From Verrucomicrobiales bacterium (lineage in GTDB: Bacteria > Verrucomicrobiota > Verrucomicrobiia > Limisphaerales > F1-80-MAGS106), in the NCBI GenBank assembly GCA_005805305.1, contig SYMW01000029.1:1-54850 (forward strand): a DNA stretch of 54,850 nt, in the 5' to 3' direction. Position 1 is the stretch's first letter. Every line of letters starts with the position of its first letter. The position numbers and the translations under genes are program-made. The notes beneath the pieces were generated by a model that saw only the letters and a program-made list of their open reading frames with translations, was not told where the DNA came from and did no database searches. This document shows, one piece after another, positions 1 to 54,850 of this stretch.

Positions 1-194
1 GGCCACGCTCAACGCTGGTCCTGAGGCGGAGCTACCCCAAATAAGGAGAACGGGCCCAGGCTCCAACGGAAGCCGGTGCCCGTTTAAAAAATGAAATCCG
101 CGCTCTGACAGGAAATATAGGCCATCATACGGAACCGCTGGATACCGGGCTGTTCAGTTGACTTGGCTGGAACCGAAAAGTAAAGTGCTGCCGC

Positions 195-1253
195 ATGTTG
201 GCCACACATTCCAGCGTGGAGGGAGCGCACCCCCGAGAATTATTTCATTCGGAGCCCGGCTCTTTGTGGAATCAAGTGCTCCAACCCGTCGAGTCGTTCC
301 TTCCACAGGTCGTGGAAAAGATAGAAGACCAGGCATCCTCTTTCGAAGTGGAATTGGTCGCCTATGCTCGATACGCGCTCGCGACGCAAGGGAAACAGCT
401 GCGGCCGATACTGGTCGGGCTGTCGGGCGGGGCCACAGGCTCGCTAGGCCTCGACCATGTTTCCATTGCGGTCATCATCGAGATGATCCATTTGGCAACG
501 TTGGCGCACGATGACGTGATGGATGGGGCGCAAATCCGGCGAAGCCGTCCCACGCTTTCCGCGAACTGGGGGGACGGGATTTCCGTTCTCATCGGCGACT
601 GCCTTTTTTCGCACGCGCTGGAGATGGCGTCTCAGTTTCCAAATCCTTTGGTTTGCCGTGCTTTCGCGCGTGCCGCGAAGCGCGTTTGCAGCGGCGAGAT
701 CCTCCAAACCCAGCACCGTCAGGATCTGACTCTCACGCGCCAGAAATATTTTCGAGTGATCGAAATGAAAACCGCGGAGCTGTTCGCCCTGGCTTGCGAA
801 ATGGGGGCTTCCTTCAGCGGCGCCTCCAAATCAGTGGAAGCGGCCATGCGACAGTACGGGACGGCGTTGGGCACTGCTTACCAGATTTACGACGATTGCC
901 TTGACGTCTTCGGAACCGAAAAAGCCGCTGGAAAGTCTCTCGGCACGGACTTGGAAAAAGGGAAGCTCACACTGCCGATCCTGGTCGCGTTGGAAAGATC
1001 CAGCGCCGCGGATCGAACCACCTTGGCGCATCTGTTGGAGAACTGGGAACCGGCGGGCCTGGACTGGGTGCAACAGACTTTGTCCGACTTGGACTGCTTC
1101 GAAGAGTCCCGTCGGTGCGCTGGACGCTTCTTGGCTGAGGGCCGGGAGCAACTGGGCGCGTTGGATCCTTCAGCCCATGCCGAGTCCATGTCGCATCTGC
1201 TCGATTATGTGGATCTGCAGTTTCAACACCTGGGCAGCGAGCAGCATGCCTAG
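195..1253 (+). CDS. trans-polyprenyl diphosphate synthase (IspB/HepT-like)
   Basis: 352-aa ORF. Both Asp-rich prenyltransferase motifs are visible: LAHDDVMDGAQIRR (first DDxxD) and YQIYDDCLDVFG (second DDxxD). GKQLRP motif near the N-terminus. Product chain length cannot be inferred. Confidence 0.85.
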   Translation: MLATHSSVEGAHPRELFHSEPGSLWNQVLQPVESFLPQVVEKIEDQASSFEVELVAYARYALATQGKQLRPILVGLSGGATGSLGLDHVSIAVIIEMIHLATLAHDDVMDGAQIRRSRPTLSANWGDGISVLIGDCLFSHALEMASQFPNPLVCRAFARAAKRVCSGEILQTQHRQDLTLTRQKYFRVIEMKTAELFALACEMGASFSGASKSVEAAMRQYGTALGTAYQIYDDCLDVFGTEKAAGKSLGTDLEKGKLTLPILVALERSSAADRTTLAHLLENWEPAGLDWVQQTLSDLDCFEESRRCAGRFLAEGREQLGALDPSAHAESMSHLLDYVDLQFQHLGSEQHA

Positions 1254-1289
1254 GCGGCCGTCCTAAACCTTCAATAAGTCCGAGTTTTG

Positions 1290-1907
1290 ATGGAAGCCGC
1301 CGCCGAGAAAACTGCCGAGACACCAGTTTCGACGGATTCCGATGAAGATCGGCAGTTGGTCAAACGGGCGCAAGCAGGCTACCTTCCAGCCTACGACGAA
1401 CTCGTCAGACGATATCAGCAGCGCATCTACGCCACAGTTTACCACATGACGTCCAACCACGAGGACGCCGCCGACATCTCCCAGGAAACATTCATCAAAG
1501 CCCATCAAGCCCTCAAGTCGTTCAAAGGAGATTCCAGTTTCTTCACTTGGATTTACCGCATCGCGGTGAACAAGACCATCAACTTTCTGAAGCAGCGCAA
1601 GAACAAGATCCACATGAGCTTGAACGATCTTGATTTGAACGCTGAAAATGATCCGGATCTGGTCGCCCTGGTTTCGGAGAAAACTCCGCGCCGGGACCTC
1701 AATTTGAGCGAACTTCAAGAGAGATTGAACGAGGCTCTTTCGAAGCTGTCAGAAGTTCACAGACTTGTGGTCACGATGCACGATATTCAAGGTTTACCCC
1801 ACGAAGAGATCGGCAAGGTTCTGGGGTGCAATACCGGCACGGTGCGATCTCGTTTGTTTTACGCTAGGCAACAATTGCAGGCCTTTTTGTCGGATTTCAT
1901 CCAATAA
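1290..1907 (+). CDS. ECF-type RNA polymerase sigma-70 family factor
   Basis: Region 2 (YQQRIYATVYHMTSNHEDAADISQETFIKAHQAL, FFTWIYRIAVNKTINFL) and region 4 HTH (LPHEEIGKVLGCNTGTVRSRLFYARQQL). The track ORF starts at TTG 1287; the ATG at 1290 is the next codon. Confidence 0.9.
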   Translation: MEAAAEKTAETPVSTDSDEDRQLVKRAQAGYLPAYDELVRRYQQRIYATVYHMTSNHEDAADISQETFIKAHQALKSFKGDSSFFTWIYRIAVNKTINFLKQRKNKIHMSLNDLDLNAENDPDLVALVSEKTPRRDLNLSELQERLNEALSKLSEVHRLVVTMHDIQGLPHEEIGKVLGCNTGTVRSRLFYARQQLQAFLSDFIQ

Positions 1908-1940
1908 ACAAAATTCCAACCATCGACCTCGCGAATCAGT

Positions 1941-2456
1941 ATGGAGCAATCACCTCAAGATCATGATCTCATTCGCAGATTGCTGGCGATCAAACGTCAT
2001 GAGCTTCCTCCCGCCGGGTTCTTCGACCAGTTCCACGCGGGCGTCATGGGCCGCATCGAGGCCAACATTGAATCGGCTGAACTGGCGTGGTGGGAGCGCG
2101 CCCTGTTGTGGTTCGACTCGAAACCCATCATGGCTGGCGCCTACGCCATCGCCGTGGCCGGCTTGTTCGTCTGTGGTCTCGAATTCTCCCAGATGATCCA
2201 AACGGAAACCGCCGAACTGACCGTGGACGGAATCGCGATCGGTTCCGCCTCAACAACGGGACCAGCGAGTTTCTCTTCGGGAAGGTTTGAATCCTCAATC
2301 CCGCCCGTCTACGCCGGTCCAATCGTCTCCGCGTCGGCTGATCCGGGGAGCGGCAAAATCATCCCCGATTCATCACCGGTGGGACCGCCCGCCTTTTTGT
2401 TCAGCCCTTCGGAATTGAACACGCGAACCGCCTCCGACGGGCTCGGAGCCCGTTGA
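1941..2456 (+). CDS. putative anti-sigma factor / single-pass membrane protein
   Basis: Lies 34 nt downstream of the ECF sigma gene on the same strand. One clear TM helix (IMAGAYAIAVAGLFVCGL) separates a short cytoplasmic N-terminus from a Pro/Ser-rich C-terminus. No zf-HC2 motif, so the call rests on position. Confidence 0.5.
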   Translation: MEQSPQDHDLIRRLLAIKRHELPPAGFFDQFHAGVMGRIEANIESAELAWWERALLWFDSKPIMAGAYAIAVAGLFVCGLEFSQMIQTETAELTVDGIAIGSASTTGPASFSSGRFESSIPPVYAGPIVSASADPGSGKIIPDSSPVGPPAFLFSPSELNTRTASDGLGAR

Positions 2457-2474
2457 TGCTCCAGAACCCTTCGT

Positions 2475-2792
2475 TCAACTGATTCGATCGTGCGCCCAAG
2501 GATAGCACGCGCCGCAGGGATGCTCGCGCGTGCCTCCAGAAGTCTTGGGCCGCGTATGCAGCGTCGCCAAATCATAGGAAGCTCCGGCTTCCTTCATCAC
2601 CAATTCCAGGAAGTGATGCTCATAGGTGATTCCCGGAAACACGAGCTCGTTTCGATTGATGTCCACGATCCTCGTTTGATCCGGATAAACGATCACTCGC
2701 CGAAACCAATTGAACCGCGCCTTGCGCTCTCGAATAAAAGCGCGCAACCCCTCTTCATTGGACACCTCGAATATTTCCCGCGATACCTTCAT
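2475..2792 (-). CDS. hypothetical protein
   Basis: 105-aa ORF with protein-like composition (MKVSREIFEVSNEEGLRAFIRERKARFNWF...). The antisense ORF 2490..2822 is Arg/Ser-rich junk. No recognisable motif. Confidence 0.4.
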   Translation of the reverse strand: MKVSREIFEVSNEEGLRAFIRERKARFNWFRRVIVYPDQTRIVDINRNELVFPGITYEHHFLELVMKEAGASYDLATLHTRPKTSGGTREHPCGACYPWAHDRIS

Positions 2793-2824
2793 GCTCGATC
2801 GACTCTAATCATCGTCGACTAGGT

Positions 2825-4483
2825 TTGAAAACCAAGAATCCGCGCCCGGTGCCACCGAGCCCTCGATCAGTTGATGTCGCGAACGCGACTCCTCTAGTAT
2901 CCCTAGAGAACGTATCGGTGTCCCTCAAAGGGCACCTGATTCTGAATGATATTTCGTGGACTTTGGGCCGGGGCGAGTTGTGGCATGTTTCGGGATCCAA
3001 TGGCGCTGGAAAGAGCACGTTCCTCAGACTTTTGAAGGGTGATCTCTGGCCCGACCCCCAACGCGGCGGACGGAGGCGGTATAATTTCGACGGAAACCCT
3101 ACTGAGATCCTCGCCGATCTAAAGGCCCGAATTGCGTGGGTGTCGCCCGAACAGCAGGAGCGTTATTGGAGACAGGAATGGGAGGTGTCATGCCGAGCAG
3201 TGATCGAATCAGGCTTCTCTCAGACGGACTATCCGGGCCAAACCACAACCCCCGGCCAAAGCAAAATTGTTTCCAGGATCTCAAATCTTCTTGGCGTGGC
3301 TCACCTCTGGCCGCGAAATGCGCAAACTCTCTCACAAGGCGAGCTAAGAAGAATCTTGATCGCTCGGGCTTTGGTGTCAAAACCCCTCTTGTTGCTGCTC
3401 GACGAAGCCACTCACGGTCTCGATACCGACTCCAGGAAACGCCTTTTCAAAGCACTGGAGGATGTGTCGCGCGACGGAACTACAGTCGTTTTCGCCTCGC
3501 ATAGGCCGGAGGAATGGATTTCGTGCGGCGGCCGATTGCTCCGAATTGAGAACGGCAGGATTCTTCCCATAAATTCCCGAGCGGTCGCGCGATTCGCCGC
3601 CACACGGGCCGCGGCCATTCAGGCCTCCGCAAAGAAGGTCGGCATTCCCTTTCCCAACCAAGCGCCGCCCAAAAAAGCCCGCGTTTCAGATTTGCCGGCG
3701 CTGCCGGAACCCATCAATACGTCGAGAAATCAATCGAGAGCCGAGGGCCGAACGCCCAATGTCATTCAGCCAGAGGCCTTGGTCGCGTTAGAGGGAGTGA
3801 CCGTCTATCTCCATCGAAAACCCATCATCCGGAACCTGGACTGGACGATATATCGGGGCGAGCATTGGGCCGTGGTGGGCGCGAATGGCTCCGGAAAAAG
3901 CACCTTGATCAAAACGTTGGTAGGAGATCTGCACCCGGCTTGGGGAGGCCGGGCGAGCCGGTTCGAGGCGGAGAAGCTCTCCACTCTTTGGGAGGTGCGA
4001 GCACGAATCGGATACGTCGCGGCTGACTTCCAGTCCGCTTATGAAGGGGAACTCACGGCTCGAGAAGTAGTGGCTTCCGGGATTAGCGGAACGATCGGTG
4101 TCATTGAGAAGCTGGCCCCAGCCCAGTGGACGCTCGTGCAACAGGCGCTGGAGGAATTCCATTTGCGATCAATCGCCAAAAACCCGTTCAACCGACTTTC
4201 CTATGGCCAACGCCGGCAAGTGTTGCTCGCGAGAGCGGCCGTCCATGGCCCTCACTTAGTCGTGCTGGACGAACCCTTTGACGGATTAGACGCGCCATCC
4301 CGCCAATCCTGGCTGCTCGCCCTGGGCCGGTTGGCTCGGCGGGGCGCCTCGATTGTCTTGGTGACGCATCATGAAGACGACGTTCCCGTTTGGTTTACCC
4401 ACGCGCTGCGGCTGCGAGATGGAACAGTTGTCTTTCGGGGGCCACTTTCGAAGCCTTCGGAAAACTCCAGTGAAAGTCGTTGA
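2825..4483 (+). CDS. ABC-type ATPase with two tandem nucleotide-binding domains, no TMD (ModF-like)
   Basis: NBD1: Walker A GSNGAGKST, signature LSQGELRR, Walker B LLLLDEATHGLD. NBD2: GANGSGKSTL, LSYGQRRQ, LVVLDEPFDGLD. The track start is TTG; the true start is uncertain. Confidence 0.85.
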   Translation: MKTKNPRPVPPSPRSVDVANATPLVSLENVSVSLKGHLILNDISWTLGRGELWHVSGSNGAGKSTFLRLLKGDLWPDPQRGGRRRYNFDGNPTEILADLKARIAWVSPEQQERYWRQEWEVSCRAVIESGFSQTDYPGQTTTPGQSKIVSRISNLLGVAHLWPRNAQTLSQGELRRILIARALVSKPLLLLLDEATHGLDTDSRKRLFKALEDVSRDGTTVVFASHRPEEWISCGGRLLRIENGRILPINSRAVARFAATRAAAIQASAKKVGIPFPNQAPPKKARVSDLPALPEPINTSRNQSRAEGRTPNVIQPEALVALEGVTVYLHRKPIIRNLDWTIYRGEHWAVVGANGSGKSTLIKTLVGDLHPAWGGRASRFEAEKLSTLWEVRARIGYVAADFQSAYEGELTAREVVASGISGTIGVIEKLAPAQWTLVQQALEEFHLRSIAKNPFNRLSYGQRRQVLLARAAVHGPHLVVLDEPFDGLDAPSRQSWLLALGRLARRGASIVLVTHHEDDVPVWFTHALRLRDGTVVFRGPLSKPSENSSESR

Positions 4484-4484
4484 T

Positions 4485-4646
4485 CCTTAAAACGGCGGTT
4501 GCCCAAGGCGAATCTCCGGAAGATCCTGGCGAAAAAGTTTCTCCGAATCACTCGCCAGATCCACAAGGGATATGCCTCCCTCTTCGTCAAGCCTTTCTCA
4601 TCGAGGCTTTTGCAAATCTGCTCGATGTTCAACTGCTGTTTTAAGG
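4485..4646. mobile_element. MITE-like element, copy A (162 bp, 17-nt TIRs, 5-bp TSD TTGAT)
   Basis: TIRs are CCTTAAAACGGCGGTTG (4485-4501) and CAACTGCTGTTTTAAGG (4630-4646). Flanked by direct TTGAT at 4480-4484 and 4647-4651. A second copy lies at 10625..10785. Confidence 0.75.
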
Positions 4647-4665
4647 TTGATTTGAATGCCTCCGT

Positions 4666-5547
4666 TTGCGTCTTGGCTTCAAGACGAGACCAAGGATACT
4701 GTCAGCTAACCGTGTTAGACGTATCAAGGGCCTCGGGGCTCCCACTGCGCTCTTTCCACGGATCTTAATTTTGCAACCATTAGCCTTCCATTTCGGCCCT
4801 TTGACCGTGCACTGGTACGGGGTGTTGGCCGCGCTGGGGTTCTATGCGGGGCTGCTCACCGCGGCGCGGCGGGCGCGGAGCGTCGGAATGGCGCCTGAAG
4901 TCATTTGGAACATGGGCACATGGCTGGTCATTGGCGCGTTGCTAGGGGCCAGAATTTGGTACGTCGTGTCCTATTGGAAGGAGGATTTTGCGGCCCGCCC
5001 GTTGCTGGAAACCTTGATGATCCATCGCGGAGGCCTTGTCTTTTACGGAGGGTTGATCGGAGCCTTCGCCACGAGCTACATCTACGTTCGCCGGAATGGG
5101 CTGGATGCCTGGCAAATGGCTGACTTAATGGCGCCAAGCGTCGCTCTCGGTCATGGGATCGGGAGAATCGGGTGCCTCATGCACGGCTGCTGCTACGGCA
5201 TGGCCTGCGAGCTTCCCTGGGCGGTCCACTTTCCAGTGGACCATGAAACAAAAGGCGCCGGCGTCCATCCCACGCAGATCTACGAAGCGGGGTTGAACTT
5301 GCTCCTGAGTTTGGCATTATCGAGATTGTTTCAGTTTCGAAAATTCCATGGACAAGTGTTTGCCGTCTACTTGTGTTCCTATGCGTTGCTCAGGAGTTTC
5401 GTCGAAGCCTTCCGCGGTGATTACCCGATCCGTTACGCGAACGGACTGCTAACCCCTGCCCACTTGATCAGCATTGGCATTTTTTCAGTCGGCGCACTTC
5501 TCTTTTTGGTTCTCCGCAACCGATTGCCGAGCCCGGTCGCGAGATGA
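4666..5547 (+). CDS. lgt: prolipoprotein diacylglyceryl transferase
   Basis: Typical Lgt features: HWYGVLAALGFYAG, multiple TM helices, GRIGCLMHGCCYG. The track start is TTG 4666. An in-frame TTG at 4771 (MQPLAFHFGPLTVHWYG) would give a more typical length. Confidence 0.9.
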   Translation: MRLGFKTRPRILSANRVRRIKGLGAPTALFPRILILQPLAFHFGPLTVHWYGVLAALGFYAGLLTAARRARSVGMAPEVIWNMGTWLVIGALLGARIWYVVSYWKEDFAARPLLETLMIHRGGLVFYGGLIGAFATSYIYVRRNGLDAWQMADLMAPSVALGHGIGRIGCLMHGCCYGMACELPWAVHFPVDHETKGAGVHPTQIYEAGLNLLLSLALSRLFQFRKFHGQVFAVYLCSYALLRSFVEAFRGDYPIRYANGLLTPAHLISIGIFSVGALLFLVLRNRLPSPVAR

Positions 5548-5642
5548 ACACTCGAAACCATGCTCGTTATGCCGATAAACTGGCAGCGATGCCTTCCCTG
5601 TCGATATTCCCGCGAATCTCCAACTAGGCCGCTCTTCGTGAA

Positions 5643-6686
5643 GTGAGTTCCTCAAGATCAACAACTATTCATGTCGAATCATCGATGCCACAGGTGCGGC
5701 TCGACACCTACCTGCGCTCTCAATTCCCCGCCGTGTCCAGGGGGACGATCCAGCGATTGATTGAGCTCGGCCACATCACGGTCAACCAAAGACCAGTGAA
5801 ACCCACGCACCATCCGGCGGCGGGGGACCAGATTTCCGTGCATTGGCCGGAGCCCAAACCGTCCCACGCCTTTCCCGAGCCTATCCCTCTTTCGATCCTG
5901 TTTGAGGACGACGACCTGCTCGTGATCAACAAGCCTCCGGGACTTGTAGTCCACCCTGGAGCCGGACACGACGAGCACACGTTGGTCAACGCGCTCCTCC
6001 ATCATTGCGCGGGCAAGCTGAGCGGCATCGGAGGCGTGGCCCGTCCGGGCATCGTGCATCGGCTCGACAAAGACACAAGCGGTTGTTTGGTGGCCGCGAA
6101 GAACGACGCCACTCATCTCGCCCTTTCGAATCAATTCGCGGAGCGTTCCCTGGAGAAAGTGTATCACGCGTTACTCTGCGGAGGGGCGATGTCGGACTCG
6201 GGCCACATCCGCGCCCCAATCGGGAGGCATGCAACTCAACGGAAACGAATGGCCGTGGCAGACCGTGGGAGGGATGCTTGGACCGAGTTTAGAGTGCTTG
6301 AGCGATTCGGCGCCGCAACCCTCACGGAAGTGCGGCTGCATACCGGCAGAACCCACCAAATCCGAGTGCACTTTCTGTACATCGGGACGCCTCTGGTGGG
6401 GGATGTCGTCTACGCGAAACAGCATAATGCACGGCTCTTCGAGCTCACAGGTTACCAAGCGCCACGCCAGATGCTGCACGCGAGCAAACTGAAGTTCCGC
6501 CACCCAAGGCTGAACAAAGAATTGGAATGTCGAGCTCCCCTGCCCCACGATTTTGAGGAAGCGAAAGCGGCCCTTGGATCCCGCAAGGAACTGGCGCACA
6601 CGGTGGCGCGAGGCGCATGGGACATTCTTGAGCCGGCCGGGATCCAGCAAGGGGGTTCCGCAGTGTCGCGGGATGACATTGATTGA
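5643..6686 (+). CDS. rluD: RluA-family 23S rRNA pseudouridine synthase (RluD-like)
   Basis: N-terminal S4 domain (RLDTYLRSQFPAVSRGTIQRLIELGHITVNQRPV) and catalytic motif HRLDKDTSGCLV. GTG start. The S4-like alignment begins upstream of the first ATG. Confidence 0.88.
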   Translation: MSSSRSTTIHVESSMPQVRLDTYLRSQFPAVSRGTIQRLIELGHITVNQRPVKPTHHPAAGDQISVHWPEPKPSHAFPEPIPLSILFEDDDLLVINKPPGLVVHPGAGHDEHTLVNALLHHCAGKLSGIGGVARPGIVHRLDKDTSGCLVAAKNDATHLALSNQFAERSLEKVYHALLCGGAMSDSGHIRAPIGRHATQRKRMAVADRGRDAWTEFRVLERFGAATLTEVRLHTGRTHQIRVHFLYIGTPLVGDVVYAKQHNARLFELTGYQAPRQMLHASKLKFRHPRLNKELECRAPLPHDFEEAKAALGSRKELAHTVARGAWDILEPAGIQQGGSAVSRDDID

Positions 6687-9600
6687 TGAAGCCAATGACG
6701 ATGAATGATCCATTAATGCAGTGGATGGTAACAACCAAATCCGGAAAGCTAGGCCAGTTGGGGACATTGTTCGGTTTAATGCTGCTCGGCCTGGCCCATG
6801 GCGCGGACCCGGTCGTGGAGCCCAAGGATTTGCCGCGAGTGCCACCCATCGAACCGGCGAAAGCCTTGGCCACGTTCGAAGTGAGGCCCGGGTTTCGATT
6901 GGATCTGGCCGCATCGGAGCCGCTGGTTGTGGATCCCATCGCGATGTCTTTTGACGAGCAAGGTTTTCTTTACGTGGTGGAGATGAGAGACTACTCGGAG
7001 CGCCGCCCCGAGAGGTTGGGGCGAGTCCGGCGCCTCGTTGATTTGGATGGGGATGGACGTTACGACCAAAGCACGGTTTTTGTGGACAATCTCGCTTGGC
7101 CCACCGCCGTGATTTGCTATGCCGGCGGTGTGTTTGTGGGGGCGACGCCCGACATTCTCTTTTGCAAGGACCAGGACGGGGACGGGATTGCCGACACCAA
7201 GGAGTTGATCTTCACTGGCTTTGCGAGCGATTACGCGCCTTTCGCGACGAATCAATTGAATGTGCAGGCAATGCTGAACACTTTCCAATGGGGTCTCGAC
7301 AACCGAATCCACGGCGCGACTGGTGGCAGCGGCGGCAGCATCCGATCGGTGAAGCGATCCGGCGCGCCGAATCTCGACATTCGCGGGCGCGATTTCTCAT
7401 TCGATCCCCGAACCTTCGAGATTCGCGCAGAAAGCGGGGGGGCGCAGCATGGTCTCAGCTTCGATGATGTGGGCAATAAGTTCGTGAGCAGCAACAGCGA
7501 TCACATCCAGCAGGTGATGTATGAAGATCGATATGGAGGACGCAATCCGCAGTTCGCGCCGCGAGGGCCGCGGGTGAGTATCGCGGCTGACGGCCCAGCC
7601 GCTGAGGTTTATAGAATCAGCCCGGATGAACCCTGGCGAGTCCTTCGCACCCGGTGGCGCGTCGCGGGATTGGTGCCGGGCCCGGTCGAAGGCGGCGGCA
7701 GGCCCTCGGGTTATTTCACGGGCGCCACCGGCGTCACCATCTATCGAGGCGACGCCTGGCCCGAATCCATGCGCGGCGACGCGTTCATTGGGGATTGCGG
7801 CAGCAATCTCATTCATCGAAAGCAGCTTCTCAACAACCGGCTGGCGCGTCTCGCCCAGCGTCCTCCAGGGGAGGAGCGCATGGAGTTCGTGGCGTCCACC
7901 GATAACTGGTTCCGACCAGTACAATTCGCGAATGCCCCGGACGGCACCCTGTTTGTTGCGGATATGTATCGTGAAACGATCGAACATCCGTGGTCCATTC
8001 CTCTGTCCTTAAAGAAGCATCTCGATCTCAACAGCGGAAACGACCGAGGCCGTATCTATAGAATAATTCCTGAAGGTTTCAAGCAGCCCAACAGGTCGCG
8101 GCTTGGGGCGATGTCGACAAAGCAATGGGTGGATTTCTTGGAACATTCCAATGGCTGGCATCGCGACACCGCGGCGCGGTTGCTCACCGAAAGACAGGAC
8201 AAGTCCGTGATCCGGGACGTGGAGCGGCTGCTAGAAAAAAAAGCGCAACCTTTGGGCCGCCTCCATTGCCTTTACGTGCTGTCTTCACTGGGATCGCTCA
8301 AAGAAAAGCATGTATTCGATGCGCTCGCGGATCCCGACTCGGCGGTGCGCCGCCACGCCGCGAAGTTGAGCGAGAACCTGCCTTCTTGGAATGCCAAATT
8401 GAAAGGTGGGGAAACGGTTTTTTCAAGATTGGCGCACCTGGCCACGGATCCAGAGCCTGCGGTTCGCTATCAAGCGGCATTCACGTATGGCCAACTGCCT
8501 ATGCCGGATAAACCCGACCTGTTGGCCGCCATCGCGCTTCGCGACTCGGAGGATCCTTGGGTTCGATTGGCTATCTTGACATCGCTCCACGAAGGCGCCC
8601 CTCAACTCTTCCAAAAAACCGTCGCAGAGACGCAATTGACGTCGAAGTCGGGCGGACAAGAATTCCTGAGGCAATTGGCGAACACGGTCGGGGCGCGGAA
8701 TCGCGCCAACGAGATCGAGTCCGCGGTGAGCCAGATACTGGCTTTGAGATCTCAAAACGATGTGTTGGCGCTTGCTGAAGCCCTCTGGAGCGGGGCGGAG
8801 GGCGCTGGCGCCGAGCCCTCGAGTTTGACGTCGATCTTCACTTCGGTGATGAATCGGGTTCGCGCTGTGCTGAGTGATCCAAACACCGCCGAACCAATCC
8901 GTTTGGCGGCGATCCGCCTCGCGGGCAAGGGGCATCCGCAGGATTTCCGGGAACCGCTCCTGGCATTCATCGGCCCCGGATCCCCGGAAGGGACGCAGGC
9001 CGCGGCTCTTTCGGCCTTGGCTCAGATGCGGGGGCCCACGTCACTCAAACCTTTGCTGGAACGTTGGAGCCAGCTCACGCCACGACAGCGCTCAAGCGTG
9101 CTAGAGCTCTCGATGAGGCGGACGGACCTGATGCTGCAAGTGGTTCACGGGCTTTCATCGAAGCAGCTGGATCCAAAAGATTTCAGCGCGGCGCAATGGG
9201 AGCGGTTATCCAAATCCTCCGATTCCCGCGTGCGAGAGGCGCTGTCACAAGCAGGGGGGGGGCTGAACCCTTCGGGAGCCCGAGGGCCTGTCTTTGAAAA
9301 GTTCAAGGGGGCTCTCCTAGCCGCTGGCGATCCGGCTCGTGGGAAGGCGATTTTTCTTCACCGATGTTCCTCGTGCCATCGATCGGGAGGGGAAGGCGGC
9401 ACCACTGGACCCGACTTGGCGAGTGTTCGTGCGAATGGAAAAGAGTCAGTCTTGAGGCATCTGGTCGATCCCAACCTGGCCGTGGCGCCGCAGTATGTCG
9501 CATACGAGATTCAATCTAAGAATGAGGAAATCATCACGGGGGTGATCGCCAGCGAAGGAGAAAGCAGTTTGATCGTGAGGGGCGCCGATGGGAAGGAGAT

Positions 9601-9730
9601 TGCGCTTCCGCGCGGGCAGATTCGCGCCTTGCGATCGCTGGGACAGTCGCTCATGCCGGAAGGACTCGAGGAAGGCTTGAACACCCAGGAAATGGCGGAT
9701 TTGCTCGAGTTTATCATCGCTGGCAACTGA
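6686..9730 (+). CDS. PVC-type heme-binding CxxCH protein (membrane-bound dehydrogenase-like N-domain, HEAT-like repeats, C-terminal cytochrome c domain)
   Basis: About 1014 aa. Signal/anchor LGTLFGLMLLGLAHGA. N-terminal beta-propeller-like dehydrogenase region (DPIAMSFDEQGFLYVVEM...). C-terminal CSSCH heme motif followed by LMPEGL. ATG 6686 overlaps the rluD TGA (TGATG). Confidence 0.8.
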   Translation: MKPMTMNDPLMQWMVTTKSGKLGQLGTLFGLMLLGLAHGADPVVEPKDLPRVPPIEPAKALATFEVRPGFRLDLAASEPLVVDPIAMSFDEQGFLYVVEMRDYSERRPERLGRVRRLVDLDGDGRYDQSTVFVDNLAWPTAVICYAGGVFVGATPDILFCKDQDGDGIADTKELIFTGFASDYAPFATNQLNVQAMLNTFQWGLDNRIHGATGGSGGSIRSVKRSGAPNLDIRGRDFSFDPRTFEIRAESGGAQHGLSFDDVGNKFVSSNSDHIQQVMYEDRYGGRNPQFAPRGPRVSIAADGPAAEVYRISPDEPWRVLRTRWRVAGLVPGPVEGGGRPSGYFTGATGVTIYRGDAWPESMRGDAFIGDCGSNLIHRKQLLNNRLARLAQRPPGEERMEFVASTDNWFRPVQFANAPDGTLFVADMYRETIEHPWSIPLSLKKHLDLNSGNDRGRIYRIIPEGFKQPNRSRLGAMSTKQWVDFLEHSNGWHRDTAARLLTERQDKSVIRDVERLLEKKAQPLGRLHCLYVLSSLGSLKEKHVFDALADPDSAVRRHAAKLSENLPSWNAKLKGGETVFSRLAHLATDPEPAVRYQAAFTYGQLPMPDKPDLLAAIALRDSEDPWVRLAILTSLHEGAPQLFQKTVAETQLTSKSGGQEFLRQLANTVGARNRANEIESAVSQILALRSQNDVLALAEALWSGAEGAGAEPSSLTSIFTSVMNRVRAVLSDPNTAEPIRLAAIRLAGKGHPQDFREPLLAFIGPGSPEGTQAAALSALAQMRGPTSLKPLLERWSQLTPRQRSSVLELSMRRTDLMLQVVHGLSSKQLDPKDFSAAQWERLSKSSDSRVREALSQAGGGLNPSGARGPVFEKFKGALLAAGDPARGKAIFLHRCSSCHRSGGEGGTTGPDLASVRANGKESVLRHLVDPNLAVAPQYVAYEIQSKNEEIITGVIASEGESSLIVRGADGKEIALPRGQIRALRSLGQSLMPEGLEEGLNTQEMADLLEFIIAGN

Positions 9731-10566
9731 TGAGGCGAAGCGTTCTCCAAAAGACAGTTCCAAGCGTGCTTTCGATCGCTGGCTCCGACAGCGGAGGGGG
9801 CGCGGGTGTCCAGGCCGATCTCAAGACATTCGCCGCTCTAGGGACACACGGCACAACCGCCATCACGTGCATCACGGCCCAAAATCCTGCGGGCGTGATG
9901 GGGATCCAAGCAATTAAATCGTCGATGGTGACGCTTCAATTGGAGGCTGTATTCGCTCAGCTCAAACCATCCGCGGTGAAGACTGGCATGTTGTTTTCAG
10001 CATCCATCATCAACGCGGTCGTTGAATGCCTGCAGGCCCATCGGGGTATCCCTCTGGTCGTGGACCCGGTGTTGGTCGCCACCAGTGGAGCTCCCCTGAT
10101 GGAGACGTCCGCATTCAAGGTTCTCCGCAAACGGCTCTTGCCGATGGCGACGGTGATCACTCCCAACACCGACGAAGCGGAGTGGCTCCTTGGCTTCAGA
10201 ATCCATACTCGCGACCACCTCAGGCATGCCGGAATGGAGCTGCACTCAATGTTCGGCTGCGCGATCCTCATGAAAGGCGGCCACTTGGCGGCGGCCCGAG
10301 CCAAGTGCGGCGGCGAGTCAACTCGCGCGGAACAAGGGGCGTTGGATTTCTTTTTCGATGGGAGAACGGAGACCTGGCTCGAGGCGCCTTTCGTCTCGAA
10401 CGTCTCCACACATGGAACTGGATGCGTTCTTTCCGCGGCCATCGCCGCCCATCTGGCACGGGGGATGACGCTCACGAAGGCGGTGGTGGAGAGCAAGAAA
10501 GTGGTTAGCCGGGCGATTGCCAGAGGAGTCCTCTGCCGAAGCCACGATGTGCTCTGGCCTTTTTAG
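9730..10566 (+). CDS. thiD: hydroxymethylpyrimidine/phosphomethylpyrimidine kinase
   Basis: VLSIAGSDSGGGAGVQADLKTF, VVDPVLVATSG and C-terminal THGTGCVLSAAIAA are ThiD hallmarks. The ATG overlaps the upstream TGA by 1 nt. Confidence 0.9.
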   Translation: MRRSVLQKTVPSVLSIAGSDSGGGAGVQADLKTFAALGTHGTTAITCITAQNPAGVMGIQAIKSSMVTLQLEAVFAQLKPSAVKTGMLFSASIINAVVECLQAHRGIPLVVDPVLVATSGAPLMETSAFKVLRKRLLPMATVITPNTDEAEWLLGFRIHTRDHLRHAGMELHSMFGCAILMKGGHLAAARAKCGGESTRAEQGALDFFFDGRTETWLEAPFVSNVSTHGTGCVLSAAIAAHLARGMTLTKAVVESKKVVSRAIARGVLCRSHDVLWPF

Positions 10567-10624
10567 TCACGGACTCCAGGCTTGGTCTCTGCTCAAAAAA
10601 TCTGCCCCGCGGGAGCCCTGTTAT

Positions 10625-10785
10625 CCTCAAAACGGCAGTGGCCCAAGGTGAACGTTCGCAAAATCCTGGCGATAAATTTTTTCCGAATCACCCACCAGAT
10701 CGACAAGGGATATGCATCCCGCTTCGTCAAGCCTTTCTCTTCCAGGCTTCTGCAAATCTACACGAGGATCAACCGCCGTTTAAGG
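10625..10785. mobile_element. MITE-like element, copy B (161 bp, TIRs, 5-bp TSD GTTAT)
   Basis: TIRs are CCTCAAAACGGCAGTGG (10625-10641) and CAACCGCCGTTTAAGG (10770-10785). Direct GTTAT at 10620-10624 and 10786-10790. Colinear with copy A over its whole length. Confidence 0.75.
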
Positions 10786-10786
10786 G

Positions 10787-12355
10787 TTATTTCGCGAATT
10801 CGACAAAACGAGTCTCCCGCACGACGGTCACCCGAATTTGACCGGGGTACTGGAGTTCGTCCTCGATCCTGCGAGCAACGCCACGCGCCAAGGCCACCGC
10901 TTGCTGATCTGTCACTTCGGATGGTTTGAGAAATATGCGCAACTCCCGCCCGGCTTGAACCGCGAAACACTGCTGCACTCCATGAAAATCGGCGCCGATC
11001 CGCTCGAGATTTTCCAGGCGTTTCAGATAAGTCGTCATGCTTTCAGAACGCGCTCCAGGTCTCGAGGCGCTGATGGCATCCGCCGCACTCACTAGAATAC
11101 CCAGGATCGTCGTGTGCGGCACCTCGTCGTGGTGCGCCGCCACTCCGTTCACCACGTCGTCTGGAACGCCATGCCGTTTCAGGAATTCCGCTCCAACCAC
11201 CGCGTGGGAACCCTCGACTTCGTGAGTTAATGCCTTGCCAATATCGTGAAGAAGTCCCGCCTTTTTCGCTGGAGCGACTTCCACTCCGAGTTCCGCGGCT
11301 ATCAAACCCGTCAAATGGGCCACCTCGATGGAGTGATCCAGAATATTTTGAGAAAAGCTATGCCTGAAACGGAGGCGTCCCAACAATTGGACGATCGCGG
11401 GATTCATCGGAGCAAGGCCCAGCTTGAACACGGCGCTTTCTCCCGCGCGCATGATTGTTTCATCCATCTCTTCCTTCACTTTCGCAACGACTTCCTCGAT
11501 GCGCGCGGGATGGATGCGCCCGTCCAGAATAAGGCGGTGCATGGACTCTCGAGCGATCTCGCGCCTGACCGGATCAAAAGCTGAGAGGACCACCGCGTTG
11601 GGAGTGTCATCAATCAGGACCGTGACTCCGGTGGCAGCTTCGAATGCTCGAATGTTTCTGCCTTCGCGGCCAATGATTCGTCCCTTGTTATCCTCTCCCT
11701 GCAACGCCACGGTGGTCGTGGTGGTCTCGAACGTATGCTCGCTGGCATAGCGTTGAATCGCAATTCCAACGATGCGTCGCGCTTGATCCTCGGCGCGGGC
11801 TTTCGCATCTCGGACCACGCGGCAAACCAGTTTATTGGCATCCTCCAGAGTCTCCTCCTCAACTTCCTTCAGGAACGCGGCCTTGGCTTCTTCATGCGTC
11901 ATGCCAGAACTGCGCTCCAACTGCAACCGGCGTTCTGTGGCCAGGTCCAGGACGGTCTTCCGCTCGTTGGCTAGGGCTTCAGACTGCCGTTCCAACTCGG
12001 CTTGATGGCGTGCCAGCGATTGCTCCTGCCGGACCAAGCCTTCAATCTGCTGATTGATCAGCGCTTCGCGCTGCGACACCCGCTCCTCGACGGAATCCAA
12101 CTCCGCCCGCCTCGCGCGGCTGGATTCCTCCGCTTGATCCCGAAGCTTCATCGACTGCTCCCCCGCGACGATTCGGGCTTCTCGCAATATTGAGTCAACC
12201 TCGCGCCGAGCCTCCTCCAACACAGACCGCTCTTCCACACCCGAGGCACGCCTTTCGGCGGAGGCGCGCCATCGGAAGAACAGAAATCCGGTAAGGCAAC
12301 CCAGCAACCAGGCGCCCACTAAATTCATCGCGATGACTAGTTCAGCGAACAACAT
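10787..12355 (-). CDS. rny: ribonuclease Y
   Basis: N-terminal TM helix, long coiled coil, KH domain (GREGRNIRAFEAATGVTVLIDDTP) and HD domain (HSIEVAHL...GLLHDIGKA). ATG at 12355; the track begins one codon earlier at TTG. Confidence 0.93.
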   Translation of the reverse strand: MLFAELVIAMNLVGAWLLGCLTGFLFFRWRASAERRASGVEERSVLEEARREVDSILREARIVAGEQSMKLRDQAEESSRARRAELDSVEERVSQREALINQQIEGLVRQEQSLARHQAELERQSEALANERKTVLDLATERRLQLERSSGMTHEEAKAAFLKEVEEETLEDANKLVCRVVRDAKARAEDQARRIVGIAIQRYASEHTFETTTTTVALQGEDNKGRIIGREGRNIRAFEAATGVTVLIDDTPNAVVLSAFDPVRREIARESMHRLILDGRIHPARIEEVVAKVKEEMDETIMRAGESAVFKLGLAPMNPAIVQLLGRLRFRHSFSQNILDHSIEVAHLTGLIAAELGVEVAPAKKAGLLHDIGKALTHEVEGSHAVVGAEFLKRHGVPDDVVNGVAAHHDEVPHTTILGILVSAADAISASRPGARSESMTTYLKRLENLERIGADFHGVQQCFAVQAGRELRIFLKPSEVTDQQAVALARGVARRIEDELQYPGQIRVTVVRETRFVEFAK

Positions 12356-12408
12356 CAAACTGGAGTTTCAAGGGATGAACAAGCCAGCCATGCAACCTCA
12401 TATCCCTT

Positions 12409-13029
12409 TCATGAGCGGGCTGCGGCGCCACGATGGGGGGGCGCAAAAGACATCAATCGCTCAGGAGTGACCAAAAAATCCATCATGACGTCATGCGCCT
12501 CGAGGGGAATTTCCGGGCAAAGCTGCTCTTCAAACGCAACCCCGCAGGTCGTGGCCGAGACACGGGCCAGCACACGGTCATAAAATCCACGCCCCCTGCC
12601 CAGGCGGACCCCGGACATATCAAACCCTAACCCAGGAACCAGAACCAAGTCCAGTTGGTTCCACGGAACCACAGAACACCACGACTCGGGTTCCCTCACA
12701 CCGAATCGGCCTTCCCTCAGCTCCCGATCTTCCCCATGAATCTCCACCGGCAGGTATTCTCCCGCGTCTTTTTCAAATCTAAGCAAAGCCGTCCTCAATC
12801 GGGCCGCCACACGGCCCTGGATCCACGGCCAAATGTCCGGCTCGTCTGCCAGTGGCGAGTAGCCCAGGACGAATCTCGAGTCCCGGACCATGTGCAACTC
12901 GTTCAGACGGCATCTCACCCGGGCGGACAGGGCACGTCTGCTGTCCGAATCCAGGGAACTTAAGGCGCCCTTCAGCCGCTGCCGAAGCAGGGCCTTCCGA
13001 GAGCCAATCCCGTCATTTTCTGGGGCCAT
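12409..13029 (-). CDS. 5-formyltetrahydrofolate cyclo-ligase
   Basis: LVPGLGFDMSGVRLGRGRGFYDR and the C-terminal HDVMMDFLVT pattern. ATG at 13029 (GTG at 13041 is possible). Overlaps the end of rarA. Confidence 0.85.
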   Translation of the reverse strand: MAPENDGIGSRKALLRQRLKGALSSLDSDSRRALSARVRCRLNELHMVRDSRFVLGYSPLADEPDIWPWIQGRVAARLRTALLRFEKDAGEYLPVEIHGEDRELREGRFGVREPESWCSVVPWNQLDLVLVPGLGFDMSGVRLGRGRGFYDRVLARVSATTCGVAFEEQLCPEIPLEAHDVMMDFLVTPERLMSFAPPHRGAAARS

Positions 13030-14380
13030 CGGAGGCTTCACGCCACTTCGCTAACCGCTCTTTGATCTTGATCTCGGCGCCCTGGGCCGCGGCTTCGTAA
13101 TATTTCTTTGACGCCCCCATGTAGTCCTGGGACGCGTGGTGCCCCGGAAAATCGTGCGGGTACTGATATCCCGCCCCATGACCAAGGCGCTTGGCCCCCA
13201 GATAACTCGCATCTCGCAAATGGTCAGGAACCGGGAGTGTGCGCCCCCGCCGGACATCCTCCAACGCGGCGTCGATGGCCTTGTAGGCACTGTTGCTTTT
13301 GTGCGCGGTCGCGATGTAGATGGCCGCTTCGGCGATGGGGATTCGAGCCTCTGGCCATCCAACATATTCCGCCGTTTGATGCGCCGCGAGCGCGAGCACC
13401 AGCGCCATTGGATCCGCCAACCCAACATCTTCGGCGGCGCAGATTAGAATCCTCCGCGTGATGAACCGCGGATCCTCCCCCGCGTGAATCATTTTTGCCA
13501 GCCAGTAAAGGGAGGCATCTGGGTCGCTCCCCCGCATGGACTTAATGAAGGCGGATATTGTGTCATAATGCGCATCTCCATCGCCGTCATAAACGACAGC
13601 CTTTTTCTGTATGCACTGCTCGGCGACAGCTAGCGTGATCCGCACCACACCATCAGCACCAGGTTCCGTCGTCAACGAGGCAATCTCCAACGAGTTCAGC
13701 GCCTTGCGCCCATCCCCCTCGCAGACACGGGCAAGGTGACGGATGGCTGCATCCTCCACTTGCAGAGACATAAACCCAAGCCCGCGCTCGGAATCGCCCA
13801 TGGCCCGGCGCAAGAGATTGGCAATTTCCTCCTCTGTCAGCGGGCGGAGCTCGAAAATCTGGGAGCGTGAAACCAAAGGGGAATTCACGAAGAAGAATGG
13901 ATTATGCGTGGTGGCTCCAATCAACCGCACCGTTCCCGCTTCGACGTCCGGAAGCAAAACATCCTGCTGAGCCTTGTTGAAGCGATGGATTTCATCGATA
14001 AACAGGATCGTTGGCTTCCCGGTGTTTGCCAGCCTATTCGAGGCTGCGGCCAATACGCGGCGCAAATCACCAACGTTGGATTCTACCCCGCTGAGACGTT
14101 CGAATCGCGCGCTCGTGCCGGCGGCTATCACCCCAGCGAGTGAAGTCTTCCCAGTTCCCGGAGGTCCGTAAAAAATGAGCGATTGGATCCGGTCAGCCTC
14201 GATTGCTCGACGCAGCAAGTGACCCGGGCCCAGCATGTGCGTCTGGCCCGCGAACTCCTCGAGGCAACGAGGCCGCATCCGCTCGGCAAGAGGAGCGCCT
14301 TTGCCGCGCGTCGGATCCGGCTCCGGATTTCTGGCGGACGCCTGTGCCGGAGCGGGGGCAAAAAGATCCGATTTCAACAT
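13013..14380 (-). CDS. rarA: replication-associated recombination protein A (AAA+ ATPase)
   Basis: Walker A GPPGTGKTSLA, Walker B ILFIDEIHRFNK, and the conserved MgsA C-terminal domain (SDPDASLYWLAKMIHAGEDPRFITRR). Confidence 0.93.
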   Translation of the reverse strand: MLKSDLFAPAPAQASARNPEPDPTRGKGAPLAERMRPRCLEEFAGQTHMLGPGHLLRRAIEADRIQSLIFYGPPGTGKTSLAGVIAAGTSARFERLSGVESNVGDLRRVLAAASNRLANTGKPTILFIDEIHRFNKAQQDVLLPDVEAGTVRLIGATTHNPFFFVNSPLVSRSQIFELRPLTEEEIANLLRRAMGDSERGLGFMSLQVEDAAIRHLARVCEGDGRKALNSLEIASLTTEPGADGVVRITLAVAEQCIQKKAVVYDGDGDAHYDTISAFIKSMRGSDPDASLYWLAKMIHAGEDPRFITRRILICAAEDVGLADPMALVLALAAHQTAEYVGWPEARIPIAEAAIYIATAHKSNSAYKAIDAALEDVRRGRTLPVPDHLRDASYLGAKRLGHGAGYQYPHDFPGHHASQDYMGASKKYYEAAAQGAEIKIKERLAKWREASDGPRK

Positions 14381-14401
14381 GCGATCAATCCAATGCGAGC
14401 T

Positions 14402-14435
14402 TCAAAAAAAGAAACCCCACCGTAATGCCGTGGGG
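14402..14435 (-). terminator. rho-independent terminator (minus strand)
   Basis: The minus strand reads CCCCAC-ggcattacg-GTGGGG followed by TTTCTTTTTTT. It lies 22-55 nt upstream of the rarA start, so it must end a minus-strand transcript coming from 14.44-14.95 kb. Confidence 0.6.
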
Positions 14436-14946
14436 AACAGTTCCTGTGAACTTGATTGAAACAGGTGGAACCCACTCGTCAACTTTCGACTTCCAGTCAA
14501 GGCCTGTCGGCAGTTGATTGAAGCAAGGGCTCCGGTATGGGATGTTTACGGTCCAAGGACTTTGTTTCGGTACACGAACATGGCAGGGTTAAATTCTTTC
14601 GTGATGGCCCAAATCCAGTGCCAAAGAACAAGGAGGCCGCACGGTGGATTCATGACCTCGCCAGCGACCACTCTTAAGACGAAAGGATCGCCGAATCCAG
14701 CCCTCGACTCAAGAAAAAAAAGGGCCTGACTTGGTTGAATTTTGCCATCTCTCCCTCCAGCCGCTTGATTCTTTTCGCAGTTGAACTCAGTAAAGAGTTG
14801 CAAGAGTCTTGAGCAGCCACAAATGGAGGGGATACACCTCTCCACCGGGTTGCCTGGCAAACGAGATCGGCGGCCAACTCCGCATCGACCAGGAAAACTC
14901 TCACTTTGCGCAAGCATCGGCCCTGGAAACTTGGTAGAAACATTCC

Positions 14947-15822
14947 GTGCATCGAATAGGCATCATAGGAGGAAGCGGCCTCTACAATCTTGAAGGTCTC
15001 ACTCATCAGGAATGGGTCACCGTCAGAACTCCATTCGGAAAGCCATCCGATCAATTGCTCCATGGAGCATTAGGAAATAGGGAAGTCGTTTTCCTGCCTC
15101 GACACGGGCGAGGGCATCGAATCCTTCCGTCCGAGCTGAATCATAGAGCCAACATCTACGCGCTCAAGAAGAGGAATGTCTCTTGGATCATCAGCGTCAG
15201 CGCTGTCGGTTCGCTCCAGGCCCGCCACCGACCGCGCGACATCGTGCTGGTCGACCAGTTCGTGGACCACACAAAAAAGTCGCACGAACACACTTTTTTC
15301 GGTCAAGGAATTGTGGCCCACATTGCCTTTGCTGATCCTACTTGCGGGGAACTGCGAGCGATTCTTTCTCGCGTCGCAAGACGGAAAGGAATCCGCGTTC
15401 ATTCCGGTGGCACTTACTTGAACATGGAAGGACCGGCGTTCAGCACGCGAGCGGAATCGGTCACGCATCACGAACTCGGCTACGATGTCGTGGGCATGAC
15501 AAATTTGGGCGAGGCGCGATGCGCCCGGGAAGCCGAGATCGCCTTTGCCACGATGGCGATGGTCACCGATTATGACAGCTGGAAAGCTGGCGAGGAATCC
15601 GTGAGCGTGGAATTGGTGGTTCAGAACCTCGTAAGAAACACGGAAACAGCGAAGAAAGTAATCGCTGACGCCATCGCGGAGATACCCGTCACACCCTCCT
15701 GCTCGTGCCATACGTCCCTCGATTCGGCCATCATGACCCCCGAAACGCAATGGCCCAAGAAAACCGCGCGCAAGCTTGCGGCTATACTCTCAAGGCGCGC
15801 TCAACGGAGGATCTCCAGCTAG
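14947..15822 (+). CDS. mtnP: S-methyl-5'-thioadenosine phosphorylase
   Basis: IGIIGGSGLY, FLPRHGRGHRILPSELNHRANIYALK and GMTNLGEARCAREAEIAFATMAMVTDYD are the MTAP family pattern. GTG start. Confidence 0.9.
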   Translation: MHRIGIIGGSGLYNLEGLTHQEWVTVRTPFGKPSDQLLHGALGNREVVFLPRHGRGHRILPSELNHRANIYALKKRNVSWIISVSAVGSLQARHRPRDIVLVDQFVDHTKKSHEHTFFGQGIVAHIAFADPTCGELRAILSRVARRKGIRVHSGGTYLNMEGPAFSTRAESVTHHELGYDVVGMTNLGEARCAREAEIAFATMAMVTDYDSWKAGEESVSVELVVQNLVRNTETAKKVIADAIAEIPVTPSCSCHTSLDSAIMTPETQWPKKTARKLAAILSRRAQRRISS

Positions 15823-17963
15823 GACTTTCCGACAACTTCCTTCTCACCCGGCTTTTCCCCGGTTTGATTCGAATAGTGGGACGCGTAGTAGCGATTCTGG
15901 TAGTAATAATAGGAGTAGTAATAGGAGTCGCGCCCTTCGAAGTCGATGTCGTTGAGGACAATCCCGGCGATGTTAACGCCGGCATCCTGGATCCGGCGAA
16001 TGGACTTTCTCGCGTGCTCTCTTCGGATCTTATTGAACTTTGTCACGAACACGACCCCGTGCGATGCGGCGGCGACGACCAGTGGATCGCTGACGGCTGA
16101 GACAGGGGGACAATCGAGATAGACGCGGTCATAGCGCGCGGCCACTTCCTTCAAGAACTGCACCATGCGGGGCGAGGAAACGAGTTCCGATGGGTTAGAA
16201 GGAGCTGCGCCACAGCAAATCACGTCTAGATTCGGAACCTCGCTGTGATGCACGATATCATCCAGGCGGCTGGTTTTCCCGGAAAGGTAGGACGCAAGAC
16301 CGATGGGGCTTTGCAGTTGGAAAGCCTTGTGAACGAAAGGACGGCGAAGATCGCAATCCACGAGCAAGGTCTTAAACCCAGTTTGAGCCGTCACAATCGC
16401 CAGATTTGTCGCAACCAGCGACTTGCCCTCTAAAGGGATGGTGCTCGTAACAGTCAATACTCGAAGCTTGTCGGCATTGTGACTCAGAGCGATGGCCGCT
16501 CGCACAGTGCGAAACCCTTCCGAGGAATTAGATCGCGGCTGCAAATGCGTCTGCAGGTCACGCTCCACGATGCTGTTGGCTTTGATGTTTTGCACATAGC
16601 CCAGAAACGGCAGCTTGAGATATGCCTCGATGTCGTCCTGGCTTTTGATGGAGTCATCCAGGAAATTCACGAAAAATGCCAGACCCAAGCCCACGCACAT
16701 GCCTCCAAATACTCCGAGCAACAAAGTTAAGGAAACGCGGGGTTTGACTGGGTTTCTTGGACGGATCGCGGGATCCACCATACTGATGTTTTGTTTCGCG
16801 TCTCGCGAAGACAATTCCACTTCCTGCTTGCGTTTCAAAACCTCCGTGTAGGTCAGTTTGGTCTGCTCGGCGTTGCGCTCCAAGACATTGAAATCAACTT
16901 TTTTCTTGCCGAGCACAAAGGCCGCCTTCTCGCTGGCCGCCAGCACCTCGGCAAAGCTTTTGACCTTGGCATTGGCCAACACGGCTTCGTTCAAAATGGA
17001 TGCGTACACGGTTTCTGATTCGTCCTGGATGCTTTTCTTTAATTGATCCAGCCTTTCCTTGGTCTGAATCACGGCAGGCCATTTGTCTCGATACTGTTTC
17101 TTTAATCCCGCCAAGCTCACCTCCAGCAGGCTCAACTCCTTCCTGTAAGCGGAAATGTTGGGATCCGAGGCGATCTTCGGAATGGAATCGAGCGATTGAC
17201 CCGAGGCGCGCAGCTTTCGAACTTCCAGCGCGATATTATTGAGGACGGTCGCCTCGCCTTCGGCCCGATCTAAATCCTGCTTCGCTTGGCGCAACTGCTG
17301 CAGCACGATGTTTTCATCAGAACTCAAGGAAACCAACTTGTTGTCTTCGCGATATTTCTGAAGCTCGGAGTCAGCCTGCTTCACTTTGTTCATCAAGGTC
17401 GCTTCCTCGTTCTGCAGCCAAGTCAGAAAATCCAGTGAAACTTTTCTTTTCCGATCCAAATTGTTCATCATGAAAATGTCAGCCACGGTATTGGCCACAT
17501 CCATCGCCAGTTTGGGATCCGGATCCTCAGCTTTGATCTCGACCAACCGGCTCAACCGAATCGGCGCGATCGTGATGCTTCTGGTCAATGCGAGAGCTGG
17601 ATCGGCGCTCTTTGCAAAGCGGCCTTCCTTGTCCAGCTTCAACTTTGCGACCACGGCCTGCATCAAGGTCCGGCTTTGCAAATTCTTCTGCTGAGTCACC
17701 ATGTAATCGACTTCGCGCGTGCTGCTGGCAAACCCGCCGTCTCGCGCGTTCAGCATGTTCTCGAATTCACGATCGATCTGAATTCGGGCGGTGGCCTGAT
17801 ATACCGGCGTCGCTTTGAATAGATAAATAAGACAGAGCGCGAACACCGAGAAAAAGGCGGTGATCACGAGCCAGCGACGCTCCAGCACCACGTGCCAATA
17901 GTGCCGGAGATTAACGGTTTCCTCGGGGGGCTGGTTGGCTGCTCCAAGACTTTCGGATTGCAT
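15819..17963 (-). CDS. polysaccharide co-polymerase / BY-kinase (Wzc/GumC-type tyrosine autokinase)
   Basis: N-terminal Wzz-type chain-length domain with 2 TM helices and a coiled coil. C-terminal P-loop ATPase (TSTIPLEGKSLVATNLA, VDCDLRRP). Tyr-rich tail (DSYYYSYYYYQNRYYASHY). Confidence 0.85.
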   Translation of the reverse strand: MQSESLGAANQPPEETVNLRHYWHVVLERRWLVITAFFSVFALCLIYLFKATPVYQATARIQIDREFENMLNARDGGFASSTREVDYMVTQQKNLQSRTLMQAVVAKLKLDKEGRFAKSADPALALTRSITIAPIRLSRLVEIKAEDPDPKLAMDVANTVADIFMMNNLDRKRKVSLDFLTWLQNEEATLMNKVKQADSELQKYREDNKLVSLSSDENIVLQQLRQAKQDLDRAEGEATVLNNIALEVRKLRASGQSLDSIPKIASDPNISAYRKELSLLEVSLAGLKKQYRDKWPAVIQTKERLDQLKKSIQDESETVYASILNEAVLANAKVKSFAEVLAASEKAAFVLGKKKVDFNVLERNAEQTKLTYTEVLKRKQEVELSSRDAKQNISMVDPAIRPRNPVKPRVSLTLLLGVFGGMCVGLGLAFFVNFLDDSIKSQDDIEAYLKLPFLGYVQNIKANSIVERDLQTHLQPRSNSSEGFRTVRAAIALSHNADKLRVLTVTSTIPLEGKSLVATNLAIVTAQTGFKTLLVDCDLRRPFVHKAFQLQSPIGLASYLSGKTSRLDDIVHHSEVPNLDVICCGAAPSNPSELVSSPRMVQFLKEVAARYDRVYLDCPPVSAVSDPLVVAAASHGVVFVTKFNKIRREHARKSIRRIQDAGVNIAGIVLNDIDFEGRDSYYYSYYYYQNRYYASHYSNQTGEKPGEKEVVGKS

Positions 17964-17973
17964 GGGAGTTGAC

Positions 17974-18570
17974 TTAAAAAATGGACTCGCCGATCTCGAT
18001 CAAATCATTGGCTTCCAGCCAAAACTTCTTGTCGTCATCCTTCATGTTTTTCAAGTCATCGTATCGAAAGTTTTGAATCTTGCCGTTTCGAGTGACCTCG
18101 ATCTTGCTCTTGCTGGCGCTCTTGGTGAGCCCACCCGCGAGGGCTATGATTTGCGGGATATCCGTCTTTTGCTCCACAGAGAGCTCGTAGACCCCGGGCT
18201 TCGCCACAGCTCCAGACACGCTCACTCGCCGCGACCGGTATTCTTTCATCGAAACAATCACTTGGGGATTGATGATATAGTCCTTATCGAGCAGGGTGCG
18301 AATCAGATCCTCGACTTCTGCTGGAGTCTTGTTCACCACTTTGATGGGTCCCAAATAAGGGTATGTAATGGTGCCGCCCGACGTCACTTTGCGGAATATG
18401 CCTTGCTGTCCCTCGTTCAACGAGGGTTCTCCCACGACACTGATCACAATACTGTCCTCGGGCGCCAAGCGGTAATCCGATTGCGACCTAGGGGCCGGAG
18501 GCTTTTCTTGCCCCATCCCGCTGGTCGAGATCAGCAAGCTGGCTATTAACATCAATGAAACGATTCTCAT
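17974..18570 (-). CDS. polysaccharide export outer-membrane protein (Wza-like, Poly_export + SLBB)
   Basis: Signal peptide MRIVSLMLIASLLISTSG, DYRLAPEDSIVISVVGEPSL and a C-terminal SLBB-like segment. I prefer the ATG at 18570 because the signal peptide starts there; the track start is 18606. Confidence 0.85.
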   Translation of the reverse strand: MRIVSLMLIASLLISTSGMGQEKPPAPRSQSDYRLAPEDSIVISVVGEPSLNEGQQGIFRKVTSGGTITYPYLGPIKVVNKTPAEVEDLIRTLLDKDYIINPQVIVSMKEYRSRRVSVSGAVAKPGVYELSVEQKTDIPQIIALAGGLTKSASKSKIEVTRNGKIQNFRYDDLKNMKDDDKKFWLEANDLIEIGESIF

Positions 18571-18800
18571 TTCTAAAAATGGGCGAAATTCAAAAATACC
18601 TATCATGCAACTCTATCCACAGGAGACAGGGAGTCAATAGGAGATCCCCGAAGCGAGCGTGTGATTCACCTGCCCAATAATCGCGTCTGATCCGAAAAAC
18701 TGGAGAGCAGGAAGCAAGCCAAGACGTTCCCGCCCTGCCATCGATCTAAAAAGAGAAACAAGACAGACCGCGAAAACCTTCAGGAAAATGACAGAACCAT

Positions 18801-19685
18801 TTAAGGCGCGCCAGGGGTAGGCGGAAACTCAAGGTTAGGATTAGCGATTTTTTGAGCTTCCATTTGTATCACCTGCACGACGGCCTTCTCATGGCCAGGG
18901 ACGCCGGCGTCATCCGCTTGGGCATTAGGCTGCGTTCGCAAGGTTCGAGATGGAATTCCACGCGAAGCACCCGCACCCACAACCGAATTATTGGCTTGGT
19001 TCTGCGCGCCAAAACGATCCAACCCGCCAGTGGTGATGGAAGGGTTGGGAAGGGTCGAAGTTGTCGTCACCCCTCCTCGGGAAATGATTGTCGGTCCTGT
19101 CACGCCTCGATTGTTCAAATTTTGTCCGGGCTGCGGCATGACACCCGGGGGCAACACGCCCGGTTTATTCGCAGCCGCGGGCGGAGGAGCCGTCGATTTC
19201 ATTCCGTGGGTCTTGAATGTGAGAAGGGTCTCAATTCCAGCATTGAGGATTTTGACTTCGTCCGATTTATTGTTGATTTCGAGCACTTCAATGCCGTTCT
19301 CCCGGCCGCCTTCCTCGATCGAAAGATAGGTGGGAGACGCGCCAGCTGGGGGATTTGCACCCTTGGCTTCAGGGAGAACCACCAAGTGAACGGTTTTGCC
19401 CTTTCGACTGCGCACAATCCCGGTGAGATGAATGTTGAGCTTGGTCTCCGGCTTCGGCGTTTCGATCACCTGAGGCGGCGGCACTGGCTTCAACGCGAAA
19501 GGGTTGCGGTCCACGATGGACTGCAAGGCGTCGCGCGTCAAACCCGCCGCGGGCGGCTGAGTATCTGGCCAGGCGGGAGTTGGGAAAATCGCGCTCAGGG
19601 AGATTGCCAAAAAGCCGCGCCAAGCGACCCGGCTCCGAGGCACCGCCCTCCGACACCATCTTTCGAATATCCTCATGCTTACCAT
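18801..19685 (-). CDS. hypothetical secreted Pro/Gly-rich protein (RNPF motif, PilP/GspC-like impression)
   Basis: 294-aa ORF upstream of wza/wzc on the same strand. Hydrophobic N-terminus, DRNPFALKP motif, a beta-rich ~80-aa core, then a low-complexity Pro/Gly/Thr tail. The antisense 293-aa ORF is Arg-rich junk. Confidence 0.6.
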   Translation of the reverse strand: MVSMRIFERWCRRAVPRSRVAWRGFLAISLSAIFPTPAWPDTQPPAAGLTRDALQSIVDRNPFALKPVPPPQVIETPKPETKLNIHLTGIVRSRKGKTVHLVVLPEAKGANPPAGASPTYLSIEEGGRENGIEVLEINNKSDEVKILNAGIETLLTFKTHGMKSTAPPPAAANKPGVLPPGVMPQPGQNLNNRGVTGPTIISRGGVTTTSTLPNPSITTGGLDRFGAQNQANNSVVGAGASRGIPSRTLRTQPNAQADDAGVPGHEKAVVQVIQMEAQKIANPNLEFPPTPGAP

Positions 19686-19780
19686 TTAACACCACCCGTC
19701 TGGAGAGGTTGCGAGCCCAACCGGCTGTGCTGACAACCTATTCAGTCCCGCCTCCACGCAGGCATTCAGCGGGGTTTCGC

Positions 19781-20806
19781 TTAATAAGCGGCCTGAACGC
19801 CCTTGACTGAGCGCTTTTTCATCCAGGGCATGATCCCGCGCAACCGGGCGCCGACCTTCTCGATCGAGTGATTCTCACCGGATTTCAGCAAGGCGTTGTA
19901 ATTCTTATACCCTGTTTGATACTCCCGAACCCACCCTTTGGCAAATTTTCCGGATTGGATATCCTTGAGCGCCGCTTTCATGCGCTTGCGCACTCCAGCG
20001 TCGATAATTTTGGGTCCAACGCTGACGTCTCCCCACTTGGCGGTTTCGGAAATCGAAAATCGCATGCCGCTCACGCCGGACTCGTTCATTAAGTCCACGA
20101 TCAATTTTAATTCGTGAAGGCATTCGAAGTAAGCCATTTCCGGTTGGTATCCGGCCTCGACCAGGGTCTCATAGCCCGCAGTGACCAGCGCGGACAAGCC
20201 GCCGCATAACACGGTCTGCTCACCGAACAAATCGGTCTCGGTCTCCTCCTTAAAGGTGGTTTCGATCACGCCCGCCCGCGTCCCCCCAATTCCCTTTGCC
20301 CAAGCGAGAGCGACTTTCTTGGCTTTCCTGGTCGCGTTTTGATAAATCGCGATCAGTGCCGGAACACCTTTTCCTTCGGTATATTGCCGCCGGACGATGT
20401 GCCCCGGTCCTTTCGGGGCGACGAGGATCACATCCACGTTCGAGGGAGGCACCACGGTTTTGAAATGGATCGAAAACCCATGCGAAAAAAGAAGAGCCTT
20501 GCCCGGGGATAAATTAGGGGCGATGTCTTTTTCATACGCGCTGGCTTGTTTTGTGTCGGGTATCGCGACGAAAATCACATCGGCTCGTTTCACCGCTTCT
20601 GCCGTGGTCAGCACCCCAAAGCCGCACTCCTGGGCCACAGGGATCGACTTGCTGCCCTCGTAAAGCCCGATGATCACGCGAAGTCCGCTGTCTTTGAGGT
20701 TCAGCGCGTGGGCATGGCCCTGAGAGCCGAAGCCTAGCACAGCCAGGGTTTTGTCCTTCAGGGCGCCAAGATCCGCGTCTTTGTCCGTATATACTTTTGC
20801 AGGCAT
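19781..20806 (-). CDS. ilvC: ketol-acid reductoisomerase
   Basis: Class I KARI: [21 protein letters not shown] Rossmann motif and the conserved C-terminal knotted domain (GEQTVLCGG...[13 protein letters not shown]). Confidence 0.95.
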
Positions 20807-20892
20807 GAGTGAACGTTTTGTTTAAGGTGTATCGAAATAAAGCCAATCCCTCGAAAAGCAAAGGCAAAACGTGGGCGCGTCCCTCTCTGGAG

Positions 20893-21366
20893 TCATTTCC
20901 GCGCGAGCGCCACCTTGCCGGTGCGAGTCAAATCGAGTATCCCATAGCACTTCATCAAATCGAGGAATTTCTCAACTTTGCTCTCGTTCCCGGTGACCTC
21001 AACCGTCAGGCTGGCAGGCTGGACGTCCACAATCTTTGCGCGGAAAATATCGGTGATCTGCATCACCTCCGCCCGAGTCTGAGAATCCACGCCGACCCTG
21101 ACCAACACGAGCTCCCGGTCGATGTATTCGTCCCGCTGAAAATCCTGAACATCCAGGACATCCACCAGTTTTTGAAGCTGCCTGACTATTTGAACGAGCG
21201 TGGCGTCATCACCACGGGTCACGATGGTCATCCGCGACGTGTTCGCGTCTTGCGTCGGCGCGACGTTCAGGGTGTCAATGTTGTACCCACGACCGCTGAA
21301 TAGGCCGGCGACCCTCGTGAGCACTCCAAATTTATTTTCCACCAGGACAGAAACGGTGTGGCGCAT
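20893..21366 (-). CDS. ilvN: acetolactate synthase small (regulatory) subunit
   Basis: MRHTVSVLVENKFGVLTRVAGLFSGRGYNIDTLNV (ACT domain) plus the C-terminal ALS_ss_C region. ATG at 21366; the track begins at GTG 21381. Confidence 0.92.
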   Translation of the reverse strand: MRHTVSVLVENKFGVLTRVAGLFSGRGYNIDTLNVAPTQDANTSRMTIVTRGDDATLVQIVRQLQKLVDVLDVQDFQRDEYIDRELVLVRVGVDSQTRAEVMQITDIFRAKIVDVQPASLTVEVTGNESKVEKFLDLMKCYGILDLTRTGKVALARK

Positions 21367-21390
21367 AGTGTTTCCAAGCACGCTCAGCTG

Positions 21391-21429
21391 ACAAAAACCA
21401 AAAACCCGCGTTCCATGGGGAACTGCGGG
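21391..21429 (-). terminator. intrinsic-terminator-like hairpin + U-tract in the ilvN 5' leader (possible attenuator)
   Basis: The minus strand reads CCCGCAGTTCC-ccat-GGAACGCGGG followed by TTTTTGGTTTTTG. It ends about 25 nt before the ilvN ATG. Confidence 0.5.
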
Positions 21430-21571
21430 CGGCCTGCGAGCAAGCGCTCCAACGCCTCAGCCACGGTCGAGGGACCGCGGCTTGAAGTTCGCCGGATCAA
21501 TTAGTCATACTCAGGAGCGTACAAACCATGGTGCCCGAGGTCAACTGCAATCCTCGCCCGGTCAGCCATCA

Positions 21572-21726
21572 CAGTGCATCCACAAGTTGTCGGTGAATTT
21601 GGCTGGCAGCCCGGAGCGCGGCTGTGTGCGAAGCACCAACCGCAGCAGGTTCGGCGTGGCTGCGAGCCTGAGATACTGCTGCGACTGGCTTTCAGCACAG
21701 TCGCGCTCCACCGACAACGCGTGGAT
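21572..21726 (+). repeat. TIR-bounded structured repeat, copy A, upstream of an H-X9-DG gene
   Basis: Near-identical to the reverse complement of 54689..54846. TIRs are ATCCACAAGTTGTCGGTG (21578-21595) and CACCGACAACGCGTGGAT (21709-21726). Internal hairpins at 21641-21664 and 21681-21704. Confidence 0.85.
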
Positions 21727-21859
21727 GGACCGCCCACATCAAGCCGGACAAAACCCCAAATGCACTTGCCAGAATGCGACCAAGAGAGTTTCATAGGCCA
21801 AGCTTCACTCTCTCGATGCCGCTGCGGTGATGCCACACCCCAACCCAGATCGAAGCCTT

Positions 21860-22627
21860 ATGCGCCTCCACCACTCCCTGAGCGTTGCCCCACGTCGGGC
21901 CGCATTCACCTTGATCGAACTGCTCGTCGTCATTGCCATCATCGCGCTGCTCGCCAGCATGCTCCTGCCGGCTCTGTCGCGGGCGAAGGAAAAAGCTCGG
22001 GGCGCCAAGTGCCTGAACAACGTCAGGCAAATGGGTTTGGGTTACGCGTTTTACGCGGATGACAACAAGGACGACATCGTGACGCTTTACCTTTTCGTCA
22101 AGCCGCCGCCCACGGCTCTGATTCAAGACTCGGTGACGTGGTGGGTGGATTTGATGCGCCCGACGCTGCAGGGGACCAACGTCATCGCCTGCCCATCGGT
22201 GAAAAACGGTTTCGGAGTCGCGATGAACCACGTGGAATTGACGGCTTGGAGCGATGTTTCTCGACCGAAGCTGTCCTCAGTGAAAAGCCCCGTGGACTCG
22301 GTGCCCATGGCGGACTCGGGCTTGATCCGCAACATCAAGGACAAGAACCCGGATCAATGGGTTGAAAAGCCCAATTCAGCTTTCCTCTACTGGCGCACCC
22401 CGACGAATGTCGGGTATTATGACTCAGATCCCCAGCGCCCGGTAGGCCGCCACAGCGGACGCGCCAACATGGGTTTCGTGGACGGGCATGGGGCGCCTCA
22501 AAAAGTGAGCAGCCTCGGGTTGCAGTTTTACCCGGGTCAGGACGAAAGCGCCAAATCAGCCACAGGGACCCTCGCGTTCGGCGGCAATGGCAAGCATGAC
22601 CCCCGTTGGCTGTGGGATCGCGAATGA
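21860..22627 (+). CDS. prepilin-type N-terminal cleavage/methylation domain protein, H-X9-DG (DUF1559) family
   Basis: [26 protein letters not shown] class-III signal. C-terminal H-X9-DG motif ([12 protein letters not shown]). ATG 21860 gives a leader length like the paralog at 53732..54568. Confidence 0.85.
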
Positions 22628-22685
22628 CCTCCTTCGACCCTTCCCACGGGATTCCATTCCGGACCTCCTGGCACCTCTCGGCCGC

Positions 22686-23324
22686 ATGAACCGAAGCACT
22701 TTCGGGCAATTAGCCCTGCTGGTGCTGATCGCCGCCGCCGCCGCGTGGAATTTCACGAAACCCACGGACGGACGCAAAATCGATCTCAATCCCTACAAGG
22801 CGCTCGGATTCGTTGCCGCCGATGAGACTTCCAAACTGTTAGGCCACCACGGCTCGATCATTTTGGTCATACCCGATCCGGGCGACGAACCGGATCCCGT
22901 GATGGAAGCTCAACTTTCCTCCTTCAGGAGCGGGTTGAAGGAGGCGGGAAAAGTCGTGGCCCAACTGGTTGAAACGGTCAAAATGGATCCTTTTTTGAGC
23001 ATGCGCACCGGGGGATCGATGCCGCCGGAGCAATTCATGGACATGCTGAAACGGCATCCGAAAGCGGCGGCTTTCGTGCTTTTTATCGGATTCCCCGGGT
23101 TGTCTGGCCCGGAAGTGAGCCAACTTCGCTCTCACCCAGCCAAACGGATCGCCATTTCGGCAACTCTGCCTAATTATCATGAACTCATCCAGTCGGGCGC
23201 TCTCCATATGGCGATCGTCCCGCGCAACCGCCCGGCCGATGAGATCGTTCCTGAGGCAAAATCCAGGCGCGAAGCCTTTGATCAAGAGTATTCGATCCTT
23301 CGCCAAACCCCTCGGGCGCCTTGA
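22686..23324 (+). CDS. hypothetical membrane-anchored protein
   Basis: MNRSTFGQLALLVLIAAAAAW anchor followed by an alpha/beta-looking ~190-aa domain. No motif recognised. The start is taken at the Met preceding the TM segment. Confidence 0.55.
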   Translation: MNRSTFGQLALLVLIAAAAAWNFTKPTDGRKIDLNPYKALGFVAADETSKLLGHHGSIILVIPDPGDEPDPVMEAQLSSFRSGLKEAGKVVAQLVETVKMDPFLSMRTGGSMPPEQFMDMLKRHPKAAAFVLFIGFPGLSGPEVSQLRSHPAKRIAISATLPNYHELIQSGALHMAIVPRNRPADEIVPEAKSRREAFDQEYSILRQTPRAP

Positions 23325-23566
23325 CCGAAAGGTCGTGCAATAAAAGTCTCGGATTCTCCTATAGGCGGGAGCACTCCCGAAGCCCGAGGATGGCACATCG
23401 ATCAATGGAATAGTGACTCACCACGAGCGCCATCGAAACCAACTCCGGATTCAGGCGGCTGAAACTCTTTCGAAAGCCTGGCGCGTGATAAGCCTCAACC
23501 GTGAAACGCGGATTGAAGGTTGCTTGACAACATTTACCTTGTCGCCCTGGCCCGGCAACCGCTTAC

Positions 23567-24862
23567 ATGCTTTCGAGCATGAGCATCATTGAGGAATTGG
23601 AGTGGCGGGGCTTGTTATCCGATTGCACGGATCGCGAAGCGCTGCGGACGCGGTTGACCCTGGGTCCTATAACCCTCTATTGCGGTTTCGACCCCTCGGC
23701 AGACAGCCTGCACGTGGGCAGTCTGGTGCCCCTAATCGCTCTTCGGCGATTTCAAATCGCCGGACACAAGCCGATCGCGGTCGCGGGAGGGGCCACGGGG
23801 TCCATCGGAGATCCCAGCGGCAAGAGCGCCGAGCGCAATTTGCTTTCCGCCGAAGCCCTGGCTCACAACATTGCCGGGCTCAAAGCGCAACTCGCCGCGC
23901 TGCTTGATTTCGAATCGGAAAGCAACGCCGCGTTGTTGGTGGATAACGCCTCGTGGACCGCGCCAATCAGTTTCCTGGATTTCCTCCGTGACGTTGGGAA
24001 ACACTTCACGGTGAACATGATGGTCGCGAAGGAAAGCGTGCGAACCCGGATGGAGGATCGCGAAAACGGCATCAGCTACACGGAGTTCAGTTACATGCTC
24101 CTCCAAGCCTTTGATTTCCTCCACCTGCATCGAACTTTCGGATGCGAGCTTCAGATCGGAGGAAGCGATCAGTGGGGAAACATCACAGCGGGCACGGACC
24201 TCATCCGTAAAAAGCAGGGCGGCAACGCGTTCGGCCTAACCCTGCCGCTCATCACTAACGCAGACGGCTCGAAGTTCGGAAAGACGGTCGCCGGCGCTGT
24301 CTGGCTGGATTCGCGGCGCACGAGCGTGTATCGATTTTATCAATTCTGGGTTCGAGCCGATGACCGCGATGTCATCCGCTACCTGAAATACTTCACTTTT
24401 ATGCATCGCGAGACGATCGATTCTTTGGAGCAACAGCACATGCAAAAGCCGGAGGCCCGTGCCGCGCACAAGGAACTTGCCAGAGCCGTGACCACCTTGC
24501 TGCATGGCAGCGCCGCCACGGAGGAAGCCATCCGTGCCAGCGAGATCCTGTTTGGCGGCAACCTGGAGGGGATCACCGAATCCACGTTCAATGAAATTGC
24601 GTCGGAAGTTCCTTCGACACGGCTGAACGCCGCCCGATTCGACGCTCCCGGAATGCCGCTTCTGGACCTGCTCATGGAAACCCAACTCTGCCCTTCCAAA
24701 GGTCAAGCGCGGAAGGATGTGGAAGGGGGCGGCATCTACGTCAATAATCAGAGGCTAGCCGACGCTCAAAAGCGGCTCACCTCGTCCGATTGCCTTTTCA
24801 ACCGGCATCTCCTCCTCCGGAAGGGAAAAAGAAACTATCATTTGTGCTCGCTGGAGGCATGA
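23567..24862 (+). CDS. tyrS: tyrosine--tRNA ligase
   Basis: HIGH-type motif (DSLHVGSL), KMSKS-type motif (KFGKT) and a C-terminal S4 domain (KGQARKDVEGGGIYVNNQR). Confidence 0.95.
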   Translation: MLSSMSIIEELEWRGLLSDCTDREALRTRLTLGPITLYCGFDPSADSLHVGSLVPLIALRRFQIAGHKPIAVAGGATGSIGDPSGKSAERNLLSAEALAHNIAGLKAQLAALLDFESESNAALLVDNASWTAPISFLDFLRDVGKHFTVNMMVAKESVRTRMEDRENGISYTEFSYMLLQAFDFLHLHRTFGCELQIGGSDQWGNITAGTDLIRKKQGGNAFGLTLPLITNADGSKFGKTVAGAVWLDSRRTSVYRFYQFWVRADDRDVIRYLKYFTFMHRETIDSLEQQHMQKPEARAAHKELARAVTTLLHGSAATEEAIRASEILFGGNLEGITESTFNEIASEVPSTRLNAARFDAPGMPLLDLLMETQLCPSKGQARKDVEGGGIYVNNQRLADAQKRLTSSDCLFNRHLLLRKGKRNYHLCSLEA

Positions 24863-24910
24863 GTTTTCCAAACCATCCACATCCCCAGCGCTGAGGACAC
24901 CACCATCACC

Positions 24911-25672
24911 ATGTCTCAACTCGCCTTGCCCCTGCCCGAAGGTCAATTGCTCCAGCTCAAACGATGGAACACTCCCACGGTCTACAATGGCTGGGAGCAA
25001 ATCACCCGTGCTGACAGAACGCGGGATGGCATCAACCTGGAGGAAACCAGGGACTTCATGCCTCAGATGGGGCCCATGGTCGGCTATGCGTTGACCGTTG
25101 TGATCGAGCCGAGCAATCCACACCACCCCAACGCCAGCCCCAAGGCGTGGAGCGAGTACCGGCGCTACGTTTCGGCGTTTCCATCCCCGAAGATTGTCGT
25201 CATCCAGGACCTCGACAAACCGCGCGTCGTCGGCTCGTTTTGGGGCGAAGTCAACAGCAACATCCACAGAACCCTCGGCTGCGTGGGCACCATCACAGAC
25301 GGCGCGGTGCGGGATCTCGATGAAATGACCAATGCGGGTTTCAAGGCGCTGGCTCGGAGGCTTTGCGTCGGTCATGCCCACGTGTGCCCCGTGAAATGGG
25401 GCTGCGCCGTTGAGGTTTTCGGCCAAAAAATTGAGCACGGGCAGTTGATTCATGCCGACAAACACGGCTTCCTGGCCATCCCGCACCAGGATATTCCCGC
25501 TCTCCTCGAGGCGGCGAAGTTCATGGATGCCAATGAGTGCAACACTCTCATTTCGGCCGCTCGCGGCTGTCAAGGCTTGGGGACGGAGGAAATCCTCAAA
25601 CGTCTGGATCTGGCGTCGGCGGAGTTTTCTAAAGAAACCAGACGCCGATTCACTCGCACCGGGGAATGGTGA
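24911..25672 (+). CDS. RraA-family protein (RNase E regulator / HMG-CHA aldolase-like fold)
   Basis: FWGEVNSNIHRTLGCVGTITDGAVRDLDEM and VEVFGQKIEHGQLIHADKHGFLAIP match the RraA/dimethylmenaquinone methyltransferase-like family pattern. Confidence 0.8.
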   Translation: MSQLALPLPEGQLLQLKRWNTPTVYNGWEQITRADRTRDGINLEETRDFMPQMGPMVGYALTVVIEPSNPHHPNASPKAWSEYRRYVSAFPSPKIVVIQDLDKPRVVGSFWGEVNSNIHRTLGCVGTITDGAVRDLDEMTNAGFKALARRLCVGHAHVCPVKWGCAVEVFGQKIEHGQLIHADKHGFLAIPHQDIPALLEAAKFMDANECNTLISAARGCQGLGTEEILKRLDLASAEFSKETRRRFTRTGEW

Positions 25673-25821
25673 TCCATCGCCTCTCTCCCAGGATCCTCCT
25701 TGATCCAAATGGCGAAAAGCCGAGCGATGGGCTGGTGCCGGATCCCGCGGCCGCGCGAAGATTTTCAAAGCATCGCGTTGTTTCCTGGCACGGGAGATGG
25801 CAAGGTCCTTGTCAGCGGCTT

Positions 25822-26709
25822 ATGCGACAAAACGCGCTCCTCCTCCCCATTCTGCTGAGTTGCGCGACTCTGTTGCTGGCCCAGCGTTACCGTTACTGGG
25901 GAGGCGGCGAGGGGGCAATATCGGAGGACTCGGCGATTCGCACCGCGCGGGACGCCCCGACGCACAGCGTGGACATGCCCACCTGGACAAACCGGCCTGG
26001 ATTCAATAAGGACGCCTTCACTTTCACCCGACTTCGTTACACACGGAATCCCTATCGCTCCCGCGCCTTCAGCCACTGTTTCACCGATTTCCCAGACAGC
26101 GATTTGAATCTGTCCTACAGGCTCCAGCAGCTCACCTCCATCAACGTGGATCCGGACGGGCGAGTGCTCCATATCAACGACCCGGAGTTGTTTGAGTATC
26201 CATGGGTTTACATGGTGGAGCCGGGAGCCTTGCGTTTCGAAACGCATGAATTGGAAACCCTCAAAAAATACCTGCTCAACGGCGGATTCCTCATGGCCGA
26301 CGATTTTTGGGGGACGCGGCAGTGGCGGAACTTCGAGAACGAAATGAAGCGCGTGCTTCCGAACAGCGAGTTTGTGGACCTGCCCATGGATCACCCGATC
26401 TTCAGTTGTGTGTTCGATCTCCGGGGATTAACGAAGCAAGGGTTGCAGGTTCCTAACTTTAGAACAGGAGAAATGAGCCAGCACGACGGGGTCACTTGGG
26501 AAGAGCACGATGGGGAAGAATGCAGGGAGGTTCACATTCGAGCGTTGTTCGATGACAAAGGCCGGATGATCGTGATCGCTTGCCACAACACCGACAACGG
26601 CGATGGCTGGGAACGTGAGCAGGAATATCATTATTACTTCCGGCAATTCTCCGAAAAGCGCGCCTACCCTCTCGGCATCAACATCATTTTCTACGCGATG
26701 ACTCACTGA
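25822..26709 (+). CDS. DUF4159 domain-containing protein
   Basis: Signal/anchor MRQNALLLPILLSCATLLLA. FTFTRLRYT, FTDFPDSDLNLSYRLQQLT, LLNGGFLMADDFWG, CHNTDNGDGWE and a C-terminal NIIFYAMTH. Paralog at 43958..44848. Confidence 0.8.
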   Translation: MRQNALLLPILLSCATLLLAQRYRYWGGGEGAISEDSAIRTARDAPTHSVDMPTWTNRPGFNKDAFTFTRLRYTRNPYRSRAFSHCFTDFPDSDLNLSYRLQQLTSINVDPDGRVLHINDPELFEYPWVYMVEPGALRFETHELETLKKYLLNGGFLMADDFWGTRQWRNFENEMKRVLPNSEFVDLPMDHPIFSCVFDLRGLTKQGLQVPNFRTGEMSQHDGVTWEEHDGEECREVHIRALFDDKGRMIVIACHNTDNGDGWEREQEYHYYFRQFSEKRAYPLGINIIFYAMTH

Positions 26710-26831
26710 AACTGCGGTCCCGCTCTCCAACACGGCCTGGCGCGTCAATCGAGCAAATATCCTAAGCCAAACTGGGAAGCCTGATTCTGAAAACATTCCC
26801 GCAAACATCCCTCATCTTAGCCCTCCTGATT

Positions 26832-28640
26832 TTGACCGCCGCGGAGCCATTCAGCCAAGCTCATTCCCAGGTCGATCCCGATTCCGGACGGACATTGACA
26901 TTGAAGCTGTCGGCGCAAAAGGGGTATCTGCCAGGGATCCCCGTGTTGGTCCGAGTGGAGGCGCGCCAAAGCGATGGCGCTCGGGAGCGAACCCTGTGGA
27001 ACGCCGAAGCGACGCTCGCAGCCGACCAACCTGGCATCGTTCTTTCCACCAACCTCATCGTTCTGATGAACGGGTTGGGCAGTGCGTTGGTGGTTTTCAC
27101 AGGAGGAGTCGATTTCGAACTGAGCGCGACGGTGGGCTCGCTGCGGGCCACCCGCGAGCTCGTCAGCCTCGCGCAGGCGCCGCAAGCTTCGGTCGGTGGA
27201 GTCTTGACTGGCAGCGCCACGACCTGGTCCGGGGTCGTTCGGATCAAGAACGATGTGACGGTGCCAGCCGGCCATGAATTGAATATCGCGCCAAACAGCC
27301 TGCTCCTCATGGACGGAGCGCCCGCAGGAACGGCGGGCGCGAGTTTGATCGTTGAAGGCTCGCTCCAATCCCTCGGCACGGAGGCCGAACCGGTCACGAT
27401 CACTTGCGCCGAAACCGGCCTGCGCTGGGGGCAGATTCGGCATCAAAGCCAGCAACTGTCCAGCGCTCCGCGGTCGCGTTACTCCCACACCTCGATCACG
27501 CGAGCGGGCCGCGCCCGGGGCGAGGGCCATACCGGCACGGCGCCCGCCATCAGGGCCACTTCCGCAAAACTCAGCTTCATTTCCTGCAGCTTCACCGACC
27601 TCGCGGAAACGGCCCGCACGTCAGAGGAATTCGGGTTGCCCGGAAAGGTGATGATGGCGAGGGATTCGGAGTTGGTGTTTGAAGACTGTTTGATGGCCCG
27701 CGCCCGCATGGGGCCCGAGGTCGCCGGCACCTCGGTTCTCTGCTCCAATTCGTGGATCCTCGATATGAGGGGGCCGGATGACGCGGACGGCTTTTATGTG
27801 CATGATCAATCCCCAGGCCAAGTTGTCCGTTTTGCTCACTGTGTCATCGCCCAAGGGGATGACGATGGCATCGACACCCTCGGATCCGTGGTCTCGATCG
27901 AGCAATGCATCGTCCGGGATTGGGCGAACCGGCTCGAGGACGCGAAAGGAGTTAGTGTCTTCAACGGCGCCACGCACATCCGCCGCTCTTTGATCGTGAA
28001 CTGCACGGTGGGCGTGGGCGCCAAGTGGAGCACGGGCCCCACGGCATCGGTGGCCATCGACCACAGCACCGTCATCGGACTCGCCAATGCCGTGTGGGCC
28101 AATCGCAAGTCAAACGCTCCAGGGCCATACGTGCGTTTTGATGTCAGCAACTCCTTGCTGCGAGGGCAGGAGGCGGTCTTGAGCGATTTTTCCCGAACGA
28201 ACTTCACGATTCGATTCTGCAACACGAGCCAGTCGTGGGAGGGCCAAGGCAACCAAAGCAGCGACCCTCTGTTTCAAAACGAAGCAGGCGGCGACTATCG
28301 CCTCAAGCCGTTTTCCCCTTGCATCGACACGGCGGATGCGCTGAGCGAACGCGACCCCGATGGCAGTCCGGCGGACATTGGATACTTTGTCTTCACCCCT
28401 CCCTCTCCCCGTCTGGAGCGTTTGTCGAACAGCGCAGGCAACACATTCCAATTCAGCCTTGATGCGTACACCAACCGAAACTATGCGATCGAAGCTTCCA
28501 CCGACCTGATTTCGTGGGAACTCCTGAAGACGGTGTGGCAGTTCGAGCGGTCTGCCGACTTTCAGGACAAAACCGCTGCCAACGCCCCTCGTCGTTTTTA
28601 CCGAGCGAGGCTTGGCCAGAACTCACATAGGCCGTTGTGA
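26832..28640 (+). CDS. secreted right-handed beta-helix (pectin-lyase-fold-like) protein
   Basis: Repetitive beta-helix-like segments (IEQCIVRDW, SLIVNCTVGVGA, HSTVIGLANAVWA) and a C-terminal beta-sandwich ending RRFYRARL. The real start is probably upstream (see finding at 26766). Confidence 0.7.
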   Translation: MTAAEPFSQAHSQVDPDSGRTLTLKLSAQKGYLPGIPVLVRVEARQSDGARERTLWNAEATLAADQPGIVLSTNLIVLMNGLGSALVVFTGGVDFELSATVGSLRATRELVSLAQAPQASVGGVLTGSATTWSGVVRIKNDVTVPAGHELNIAPNSLLLMDGAPAGTAGASLIVEGSLQSLGTEAEPVTITCAETGLRWGQIRHQSQQLSSAPRSRYSHTSITRAGRARGEGHTGTAPAIRATSAKLSFISCSFTDLAETARTSEEFGLPGKVMMARDSELVFEDCLMARARMGPEVAGTSVLCSNSWILDMRGPDDADGFYVHDQSPGQVVRFAHCVIAQGDDDGIDTLGSVVSIEQCIVRDWANRLEDAKGVSVFNGATHIRRSLIVNCTVGVGAKWSTGPTASVAIDHSTVIGLANAVWANRKSNAPGPYVRFDVSNSLLRGQEAVLSDFSRTNFTIRFCNTSQSWEGQGNQSSDPLFQNEAGGDYRLKPFSPCIDTADALSERDPDGSPADIGYFVFTPPSPRLERLSNSAGNTFQFSLDAYTNRNYAIEASTDLISWELLKTVWQFERSADFQDKTAANAPRRFYRARLGQNSHRPL

Positions 28641-28652
28641 AAAAAAACTGTT

Positions 28653-28979
28653 TTGCCTCAGTGGGGTTACGGACATACGGCCCATGTGTTGCATGGCCAA
28701 AAGGCGGATGATGCTACGCGCCTGCTGCCGCGGATACATCAGGTGGCTGCCTTGTTGAAGCGATGGCTGTTGGGAACGCATCAGGGGGCGGTTCGGGCCG
28801 ACCACTTGGATTATTACCTCGACGAATTCACCTTCCGGTTCAATCGCCGAAAATCCGCGTCACGTGGTAAACTATTCTATCGACTGGTGCAGCAGGCGGT
28901 CGCGGTTTCGCCGGTCCCTTGCAAGGAACTTCGCGGCGGCAAACCCCACCCATTGGGGCAGGTTGAGTCCATTGGATAG
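28653..28979 (+). pseudogene. IS1595-family (ISXO2-like) transposase, C-terminal remnant
   Basis: LLPRIHQVAALLKRWLLGTHQGAVRADHLDYYLDEFTFRFNRRKSASRGKLFYRLVQQAV is the conserved C-terminal ~100 aa of ISXO2-like DDE transposases. The N-terminal ~2/3 (zinc ribbon + DDE core) is absent. Confidence 0.75.
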
Positions 28980-29068
28980 CCCGGTAAGGTTTAAGGATCA
29001 ATCGCTTTGTGCGCACGGGATGAATCTGGCTCTCACCCCTGCCGTGGCGGCAGCTCGGCAAAGAGACA

Positions 29069-30499
29069 TCAGACGATCTGGGAGATGACATCGCCTTTGA
29101 GCAAAGTGAGGCGCTCGTCGCGCCCTCCGTAGGGGTAAGTCAACTCGTCGTCTTCGAATCCGAGCTGATGCAAGAGCGTCGTGTGGATGTCCCGGAAATG
29201 TCGCGGCTCACGAACGGCGCGCAAACCAATATCGTCCGTCGCTCCCACGACCTGGCCTCCCTTGATCCCGCCACCGGCGAGCCACATGGTGAAACCGAGG
29301 TTGTGATGGTCCCGCCCCTTGCCTCCTTCCGCTTCAGGTGAACGCCCGAACTCGCCGCCCCAGAGCACCAGCGTGGAATCCAGCAGACCGCGCCTCTTTA
29401 AGTCACGAAGCAGTCCGGCGATGGGTTTGTCCGTCTCCACGGCCATGCGAAGGTGGTTCTCTTCGATATCGCCGTGAGCGTCCCATTGCTTGTTGCCCGG
29501 GCCTCCGCCCGAAACGACGCAGATGAATCGGACTCCCGTCTCAACGAGCCGGCGAGCCAGCAAACAGCGTCGTCCGTAATCGTCGGTTGGCTCCTTGCCA
29601 ACCCCATACAGATCCAACGTCTCCAGGCTCTCTCGCGACAAATCGAAGACCGAAGGGGCCTCCATTTGCATCTTGAAAGCGAGGTCGTAGGTGTTGATTC
29701 GGGCCGAAAACTCGTCGTCCTGTGGCGCGGGATTTGCCTCGTTCAGCCCGCGGATCAGCCGAATCGTCTCACGGCGTTGAGCCATCGAGACGCCGGGTGG
29801 CAAGTCCAGGTTCAGCACGGGACGCTGGCCGGGTCGAAACATGGTGGGCTGGTGGGCGGCGGGGAGAAATCCATTGGAATACATCGGCTGTCCTCCCTCA
29901 AGCGCCCCGTCTGGATCCGGCATCACCACGTAGCCGGGCATCGAATCGCTTTCCGAACCAAGGCCGTAGGTAACCCATGAGCCCATGCTTGGGAACCCGG
30001 GAACGATGCGGCCTGTGAACAACTCGTATTGCGCGGCCGAGTGCACGACGCGGTCGCCGTGGCATGAACGAATGACGGCCAAATCGTCCACGCATTGGGC
30101 GGTATGGGGAAAAAGATCGGACACCTCGATGCCGGAGCGCCCATAATTTCTAAACGTCCGGCGAGTGCCCAACAGTTTCGCGTCTTTCTTGACAAACTGA
30201 TAGAGCGCCTCGCCGAACTCTTTGGGCCGGGGCTGGCCATTGAGTTTGGTCAGCAGAGGCTTGGGGTCGAACGTTTCGATGTGGCTCGGCCCGCCCGCCA
30301 TGAAAAGGAAAATCACGGACTTCGCTTTCGCGGCGCGGGGAGGCTGTTTTGGCGACATCGGATTGCTGGCCGCCGCGCGCGCTCTGTCCTGTCTCAAAAG
30401 GCACGCCAAGGCGATCGAGCCGAAGCCGCAGAAGCCGTCGCTGATGAACTCACGGCGCGTGCGAAGGGGCCGAGAATGCCTCAGTCCATCATTCCACAT
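29069..30499 (-). CDS. DUF1501 domain-containing protein (sulfatase-like fold, Tat signal)
   Basis: Twin-arginine motif TRREFI. FLFMAGGPSHIETFDPKP, GRDHHNLGFTMWLAGGGIKGG and a C-terminal RLT...G.V. Overlaps the upstream DUF1553 gene by 11 nt. Confidence 0.9.
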   Translation of the reverse strand: MWNDGLRHSRPLRTRREFISDGFCGFGSIALACLLRQDRARAAASNPMSPKQPPRAAKAKSVIFLFMAGGPSHIETFDPKPLLTKLNGQPRPKEFGEALYQFVKKDAKLLGTRRTFRNYGRSGIEVSDLFPHTAQCVDDLAVIRSCHGDRVVHSAAQYELFTGRIVPGFPSMGSWVTYGLGSESDSMPGYVVMPDPDGALEGGQPMYSNGFLPAAHQPTMFRPGQRPVLNLDLPPGVSMAQRRETIRLIRGLNEANPAPQDDEFSARINTYDLAFKMQMEAPSVFDLSRESLETLDLYGVGKEPTDDYGRRCLLARRLVETGVRFICVVSGGGPGNKQWDAHGDIEENHLRMAVETDKPIAGLLRDLKRRGLLDSTLVLWGGEFGRSPEAEGGKGRDHHNLGFTMWLAGGGIKGGQVVGATDDIGLRAVREPRHFRDIHTTLLHQLGFEDDELTYPYGGRDERLTLLKGDVISQIV

Positions 30500-32465
30500 A
30501 GAGAAACGAGTTAAGGTTGAAGAGAGCCAGCGCGAATTCCTTTGGCGGGGAACGCCTCAAGAATTCGAGCGCCAGAGTTTGCTCTGCGGTCGTGGGGGCG
30601 CGGCCCGCCACCAGGAGGTAGGCACGGTGGATTTGGCCGCGCGGGTTGTCACCGCTCTCGCGCCGCAGCCGGTCGGCGAAAGCCGCGGCGAGTTCATTCG
30701 AGATGCGCCCGTTCAACATCTCAAGCGCCTGAGGGGCATGGGTGCTGGACTCGCGTCTCGGACAACTGGCTTGGAGCAGGGGCTGGTCGAAAACCTGAAA
30801 GAAAGGAAGCGGCAGATTGCGCTTGGCGATGAGGTAGATGGAGCGCCGAAAATGCTGGCTCGGATCGTCTGTGACATGCCATTGAGACGGTTTGTAAAGC
30901 TGGCCGACCAAATCCTGCTCGACCGGCAGCATCACGCTCTCGCCACCGCCTTGGGGATTCAGAACGCCCGCCACGGCGAGCATCGCATCGCGCAACTCCT
31001 CGGCCGCGAGCCGGCGCCGGTTGAAATGCCATAACAATCGGTTGTCAGGATCGGCCGCTTTTCCTTTCGCCATTGAAACCCGAGGATTCAACACCGCCTG
31101 CCGATAACACGCGCTGGTCACCAGGAGTCGGTGCAAGGATTTCAAGCTCCATTGACGGCCCAAGAGCTCGCTCGCCAGGTAATCGAGCAGTTCGGGATGG
31201 CTTGGGCGGTCTCCATTCGCGCCAAAATCGTTGGGAGTCCTCACGAGGCCAGCGCCAAAATGCTGCTGCCAGATTCGGTTCACGATCACCCGCGAGGTGA
31301 GGGGGTTGCTGGAATCCGTCAGCCACCGCGCGAGTATCGTTCTCGGATTGGGGGTCTCCGGCGGCAACTCCGCCGCGCCCGAGGGCCAGAGAACACTCAC
31401 TCCTTTCAAACCCACCTGTTCCTCCTTGCGGTCGGGATCGCCTCTTTTGAGCACATGGACCGGCGTGACTTGAGCCAGGTCGTTCCGGATGCTAGCGAGG
31501 GACGGCAGTGGTTTTGGGAGGCTCTCCTCGGTCTTCCTGATCTGTTCGCGCAAACGCGCCTCAGCCTCCCCGGAAGTGCCTTTGAGGGATTCCTTGAGAC
31601 GGGCGATTTCCTCATTTAAAGCGTCCGTGCGCGTCTTCCATGCCGCGTGCTCGGCGGGGCTCACGCGCGGGATATCATTCTCTTGGGTCGCCGCCAGGAA
31701 CGCCTGGAGTTGATAATAATCCTTCTGCGAAACAGGGTCGAACTTGTGGTCGTGGCAGCGGGCGCAGCCGACCGTCAAACCGAGGAATGCGGCGCCGATC
31801 ATATCCGTTCGCTCGGTCAAAACTTCGTTCCGGCTCGCGGAGACTTCTTGATTGCCGGCGTTGCGACGCACCGGGCCGAGGCGATGAAATCCCGCGGCGA
31901 CCTGCATCGTGGGATCATGGGGCGCGAGTTCATCCCCCGCCAACTGCGCCGTGAGAAAGTGATCAAACGGGGTGTCGGAGCGAACGCTTTCGACGACGAA
32001 ATCCCGAAATCGCCACGCGCCGGGCACCGCTCGATCATACTCGAAGCCCTCGGTTTCGGCGAAACGCACGACATCGAGCCAGTGCTGACCCCACTTTTCT
32101 CCGTGGGCCGGACTGGCCAGCAATCGGTCCACTAATTTCTCGTAAGCGTCCGGGCTGGCGTCGGCGAGAAAGCCCGCGACTTCCCCGGGTGTTGGAGGGA
32201 GTCCCGTGAGATCAAAAGTCACTCGGCGGATCAAGTCTTGGCGGGAGGCGGGGGGGGCGGGCTCCAACCCGGCGGCTTCGATCCTGGCGAGAATGAAGTG
32301 GTCCACGGGGGATTTTGTCCACAAAGGGTTCACGACCGCAGGTGGTGAGAATGGCTTAACCGGTTGAAAGGACCAAAACGCCCGCTCCTTCGCGCCGATT
32401 GTTCCGCCATGGAGTTGCGCGACTGTCGAAAGCGTGGCGAGCAGAACAATCACCCATGCCCGCAT
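30489..32465 (-). CDS. DUF1549 (PSCyt2) / DUF1553 (PSD1) protein, no N-terminal cytochrome domain
   Basis: SPVDHFILARIEAAGLEPAPPASRQDLIRRVTFDLTGLPPTP, internal CARCHDHKFDP, LTSRVIVNRIWQQHFGAGLV...HPELLDWLA. Start taken at MRAWVIVLLATLSTVAQLHG (32465); ATG 32561 is also possible. Confidence 0.88.
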   Translation of the reverse strand: MRAWVIVLLATLSTVAQLHGGTIGAKERAFWSFQPVKPFSPPAVVNPLWTKSPVDHFILARIEAAGLEPAPPASRQDLIRRVTFDLTGLPPTPGEVAGFLADASPDAYEKLVDRLLASPAHGEKWGQHWLDVVRFAETEGFEYDRAVPGAWRFRDFVVESVRSDTPFDHFLTAQLAGDELAPHDPTMQVAAGFHRLGPVRRNAGNQEVSASRNEVLTERTDMIGAAFLGLTVGCARCHDHKFDPVSQKDYYQLQAFLAATQENDIPRVSPAEHAAWKTRTDALNEEIARLKESLKGTSGEAEARLREQIRKTEESLPKPLPSLASIRNDLAQVTPVHVLKRGDPDRKEEQVGLKGVSVLWPSGAAELPPETPNPRTILARWLTDSSNPLTSRVIVNRIWQQHFGAGLVRTPNDFGANGDRPSHPELLDYLASELLGRQWSLKSLHRLLVTSACYRQAVLNPRVSMAKGKAADPDNRLLWHFNRRRLAAEELRDAMLAVAGVLNPQGGGESVMLPVEQDLVGQLYKPSQWHVTDDPSQHFRRSIYLIAKRNLPLPFFQVFDQPLLQASCPRRESSTHAPQALEMLNGRISNELAAAFADRLRRESGDNPRGQIHRAYLLVAGRAPTTAEQTLALEFLRRSPPKEFALALFNLNSFLYVE

Positions 32466-32668
32466 GCAACGAACGCCCGGCAGTTCGGGGTGCGCGGACA
32501 GGGCGTCTTTTAAACGGAGGTGATCGAGCTGGTTGTTGCTGGGTGTTTTGATTCTATTCATTCTCGCACACTTCCAGAGACTGCGACAACGAGAAAACGG
32601 TGTGGGCAGCTCCCAGCCGCAGGCCCGAGTTGCGCACCGCGACTTTGGTGAGGGTCTTGTTTGCTTCA

Positions 32669-32802
32669 CATGAACCGAATTCCTGGGAGCGCGGCCATCC
32701 CGGCCGTAGCAGCTTCGCGGCACGGCAAGCAGGTTCACGATTCTACCTTCCTGGAATTGCAAACATGCTGTGGCCAGGCTGGCCGCGCTCCCAGGTTCAT
32801 GG
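32669..32802. repeat. ~134-bp imperfect palindromic element bounded by CATGAACC...GGTTCATGG (left flank of island)
   Basis: The left arm catgaaccgaattcctgggagcgcggcc (32669-32696) is the near reverse complement of the right arm ggccgcgctcccaggttcatgg (32781-32802). Confidence 0.7.
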
Positions 32803-32952
32803 CCTCGATTCAGGAGTTCAGACCACGTTTATTTGATTTTGGTTCGGCCACCAAGTGACACAAACAATCCCGCGTTTGGGGTGCGGTTGGTGTGGTTTTT
32901 CGTTCGGATTTCGGATTTGGACAGGACTTCCGTTCTGTTCTATCCTGCCTCC

Positions 32953-33747
32953 ATGAAAAGTCCGTTTCCTGGGATGGACCCTTACTTGGAAGCCCGATGG
33001 AGCGACGTGCATCAAGGCCTTATCACGTACGCCCGGGATTCACTGCAGCCAAACTTGCCTTCCGACCTGCGCGCCCGCATCGAGGAACGCGTATTCGTCG
33101 AAACCGAAACGGAGCAAATCCGCGGGATCGTTCCTGACCTTCATGTGGCCCCGTATCAACCGAAACAGGCCATCCATTCCACGCTCCATGAGGCGGGTGA
33201 GGTTGTGGTCGCTGAGCCGATGGTTTTTCTCCTGGAAGACGAGGCCGTGACGGAAGGCTACATCGAAATCCGCGAACGCGGTGGCGGCAGGGTCGTTACG
33301 GTCATTGAGTTTCTCAGCCCAGCCAACAAAGCTGGCGGCGAAGGCCGCAAGCATTACCTTCAGAAACAGCGCGAAATCTTGAAATCGAACACGAATTTGG
33401 TCGAGATCGACCTCCTGCGCTCGGGACAACGGGTCATAGCATTCCCTGAACACCGAATCCCGTCGAGGCATCGCGGCGATTACCTGGTGTGTGTGCGTTG
33501 CGCCTGGTCTGAGCGCGCCCGCGAGCTTTACGCCCTGCCCCTGCGCGACCGGCTGCCCGCCATCCCGGTTCCGTTGCGTGGGACTGATCGTCCCATCCTG
33601 CTCGATCTGCAGGCGTTGATGGACCAATGCTACCGCAACGGCCGCTACGATGACATCGATTATGCCCAGCCGCCCTCTCCTCCGCTCACGGCGGGACACG
33701 CGGAATGGGCCGACGCGTTGCTGAAGGCTGCTGGGAAACGCCCGTGA
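32953..33747 (+). CDS. DUF4058 domain-containing protein (Uma2-like PD-(D/E)xK nuclease-fold impression)
   Basis: Starts MKSPFPGMDPYLEARWSDVHQGLI (DUF4058 N-terminal signature). Has VPDLHV ... VVTVIEFLSPANK ... LVEIDLLR, resembling the PD...E-x-L-S-P-x-N-K arrangement of Uma2-type endonucleases. Confidence 0.8.
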   Translation: MKSPFPGMDPYLEARWSDVHQGLITYARDSLQPNLPSDLRARIEERVFVETETEQIRGIVPDLHVAPYQPKQAIHSTLHEAGEVVVAEPMVFLLEDEAVTEGYIEIRERGGGRVVTVIEFLSPANKAGGEGRKHYLQKQREILKSNTNLVEIDLLRSGQRVIAFPEHRIPSRHRGDYLVCVRCAWSERARELYALPLRDRLPAIPVPLRGTDRPILLDLQALMDQCYRNGRYDDIDYAQPPSPPLTAGHAEWADALLKAAGKRP

Positions 33748-33851
33748 CGCGTGTGGTGTGGCCGGGTAACGGGTAAGGAGCTGGTCCCGTGTCCAATCGA
33801 GTGCTCGGCTTTGCTGCTAACACATGCCGGCTTCAGCGTCATGCTGCGTTC

Positions 33852-34019
33852 ATGAAAAGTCTGTTCCCCGGAATGGATCTTTATTTGGAGACGCATTGGG
33901 AAGACGTGTATCGGAGGTTCCTCGTTGACGCCGTGTCGCTGAAGCAACGGATGTCCGTCCTGCCGGTTCCGCTCCGCCGGCCCGAAGCCTCGGCGACGCT
34001 CGACCTCCATGCGCTGGTT
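33852..34019 (+). pseudogene. DUF4058 remnant (internally deleted second copy)
   Basis: MKSLFPGMDLYLETHWEDVYRRF matches the N-terminus of the intact copy. LPVPLRRPEASATLDLHAL matches IPVPLRGTDRPILLDLQAL near its C-terminus. The ~200 codons in between are missing. Confidence 0.6.
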
Positions 34020-34072
34020 TCCTCTGACCACAAAAGGATTTGTTTGTTTGAAATGGCGGCGGTTTTGCTATC

Positions 34073-34402
34073 ATGCGGGTGGACATGAAGCCTGTTTACG
34101 AAGGCAACCCGAAGCACAAAGCGCCCTGGCAGCCGGGGCGCAAGGGATCGCTCTGCCCAACGGATGTCAGCATCGAGCGTGCGCGGGAGCTTCTCCAGTC
34201 GAGCGTCGAAGAGGGGAAGATGCGGTTTGCCGCCGACAAAGGCCGGGCCTTCTGCGCTCGCATCCATGACACGGCCAAGAACCGGTGGCACGGGTATCCT
34301 GTAGCATGGAAGGAAGTGCCGATCTCGGTTCGCACCCGGTTGTTGAAAACTGGCGCGGTAGTGCCCCACGAAATCAAGCGGTATTGGGAGGGAGCGCAGT
34401 GA
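34073..34402 (+). CDS. small basic hypothetical protein (WHGYPV motif), partner of the ImmA/IrrE-domain protein
   Basis: 109 aa (105 aa from ATG 34085, MKPVYEGNPKHK...). Protein-like composition. The stop overlaps the GTG start of the next gene (GTGA). No family recognised with confidence. Confidence 0.6.
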   Translation: MRVDMKPVYEGNPKHKAPWQPGRKGSLCPTDVSIERARELLQSSVEEGKMRFAADKGRAFCARIHDTAKNRWHGYPVAWKEVPISVRTRLLKTGAVVPHEIKRYWEGAQ

Positions 34403-36018
34403 GCCTGAAGCTCCATCAACGCCCAGCGGTGGAGTCGGGCGACCCGAATCAATTCGCGATCCGGATGGAATTCGTTCCGAATCTGGATTCTGGATTCGCC
34501 ATGCCGGAGGAAGATCTTTCTTGGGGTCGGATGCAAATCTGGGTTGCGGGTCGGAATCTGTGCGAACATGTGGATCGCAGCGAAGTGCGGAAGGCAGTGG
34601 AGTGGTACCTCCTGCCCGTGATGGAGTGGCTGACGGAGTCCTGGGACTTGCTGCTCCACGAACAACGACCGCCCGTGTCGAATGCCGGCGAGTCCGCCTG
34701 GCATTCTCTGGCGGAGACGAATCGTCCTGAGCGATTCGAGCGGGCCGGCAACTGGGATAGAGTTGCGGACGAGGCGCACACTTTGTGGACCTCCCATCAT
34801 TGTCTGCGTACGAGCCGGTTTGGCGGAATCTTCCCCGACGTGGTAGTTCGTCGTTTGCGGGATGAAGTGGAATTCTCCTGGGGGGAGACCCCGCAGGTTG
34901 GCGCACCCGATGGATTTCGCTTCCTGCATGGTGCAGGAAAAACTCTCGTGACACCCGACGCTGTCGCGAGTCCGCTTTTCGATGTGCTGCGTCAGTCAAT
35001 CGAGGCGCTGGCCGAGGAGCAACCGCAATCAAACCGTCTGCGAACCCTGTGCCAGCAAGTTGCAGGCATCGCAAGCGCCGACCGCCAAATCAGGAGGACT
35101 GCCCTCCTGGCTGGGCTTGGAGCGACGTCCGGGGATTGGGTGAACCGCTGGCAAAACCTTCGCAGTACGCTGGAGACGGAATGCTCCGGCTACAAGGAAT
35201 CAATAAAACGGTGGTTTGAGCCGGAGCAAGGCAACAGGTTGTGTGTTGCGGGCAGCTGCGAAGCGGCGGTCATGTTCGGCTCAGCGTCTCCCACGCTTAC
35301 CGAGAGCGATGTTCTGTTGATCGCAACCCGTTTGGTGAGGTCATCGGGCAAGCAACCTTCCGCAAAGTGGACGGCGTTGGCGAACGAGCCACAACCGCTC
35401 CCAGCCGGTGAATCACCATGGACGGATGGCTATCGGCTGGCGCAGGAGTGGAGAGCCAAAGCGGGTATACGCCACAAACGCGACGGGGCCGTGGATGTTG
35501 AGGAACATCTCGAAAGACTGGGTGTGAGTTTTGAGGATATTAAGCTAGACGACGCCACCACTGCAGGCCTGGCTGTCCAGCCGGAACAAGGCGCGCCGCA
35601 TATTTTTGTGAACCGGCGAAATCCGCGTTGTGAATTTCCATCAGGCAAGCGGTTCATCCTCGCTCACGAGCTTTGCCATCTTCTTCACGACCGCTCTCAC
35701 GGGCGCAACCTTGCAATGATCTCCGGCCCCTGGGCGCCGCGAGACCTCGAGAAGCGAGCCAATGCCTTTGCCGCGGCGCTGCTGATGCCACCGGAATTGC
35801 TCAAGAAAGGATTGCACAGCGATGACGATCTCGAATTTGAGGGTTTGTTAGCTCTTGCAAAACGCCTTCGCGTCAGCACGGACGCCCTTGCGCACCATCT
35901 CGCGAACTGCAACTTGATCAGCGAGGCAACGCGAGACGTTCTGCTGGCTCAACTGGTCAATCGTCAGGAGGCCGGAAACGGCACAAAGCGGACGGCACGC
36001 AAGCAGTCCAAGAGTTAA
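34399..36018 (+). CDS. 539-aa protein: uncharacterised N-terminal ~390 aa + C-terminal ImmA/IrrE (COG2856, M78-like) zinc metallopeptidase
   Basis: FILAHELCHLLHD (HEXXH at nt 35665-35679) followed by ANAFAAALLMPPELL. GTG 34399 is in frame with track ORF 34285..36018 and overlaps the upstream stop. The first 38 track codons overlap the small ORF and are probably not translated. Confidence 0.8.
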   Translation: MSLKLHQRPAVESGDPNQFAIRMEFVPNLDSGFAMPEEDLSWGRMQIWVAGRNLCEHVDRSEVRKAVEWYLLPVMEWLTESWDLLLHEQRPPVSNAGESAWHSLAETNRPERFERAGNWDRVADEAHTLWTSHHCLRTSRFGGIFPDVVVRRLRDEVEFSWGETPQVGAPDGFRFLHGAGKTLVTPDAVASPLFDVLRQSIEALAEEQPQSNRLRTLCQQVAGIASADRQIRRTALLAGLGATSGDWVNRWQNLRSTLETECSGYKESIKRWFEPEQGNRLCVAGSCEAAVMFGSASPTLTESDVLLIATRLVRSSGKQPSAKWTALANEPQPLPAGESPWTDGYRLAQEWRAKAGIRHKRDGAVDVEEHLERLGVSFEDIKLDDATTAGLAVQPEQGAPHIFVNRRNPRCEFPSGKRFILAHELCHLLHDRSHGRNLAMISGPWAPRDLEKRANAFAAALLMPPELLKKGLHSDDDLEFEGLLALAKRLRVSTDALAHHLANCNLISEATRDVLLAQLVNRQEAGNGTKRTARKQSKS

Positions 36019-36118
36019 ACCGGGCGAAACGTCGAACAGGGGCGCTTCGCCAGACAGGAATTGTTTGGAGAGATGCCTATGACAATAGTATCGCTAACCA
36101 CAAATCCGTTCGCACTCC

Positions 36119-36355
36119 TCAGCATCCCAATTGAGGGAATCCGTCCCCCCGGATGTCATCAAACATCGAAGGAAATTTGCCTGAGTCAGCCCGGTTTGGG
36201 TTAAGGAACCGTGCAATAATTCGGGCGACCGCATTACGGCATATTTGGCGGATTCGCTCACGGGTAAGCCCGAACTTCGCGCCGACTCCTTCAAGGGTAA
36301 GCGTCGCCCCGAGAGCGAAGGGGTCAGTCCTTACTTGCGACACATCGGGGTTCAT
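36119..36355 (-). CDS. stand-alone sigma-70 region-4-like HTH protein (78 aa)
   Basis: TLEGVGAKFGLTRERIRQICRNAVARI closely mimics the region 4.2 HTH of primary sigma factors (TLEEVG..F.VTRERIRQIE). No regions 1-3 in any frame upstream. Could be a small regulator or a gene fragment. Confidence 0.5.
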   Translation of the reverse strand: MNPDVSQVRTDPFALGATLTLEGVGAKFGLTRERIRQICRNAVARIIARFLNPNRADSGKFPSMFDDIRGDGFPQLGC

Positions 36356-36449
36356 TTGTCTGCCCCAGGGGGAGGGGTGTCCCGGCGGGTTGCAGCAGTG
36401 CCGTGCCCGCGACGACGGCGGTGCCCAGTTCGAGTTTCCCGATATCAGC

Positions 36450-36863
36450 TCATGGTCTCGCCTCCACCGGGAGCAGGCTCAGGACAAAATCGAAAATGGC
36501 TTGAGCGTGTTCGAGTGCCGCGTCAAATTCCTCTGGCGACGGCATCGGGTCGTCCGTAAGTCCCGGATATCGGAAGGCAGAAACATAGGGGGTCAAAATC
36601 TCCGCCGCTTCCTCGAACTGCGCAAAGTCAATCTTGTCATCCGCGGCGTCTGTGATCAATCAAATCAGGTCGTGTGTCTTGGCGACCTTGATGCCCCGCC
36701 AGGTCAGCCACCCTTTCAACGATTTCTACGCTGCTTGCTGGCAGTGGTAAATGGCCGTGTCCAGCGGGCCGTCCGGCGTGGCGCTGACAATTCGGGCGTT
36801 TTGCAGGTCGTGCACGGCTTTCGTGAGCCACTCGCGGGTGAGCCGGGCGAGGTTGTCAGCCAT
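36450..36863 (-). pseudogene. HEPN-domain protein gene interrupted by two in-frame stop codons (partner of the MNT gene)
   Basis: A single frame reads MADNLARLTREWLTKAVHDLQNARIVSATPDGPLDTAIYHCQQAA*KSLKGWLTWRGIKVAKTHDLI*LITDAADD...SAFRYPG...VEARP. TAG at 36726-36728 and TGA at 36660-36662, with no frameshift. The ATG overlaps the MNT stop (ATGGCTGA). Confidence 0.8.
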
Positions 36864-37200
36864 AGAGCTTCCTGCCCTGCGCGAGAATTTGGTGCTGTAA
36901 CGAAGCGCGCAAATCCTTGTAGCGATCGAATTCCTCCCGCGTTTGCACAAACACGTCCTTGCTCAGCCGCAGTCCCCGCAGACAGCGATGCGCCCGTTGC
37001 ATCCGACGGATCGCTCGCTCGCCGCTCTCGCGGACGATCACCATCAAGTCCACGTCGCTGTCCTCATGCGGCGTGCCCCACGCGTGAGAGCCAAACAAAA
37101 TAATTTGCTCTGGCTGGAACTCGGCTTTCAGCCGTTCCACGACCTCCGCCAACAAACCTGACGGGATTGTCTTCAAGGTATCCAGAGTAACATGTGCCAA
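36856..37200 (-). CDS. minimal nucleotidyltransferase (MNT/MntA-like)
   Basis: ILFGSHAWGTPHEDSDVDLMVIV is the GSx(n)DxD pol-beta-type NTase motif. 114 aa with a TTG start. Sits immediately 5' of the HEPN gene in the usual MNT-HEPN order. Confidence 0.85.
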   Translation of the reverse strand: MAHVTLDTLKTIPSGLLAEVVERLKAEFQPEQIILFGSHAWGTPHEDSDVDLMVIVRESGERAIRRMQRAHRCLRGLRLSKDVFVQTREEFDRYKDLRASLQHQILAQGRKLYG

Positions 37201-37218
37201 TGTTTTTGAGAAGTCTTT

Positions 37219-37347
37219 CCATGAACCGCACGGTAGGGCAAGGTGTCCCCACCGAGCCGTCGGGGCTCCGGAAACTCATGGGCTCCTGACGGCTCGCTGA
37301 GGACAGCTCGCCCTACCCGTCAAATCGCCATTTGACCTGGTTCATGG
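37219..37347. repeat. ~129-bp imperfect palindromic element bounded by CCATGAACC...GGTTCATGG (right flank of island)
   Basis: Arms are ccatgaacc..ggtagggcaaggtgtcc..gagccgtc and gacggctc..ggacagctcgccctacc..ggttcatgg. Same termini as the element at 32669..32802. Confidence 0.7.
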
Positions 37348-37384
37348 CCCCGATTCATGTCTAAAATTTGGAGGTGTTTCCTTT

Positions 37385-37595
37385 CCTTGAACCGTCTTGC
37401 AGGAGCCGACGTGAGGCTCACTTCTCCCCCTTGGAGTGTCAGAGCCTCCTTCCGTCGACACCTACAGGTTCATGGTCCCAATGCGAGCCGCGAATCGGTT
37501 TGGTGGCTACCCGTAAACCTGTAACCGACAGGGATGCGAAGCACCGCAGACCTCATTCTGAACGACGTGGAACGTTACTGCGGCTCGGTTCATGG
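37385..37595 (+). repeat. degenerate tandem units (~120-128 bp period) carrying the GGTTCATGG core
   Basis: GGTTCATGG occurs at 37339, 37467 and 37587, and the variant CCTTGAACC at 37385. After each core comes a similar (Y)CCC(R)AT...GG..G stretch. Confidence 0.55.
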
Positions 37596-37715
37596 TTGCA
37601 AAGCATGCGCAAAGCAAAGAGAGGCTCTCCAAAAAGGGCAGGACTGGATGCCCATTCGACGGCGTGGCCGAAGCAATAAACGGTTCGGTTTTTAACTACC
37701 CAGAAACGGGATCCG

Positions 37716-40700
37716 ATGTATGTTCAGTCATCGTCATTGATTATGAAGGGAAATCGCCGTCAATTTAGTCTGAACGCAGTTTTTTGTCTGGGAGTTCTGG
37801 TCTGCGTGCTGTCCACCACGACCCAAGCCGCGTCCTCCCAACTTCAATTTAACCGCGATATCCGCCCGATCCTGGCGGACAATTGCCTGGCCTGTCACGG
37901 GCCGGATTCGGCCAAGCGAAAGGCGAGCCTTCGGCTGGACACGAAGGAGGGGCTTTATGGGGCGACGAAGGACGAAGGCGCCGTGGTGAGCCCTGGGAGC
38001 TTGGAACAAAGCGCGCTTTGGAAAAGGATCACCACGACGGACCAAGACGATCTGATGCCGCCTCCCGATTCCCACAAGAAGCTGACCCCGGACCAGAAGG
38101 AAACGCTCAGGCGCTGGATTGCTGGCGGCGCGGAGTGGGAGTCCCATTGGTCCTTCATCAAGCCCGAGCGCCCTCCGGTGCCCGCAGTCAAGAACGCTCG
38201 GTGGATCCGGAACCCCATCGACGCATTCGTGCTGGCCAAGCTGGAGGAGCGGGGATTGTCTCCCGCTCCCGAGGCGGACCGCCGCGCGCTCGCCCGGAGA
38301 CTGGCGCTTGATTTGACCGGCCTGCCTCCCAATCCTCAGGATCTGGAGGCCTTTATCGCCGATCGTTCGCCGGATTATTACGAAAAGTTCGTGAAAAAGC
38401 TCCTGAACTCCGAGAGCTGGGGTGAGCATCGAGCCCGTTATTGGCTCGATGCCGCGCGTTACGCGGATACCCACGGCCTGCATTTTGATAATTACCGGGA
38501 GATGTGGCCCTACCGTGATTGGGTGATCCGGGCTTTCAACTCCAACAAAACCTTCGACCAATTCGTGATCGAACAAATTGCCGGGGATCTGCTGCCGGAG
38601 CCCACCCAGGACCAACTCGTCGCCACAGGGTTTCACCGATGCAACATGACGACCAACGAGGGGGGAACAATCGAGGAGGAGAATCTCGCCAATTACGCGC
38701 ACGACAGGGTGACAACGACCGGATGGGTGTTCCTCGGGCTCACATTGAACTGCGCGTCGTGCCATGACCATAAGTTCGATCCCGTTTCCACGCGCGATTT
38801 CTATTCGATGGCCGCATTTTTTAGAAACACGACCCAGCCGGCAATGGATGGCAACGTGAAAGACTCCGGCCCCAGCATTACCGTCGTCACGGACCCCATG
38901 GATTTGCGGCGATGGCAGGCCCTTCCAGAGGAGGTCGCAAGCGCGAAGCGGAGCCTGGAGAAGGTGCGGAAGGAGGCGGAGCCGGGGTTTTCGAAATGGA
39001 TCGACGGCCTGCGCAAGGAGGATTTAGAGAAGGACCTGGGAGGCGAGGGGCTCGCGTTTCACGCCCCACTGAACGATGGGAGCACCAACGAAATCCGCTA
39101 CCTCGTGCGTGGAGCCGAGGGAAGAACACGCCCCTCGGGGGAGTTGCAGATCAAGGCGGAAGGGAAGACCGGCCCCGCGCCGCGTTTTGGCAAGAGTGTC
39201 ACGGCCTCTTTTGCTAACGTTGGAGACTACGATCGGCAGCAACCTTTCTCATTTGGATCCTGGGTGCATGTCCCGGAGAATTACAATGGGACGGCCGCCA
39301 TCCTGTCCCGCATGGATGAAAACAACCAATATCGCGGCTGGGATCTGTGGATTCAAAATGGTCAGTTCGCGTCGCACATCGTGCATAATTGGCCGGAGAA
39401 TGCCATCAAAGTCCGAACTGCCAAGCGCCTCGCCAAAAAAGGCCAATGGCAGCATGTCTTGGCCACCTATGACGGATCGGGGAAAGCCGCCGGATTGAAG
39501 ATCTATGTGGACGGCTTGCCGGCCGGCCTGGAAGTCGAGAACGGAGCCGGGATCAATGACTCCATTAAGACGGATGCTCCCTTCAGGCTCGCGCAGCGTA
39601 CGGGAACCGCCCATTTCGATGGAGCCGCCTTGCAGGACGTGCGGATTTACTCGCGTCTGCTCGCGGCCGCTGAGGTCGCGACGCTCGCCAACTCGGCGAC
39701 GCTGGCCGAATCCTTGGGAAAGCCATTGGATCAGTGGAAACCAGACTCGAAACAGCAGGCTCTCAGCTACTATCTCGCGACCCGTGATCCGCTTTATCAA
39801 GGAGCGGTGAGCCACTTGGAATCACTGGAACAGGAGAGGGAGGGGATTCGGCTCCGAAGCCCGGTGACGCATGTGCAGGTGGAAAAGAAGAATTCCGAGG
39901 CGATGGCGGCCGTGTTGTTTCGAGGGCAGTATGACAAACCAAAGGAGAAAGTGGCCGCGGACGTGGTGGAGGCACTTCATCCCCTCGCGAAGGAAGAGCC
40001 GCGCAATCGGCTGGGCTTGGCCCATTGGCTGGTGTCACCAGAGAACGCCCTCACATCCAGGGTCACCGTGAACCGTTTTTGGCAGGAAGTGTTTGGAGCC
40101 GGCCTCGTGGCGACGGTGGAAGATTTCGGGGTGATGGGCGAGAACCCATCCAATCAGGCGCTCCTGGATTGGCTGGCCGTGGAATTCAGGGAGGGCGGTT
40201 GGGACGTGAAAAAGCTTTTTGCCTTGATGGTTGGTTCCGCCGCTTACCGGCAGAGTGCCTCCTCGACTCCGACGAAACTCGACAAGGATCCCGGGAACCG
40301 GCTGGTGAGCCGCGGCCCGCGATTTCGGATGGATGGCGAGATGATTCGCGATTACGCGCTCGCGATCAGCGGCCTGTTGGTATCGAAAATTGGAGGCCCA
40401 AGCGTGAAGCCCTATCAACCCGAAGGAGTTTGGGAGGCGGTGGCGATGCCGGAGAGCAACACACGCCGCTACCAGCGCGATTTAGGCGAATCGCTGTATC
40501 GGCGGAGTCTCTACACCTTTTGGAAACGCGCCGCCCCTCCCGCGGTGCTGGACATCTTCAACGCGCCGAGCCGGGAGACATGCACGGTGCGGCGGGAGCG
40601 CACAAACACTCCCCTTCAAGCACTGGCCACGATGAACGATCCCCAGTTTGTGGAAGCGGCGAGGAAACTGGCCGAGACCGCCTTGGAGCAATCCCAAAAC

Positions 40701-40952
40701 GATGCCAAAAAAGCGATGGCCTTCATCACCAAAAGGGTTTTGGCTCGCGAACCGCGCGGTTCGGAATCCGAAGTGCTCAGGGACGCGCTCTCCCAGTTCC
40801 AAACGTTCTATAAGGCTCATCCCGAAGAAGCACGGAAACTCATCGGCGTCGGCGAGTCCAAGCCGAGCTCCGCGTTGGATCCTTCCCAACTGGCGGCGGT
40901 GACCTTGGTCGCCAATCAAATACTCAACCTCGATGAAGCCCTCAACAAATAA
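37716..40952 (+). CDS. PSCyt1 (CxxCH) + DUF1549/PSCyt2 + LamG-like insert + DUF1553/PSD1 protein
   Basis: CLACHGPD (nt 37884-37898). NPIDAFVLAKLEERGLSPAPEADRRALARRLALDLTGLPPNP. Internal CASCHDHKFDP. Concanavalin/LamG-like block at about aa 445-655. LTSRVTVNRFWQEVFGAGLV...LLDWLAVEF. ATG 37743 is an alternative start. Confidence 0.9.
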   Translation: MYVQSSSLIMKGNRRQFSLNAVFCLGVLVCVLSTTTQAASSQLQFNRDIRPILADNCLACHGPDSAKRKASLRLDTKEGLYGATKDEGAVVSPGSLEQSALWKRITTTDQDDLMPPPDSHKKLTPDQKETLRRWIAGGAEWESHWSFIKPERPPVPAVKNARWIRNPIDAFVLAKLEERGLSPAPEADRRALARRLALDLTGLPPNPQDLEAFIADRSPDYYEKFVKKLLNSESWGEHRARYWLDAARYADTHGLHFDNYREMWPYRDWVIRAFNSNKTFDQFVIEQIAGDLLPEPTQDQLVATGFHRCNMTTNEGGTIEEENLANYAHDRVTTTGWVFLGLTLNCASCHDHKFDPVSTRDFYSMAAFFRNTTQPAMDGNVKDSGPSITVVTDPMDLRRWQALPEEVASAKRSLEKVRKEAEPGFSKWIDGLRKEDLEKDLGGEGLAFHAPLNDGSTNEIRYLVRGAEGRTRPSGELQIKAEGKTGPAPRFGKSVTASFANVGDYDRQQPFSFGSWVHVPENYNGTAAILSRMDENNQYRGWDLWIQNGQFASHIVHNWPENAIKVRTAKRLAKKGQWQHVLATYDGSGKAAGLKIYVDGLPAGLEVENGAGINDSIKTDAPFRLAQRTGTAHFDGAALQDVRIYSRLLAAAEVATLANSATLAESLGKPLDQWKPDSKQQALSYYLATRDPLYQGAVSHLESLEQEREGIRLRSPVTHVQVEKKNSEAMAAVLFRGQYDKPKEKVAADVVEALHPLAKEEPRNRLGLAHWLVSPENALTSRVTVNRFWQEVFGAGLVATVEDFGVMGENPSNQALLDWLAVEFREGGWDVKKLFALMVGSAAYRQSASSTPTKLDKDPGNRLVSRGPRFRMDGEMIRDYALAISGLLVSKIGGPSVKPYQPEGVWEAVAMPESNTRRYQRDLGESLYRRSLYTFWKRAAPPAVLDIFNAPSRETCTVRRERTNTPLQALATMNDPQFVEAARKLAETALEQSQNDAKKAMAFITKRVLAREPRGSESEVLRDALSQFQTFYKAHPEEARKLIGVGESKPSSALDPSQLAAVTLVANQILNLDEALNK

Positions 40953-41065
40953 CCAATCTAGCTGGCAGCAAGTGGGATTCCGGATCCGGGGCGGCAACCT
41001 GCCACTTCCGGGCTCAGGTCCCGAAACCGAACGAAGCACGAGTCCGCTCAACGGGAGATTCTAGC

Positions 41066-42520
41066 ATGAACTTCTTAAACGATTACTCGAAATTTGAGAC
41101 TCGGCGGCAGTTTTTCGCCCGGGGGAAGAACGCCCTGGGTTACGCCGCGCTCACTTCCCTGATGGGCCGCAGCCTTGATCTTTGGGCGAGCGACACGGCT
41201 CCTTCCATGCTGCCGCATTTTCCGCCCAAAGCCAAGCGCGTGATTTATCTTCACATGGTTGGGGGGCCGTCGCAAATGGATCTGTATGACCACAAACCCG
41301 TGATGGGCGAGTGGTACGACAAAGACCTCCCTGAATCCATTCGGATGGGTCAGCGGCTGACGACCATGACCAGCGGCCAAAAGCGATTTCCGATCGCCCC
41401 TTCCAAGTACCGATTCAAGCGGCATGGCCAGTGCGGGATGTGGGTCAGTGAAGTCCTCCCTTGGACCGCGAAGTGCGTGGACGACATGGCGTTCATCCGA
41501 TCCATGCACACGGAGGCCATCAACCACGAACCAGCCATCTGCCATATACAGACAGGGAATCAGATACAAGGCCGACCGTGCATCGGCTCCTGGGTGAGCT
41601 ATGGCCTCGGTTCCTTGAACGAAAACCTGCCGACCTTTGTGGTGCTCGTGGCTGAACCCACCAACAAGGAGCAACTCCAGGCCATTAGCGGCAGGTTATG
41701 GTCGAGCGGCTACCTTTCCGGGGAGCACTCGGGGGTTTCCTTCCGTTCCCAGGGCGATCCGATCCTTTTCATCGCCAACCCGCCAGGGGTCAGTAGCGGG
41801 CTGCGTCGAACTCAGCTCGACGGATTGAAACGTTTGAATGAGATGAATTTCAAAGCCGTGGGTGACCCGGAGACCCACACTCGCATCCAGCAGTTCGAGA
41901 TGGCGTTCAAGATGCAATCTAGCGTGCCCGAGCTCACGAACGTAAAAAACGAGCCTGACTCCACATACAAACTTTACGGGGAAGAAGCGCGCAAGCCCGG
42001 CACTTTCGCCTATACCGCGCTGCTGGCGCGGCGTTTGGTGGAACGTGGGGTTCGCTTCGTGCAGATCTATCACAACAACTGGGATCATCATGCGAATGTG
42101 TCAGGGCGCATGCCCTCACAATGCAGGGACGTGGATCAGCCCACTCATGGCCTCATCCACGATCTCAAGGCTCGGGGAATGTTTGAAGACACCCTCATCA
42201 TCTGGGGTGGTGAATTCGGGAGGACCATTTACAGCCAGGGCGGCCTCACGAAGGAAAATTACGGGCGCGATCACCATCCTCGTTGCTTCACGATTTGGAT
42301 GGCCGGGGCCGGGATCAAGGGCGGCACGATCTATGGGCAGACAGACGAGTTCAGCTACAACATTGTTGAGAATCCCGTTCATGTTCGTGATTTCCACGCG
42401 ACGCTCCTGCACCTCCTGGGCATCAAACACGACCGGTTCACTTTCAAATACCAGGGCCTCGACAATAAATTGACCGGCGTCGACGCAGAAGCCCAGGTGG
42501 TGAAGGAACTCCTGGCCTGA
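41066..42520 (+). CDS. DUF1501 domain-containing protein (Tat signal)
   Basis: TRRQFF twin-arginine motif, IYLHMVGGPSQMDLYDHKP, GRDHHPRCFTIWMAGAGIKGG. Confidence 0.92.
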   Translation: MNFLNDYSKFETRRQFFARGKNALGYAALTSLMGRSLDLWASDTAPSMLPHFPPKAKRVIYLHMVGGPSQMDLYDHKPVMGEWYDKDLPESIRMGQRLTTMTSGQKRFPIAPSKYRFKRHGQCGMWVSEVLPWTAKCVDDMAFIRSMHTEAINHEPAICHIQTGNQIQGRPCIGSWVSYGLGSLNENLPTFVVLVAEPTNKEQLQAISGRLWSSGYLSGEHSGVSFRSQGDPILFIANPPGVSSGLRRTQLDGLKRLNEMNFKAVGDPETHTRIQQFEMAFKMQSSVPELTNVKNEPDSTYKLYGEEARKPGTFAYTALLARRLVERGVRFVQIYHNNWDHHANVSGRMPSQCRDVDQPTHGLIHDLKARGMFEDTLIIWGGEFGRTIYSQGGLTKENYGRDHHPRCFTIWMAGAGIKGGTIYGQTDEFSYNIVENPVHVRDFHATLLHLLGIKHDRFTFKYQGLDNKLTGVDAEAQVVKELLA

Positions 42521-42782
42521 CCTGGGCGCGTTCCCTGTTCCGCACTCGCGGTTGCTGCGCATACGAACGCCATCGCAACCCACTCACTCTGCCCCCATCC
42601 GGGCCGCAAAAAGCACAAGTCCGGAAGTTGACAAGCGCGCCCGGCGTTCTAAGTTAAGGAGCAGTCCGGGTGGCGGGACGTTTCTTCAGCGGCGTTCTCC
42701 ACGCCCACCTCCTTGGCGTCCGCTGCCCGGATTGTTCTTGCTCGAATCAATCAGCCTCTGCCCTCGAGGCTGCCGGTCGATA

Positions 42783-43832
42783 TTAAGATCCTTGAGCCAA
42801 GCCGACGTCGGACAGAGGCCACCGTGGCCTGGGGGCCTCGTCTTCGGCCACTCTCGCGCTCCCACTCCGCAGTTGTTGTTCGGCAAGAACTCCGATCATT
42901 CCGGCGTTGTCGCCGCATAAACTTGGCGGTGCCAGCCTCAAGACATACCCCCGCTCCGCGCATCCACGCCGCAACGCCGCCCGCAGACCGCTGTTGGCCG
43001 CCACCCCGCCGGAAATGGTCAGACACGGCGCGCCGAGGGCGTCGCACGCCCTCAACGCCTTGCAGGCCAGCACATCCACGATCGCCGCTTGAGCGGAAGC
43101 GCAGACGTTTCGCAGCTTGAGGGGGTCGCTCAGGGTATCAGGATGGTCTCGGACATGATAACGCACGGCTGTCTTCAAGCCGCTGAAGCTAAAATCAAAA
43201 TCGCCACTGCCGAGCATCGGCCTTGGAAACTTGATGGCTCCGGCATCCGCGCCTGAGGCGAGTCGATCCAAGTGAACGCCACCCGGGTAGGGCAAACCCA
43301 GCAGCTTGGCGATCTTGTCGAAACATTCTCCGGCGGCGTCATCCACCGTCATCCCCAAAACCCTATGCCGGAACATCCTTTCGACGAACACGAGCACCGT
43401 GTGCCCGCCACTCACGATCAAGGCCACGTGCGGGCTTATTTGAGACCAACGAGCCGTCAAAGGCTCTCCTTCGATCCAGGGAGAATACAAGTGCGCTTCA
43501 TGATGATGGACGGGGATAAAAGGCAACTGAAGCGCCAATGCGAGCCCTTGCCCCGCTTGAACGCCAGTCATCAACGCGTTGGGCAGTCCCGGGCCCAAGG
43601 TTGACGCGACTGCCGTCAACTCTTCCAATCGGATCCCGGAGGCTCGCAAGGCTTCGCGAGTCACCGGAAGCAGGTGGCGCAGGTGCTCGCGAGCCGCCAG
43701 TTCCGGGACGACTCCTCCATACTCGGCGTGGAGCGCCACTTGTGACGCCACCACGTTGGAGAGGATGACACAGTCGCGAACGACCGAAGCGCTCGTCTCG
43801 TCGCACGAAGTCTCAAATGCAAGAACGGCCAT
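42783..43832 (-). CDS. tsaD: tRNA N6-adenosine threonylcarbamoyltransferase
   Basis: VLAFETSCDETSASVV, metal-binding VHHHEAHLYSP, SGGHT, ISGGVAANSGLR. ATG at 43832; the track begins 5 codons earlier. Confidence 0.92.
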   Translation of the reverse strand: MAVLAFETSCDETSASVVRDCVILSNVVASQVALHAEYGGVVPELAAREHLRHLLPVTREALRASGIRLEELTAVASTLGPGLPNALMTGVQAGQGLALALQLPFIPVHHHEAHLYSPWIEGEPLTARWSQISPHVALIVSGGHTVLVFVERMFRHRVLGMTVDDAAGECFDKIAKLLGLPYPGGVHLDRLASGADAGAIKFPRPMLGSGDFDFSFSGLKTAVRYHVRDHPDTLSDPLKLRNVCASAQAAIVDVLACKALRACDALGAPCLTISGGVAANSGLRAALRRGCAERGYVLRLAPPSLCGDNAGMIGVLAEQQLRSGSARVAEDEAPRPRWPLSDVGLAQGS

Positions 43833-43957
43833 GTGCGTCCCCCCCAAAAAACCCGCGCCGCCTTTGGGCGAAGCGATTGTTAAACCCTTGTAGCGATCGC
43901 CTCGCCTGAATCATTAATCCATCGCCGCACATGTCCACCCAATTCGAGAAAGGCACA

Positions 43958-44848
43958 CTAGTGCGTCATGAGGTAAAAGATGATGTTGAAACCAAGAGGG
44001 TAATTTTTCTTCTCCGAAAACTCCCGGAAAAACCAGGGATCGGATCCCTCCTCCTCCCATCCGTCACCGTTGTCGGTGTTATGGCACAAAAACACCATGA
44101 TGCGATCCTTGTCATCGAAAATCGCCCTGAAGTGAATCTCCCGGGTGTTGCCTCCGAGATGGTTGTCTTCCCAGGTGACGCCCGTGCCCTGATTCGAGAC
44201 CGCGGATCGAAGATTGGAGGTTTGGAGCGAAAGGCTGTCCGGCAGATCGAACAGGAAATGAAAAATCTGATGGCTGCGGGGAACATCGACGATCTGGCGA
44301 TCCGGGAAGATCTTCTTCATGGCCAGAAAGACGCCGTCCCATTCCCTCTGGCCCCAGAAATCATCGACCATCATCGCGCCGCCGTTCAGCAAGTACTTGC
44401 GGAGCGTCGCCGCCTCCTCGTCCGTCAGAGTGATGTTCCCGGCCCCGCTCATGAACACCCAAGGGAAGCTGAACAACTCAGGATCGGCGATTTCCAGGAC
44501 CTTGGGCTCGGGATGCACTCTCAACGAAGAAAGTTGTTGCAGCCGATAGGAGAGATTCAGATCCGCGTCGGGATAGTCCGTGAACCACGCGTAGCTGGAT
44601 CGTTCCGGACGGCTCGAAGTGTACTTAAGCCGGGCGAATGTGAACACATCCTGCTCGAATCGCTCCGGCAGCGGCCAAGTGGGCACCCCGCCGCGATCGA
44701 TCGGGCCGGCGCTCACGGCCGAGCGGCGTCGACTCCACACCTGGGCAAAGGCGAGCCCCACGAAGCCCGCCAAACACACCAGTAAGAAAGCCTTCAGGAA
44801 CCTTTGGCGCCATCGGTTTCCCGGCTTGAAGAGGATCTCGGACTTCAT
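43958..44848 (-). CDS. DUF4159 domain-containing protein (paralog of 25822..26709)
   Basis: Shares FTFARLKYT, FTDYPDADLNLSYRLQQLS, LLNGGAMMVDDFWG, CHNTDNGDGWE and NIIFYLMTH with the first copy. Start taken at MKSEILFK... preceding the TM segment. Confidence 0.8.
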   Translation of the reverse strand: MKSEILFKPGNRWRQRFLKAFLLVCLAGFVGLAFAQVWSRRRSAVSAGPIDRGGVPTWPLPERFEQDVFTFARLKYTSSRPERSSYAWFTDYPDADLNLSYRLQQLSSLRVHPEPKVLEIADPELFSFPWVFMSGAGNITLTDEEAATLRKYLLNGGAMMVDDFWGQREWDGVFLAMKKIFPDRQIVDVPRSHQIFHFLFDLPDSLSLQTSNLRSAVSNQGTGVTWEDNHLGGNTREIHFRAIFDDKDRIMVFLCHNTDNGDGWEEEGSDPWFFREFSEKKNYPLGFNIIFYLMTH

Positions 44849-45234
44849 CGCCGGCCAGTGAAATCGCACTCGATACAATCGGCGCTTGGGGGCACGCCCC
44901 ACTCGGCGCATCCAAGATAAGGGCGCGGAAACGGCCTCGCCACTGTTCGGGCCAAGCGGCGCCTCGGCCGACGCCGCGGAATAGATTGAAACGCCGATGA
45001 CATCATGCTCGATTTGATTAGTAGCCAGGCGCTCCGATTAGTCCAGTCACAACGGCGAGGCCAGGGCAAAGAGCCGCACTCCCTGTGGATGCATGCGCGG
45101 ATCTCGACTGGAAAGGGTGGTTTCGGCTTGAGCACGGGAGAAAGACCAGCGATTGTATAAAGAATATCTCCAGGATCGCCCCGAGCCGTGGTTCAATTCA
45201 AGATGAGCCCCGATCCTTGGAATTCAAACACATC

Positions 45235-47970
45235 ATGCTGGGATGTCGAAAGAGAGCCCGCCGATGGGCGTCTGATCATCCGGTCGCGAATTCCGCCGTC
45301 CGCGCCGGCAGGCGGCCCGTTTTGGCCATATTTCTTTTTTCGTGGGCGGTTTTTCTTAATAGCGCGGCACTGGGCGCCCGCGGGGAACCGGACGGAAAGG
45401 CTCCCATTTTCGAATCAGAGGTGCGCCCCATCCTGAAGGCCTTTTGCTTTCATTGCCATGGGGAAGGCGAGAAACTCAAGGGAGGCGTCGATCTCCGGCT
45501 CAAACGCGCGATGCTGAGGCGCACGGATGAGGGAACCGTGCTCGTGCCCGGCAAACCCTCGGACAGTTTGCTCTACTTGCGCGCCGCGTCAGGCGAAATG
45601 CCGAAGGGAGAGAAAAAACTCGAACCGAACCAGATCAAAATACTGGAGCGCTGGATCGCCTCGGGGGCCAAGACGGCCCACCCGGAACCGGATTCTTTGC
45701 CGCCCGGATTTCATCTGACCGAGGACGAGAAAAACTTTTGGGCATTTCAGCCGCCCAAGTCCCCAAGGATCCCTAAAACGAGAATGAGCGATTCCGTCAG
45801 GTCGCCCGTCGATGCCTTCATCTTGGAGAAACTGCGGGGGAACAAGCTGCGATTTGCGCCGGAAGCGGACAAAACAACGCTTATCAGGCGGCTTTATCTC
45901 GACTTGACAGGGCTGCCTCCGACGCCGGAAGCCGTGGCGGCCTTCGTCGCGGACTCCTCCCCCAACGCCTACGAGTTGCTCGTGGATCGACTGCTCGAGT
46001 CGCCCCATTACGGTGAGCGATGGGCCCGGCATTGGCTGGATGTCGCAGGCTATGCCGATTCGAACGGATTCGCGGATGCCGACAGCGTCCGGGGGCACGC
46101 GTGGCGCTATCGGGATTACGTGATTCGTTCCTTCAACCAGGACAAGCCCATCGACCGATTCATCTCCGAGCAGCTTGCGGGGGACGAACTCGCGGCGCTC
46201 ACGGAGGCCAACGCCTCGGCGGGGATCACGGATGAAAGCCGGCTCGAGTTGCTGACGGCCACGGGCTTCCTGCGCCTGGCGCCGGATGGAACCGCCGACG
46301 AAGTTCCTGACCAGAACCTGGCTCGCAACCAAGTTGTGGCGGAAACCATCAAGATTGTTTCCTCCTCCTTGCTGGGCCTCACAACGGGGTGCGCCCAGTG
46401 CCATGATCACCGGTATGATCCCATCTCCCAAGAGGATTATCACCGCATGCGCGCCCTCTTCGAGCCTGGCATGGACTGGAAGAACTGGAAGAATCCAAAT
46501 CAACGCCTCGTTTCTCTCTACAAGGACGAGGACCGCAAGAAGGCGGAACAAATCGAAGCCGAGGCTCGCCAGCAAAACGAAGTGGCCGAGAAACTTCGCA
46601 AGGAATTGTTGGAAAAGGTATTCGAAAAAGAACTGGCTAAACTGCCCCAGGATGTCCGGGACAAAGCCCGGGTGGCGCGCAACACGCCCCGGGAAAAACG
46701 GACGGACGAGCAGCGCACGCTTTTGAAGCAGTATCCGAGCGCCGATGTCCAGGGATCCCTAGATCTCTACGATCCCGAGGCCCAAAAGAAAGTCAACGAG
46801 GAGAACGCCAAGGCCAGCAAAATCCGCGAGGCCAAGCCCGCGGAACCCATGTTGATGGCGTTCCTGGAGACGCCGGGACGCAGGCCCGAAACGTTCCTGT
46901 TCTCGCGCGGAGATCACGATCAGCCCAAGCATAAAATTGCGCCCGGCGAGTTCTCCGTGCTCGGGAATCGCACTCGGTTGGGCGAGTTTCTCGCGGCGGC
47001 CTCGTCCTCAACGAATCTGGCCACTTCCGGCCGGAGACTGGCCTTCGCCAATGGGTTGACAGAGGGAAACCATCCTTTGGCGGCTCGTGTGTTCGTGAAT
47101 CGCGTTTGGAAGCATCATTTCGGAAGAGGCCTTGTGGACACGCCCGGTGACTTCGGGCGCATGGGCGACCGGCCCACTCATCCGGAGTTGCTCGATTGGC
47201 TTGCGTCCCACTTCGTCGCGAGTGGCTGGAAACTGAAATCCCTGCACAAGCTGCTCGTCACCTCGACGGTCTACCGCCAATCCTCCGTGAGCCCAAAGTC
47301 GCTCGAACGCGATCCAGACAACCGTCTTTACGGGCGCATGAAACTGCGGCGTCTCGACGCTGAAACCCTGCGCGACGCGGTGCTCGCCGTCAGCGGCAAG
47401 CTCAACCCCGACATGTTTGGCCCCCCGATCCCCATTGCCCAGGACGGCTCGGGCCGGGTCGTGGCCGGACAGCAAAAAACCGACGGCAGGGGCGACCCCA
47501 CCATCGTGGAGCCAATCGGGGAACTCGAGTTCCGCCGCAGTATCTACCTGCAAACGCGGCGCAGCTTGCCGGTGACGGTGCTCGAGGTTTTCGACGCCCC
47601 GGTCATGTCGCCGAATTGCGAGGCGCGCCCCCTGACCACGGTGACCCCGCAGTCGCTGATGATGCTCAACGACACTTTCATCCTGGCGCAGTCCAGATTC
47701 TTCGCGGAACGGCTGTGCCTGGAGTTCCCGGGCGACTTGCGGGCGCAAATCAATCGCGCTTGGACGCTGGCCTTCTTGCGCGAGCCCGCCCCTTCGGACA
47801 TTGATCAGGCGCTGCTATTCATCGCCGAGCAAGGCGAAAGCATACGGGCAGCACAGGCGGCCAAGGCAGTTTCGCCAAAGCCAGATCCGAGGCCCGACAC
47901 TCAAACCTTGGCTCTCGCGAGCCTGTGCCAGGCCATGCTCTGCCAGAGCCGATTTCTTTACGTGGATTAA
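45235..47970 (+). CDS. PSCyt1 (CxxCH) + DUF1549 + DUF1553 protein
   Basis: CFHCHGEGEKLKGGVDLR, SPVDAFILEKL...LYLDLTGLPPTP, internal CAQCHDHRYDP, coiled-coil Lys/Glu-rich linker, LAARVFVNRVWKHHFGRGLV...HPELLDWLA. Start taken at ATG 45235 preceding the signal-like segment. Confidence 0.9.
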   Translation: MLGCRKRARRWASDHPVANSAVRAGRRPVLAIFLFSWAVFLNSAALGARGEPDGKAPIFESEVRPILKAFCFHCHGEGEKLKGGVDLRLKRAMLRRTDEGTVLVPGKPSDSLLYLRAASGEMPKGEKKLEPNQIKILERWIASGAKTAHPEPDSLPPGFHLTEDEKNFWAFQPPKSPRIPKTRMSDSVRSPVDAFILEKLRGNKLRFAPEADKTTLIRRLYLDLTGLPPTPEAVAAFVADSSPNAYELLVDRLLESPHYGERWARHWLDVAGYADSNGFADADSVRGHAWRYRDYVIRSFNQDKPIDRFISEQLAGDELAALTEANASAGITDESRLELLTATGFLRLAPDGTADEVPDQNLARNQVVAETIKIVSSSLLGLTTGCAQCHDHRYDPISQEDYHRMRALFEPGMDWKNWKNPNQRLVSLYKDEDRKKAEQIEAEARQQNEVAEKLRKELLEKVFEKELAKLPQDVRDKARVARNTPREKRTDEQRTLLKQYPSADVQGSLDLYDPEAQKKVNEENAKASKIREAKPAEPMLMAFLETPGRRPETFLFSRGDHDQPKHKIAPGEFSVLGNRTRLGEFLAAASSSTNLATSGRRLAFANGLTEGNHPLAARVFVNRVWKHHFGRGLVDTPGDFGRMGDRPTHPELLDWLASHFVASGWKLKSLHKLLVTSTVYRQSSVSPKSLERDPDNRLYGRMKLRRLDAETLRDAVLAVSGKLNPDMFGPPIPIAQDGSGRVVAGQQKTDGRGDPTIVEPIGELEFRRSIYLQTRRSLPVTVLEVFDAPVMSPNCEARPLTTVTPQSLMMLNDTFILAQSRFFAERLCLEFPGDLRAQINRAWTLAFLREPAPSDIDQALLFIAEQGESIRAAQAAKAVSPKPDPRPDTQTLALASLCQAMLCQSRFLYVD

Positions 47971-47984
47971 CCACCTTATTCCCC

Positions 47985-49430
47985 ATGAACCACTCAGATT
48001 TCTGCTCACGACGCCATTTCTTAAGAGCCAACGCCTACGGGCTGGGATCGCTCGCAGTGCCATGGCTGTTGCGAGAGGACGGCCTTTTAGCCGCGCCCGT
48101 GAAGCCGCACACGGGCCCTGTAAAATTCGATCTGACCCCGAAAACGCCTCCCTCCCCGGCCAAGGCCAAAGCAATGATCTCGCTCTTCATGATGGGCGGG
48201 CCGAGCCACATGGACCTGCTCGATCCAAAACCTCTCCTGGCGCGATACGACGGCCAACCATTCCCAGGAGACATCAAATTCGACAACGCCGCCGAGGCCA
48301 GCTCCAAAGTCTTCGCCAGTCCATTCCGGTTCCAGAAGCATGGACAGAGTGGAACTGAAGTCTCTGAATTGCTGCCGCATCTGGCGGGAATCGTCGACGA
48401 CATCACCGTCGTCCGGTCGATGCGCACGGGGGTCAACAACCACAGGGAATCGTTGTTCGCGGTGAACACCGGAAATTTTCGGGCGGGCCGGCCCGCTCTT
48501 GGAAGCTGGCTATGTTATGGCCTGGGATCGGCGACGCGGAATCTGCCCGCCTATGTGGCGTTGACCGATCCGCGAGGGCTCCCCCAGTTCGCCCAGGATC
48601 ATTGGAGCAGCGGATGGCTTCCGTCCATCTATCAAGGCACGCATATTCGCCCCGCCGAACCCCGCATCTTGAACCTCGATCCCGCGGAGCATTTGCGGGG
48701 AGCCAGTCAAGCGCGCCAGCTTGAATGGGTGCAGAAAGGCAATCGGGAACACCTGAGGGCACACCCAGGCGAGGACGATTTGGAGGCGCGCATCGCCACT
48801 TACGAACTCGCCGCGCGCATGCAAACCTCGGCGAAAGAAGCCCTTGACGTATCCGGTGAAAGCGAAGCCACCAAGAAGCTCTATGGGATCGACAAGGAAG
48901 CGACTCGAGATTACGGAACGCGCTGCCTCATCGCCCGCCGACTCGTGGAACGTGGAGTGCGATTCGTGCAGATCATTAATGTGGGCCAATCCTGGGATCA
49001 TCATGGAAGCCTCGTCACCGCGCTGCCGAAATCCTGCCAAGCCGTGGACCAGCCCTGCGCCGCGCTGGTTCAAGACCTCAAGTCGCGCGGTTTGCTGGAC
49101 TCCACGCTGGTGCATTGGGGCGGCGAAATGGGAAGGCTTCCCGTGGTGCAAAACGACACCGGGAGGGAGAAGGCGGGACGTGACCACAACACCTATGGAT
49201 TCAGCATCTGGCTGGCGGGCGGCGGCACTCGAGGCGGCTACGCCCACGGGGCGACCGACGAATGGGGCCAGCACGCGGTTCAAGGGGTGGTGCATCACTA
49301 CGATTACCTGGCCACGCTCCTCCACTTGTTCGGGTTCGATCACCAGCGCCTCGTCTACAAACGCAACGCCATCGAGACTCGCCTGACCGACAACCATCCG
49401 GCCCGGGTCGTGAAAGAATTGCTCGCATGA
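47985..49430 (+). CDS. DUF1501 domain-containing protein (Tat signal)
   Basis: SRRHFL twin-arginine motif, ISLFMMGGPSHMDLLDPKP, GRDHNTYGFSIWLAGGGTRGG. Starts 14 nt after the upstream stop. Confidence 0.92.
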   Translation: MNHSDFCSRRHFLRANAYGLGSLAVPWLLREDGLLAAPVKPHTGPVKFDLTPKTPPSPAKAKAMISLFMMGGPSHMDLLDPKPLLARYDGQPFPGDIKFDNAAEASSKVFASPFRFQKHGQSGTEVSELLPHLAGIVDDITVVRSMRTGVNNHRESLFAVNTGNFRAGRPALGSWLCYGLGSATRNLPAYVALTDPRGLPQFAQDHWSSGWLPSIYQGTHIRPAEPRILNLDPAEHLRGASQARQLEWVQKGNREHLRAHPGEDDLEARIATYELAARMQTSAKEALDVSGESEATKKLYGIDKEATRDYGTRCLIARRLVERGVRFVQIINVGQSWDHHGSLVTALPKSCQAVDQPCAALVQDLKSRGLLDSTLVHWGGEMGRLPVVQNDTGREKAGRDHNTYGFSIWLAGGGTRGGYAHGATDEWGQHAVQGVVHHYDYLATLLHLFGFDHQRLVYKRNAIETRLTDNHPARVVKELLA

Positions 49431-49529
49431 TTCATCAACACTTCCAACGCAATCGGGAGCATGGGGGCGTCGGACCCCATTCTTGCGCTCCGTGAACTCC
49501 AGGCGAAGGTCGCTCACGCAGACGTCGCA

Positions 49530-51707
49530 ATGAAGTGCTGGCAAACCGCGATTCTGTTCCTCGGCTTCGCGCTCATCCAGCCCGAGCTCACTGCAGCCGA
49601 TACCAATTGGTGGTCGCTCAAGCCGCTCCGTCCTGTCGAAGTGCCTCCAACAGCGGGAACCCATTCGCGGTGGGGCCGGACCCCCATCGATGCTTTCATC
49701 CTGCAGTCCCTCCAAGCCAAGCAGCTTTCCCCCGCGCCAGAGGCGGATCGAAGAACCCAAATCCGGCGAGTGACGTTTGATCTCACGGGACTCCCTCCCA
49801 CTCCAGAGGAAACGAAGGCTTTTTTGAATGACCCACATCCCGAAGCCTACGAACGCTTGGTCGACAATCTCCTGTCCTCGCCGCGATACGGCGAGCGTTG
49901 GGCGCGGCTTTGGATGGACGCCGCGCATTTTGCCGAAACACACGGCCACGATCAGGATCGAATCCGCACGAATGCATGGCCCTATCGGGACTACCTGATC
50001 TCGGCCTTCAATCGCGACACGCCCTATGCGCGATTCGTCAGGGAGCAGATCGCCGCCGATGCGCTCTATCCCGAGACCCCCGAATCCATACGCGCCTTGG
50101 GATTCATCGCCGCCGGTCCTTGGGACGAAAGTTCTTTGCGCGACATCCGCGAAGACACGATCGACCGCCAGATCGGGCGCTATTTGGATCGCGATGACAT
50201 GGTCACCACCGTCATGAGCACCTTCGCCAGCGTCACGGCGCACTGCGCGCGATGCCACGACCACAAATTCGACCCCGTCTCGCAAGCGGATTACTACGCC
50301 CTGCAGGCCGTGTTCGCCGGAGTGGACCGCGCCAATCGAGTTTACGACACCGATCCAAAGGTGCATCAGCACCGCCAAGCGCTCATGCGCGAACGCCGCG
50401 CCGTCAACGCCAAGGAACCTTGGGTTCTCGAGAAAATCGCCTCCTCGGATTTTCAGGGGAAAGTTCGCGAATGGGCCGCGGCCCGGCCTCCCGAGCCAGC
50501 TCGCGCCTCGGCGAGCGACAAGGACAAAGAGAAGGATCCAGTGGCTAAGATTCTGGAGAAACCGGAGGGCGCGAGAAGCGCGGATGAATCGATCGAGCTG
50601 GCAACCTACGTATGGAAACAACTCATCGAAGCGCAGCTGAAGAGGCTTCCCCAACCCTCCTACGTTTATGCCGCCGCGAACGACTTCACTCCGGACTCCA
50701 GCATGGTCCCTTCGGCGAAACCTCGCCCCGTCCATGTGCTGAAACGAGGCGACGTCTTGAAGCCGGAAGCGGTGGCGGGCCCGGGGTCCTTGACGTGTGT
50801 CTCGTGGCTGCCATCGAGGTTCCAGACCTCCGAAACGGTGGATGAATCGGTGCGCCGAGCCGAGCTCGCACAATGGCTCACCCACTCGCAAAACCCGCTC
50901 CTGTGGCGATCCATCGTCAACCGCGCATGGCATCATCATTTCGGCCGGGGCCTCGTTGATACGCTCAACGATTTCGGCCAAATGGGTTCCTCCCCAACGC
51001 ATCCCGAACTCCTGGATTGGCTCGCCGTCTGGTTTCGGGATCAAAATGGCTCGCTCAAAAAGCTCCATCGCTTGATTCTCACCAGCTCGGTCTACCGCCA
51101 GAACGCCTCCGGTCACGCCTCGAGCCGCGTTCTCGCTTCCCAGATCGATGCGGACAACCGCCTGCTGTGGCGCATGAATCGAACCCGTCTGGATGCCGAG
51201 TCGGTTCGGGACGCGGTGCTGCGATTCGCCGGGAGGCTGGACTTCCGCATGGGAGGACCCTCCGACCGGCAATTCGACATCAAGCCGGGAATCCACGTCA
51301 CACCCGCGGTGGATTACGCGAAATTCGACGTGGACGCGGAAGCCGGACGGCGGCGGGGTGTCTACCGGTTTCTCTTTCGGACGCTGCCTGACCCGATGAT
51401 GGAGGCATTGGATTGCCCGGCGGGCGACCAACTCACGCCTGTGCGCAATGTGACCGTCACCGCGCAGCACGCGCTTTCGATGTGGAACAACGTCTTTCTG
51501 CTTCGTCACTCCGATCACATCGCCCGGCTTATCGCCCAAGAGGAATCCGCGAGTTCGGCGCGGATTCATCGCCTTTACGAAACGGTGCTCAACCGGCCGC
51601 CGACGGCCCTGGAACTGCGGCGAATGTCGGGTTACACTCTAGAGCACGGGCTCGCGAATGCCTGCCGGCTGCTGCTCAACTCCAACGAGTTCATGTTTCT
51701 GAACTGA
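49530..51707 (+). CDS. DUF1549 / DUF1553 protein, no N-terminal cytochrome domain
   Basis: Signal MKCWQTAILFLGFALIQPELTAA. TPIDAFILQSLQAKQLSPAPEADRRTQIRRVTFDLTGLPPTP. Internal CARCHDHKFDP. LLWRSIVNRAWHHHFGRGLV...HPELLDWLA. Confidence 0.9.
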   Translation: MKCWQTAILFLGFALIQPELTAADTNWWSLKPLRPVEVPPTAGTHSRWGRTPIDAFILQSLQAKQLSPAPEADRRTQIRRVTFDLTGLPPTPEETKAFLNDPHPEAYERLVDNLLSSPRYGERWARLWMDAAHFAETHGHDQDRIRTNAWPYRDYLISAFNRDTPYARFVREQIAADALYPETPESIRALGFIAAGPWDESSLRDIREDTIDRQIGRYLDRDDMVTTVMSTFASVTAHCARCHDHKFDPVSQADYYALQAVFAGVDRANRVYDTDPKVHQHRQALMRERRAVNAKEPWVLEKIASSDFQGKVREWAAARPPEPARASASDKDKEKDPVAKILEKPEGARSADESIELATYVWKQLIEAQLKRLPQPSYVYAAANDFTPDSSMVPSAKPRPVHVLKRGDVLKPEAVAGPGSLTCVSWLPSRFQTSETVDESVRRAELAQWLTHSQNPLLWRSIVNRAWHHHFGRGLVDTLNDFGQMGSSPTHPELLDWLAVWFRDQNGSLKKLHRLILTSSVYRQNASGHASSRVLASQIDADNRLLWRMNRTRLDAESVRDAVLRFAGRLDFRMGGPSDRQFDIKPGIHVTPAVDYAKFDVDAEAGRRRGVYRFLFRTLPDPMMEALDCPAGDQLTPVRNVTVTAQHALSMWNNVFLLRHSDHIARLIAQEESASSARIHRLYETVLNRPPTALELRRMSGYTLEHGLANACRLLLNSNEFMFLN

Positions 51708-51720
51708 GCTCATTCGGTCC

Positions 51721-53229
51721 ATGAACCCCTTTCTTCATCGGTCCCAGTTTCAAAAGCCGCCGGATACACGGCGCTGGCTCTCACGCCGGGAGGCGCTTCA
51801 ACGGGCGGGCGGCGGCCTCGGCGCGGTCGCGCTGGCCCAGTTGCTCGGCCGCCAGGGGTTGCTGGCAGATCCTCCGAGGCGGGCGGGCGCCGTTTTCCCA
51901 GTCAAACCGGGTCTCAACGCAGGACCTCACTTCCCCGCCAAAGCCCGCCGAGTCATCCAGCTGTTCATGAATGGAGGCGCCAGCCAGATGGACCTCTTCG
52001 ACCATAAGCCCGAGCTCTTCAAGCGCCATGACCAGCCTTTCGACCCGGGTTCAGGAGTGCGGGTGGAAGCGGCCACAAGCGTGCCCGGAAAAGTGCTCAA
52101 GCCTGTTTTCGACTTCAAGCGGCATGGACAATGCGGCCGCTGGGTGAGCTCACTGCTGCCCCACCTTTCGGGGCACGTCGATGACATGGCCTTCTTCATG
52201 GCCATGACGTCCAAAACCAACGTTCACGGCCCGGGCAGCTTCATGATGAATACCGGGTTTCTGCTTCCCGGATTTCCATGTCTGGGCGCGTGGGCCAGCT
52301 ACGGTTTGGGAAGTCTTACCGATAATTTGCCCACGTTCGTGGTCCTCCCAGACACGAAGGGGCTCCCTTACAATCAAAAAGGGAATTTCACCGCGGGCTT
52401 CCTTCCTTCGAATCACCAAGCCACGATCATTCAAGCCAAGCCGGATTCCGGCGAATTCTCCTTGAACGACCTGAAGCGCGCCCAAAACTCAAATTACATC
52501 ACGGACAAAGCGGAACGGGACGGCCTTGCCTTGCTGCAACGGTTCAACCAGGAGCATGCGAGCCTAAATGACGCGGACCCCCAGCTCGAGTCCCGGATTC
52601 GCGCCTACGAACTCGCGGCCCGGATGCAAGTCAGCGCTCCGGAAACGTTCGATATCTCAAGCGAACCGGCTTCCATCCGTTCTCTGTACGGAATCGACGA
52701 CAAACCAACGAGTGACTTTGCAAGGCGCTGCCTGCTCGCCCGGCGCCTGATCGAGAGTGGAGTGCGATTCGTCCAAGTGTGGAGCGGCGCCGGCGGTGCG
52801 GCGGGCAACTGGGACAACCATGCGAACATCGAAAAGGAGCTTCCTCCCATGTGCGCGTCCACGGACAAACCGATCGCTGCCCTGCTGGCCGATCTCAAGT
52901 CCCGCGGGATGCTGGAAGACACGCTAGTGCTGTGGAACACGGAATTCGGGCGGATGCCGTTTTCCCAAGGATCCACGGGCCGGGACCATAATGGAGGCAC
53001 GTTCGTTGGCTGGATGGCAGGCGCCGGAGTCAAGGGCGGGGCGTCCTACGGGGAAAGTGATCCTTGGTCGTGGAAAGCCGAGCGCGACATCACTTATTGC
53101 TATGACTTCCACGCGACAGTGCTTCACTTGATGGGCATCCATCATGAAAAGCTCACTTTCCGCCACAACGGAATCGACAGACGCCTCACGGATGTCCATG
53201 GCGAGGTTGTCACGCAACTGTTGGCGTAG
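51721..53229 (+). CDS. DUF1501 domain-containing protein (Tat signal)
   Basis: SRREAL twin-arginine motif, IQLFMNGGASQMDLFDHKP, GRDHNGGTFVGWMAGAGVKGG. Starts 13 nt after the upstream stop. Confidence 0.92.
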   Translation: MNPFLHRSQFQKPPDTRRWLSRREALQRAGGGLGAVALAQLLGRQGLLADPPRRAGAVFPVKPGLNAGPHFPAKARRVIQLFMNGGASQMDLFDHKPELFKRHDQPFDPGSGVRVEAATSVPGKVLKPVFDFKRHGQCGRWVSSLLPHLSGHVDDMAFFMAMTSKTNVHGPGSFMMNTGFLLPGFPCLGAWASYGLGSLTDNLPTFVVLPDTKGLPYNQKGNFTAGFLPSNHQATIIQAKPDSGEFSLNDLKRAQNSNYITDKAERDGLALLQRFNQEHASLNDADPQLESRIRAYELAARMQVSAPETFDISSEPASIRSLYGIDDKPTSDFARRCLLARRLIESGVRFVQVWSGAGGAAGNWDNHANIEKELPPMCASTDKPIAALLADLKSRGMLEDTLVLWNTEFGRMPFSQGSTGRDHNGGTFVGWMAGAGVKGGASYGESDPWSWKAERDITYCYDFHATVLHLMGIHHEKLTFRHNGIDRRLTDVHGEVVTQLLA

Positions 53230-53280
53230 CGCCTTCGGATCAGTACTCGGGCTGACCCCCACCCCGATCGTGAACTCAGC

Positions 53281-53715
53281 TCAACTCACCTTGGGAAAAC
53301 TGTCGTCGCGCAAGGAGCGCCAGGGTTCTTCCTGCGACTTGTCCACGATGCCCGGTTCCGCCGCGTTTGCGGGCGACAAGATGGCCAGAAAAATCAACTT
53401 CTCAGGAAACGGATTGTAGGTTCCGTGGACTTCTCCCATGGGAATAAAGGCCATCTCGCCCTGGCCAAGAATTCGGTGGGTTTTCCCGACCCATTGCTCC
53501 GCCCTGCCAGAGAGGATGTAGATGAGTTCCTCGCGAGTGGGATGGTTGTGGAACGGATGCGAACGAAAAGGATCCATGTTCGCCCGCACCAACAGCAAGT
53601 GCTCGTTCTGAACAACGTCGGAGCGGCACAACCACTCCTCGATCGTCCACGGCGACTCAAATCGAACGGCTTCCGCTAGTGTGACGAAACGACGGCTTGG
53701 TTCCAAGGGCTCCAC
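53281..53715 (-). CDS. cupin domain-containing protein
   Basis: The two cupin motifs are HPFHNHPTREELIYILSG and GEMAFIPMGEVHGTYN. GTG start. Confidence 0.8.
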   Translation of the reverse strand: MEPLEPSRRFVTLAEAVRFESPWTIEEWLCRSDVVQNEHLLLVRANMDPFRSHPFHNHPTREELIYILSGRAEQWVGKTHRILGQGEMAFIPMGEVHGTYNPFPEKLIFLAILSPANAAEPGIVDKSQEEPWRSLRDDSFPKVS

Positions 53716-53731
53716 GTTCTTCCTCAGAAAC

Positions 53732-54568
53732 TCAATTCCCGCTCACCTTTCGAGTTGTCCGGTCTTGAATCCACAACACATCCTTGTTGTTCGGCTGGGG
53801 GACATTGAGGGCCAATCCTTGACCCGGTTTAAGGACAGGGGTGGTCCGAGGATCAAGCCAGCGTTTGATTTCCGAATGCCCGTCCGCGAAGGCCAATCCG
53901 GCGGCTTTGTTATGATACCCCGCAGGATAATCCACCATGACCGTTTTGGCGGGATTAGGATAGTCTGGCATCCAGGTCACCCAAAAGCCGTCGTTGATGC
54001 TGTCTTCGCGCTCGTCCAGAAGAATCCAAGTGCCGCTGGCGCCGGGGTCGATAAAGTCCGATGTTTTCAGGTACATTCGCCACTCCGGCCCGCCAAACCA
54101 TGTATGCTTGCCTTCATTGCCGCCCACCCAGGAACTCATCGCCATGCTTCGAACTCTGGGATAGATCTGACCCTGACGCTTCACGGTGCTCTTGTCAGCG
54201 GGACATTTGAAAACTCCCGCTGAGTTTAGATATTTCCAAAGGGGACTCTTTTCGATGTCTTGCTTCGTGTCCCAGTTCGACGGATTCGTGCCGCTGAAAT
54301 CCAGGGAGCTTGTGCCCATCCACCCCGCAGGACCATACGCATGAATCAGTTTCTCGTTGTTTTCATCCGCGTAGAAAAGCCAGGCGTACATGATCTGCTT
54401 CGTGTTGTTCATGCACAGAATTCCCTGGGCCTTGGCTTTCGCCTTGCCGAGGGCCGGCAAAAGCATGCCGGCAAGAATGGCGATGATCGCGATGACTACC
54501 AGCAGCTCGATCAAGGTGAATCCAGCACGGAGGGCCGGAGCGGTTGAATAAAGTGGCTTGTTTTTCAT
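53732..54568 (-). CDS. prepilin-type N-terminal cleavage/methylation domain protein, H-X9-DG (DUF1559) family
   Basis: [26 protein letters not shown] and the H-X9-DG motif ([12 protein letters not shown]). ATG at 54568 ([23 protein letters not shown]). Confidence 0.85.
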
Positions 54569-54688
54569 AAGATCGCCGAAGGCCAAAACTCTCGCCGACA
54601 AACACAAGGAATACTTTTAATCCTACTCTGAAGGATTGAACCCGCAAGACAGATTTTGCGGCGTTGTGCCCAACTGCCCAACCGGTGT

Positions 54689-54846
54689 ATCCACGCGTTG
54701 TCGGTGATCGGGCGCGACTGTGCTGAAAGCCAGTCGCAGCAGTATCTCAGGCTCGCAGCCACGCCGAACCTGCTGCGGCTGGTGCTTCGCACACAACCGC
54801 GCTCCGGGCCGCCAGCCAAGTTCACCGGCAACTTGTGGATGCACTG
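54689..54846 (-). repeat. TIR-bounded structured repeat, copy B, upstream of the second H-X9-DG gene
   Basis: The reverse complement is colinear with 21572..21726, with 5 substitutions plus one small indel block counted by eye. It may extend past the window end. Confidence 0.85.
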
Positions 54847-54850
54847 GTCA

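Follow-up and report, generated by a model that had tools for sequence, protein, structure and literature searches.

A conserved two-gene module of a predicted RNase-type toxin and an ImmA/IrrE peptidase-domain partner in a Verrucomicrobiales bacterium

Peptidases of the ImmA/IrrE/CapP type are proteins of about 170-330 aa that cleave an adjacent repressor of the Xre family. What would such a peptidase act upon, and what would it control, where no repressor is present and the adjacent protein is toxin-like instead? This question is raised by a locus in a stretch of 54,850 nucleotides from a Verrucomicrobiales bacterium (contig SYMW01000029.1; the whole stretch is hereafter the window), in which a gene for a small basic protein is followed by one for a 539-aa protein with a C-terminal ImmA/IrrE domain. 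The earlier note, made from the letters of the window, had proposed that the small protein was a toxin/effector or the protease substrate, and that the large one was a sensor-protease gating it. The features defining the two genes are as follows.

34048..34074, plus strand: promoter-like block upstream of the small gene, with TTGAAA (34048-34053), 15 nt and the extended -10-like TGCTATCAT (34066-34074)
34085..34402, plus strand: small gene, 105-aa basic protein, predicted RNase-type toxin (ORF; alternative start ATG 34073)
34387..34391, plus strand: Shine-Dalgarno-like GGAGG within the small-gene end, 7 nt before the large-gene GTG (from the sequence; putative function)
34399..34402, plus strand: GTGA stop/start overlap, read from the sequence
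34399..36018, plus strand: large gene, 539-aa protein, predicted antitoxin/sensor partner (ORF)

The peptides KHKAPWQPGRKGSLCP, RFAADKGRAFCARIH, NRWHGYPVAWKEVP and IKRYW, quoted in the earlier note for a basic product of an ORF from 34073 or 34085 to 34402, are all encoded there, and the protein is basic indeed (pI 9.95; K+R = 20 versus D+E = 11). The likelier start appears to be ATG 34085 rather than ATG 34073: most homologues are 105 aa long and begin with M-x-P/L-V-Y-E, and ATG 34073 is situated inside the conserved promoter-like block, which argues for ATG 34085. This block, which the close relatives L091 and L173 retain and L011 retains in part, may function as a promoter, and was missed by a consensus scan because its spacer is 15 nt. 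The large-gene start GTG 34399 overlaps the small-gene TGA stop (34400-34402) on the plus strand, and both this GTGA overlap and the 539-aa frame ending at 36018 were confirmed in the sequence. The MSLK encoded there is also where homologues of the large protein begin, and the start is therefore 34399; the upstream GTG 34285 was ruled out by homologue alignment.

Both proteins have hundreds of homologues and their gene order is kept across phyla, hence the pairing is not due to chance. The neighbourhood survey suggested in the earlier note found this order kept across about 12 phyla. Among loci anchored on the large gene (about 12 phyla), 71 of 77 carry the small gene immediately upstream in the same orientation, and it is intact in 62 of these 71; of the loci anchored on the small gene, which were found by a metagenome scan with narrower alignment, 76 of 77 have the large gene as the next one downstream. 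A 4-nt ATGA/GTGA overlap is seen in roughly 40% of the listed loci; in nearly all the remaining ones, the genes overlap by 1 nt or are separated by 2-12 nt. The arrangement is also kept with the divergent small-family members L179 and L180 and in a distant plasmid pair (L172). Divergence of the small protein parallels that of the large one (r about 0.8), and the correlation is slightly tighter with the N-domain of the large protein once its M78 domain is controlled for; the large partner occurs with one small (toxin) family only. When 3,255 ORFs flanking the pair at about 170 loci were clustered by Blast, no conserved third gene emerged, the largest cluster being generic ABC ATPases from 14 loci. 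The two genes are thus an obligate, translationally coupled and self-contained module, and the coupling suggested earlier from the overlap of one locus holds for the family.

The small protein has 54 close homologues and falls into a family of 303 clusters at 50% identity; the best 150 of these 303 are, with few exceptions, free-standing proteins 70-200 aa in length. It matched no Pfam family at E up to 1 and no PDB sequence at E up to 10. The PADLOC profile of NsnC, PDLC03898, matched the protein of the window at a modest E of 4.7e-6 and 25 of 29 members of the small family, with the best E of 3.4e-27; every match covered profile positions ~175-262 of 263. The likeness to the C-terminal effector domain of some NsnC proteins from the Menshen system is accordingly one of sequence homology over the whole small protein. 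In Menshen, the C-terminal region of NsnC is a polymorphic effector, with 9 of 15 families being BECR RNases, and the NsnC PB-BECR1 domain possesses an H-R-H triad (PMC12065111). In contrast to Menshen, the effector domain is here a separate 105-aa gene, the N-terminal inactive-PIN domain of NsnC is absent from the small protein, and genes for NsnA (ParB-DUF262) and NsnB (ABC ATPase/DUF3696) are absent nearby in the window. We tentatively place the small protein among BECR proteins because it is homologous to the NsnC C-terminal domain, whose families are mostly BECR (PMC12065111).

The AlphaFold2 model of the small protein (pLDDT 80.6; core 82-95) is compatible with this placement: helix 30-39 is followed by strands E41-43, E46-51, E54-62 and E67-73, and the model would thereby show the helix and four antiparallel strands that define the BECR fold. 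Its top Foldseek match was the CdiA-CT toxin of Cupriavidus taiwanensis (5t87, chains E/F; probability 0.99; TM 0.62-0.66 by target length; rmsd 2.1-2.6 A), with 22-24% identity over 65-68 columns of the core only and a weak E of 0.027. High probability was obtained only for the two 5t87 chains among the 50 Foldseek matches listed; ParE1 (8c24_B) gave E 1.8, and hhalign of the small family against YafQ, for which an approximate sequence was used, was not significant (probability 0.6%). CdiA-CT (5T87) differs from our protein in being the tip of a huge secreted CdiA, neutralised by the small immunity protein CdiI, whereas the small protein is a free-standing cytoplasmic one that has a peptidase as its partner. 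The same distinction separates the pair from polymorphic toxin cassettes of the CdiA/Rhs type, since the downstream gene encodes a 539-aa peptidase protein and not small immunity protein. The visual resemblance to the colicin E3/cloacin core mentioned in the earlier note found no support: no Pfam toxin family and no Pfam or PDB-sequence match pointed to that identity, and structures of colicin E3, cloacin and CdiA-CT(ECL) were absent among the 50 Foldseek matches listed.

Candidate catalytic residues of the small protein were located in three segments.

34112..34117, plus strand: K10-H11 codons, candidate catalytic residues, in the conserved N-terminal peptide YEGNPKHKxPWQPGRKGSLCP
34223..34225, plus strand: R47 codon, candidate catalytic residue, conserved in 97% of 66 sequences
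34286..34300, plus strand: W68-H69-G70-Y71-P72 codons (WHGYP motif), last core strand

K10 and H11 are invariant in 66 small-protein sequences from about 12 phyla, and the distant homologue on the Thiodictyon plasmid also retains them (NRPKH). H69 and G70 are likewise invariant in the 66 sequences, and at least 97% of these keep W68 and P72. We propose a catalytic role for K10/H11, R47 and H69 from this conservation, and the set of H11, R47 and H69 may be equivalent to the H-R-H triad of PB-BECR1. The segment with K10-H11 is not placed by the model (pLDDT about 50-65), therefore the active site cannot be drawn. Taken as a whole, homology to the NsnC effector and the CdiA-CT-like model make an RNase-type toxin/effector, as one of the roles considered in the earlier note, the best reading of the small protein; it would most likely act as a metal-independent ribonuclease, and would presumably be toxic.

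The large protein combines two parts of different recognisability, with homologues of full length having 515-555 aa at identities down to 35%.

34399..35463, plus strand: N-terminal region, aa 1-355, unassigned family, beta-rich at ~aa 1-185 and helical at ~186-355
35512..35901, plus strand: ImmA/IrrE (Peptidase_M78) domain, aa 372-501, Pfam PF06114
35665..35679, plus strand: HEXXH zinc-binding/catalytic motif FILAHELCHLLHD (H423 E424 L C H427), aa 423-427
35749..35775, plus strand: E451-K-R-A-N-A-F-A-A, family signature, E451 being the probable third zinc ligand
35836..35955, plus strand: helical tail after the peptidase core, aa 480-519, weakly HTH-like by profile match

The HEXXH motif was found exactly where the earlier note had read it, and the ImmA/IrrE signature was borne out by PF06114 (E 1.5e-14, 54.3 bits versus a cut-off of 22). 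H423, E424, H427 and E451 are invariant in 34 homologues, as are R453, A454, A456, F457, A458 and A459, and ANAFAAALLMPPELL occupies aa 454-468. By analogy with IrrE, E451 is the probable third zinc ligand. As judged by these invariant motifs, the domain is catalytically intact. In the model of the large protein (pLDDT 85.7, pTM 0.85) Foldseek identified CapP 7t5t, IrrE 3dte and PprI 8slm with probability 1.00, and PDB sequence matches of the peptidase part were 9vzy, 8slm, 3dte and 7t5t.

The preceding ~350-370 aa, in which the earlier note had recognised nothing, had no relative in Pfam, NCBIfam, PHROGs or PDB sequences. In this N-terminal region, 50 columns were invariant in an alignment of 10 sequences with 34-45% identity. 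The region contains 15 Trp and is acidic (pI 5.6); it should be added that this charge is complementary to that of the small protein (pI 9.95). Foldseek against PDB and BFVD returned the peptidase part alone; the structure search of both models proposed in the earlier note hence succeeded for the small protein (CdiA-CT 5t87) and for the peptidase (CapP/IrrE/PprI), but gave no match for the N-terminal region. In the large family, the best 120 of 429 clusters comprise proteins of ~515-555 aa with PF06114, with two exceptions: P0369 (487 aa, without a Pfam match) and P0379, a frameshifted copy. The latter, of 345 aa, had been considered as a stand-alone N-domain architecture, and was rejected because a frameshift had split an otherwise normal gene. 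The N-terminal region may plausibly bind the toxin or act as a sensor.

Profile search of the window detected no HTH_3/Xre domain in the large protein or in the adjacent ORFs, in agreement with the earlier statement that an Xre partner was missing both as gene and as domain. The broader statement that there was no HTH at all stands as far as Xre is concerned, but has to be qualified for the tail of the protein, where aa 480-519 weakly resemble HTHs of the LacI family (3ctp residues 3-42, E 0.028) and PurR (1pru residues 3-41, E 0.65); the model has tail helices at 480-490, 494-503 and 509-526. IrrE likewise has a helical HTH-like segment after its peptidase core, and DNA binding by this tail of the large protein would be speculative.

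Comparison with the known ImmA systems revealed both common and distinct traits. The M78 fold and catalytic motif are common to ImmA/ImmR, IrrE(PprI)/DdrO and CapP/CapH. RosmerTA (RmrT/RmrA) and RipAB of Streptococcus pneumoniae, where the ImmA-domain protein was identified by experiment as the antitoxin, are two-gene operons, often toxin-first, of a toxin and an M78 peptidase protein (PMC10440598, PMC12795458), an arrangement matched by our pair with its predicted toxin. ImmA-protease antitoxins constitute a hub, node D25 of NetFlax, with varied toxins and 58% toxin-first order, and the comparison with RosmerTA made in the earlier note was in this respect apt (PMC10440598). PADLOC RmrA profiles match the large protein with E down to 9e-15, these matches being restricted to aa ~366-537 and to profile positions ~160-310 of 360-400. 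RmrA and RipB, of about 360-400 aa, carry an N-terminal Xre-type HTH; the large protein has no Xre HTH and possesses instead a conserved, unassigned domain of 350 aa. Furthermore, RmrA-type antitoxins swap their toxins freely, whereas the large partner has a single toxin family.

The two genes decay unequally. The small gene was missing or truncated at 15 loci, of which 14 had an intact large gene, whereas the converse, a large gene split or missing beside an intact small one, was seen at one locus of the large-anchored set (L054) and at three of the small-anchored set (L108, L128 and L162); the two samples behind these counts were anchored differently, and some of the frameshifts counted may be sequencing errors. 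Several truncations of the small gene delete the K10-H11 region, and the disrupted large gene of L003/L004 retains its N-terminal 222 aa. This pattern agrees with the small protein being a dispensable toxin.

The surroundings of the pair in the window were also analysed.

32791 and 37336: 22-nt repeat bracketing a 4.5-kb stretch
32953-33747: intact DUF4058 gene
33789-34088: 5' DUF4058 fragment
36119-36355: sigma-70 region-4-like fragment
36450-36950, minus strand: HEPN gene, split in two
36856-37200, minus strand: MNT gene

The repeats, DUF4058 genes and MNT/HEPN remnants are present as the earlier note had described them in proposing a defence/TA island; as to the IS remnant it placed nearby, only the sigma-70 region-4-like fragment was found. 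This picture does not extend to the family: in a set of about 170 loci, hardly any two share their neighbours, which are often housekeeping genes, so that a defence role receives no support from enrichment. TA/defence genes do lie beside some other loci, viz. MazEF in L172 and SNF2/NOV_C and DUF1156 in L171. The GC of the pair (0.59-0.61) is like that of its flanks, with no compositional anomaly in the window, and a 91%-identical relative retains the pair beside the same PSD1/DUF1501 genes. No match to the module was obtained in IMG/VR or GenBank phages, and none to the N-domain of the large protein in PLSDB; the sole plasmid occurrence found was the distant pair on a Thiodictyon megaplasmid.

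With a probability of about 0.6, we interpret the pair as a two-gene toxin-antitoxin-type or defence module of the ImmA-peptidase (Rosmer-like) kind, consisting of an RNase-type toxin and a new kind of peptidase partner. The first gene would produce the 105-aa basic effector, a free-standing relative of the NsnC C-terminal domain, which would cut RNA by means of K10/H11, R47 and H69. The GTGA overlap and a ribosome-binding site of its own would keep translation of the second gene in line with that of the first. Most likely, the acidic N-terminal 350 aa of the large partner would bind and silence the toxin, and the C-terminal ImmA/IrrE zinc peptidase would be the switch. The peptidase may be activated by a cue from stress or infection, as the analogy with ImmA, IrrE and CapP suggests, and would then cut either the large partner or the toxin, the latter in its conserved N-terminal peptide; cleavage would free (or destroy) the RNase, and cell growth would be altered. 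The neutralising domain, the peptidase substrate and the role in phage defence are putative assignments in this scheme.

Three other explanations have to be weighed against the toxin-peptidase module. All well-studied ImmA/IrrE/CapP peptidases cleave an adjacent small DNA-binding repressor (PMC10440598, PMC12828697), and the pair may by that precedent consist of a regulatory protease and its substrate, with the small protein as a nucleic-acid-binding regulator in the role of ImmR, DdrO or CapH, and with the large protein sensing stress via its N-terminal domain and cleaving the regulator to turn a response on. The very basic nature of the small protein, its conserved flexible N-terminal peptide, which could be a cleavage site, and the frequent position of the pair among housekeeping genes are consistent with a regulator; however, profile searches found no HTH or other known DNA-binding domain in the small protein, which is homologous to a defence effector domain and resembles a toxin in structure, and whose invariant Lys/His/His suggest catalysis over binding. 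Moreover, there is no conserved neighbour gene to be regulated, and the small gene has repeatedly been lost or truncated while the large one stays. We therefore regard regulation by this route as unlikely.

Unequal decay also bears on the possibility of reversed roles, in which the large peptidase protein is harmful and the small protein is its inhibitor or antidote: 14 of the 15 loci without an intact small gene keep an intact large gene, which would then be lethal. COG2856 peptidases were indeed taken as toxins in early comparative genomics and in the work on Brucella ZnMP/HTH-Xre (PMC2701414, PMC10538038), and most classical type II systems have the antidote gene in first position (PMC10440598), but the small protein is related to effector/toxin domains and not to antitoxins, and experiments with RosmerTA and RipAB assigned the antitoxin role to the ImmA-domain protein (PMC10440598, PMC12795458); we hold this reversal to be very improbable. 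Somewhat better placed, albeit still improbable, is a housekeeping pair for RNA processing or repair, with the small protein as a specific RNase of normal metabolism and the large one as a chaperone or maturation protease. It is favoured by the unremarkable GC of the pair, by the PSD1/DUF1501 neighbourhood common to the 91%-identical relative and by the absence from phage collections, with the one distant plasmid pair found; it is disfavoured by the patchy distribution across phyla, by the change of neighbours in almost every locus, by the frequency of decayed copies and by the TA/defence genes beside some loci (L172, L171 and the MNT/HEPN of the window).

Within the preferred reading of a toxin-peptidase module, a further and more tentative possibility is that these pairs represent a separate, ancient class of peptidase-gated toxins. 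In such a class, the protease would act on the toxin or on its own 350-aa sensor domain, and not on a DNA-binding repressor. The toxin peptide YEGNPKH..PWQPGRKGSLCP would serve for cleavage or docking, with the N-terminal domain as a new type of sensor that responds to infection or stress. If this holds true, one effector domain would have two modes of control, through proteolysis in these pairs and through an ATPase complex in Menshen.

Antitoxins with an ImmA peptidase are emerging as a hub of TA and anti-phage systems, and the pair is suited for studying the control of a toxin by a peptidase, due to its fixed one-to-one pairing, to the lack of a confounding repressor domain and to its spread over about a dozen phyla. 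It unites a toxin domain common to Menshen with a partner domain that has no known relatives. The pair is present in four culturable actinomycetes, viz. Streptomyces sp. NBC_00191, Frankia sp. Cr3, Sphaerisporangium melleum JCM 13064 and Acrocarpospora corrugata NBRC 13972, which makes the predictions genetically testable. For the two protein families, labelled in databases as ‘hypothetical protein’ and ‘ImmA/IrrE family metallo-endopeptidase’, the present analysis provides a functional lead.

The pair consists of a small gene for a basic protein (computed pI 9.95) and a large gene for a 539-aa protein, and is organised in the window as follows.

Features of the gene pair and its upstream region
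34048-34074, plus strand: promoter-like block (TTGAAA, 15 nt, TGCTATCAT), conserved and containing ATG 34073
34073 or 34085 (ATG) to 34402 (TGA), plus strand: small gene
34399 (GTG) to 36018, plus strand: large gene, 539 aa
35665-35679, plus strand: HEXXH of the large protein (aa 423-427)
aa 454-468 of the large protein, plus strand: ANAFAAALLMPPELL

The stop of the small gene and the start of the large one share a GTGA tetranucleotide, with a GGAGG located 7 nt upstream of the GTG. The start codons of both genes were fixed by the agreement of homologue N-termini, as large-protein homologues have a common MSLK start and most small-protein homologues begin with MxPVYE and are 105 aa long. The earlier note had described both ORFs, the GTGA overlap and the HEXXH at 35665-35679 from the sequence; all are present, and since the M78 motifs and the starts check out as well, this description was confirmed. 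It should be added that the block at 34030-34075 (CCACAAAAGGATTTGTTTGTTTGAAATGGCGGCGGTTTTGCTATCAT) is kept in close relatives, whose other upstream DNA is unrelated. It could act as a promoter/operator with an extended -10, in which case the leader before ATG 34085 would be only a few bases long.

The small and large genes are a real, linked pair. Full-length homologues of the large protein reach down to approximately 35% identity, and scanning of one genome per species with their alignment revealed 80 full-length loci, distributed among Verrucomicrobiota, Planctomycetota, Actinomycetota, Alpha- and Gammaproteobacteria, Acidobacteriota, Spirochaetota, Myxococcota, Chloroflexota, Desulfobacterota-type lineages, Rhodothermales, Hydrogenedentota and Binatia. 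Cultured Streptomyces, Frankia, Acrocarpospora and Sphaerisporangium were among the actinomycete carriers. Of the 77 large-anchored loci with room upstream, 71 had a small-family gene immediately before the large one on the same strand, and in 62 it was intact. In the reciprocal metagenome scan anchored on the small protein, 77 loci had sufficient downstream sequence, and in 76 of these the large gene was the next one. A 4-nt stop/start overlap was seen in approximately 40% of the listed loci; in nearly all the remaining ones, the two codons share 1 nt or are separated by 2-12 nt. Distances between small proteins correlate with those between large proteins (r about 0.8), which indicates that the pair is passed on as one unit and that partners are not exchanged. 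Neighbouring genes change from locus to locus, and the comparison of flanking ORFs revealed no conserved third gene.

The pairing extends to remote relatives, the N-domain of the large family (aa 1-355) being still encoded 3' of divergent small-family members. The megaplasmid pTs417 (417 kb) of Ca. Thiodictyon syntrophicum carries a very divergent pair (locus L172, 4887-9234) of 134 and 486 aa with a 4-nt overlap. In hhalign comparison with the two families, its large protein scored 99.8% over 451 columns and its small protein, which retains the PKH, CP and WHGWP motifs, 95.8%.

The small protein has 54 close homologues and no match to Pfam, NCBIfam or PHROG families. A profile search returned 303 clusters at 50% identity, the best 150 of which were nearly all stand-alone proteins of 70-200 aa. 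Across 66 small-family sequences from different phyla, K10, H11, G18, G21, H69 and G70 are invariant, and Y5, C24, R47, W68, P72, W75 and P79 reach at least 97% conservation. In the AlphaFold2 model (pLDDT 80.6), the placement of the conserved N-terminal peptide (aa 1-28) is poor; it is followed by a helix (30-39), a run of four antiparallel strands (41-73) and two helices at the C-terminus. The sole convincing structural match was the toxin chain of the C. taiwanensis CdiA-CT/CdiI complex (5t87 E/F; probability 0.99, TM 0.62-0.66, 22-24% identity), whose approximately 79 residues represent the CdiA toxin tip (PMC9111745). Furthermore, sequence homology links the family to several PADLOC NsnC profiles over their last ~85 residues, with E 4.7e-6 for the window protein and matches in 25 of 29 diverse members. 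The best of these (3.4e-27) was P0307, a 377-aa protein from a 1.4-kb contig (L177) with a proline-rich N-terminus followed by two tandem toxin-like cores. This region of NsnC was described in a comparative study as the polymorphic effector domain of Menshen, PB-BECR1 with its H-R-H triad being the commonest effector family (PMC12065111). Given the conservation, the model, the CdiA-CT match and the NsnC homology, the preferred reading of the small protein is an RNase-type effector that stands alone, its candidate catalytic residues being H11/R47/H69 and K10. Comparison of the family with an approximate YafQ sequence by hhalign was not significant. The loose likeness to colicin E3 mentioned in the earlier note as a visual impression found no support in Pfam, PDB sequence or structure searches.

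Two further proteins, P0242 (452 aa) and P0315 (326 aa), are built of a ~63-aa unit (..GDASKYFGFPITWxGV..R..SL..FL..) repeated 5-6 times in tandem. With a total E of about 1e-16, these repeats align to the small-protein profile at positions 29-82, and they are devoid of the His of WHGYP. They could represent a non-catalytic relative of the toxin core or a chance motif match.

In the large protein (model pLDDT 85.7, pTM 0.85), Pfam detected Peptidase_M78 at aa 372-501 (E 1.5e-14) and nothing else, and the matches in NCBIfam, PHROGs and PADLOC were confined to the same part. The C-terminal third matches CapP, IrrE/PprI and an M78-like regulator of M. tuberculosis, as well as phage IrrE-like proteins in the BFVD fold search. 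The peptidase is probably active, because H423, E424, H427 and E451 are invariant among homologues. The helices that follow (aa 480-519) bear a weak resemblance to the DNA-binding heads of LacI/PurR; in IrrE, an HTH-like segment likewise follows the peptidase core. The N-domain is acidic (computed pI 5.6) and was modelled as a beta-rich and a helical part. At 34-45% identity, the first 350 aa contain 50 invariant columns, many of them Trp, Gly or Pro. No relatives of this domain were found in Pfam, among PDB sequences or by PDB and BFVD fold searches. The architecture of N-domain plus M78 is fixed: among the best 120 of 429 clusters from the N-domain profile search, almost all were of ~515-555 aa with PF06114, the exceptions being P0369 (487 aa, no Pfam hit) and P0379. 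The latter was rejected as an N-domain-only protein, its apparent form being a frameshift split.

Proteins with ImmA domains are an experimentally supported antitoxin hub, as exemplified by RosmerTA, NetFlax node D25 and RipAB, with diverse toxin partners and the toxin gene placed first in 58% of pairs (PMC10440598, PMC12795458). Our pair most likely fits this kind of toxin-antitoxin system. The small protein would be the toxin, and the large protein, made in step with it, would neutralise it, most likely via its acidic N-terminal domain. The M78 domain would then act as a switch which, on cue, would cut either the large protein itself or the conserved N-terminal peptide of the toxin.

Less probably, such a pair could be a protease and its regulatory substrate, which is the classical ImmA logic; the small protein, however, has no DNA-binding domain and is effector-like. 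Roles might also be reversed, with a harmful large protein and the small one as antidote, but loci retaining the large gene alone contradict this. Decay was counted in two sets, one large-anchored and one small-anchored. The small gene was missing or N-terminally truncated in 15 loci, 14 of them with an intact large gene, and the opposite state, a small gene still intact beside a disrupted or absent large one, was found only in L054 of the large-anchored set and in L108, L128 and L162 of the small-anchored set. Orphan large genes with no trace of a small gene upstream occur at L012 (77% identical to the window protein), L028, L039, L061 and L064, being intact in all except the last. In the L003/L004 lineage, the predicted toxin gene is intact and the large gene reduced to its first 222 aa and the tail. 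The small protein co-diverges slightly more closely with the N-domain than with the peptidase. Taken together, the decay pattern, this remnant and the co-divergence lean slightly towards the small protein as toxin and the large one as antitoxin. A housekeeping function in RNA processing was considered as well, but is contradicted by the patchy distribution, variable context and frequent decay. In two long-read MAG chromosomes (L060 3662-5530 and L082 3785-5530), the reading frame of the large gene also takes in the N-terminal part of the small one, which could reflect either genuine fusions of toxin and partner or frameshift errors.

The surroundings of the pair in the window are listed below.

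Features around the pair
30489-32762, minus strand; 37716-40952 and 41066-42520, plus strand: PSCyt/PSD1 (DUF1549/DUF1553) genes flanking the island
32682-32795: 37-nt inverted repeat
32791-32812, 37336-37357, 37464-37485, 37587-37604: 22-nt repeat CCAGGTTCATGGCCTCGATTCA
32953-33747, plus strand: intact DUF4058 gene (Pfam E 8e-74)
33789-34088, plus strand: 5' fragment of a second DUF4058 gene, reaching the start of the small gene
36119-36355, minus strand: 78-aa ORF, sigma-70 region 4 only (E 9e-7)
36450-36659 and 36726-36950, minus strand: HEPN partner in two ORFs (Pfam E about 1e-3 each)
36856-37200, minus strand: MNT-type nucleotidyltransferase gene

PSCyt/PSD1 genes are typical of Planctomycetota and Verrucomicrobiota. 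One copy of the 22-nt repeat immediately precedes the DUF4058 gene and three copies the 1078-aa PSD1 gene, and together they bracket a 4.5-kb stretch with toxin-antitoxin-like genes. The first 72 nt recur in the DUF4058 fragment at 74% identity (direct repeat 32942-33013/33841-33912), as if a tandem copy had been truncated at the small gene. Judged from Pfam matches, 36450-37200, a short way downstream of the module, holds the decayed remains of an MNT/HEPN toxin-antitoxin pair. The ORF at 36119-36355, in which no transposase-like matches were found, may be the IS remnant named in the earlier note. In a 91%-identical relative (L173-L176), the pair is likewise followed by this 1078-aa PSD1 gene and by a DUF1501 gene, and the genes on the other side differ. 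At the metagenomic contig L171 (1-7038), SNF2/DEAD helicase and NOV_C genes are situated on one side of the pair and DUF1156 on the other, a neighbourhood typical of DISARM/BREX-like defence loci; its large gene is frameshift-split between N-domain and peptidase. On pTs417, mazEF is located ~2 kb downstream. A role in defence is possible, since these two copies and that of the window adjoin genes of toxin-antitoxin or defence type. The pair was not found in phage collections.

With RosmerTA and the ImmA hub, the pair would share the proposed mode of working; the large protein is nevertheless not an RmrA, as it has no Xre HTH and matches only in the peptidase part. The predicted toxin domain is shared with Menshen NsnC, whereas the inactive-PIN domain and the NsnA and NsnB genes are absent, and the small protein resembles the CdiA-CT toxin domain, although the pair is not organised as a polymorphic-toxin cassette. 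No Pfam entry exists for either family, public annotations being "hypothetical protein" and "ImmA/IrrE family metallo-endopeptidase", respectively, and our literature search, of incomplete coverage, found no published description of the pair. The system would be of greater interest if the peptidase acts directly on the toxin, or if the N-domain is a new sensor.
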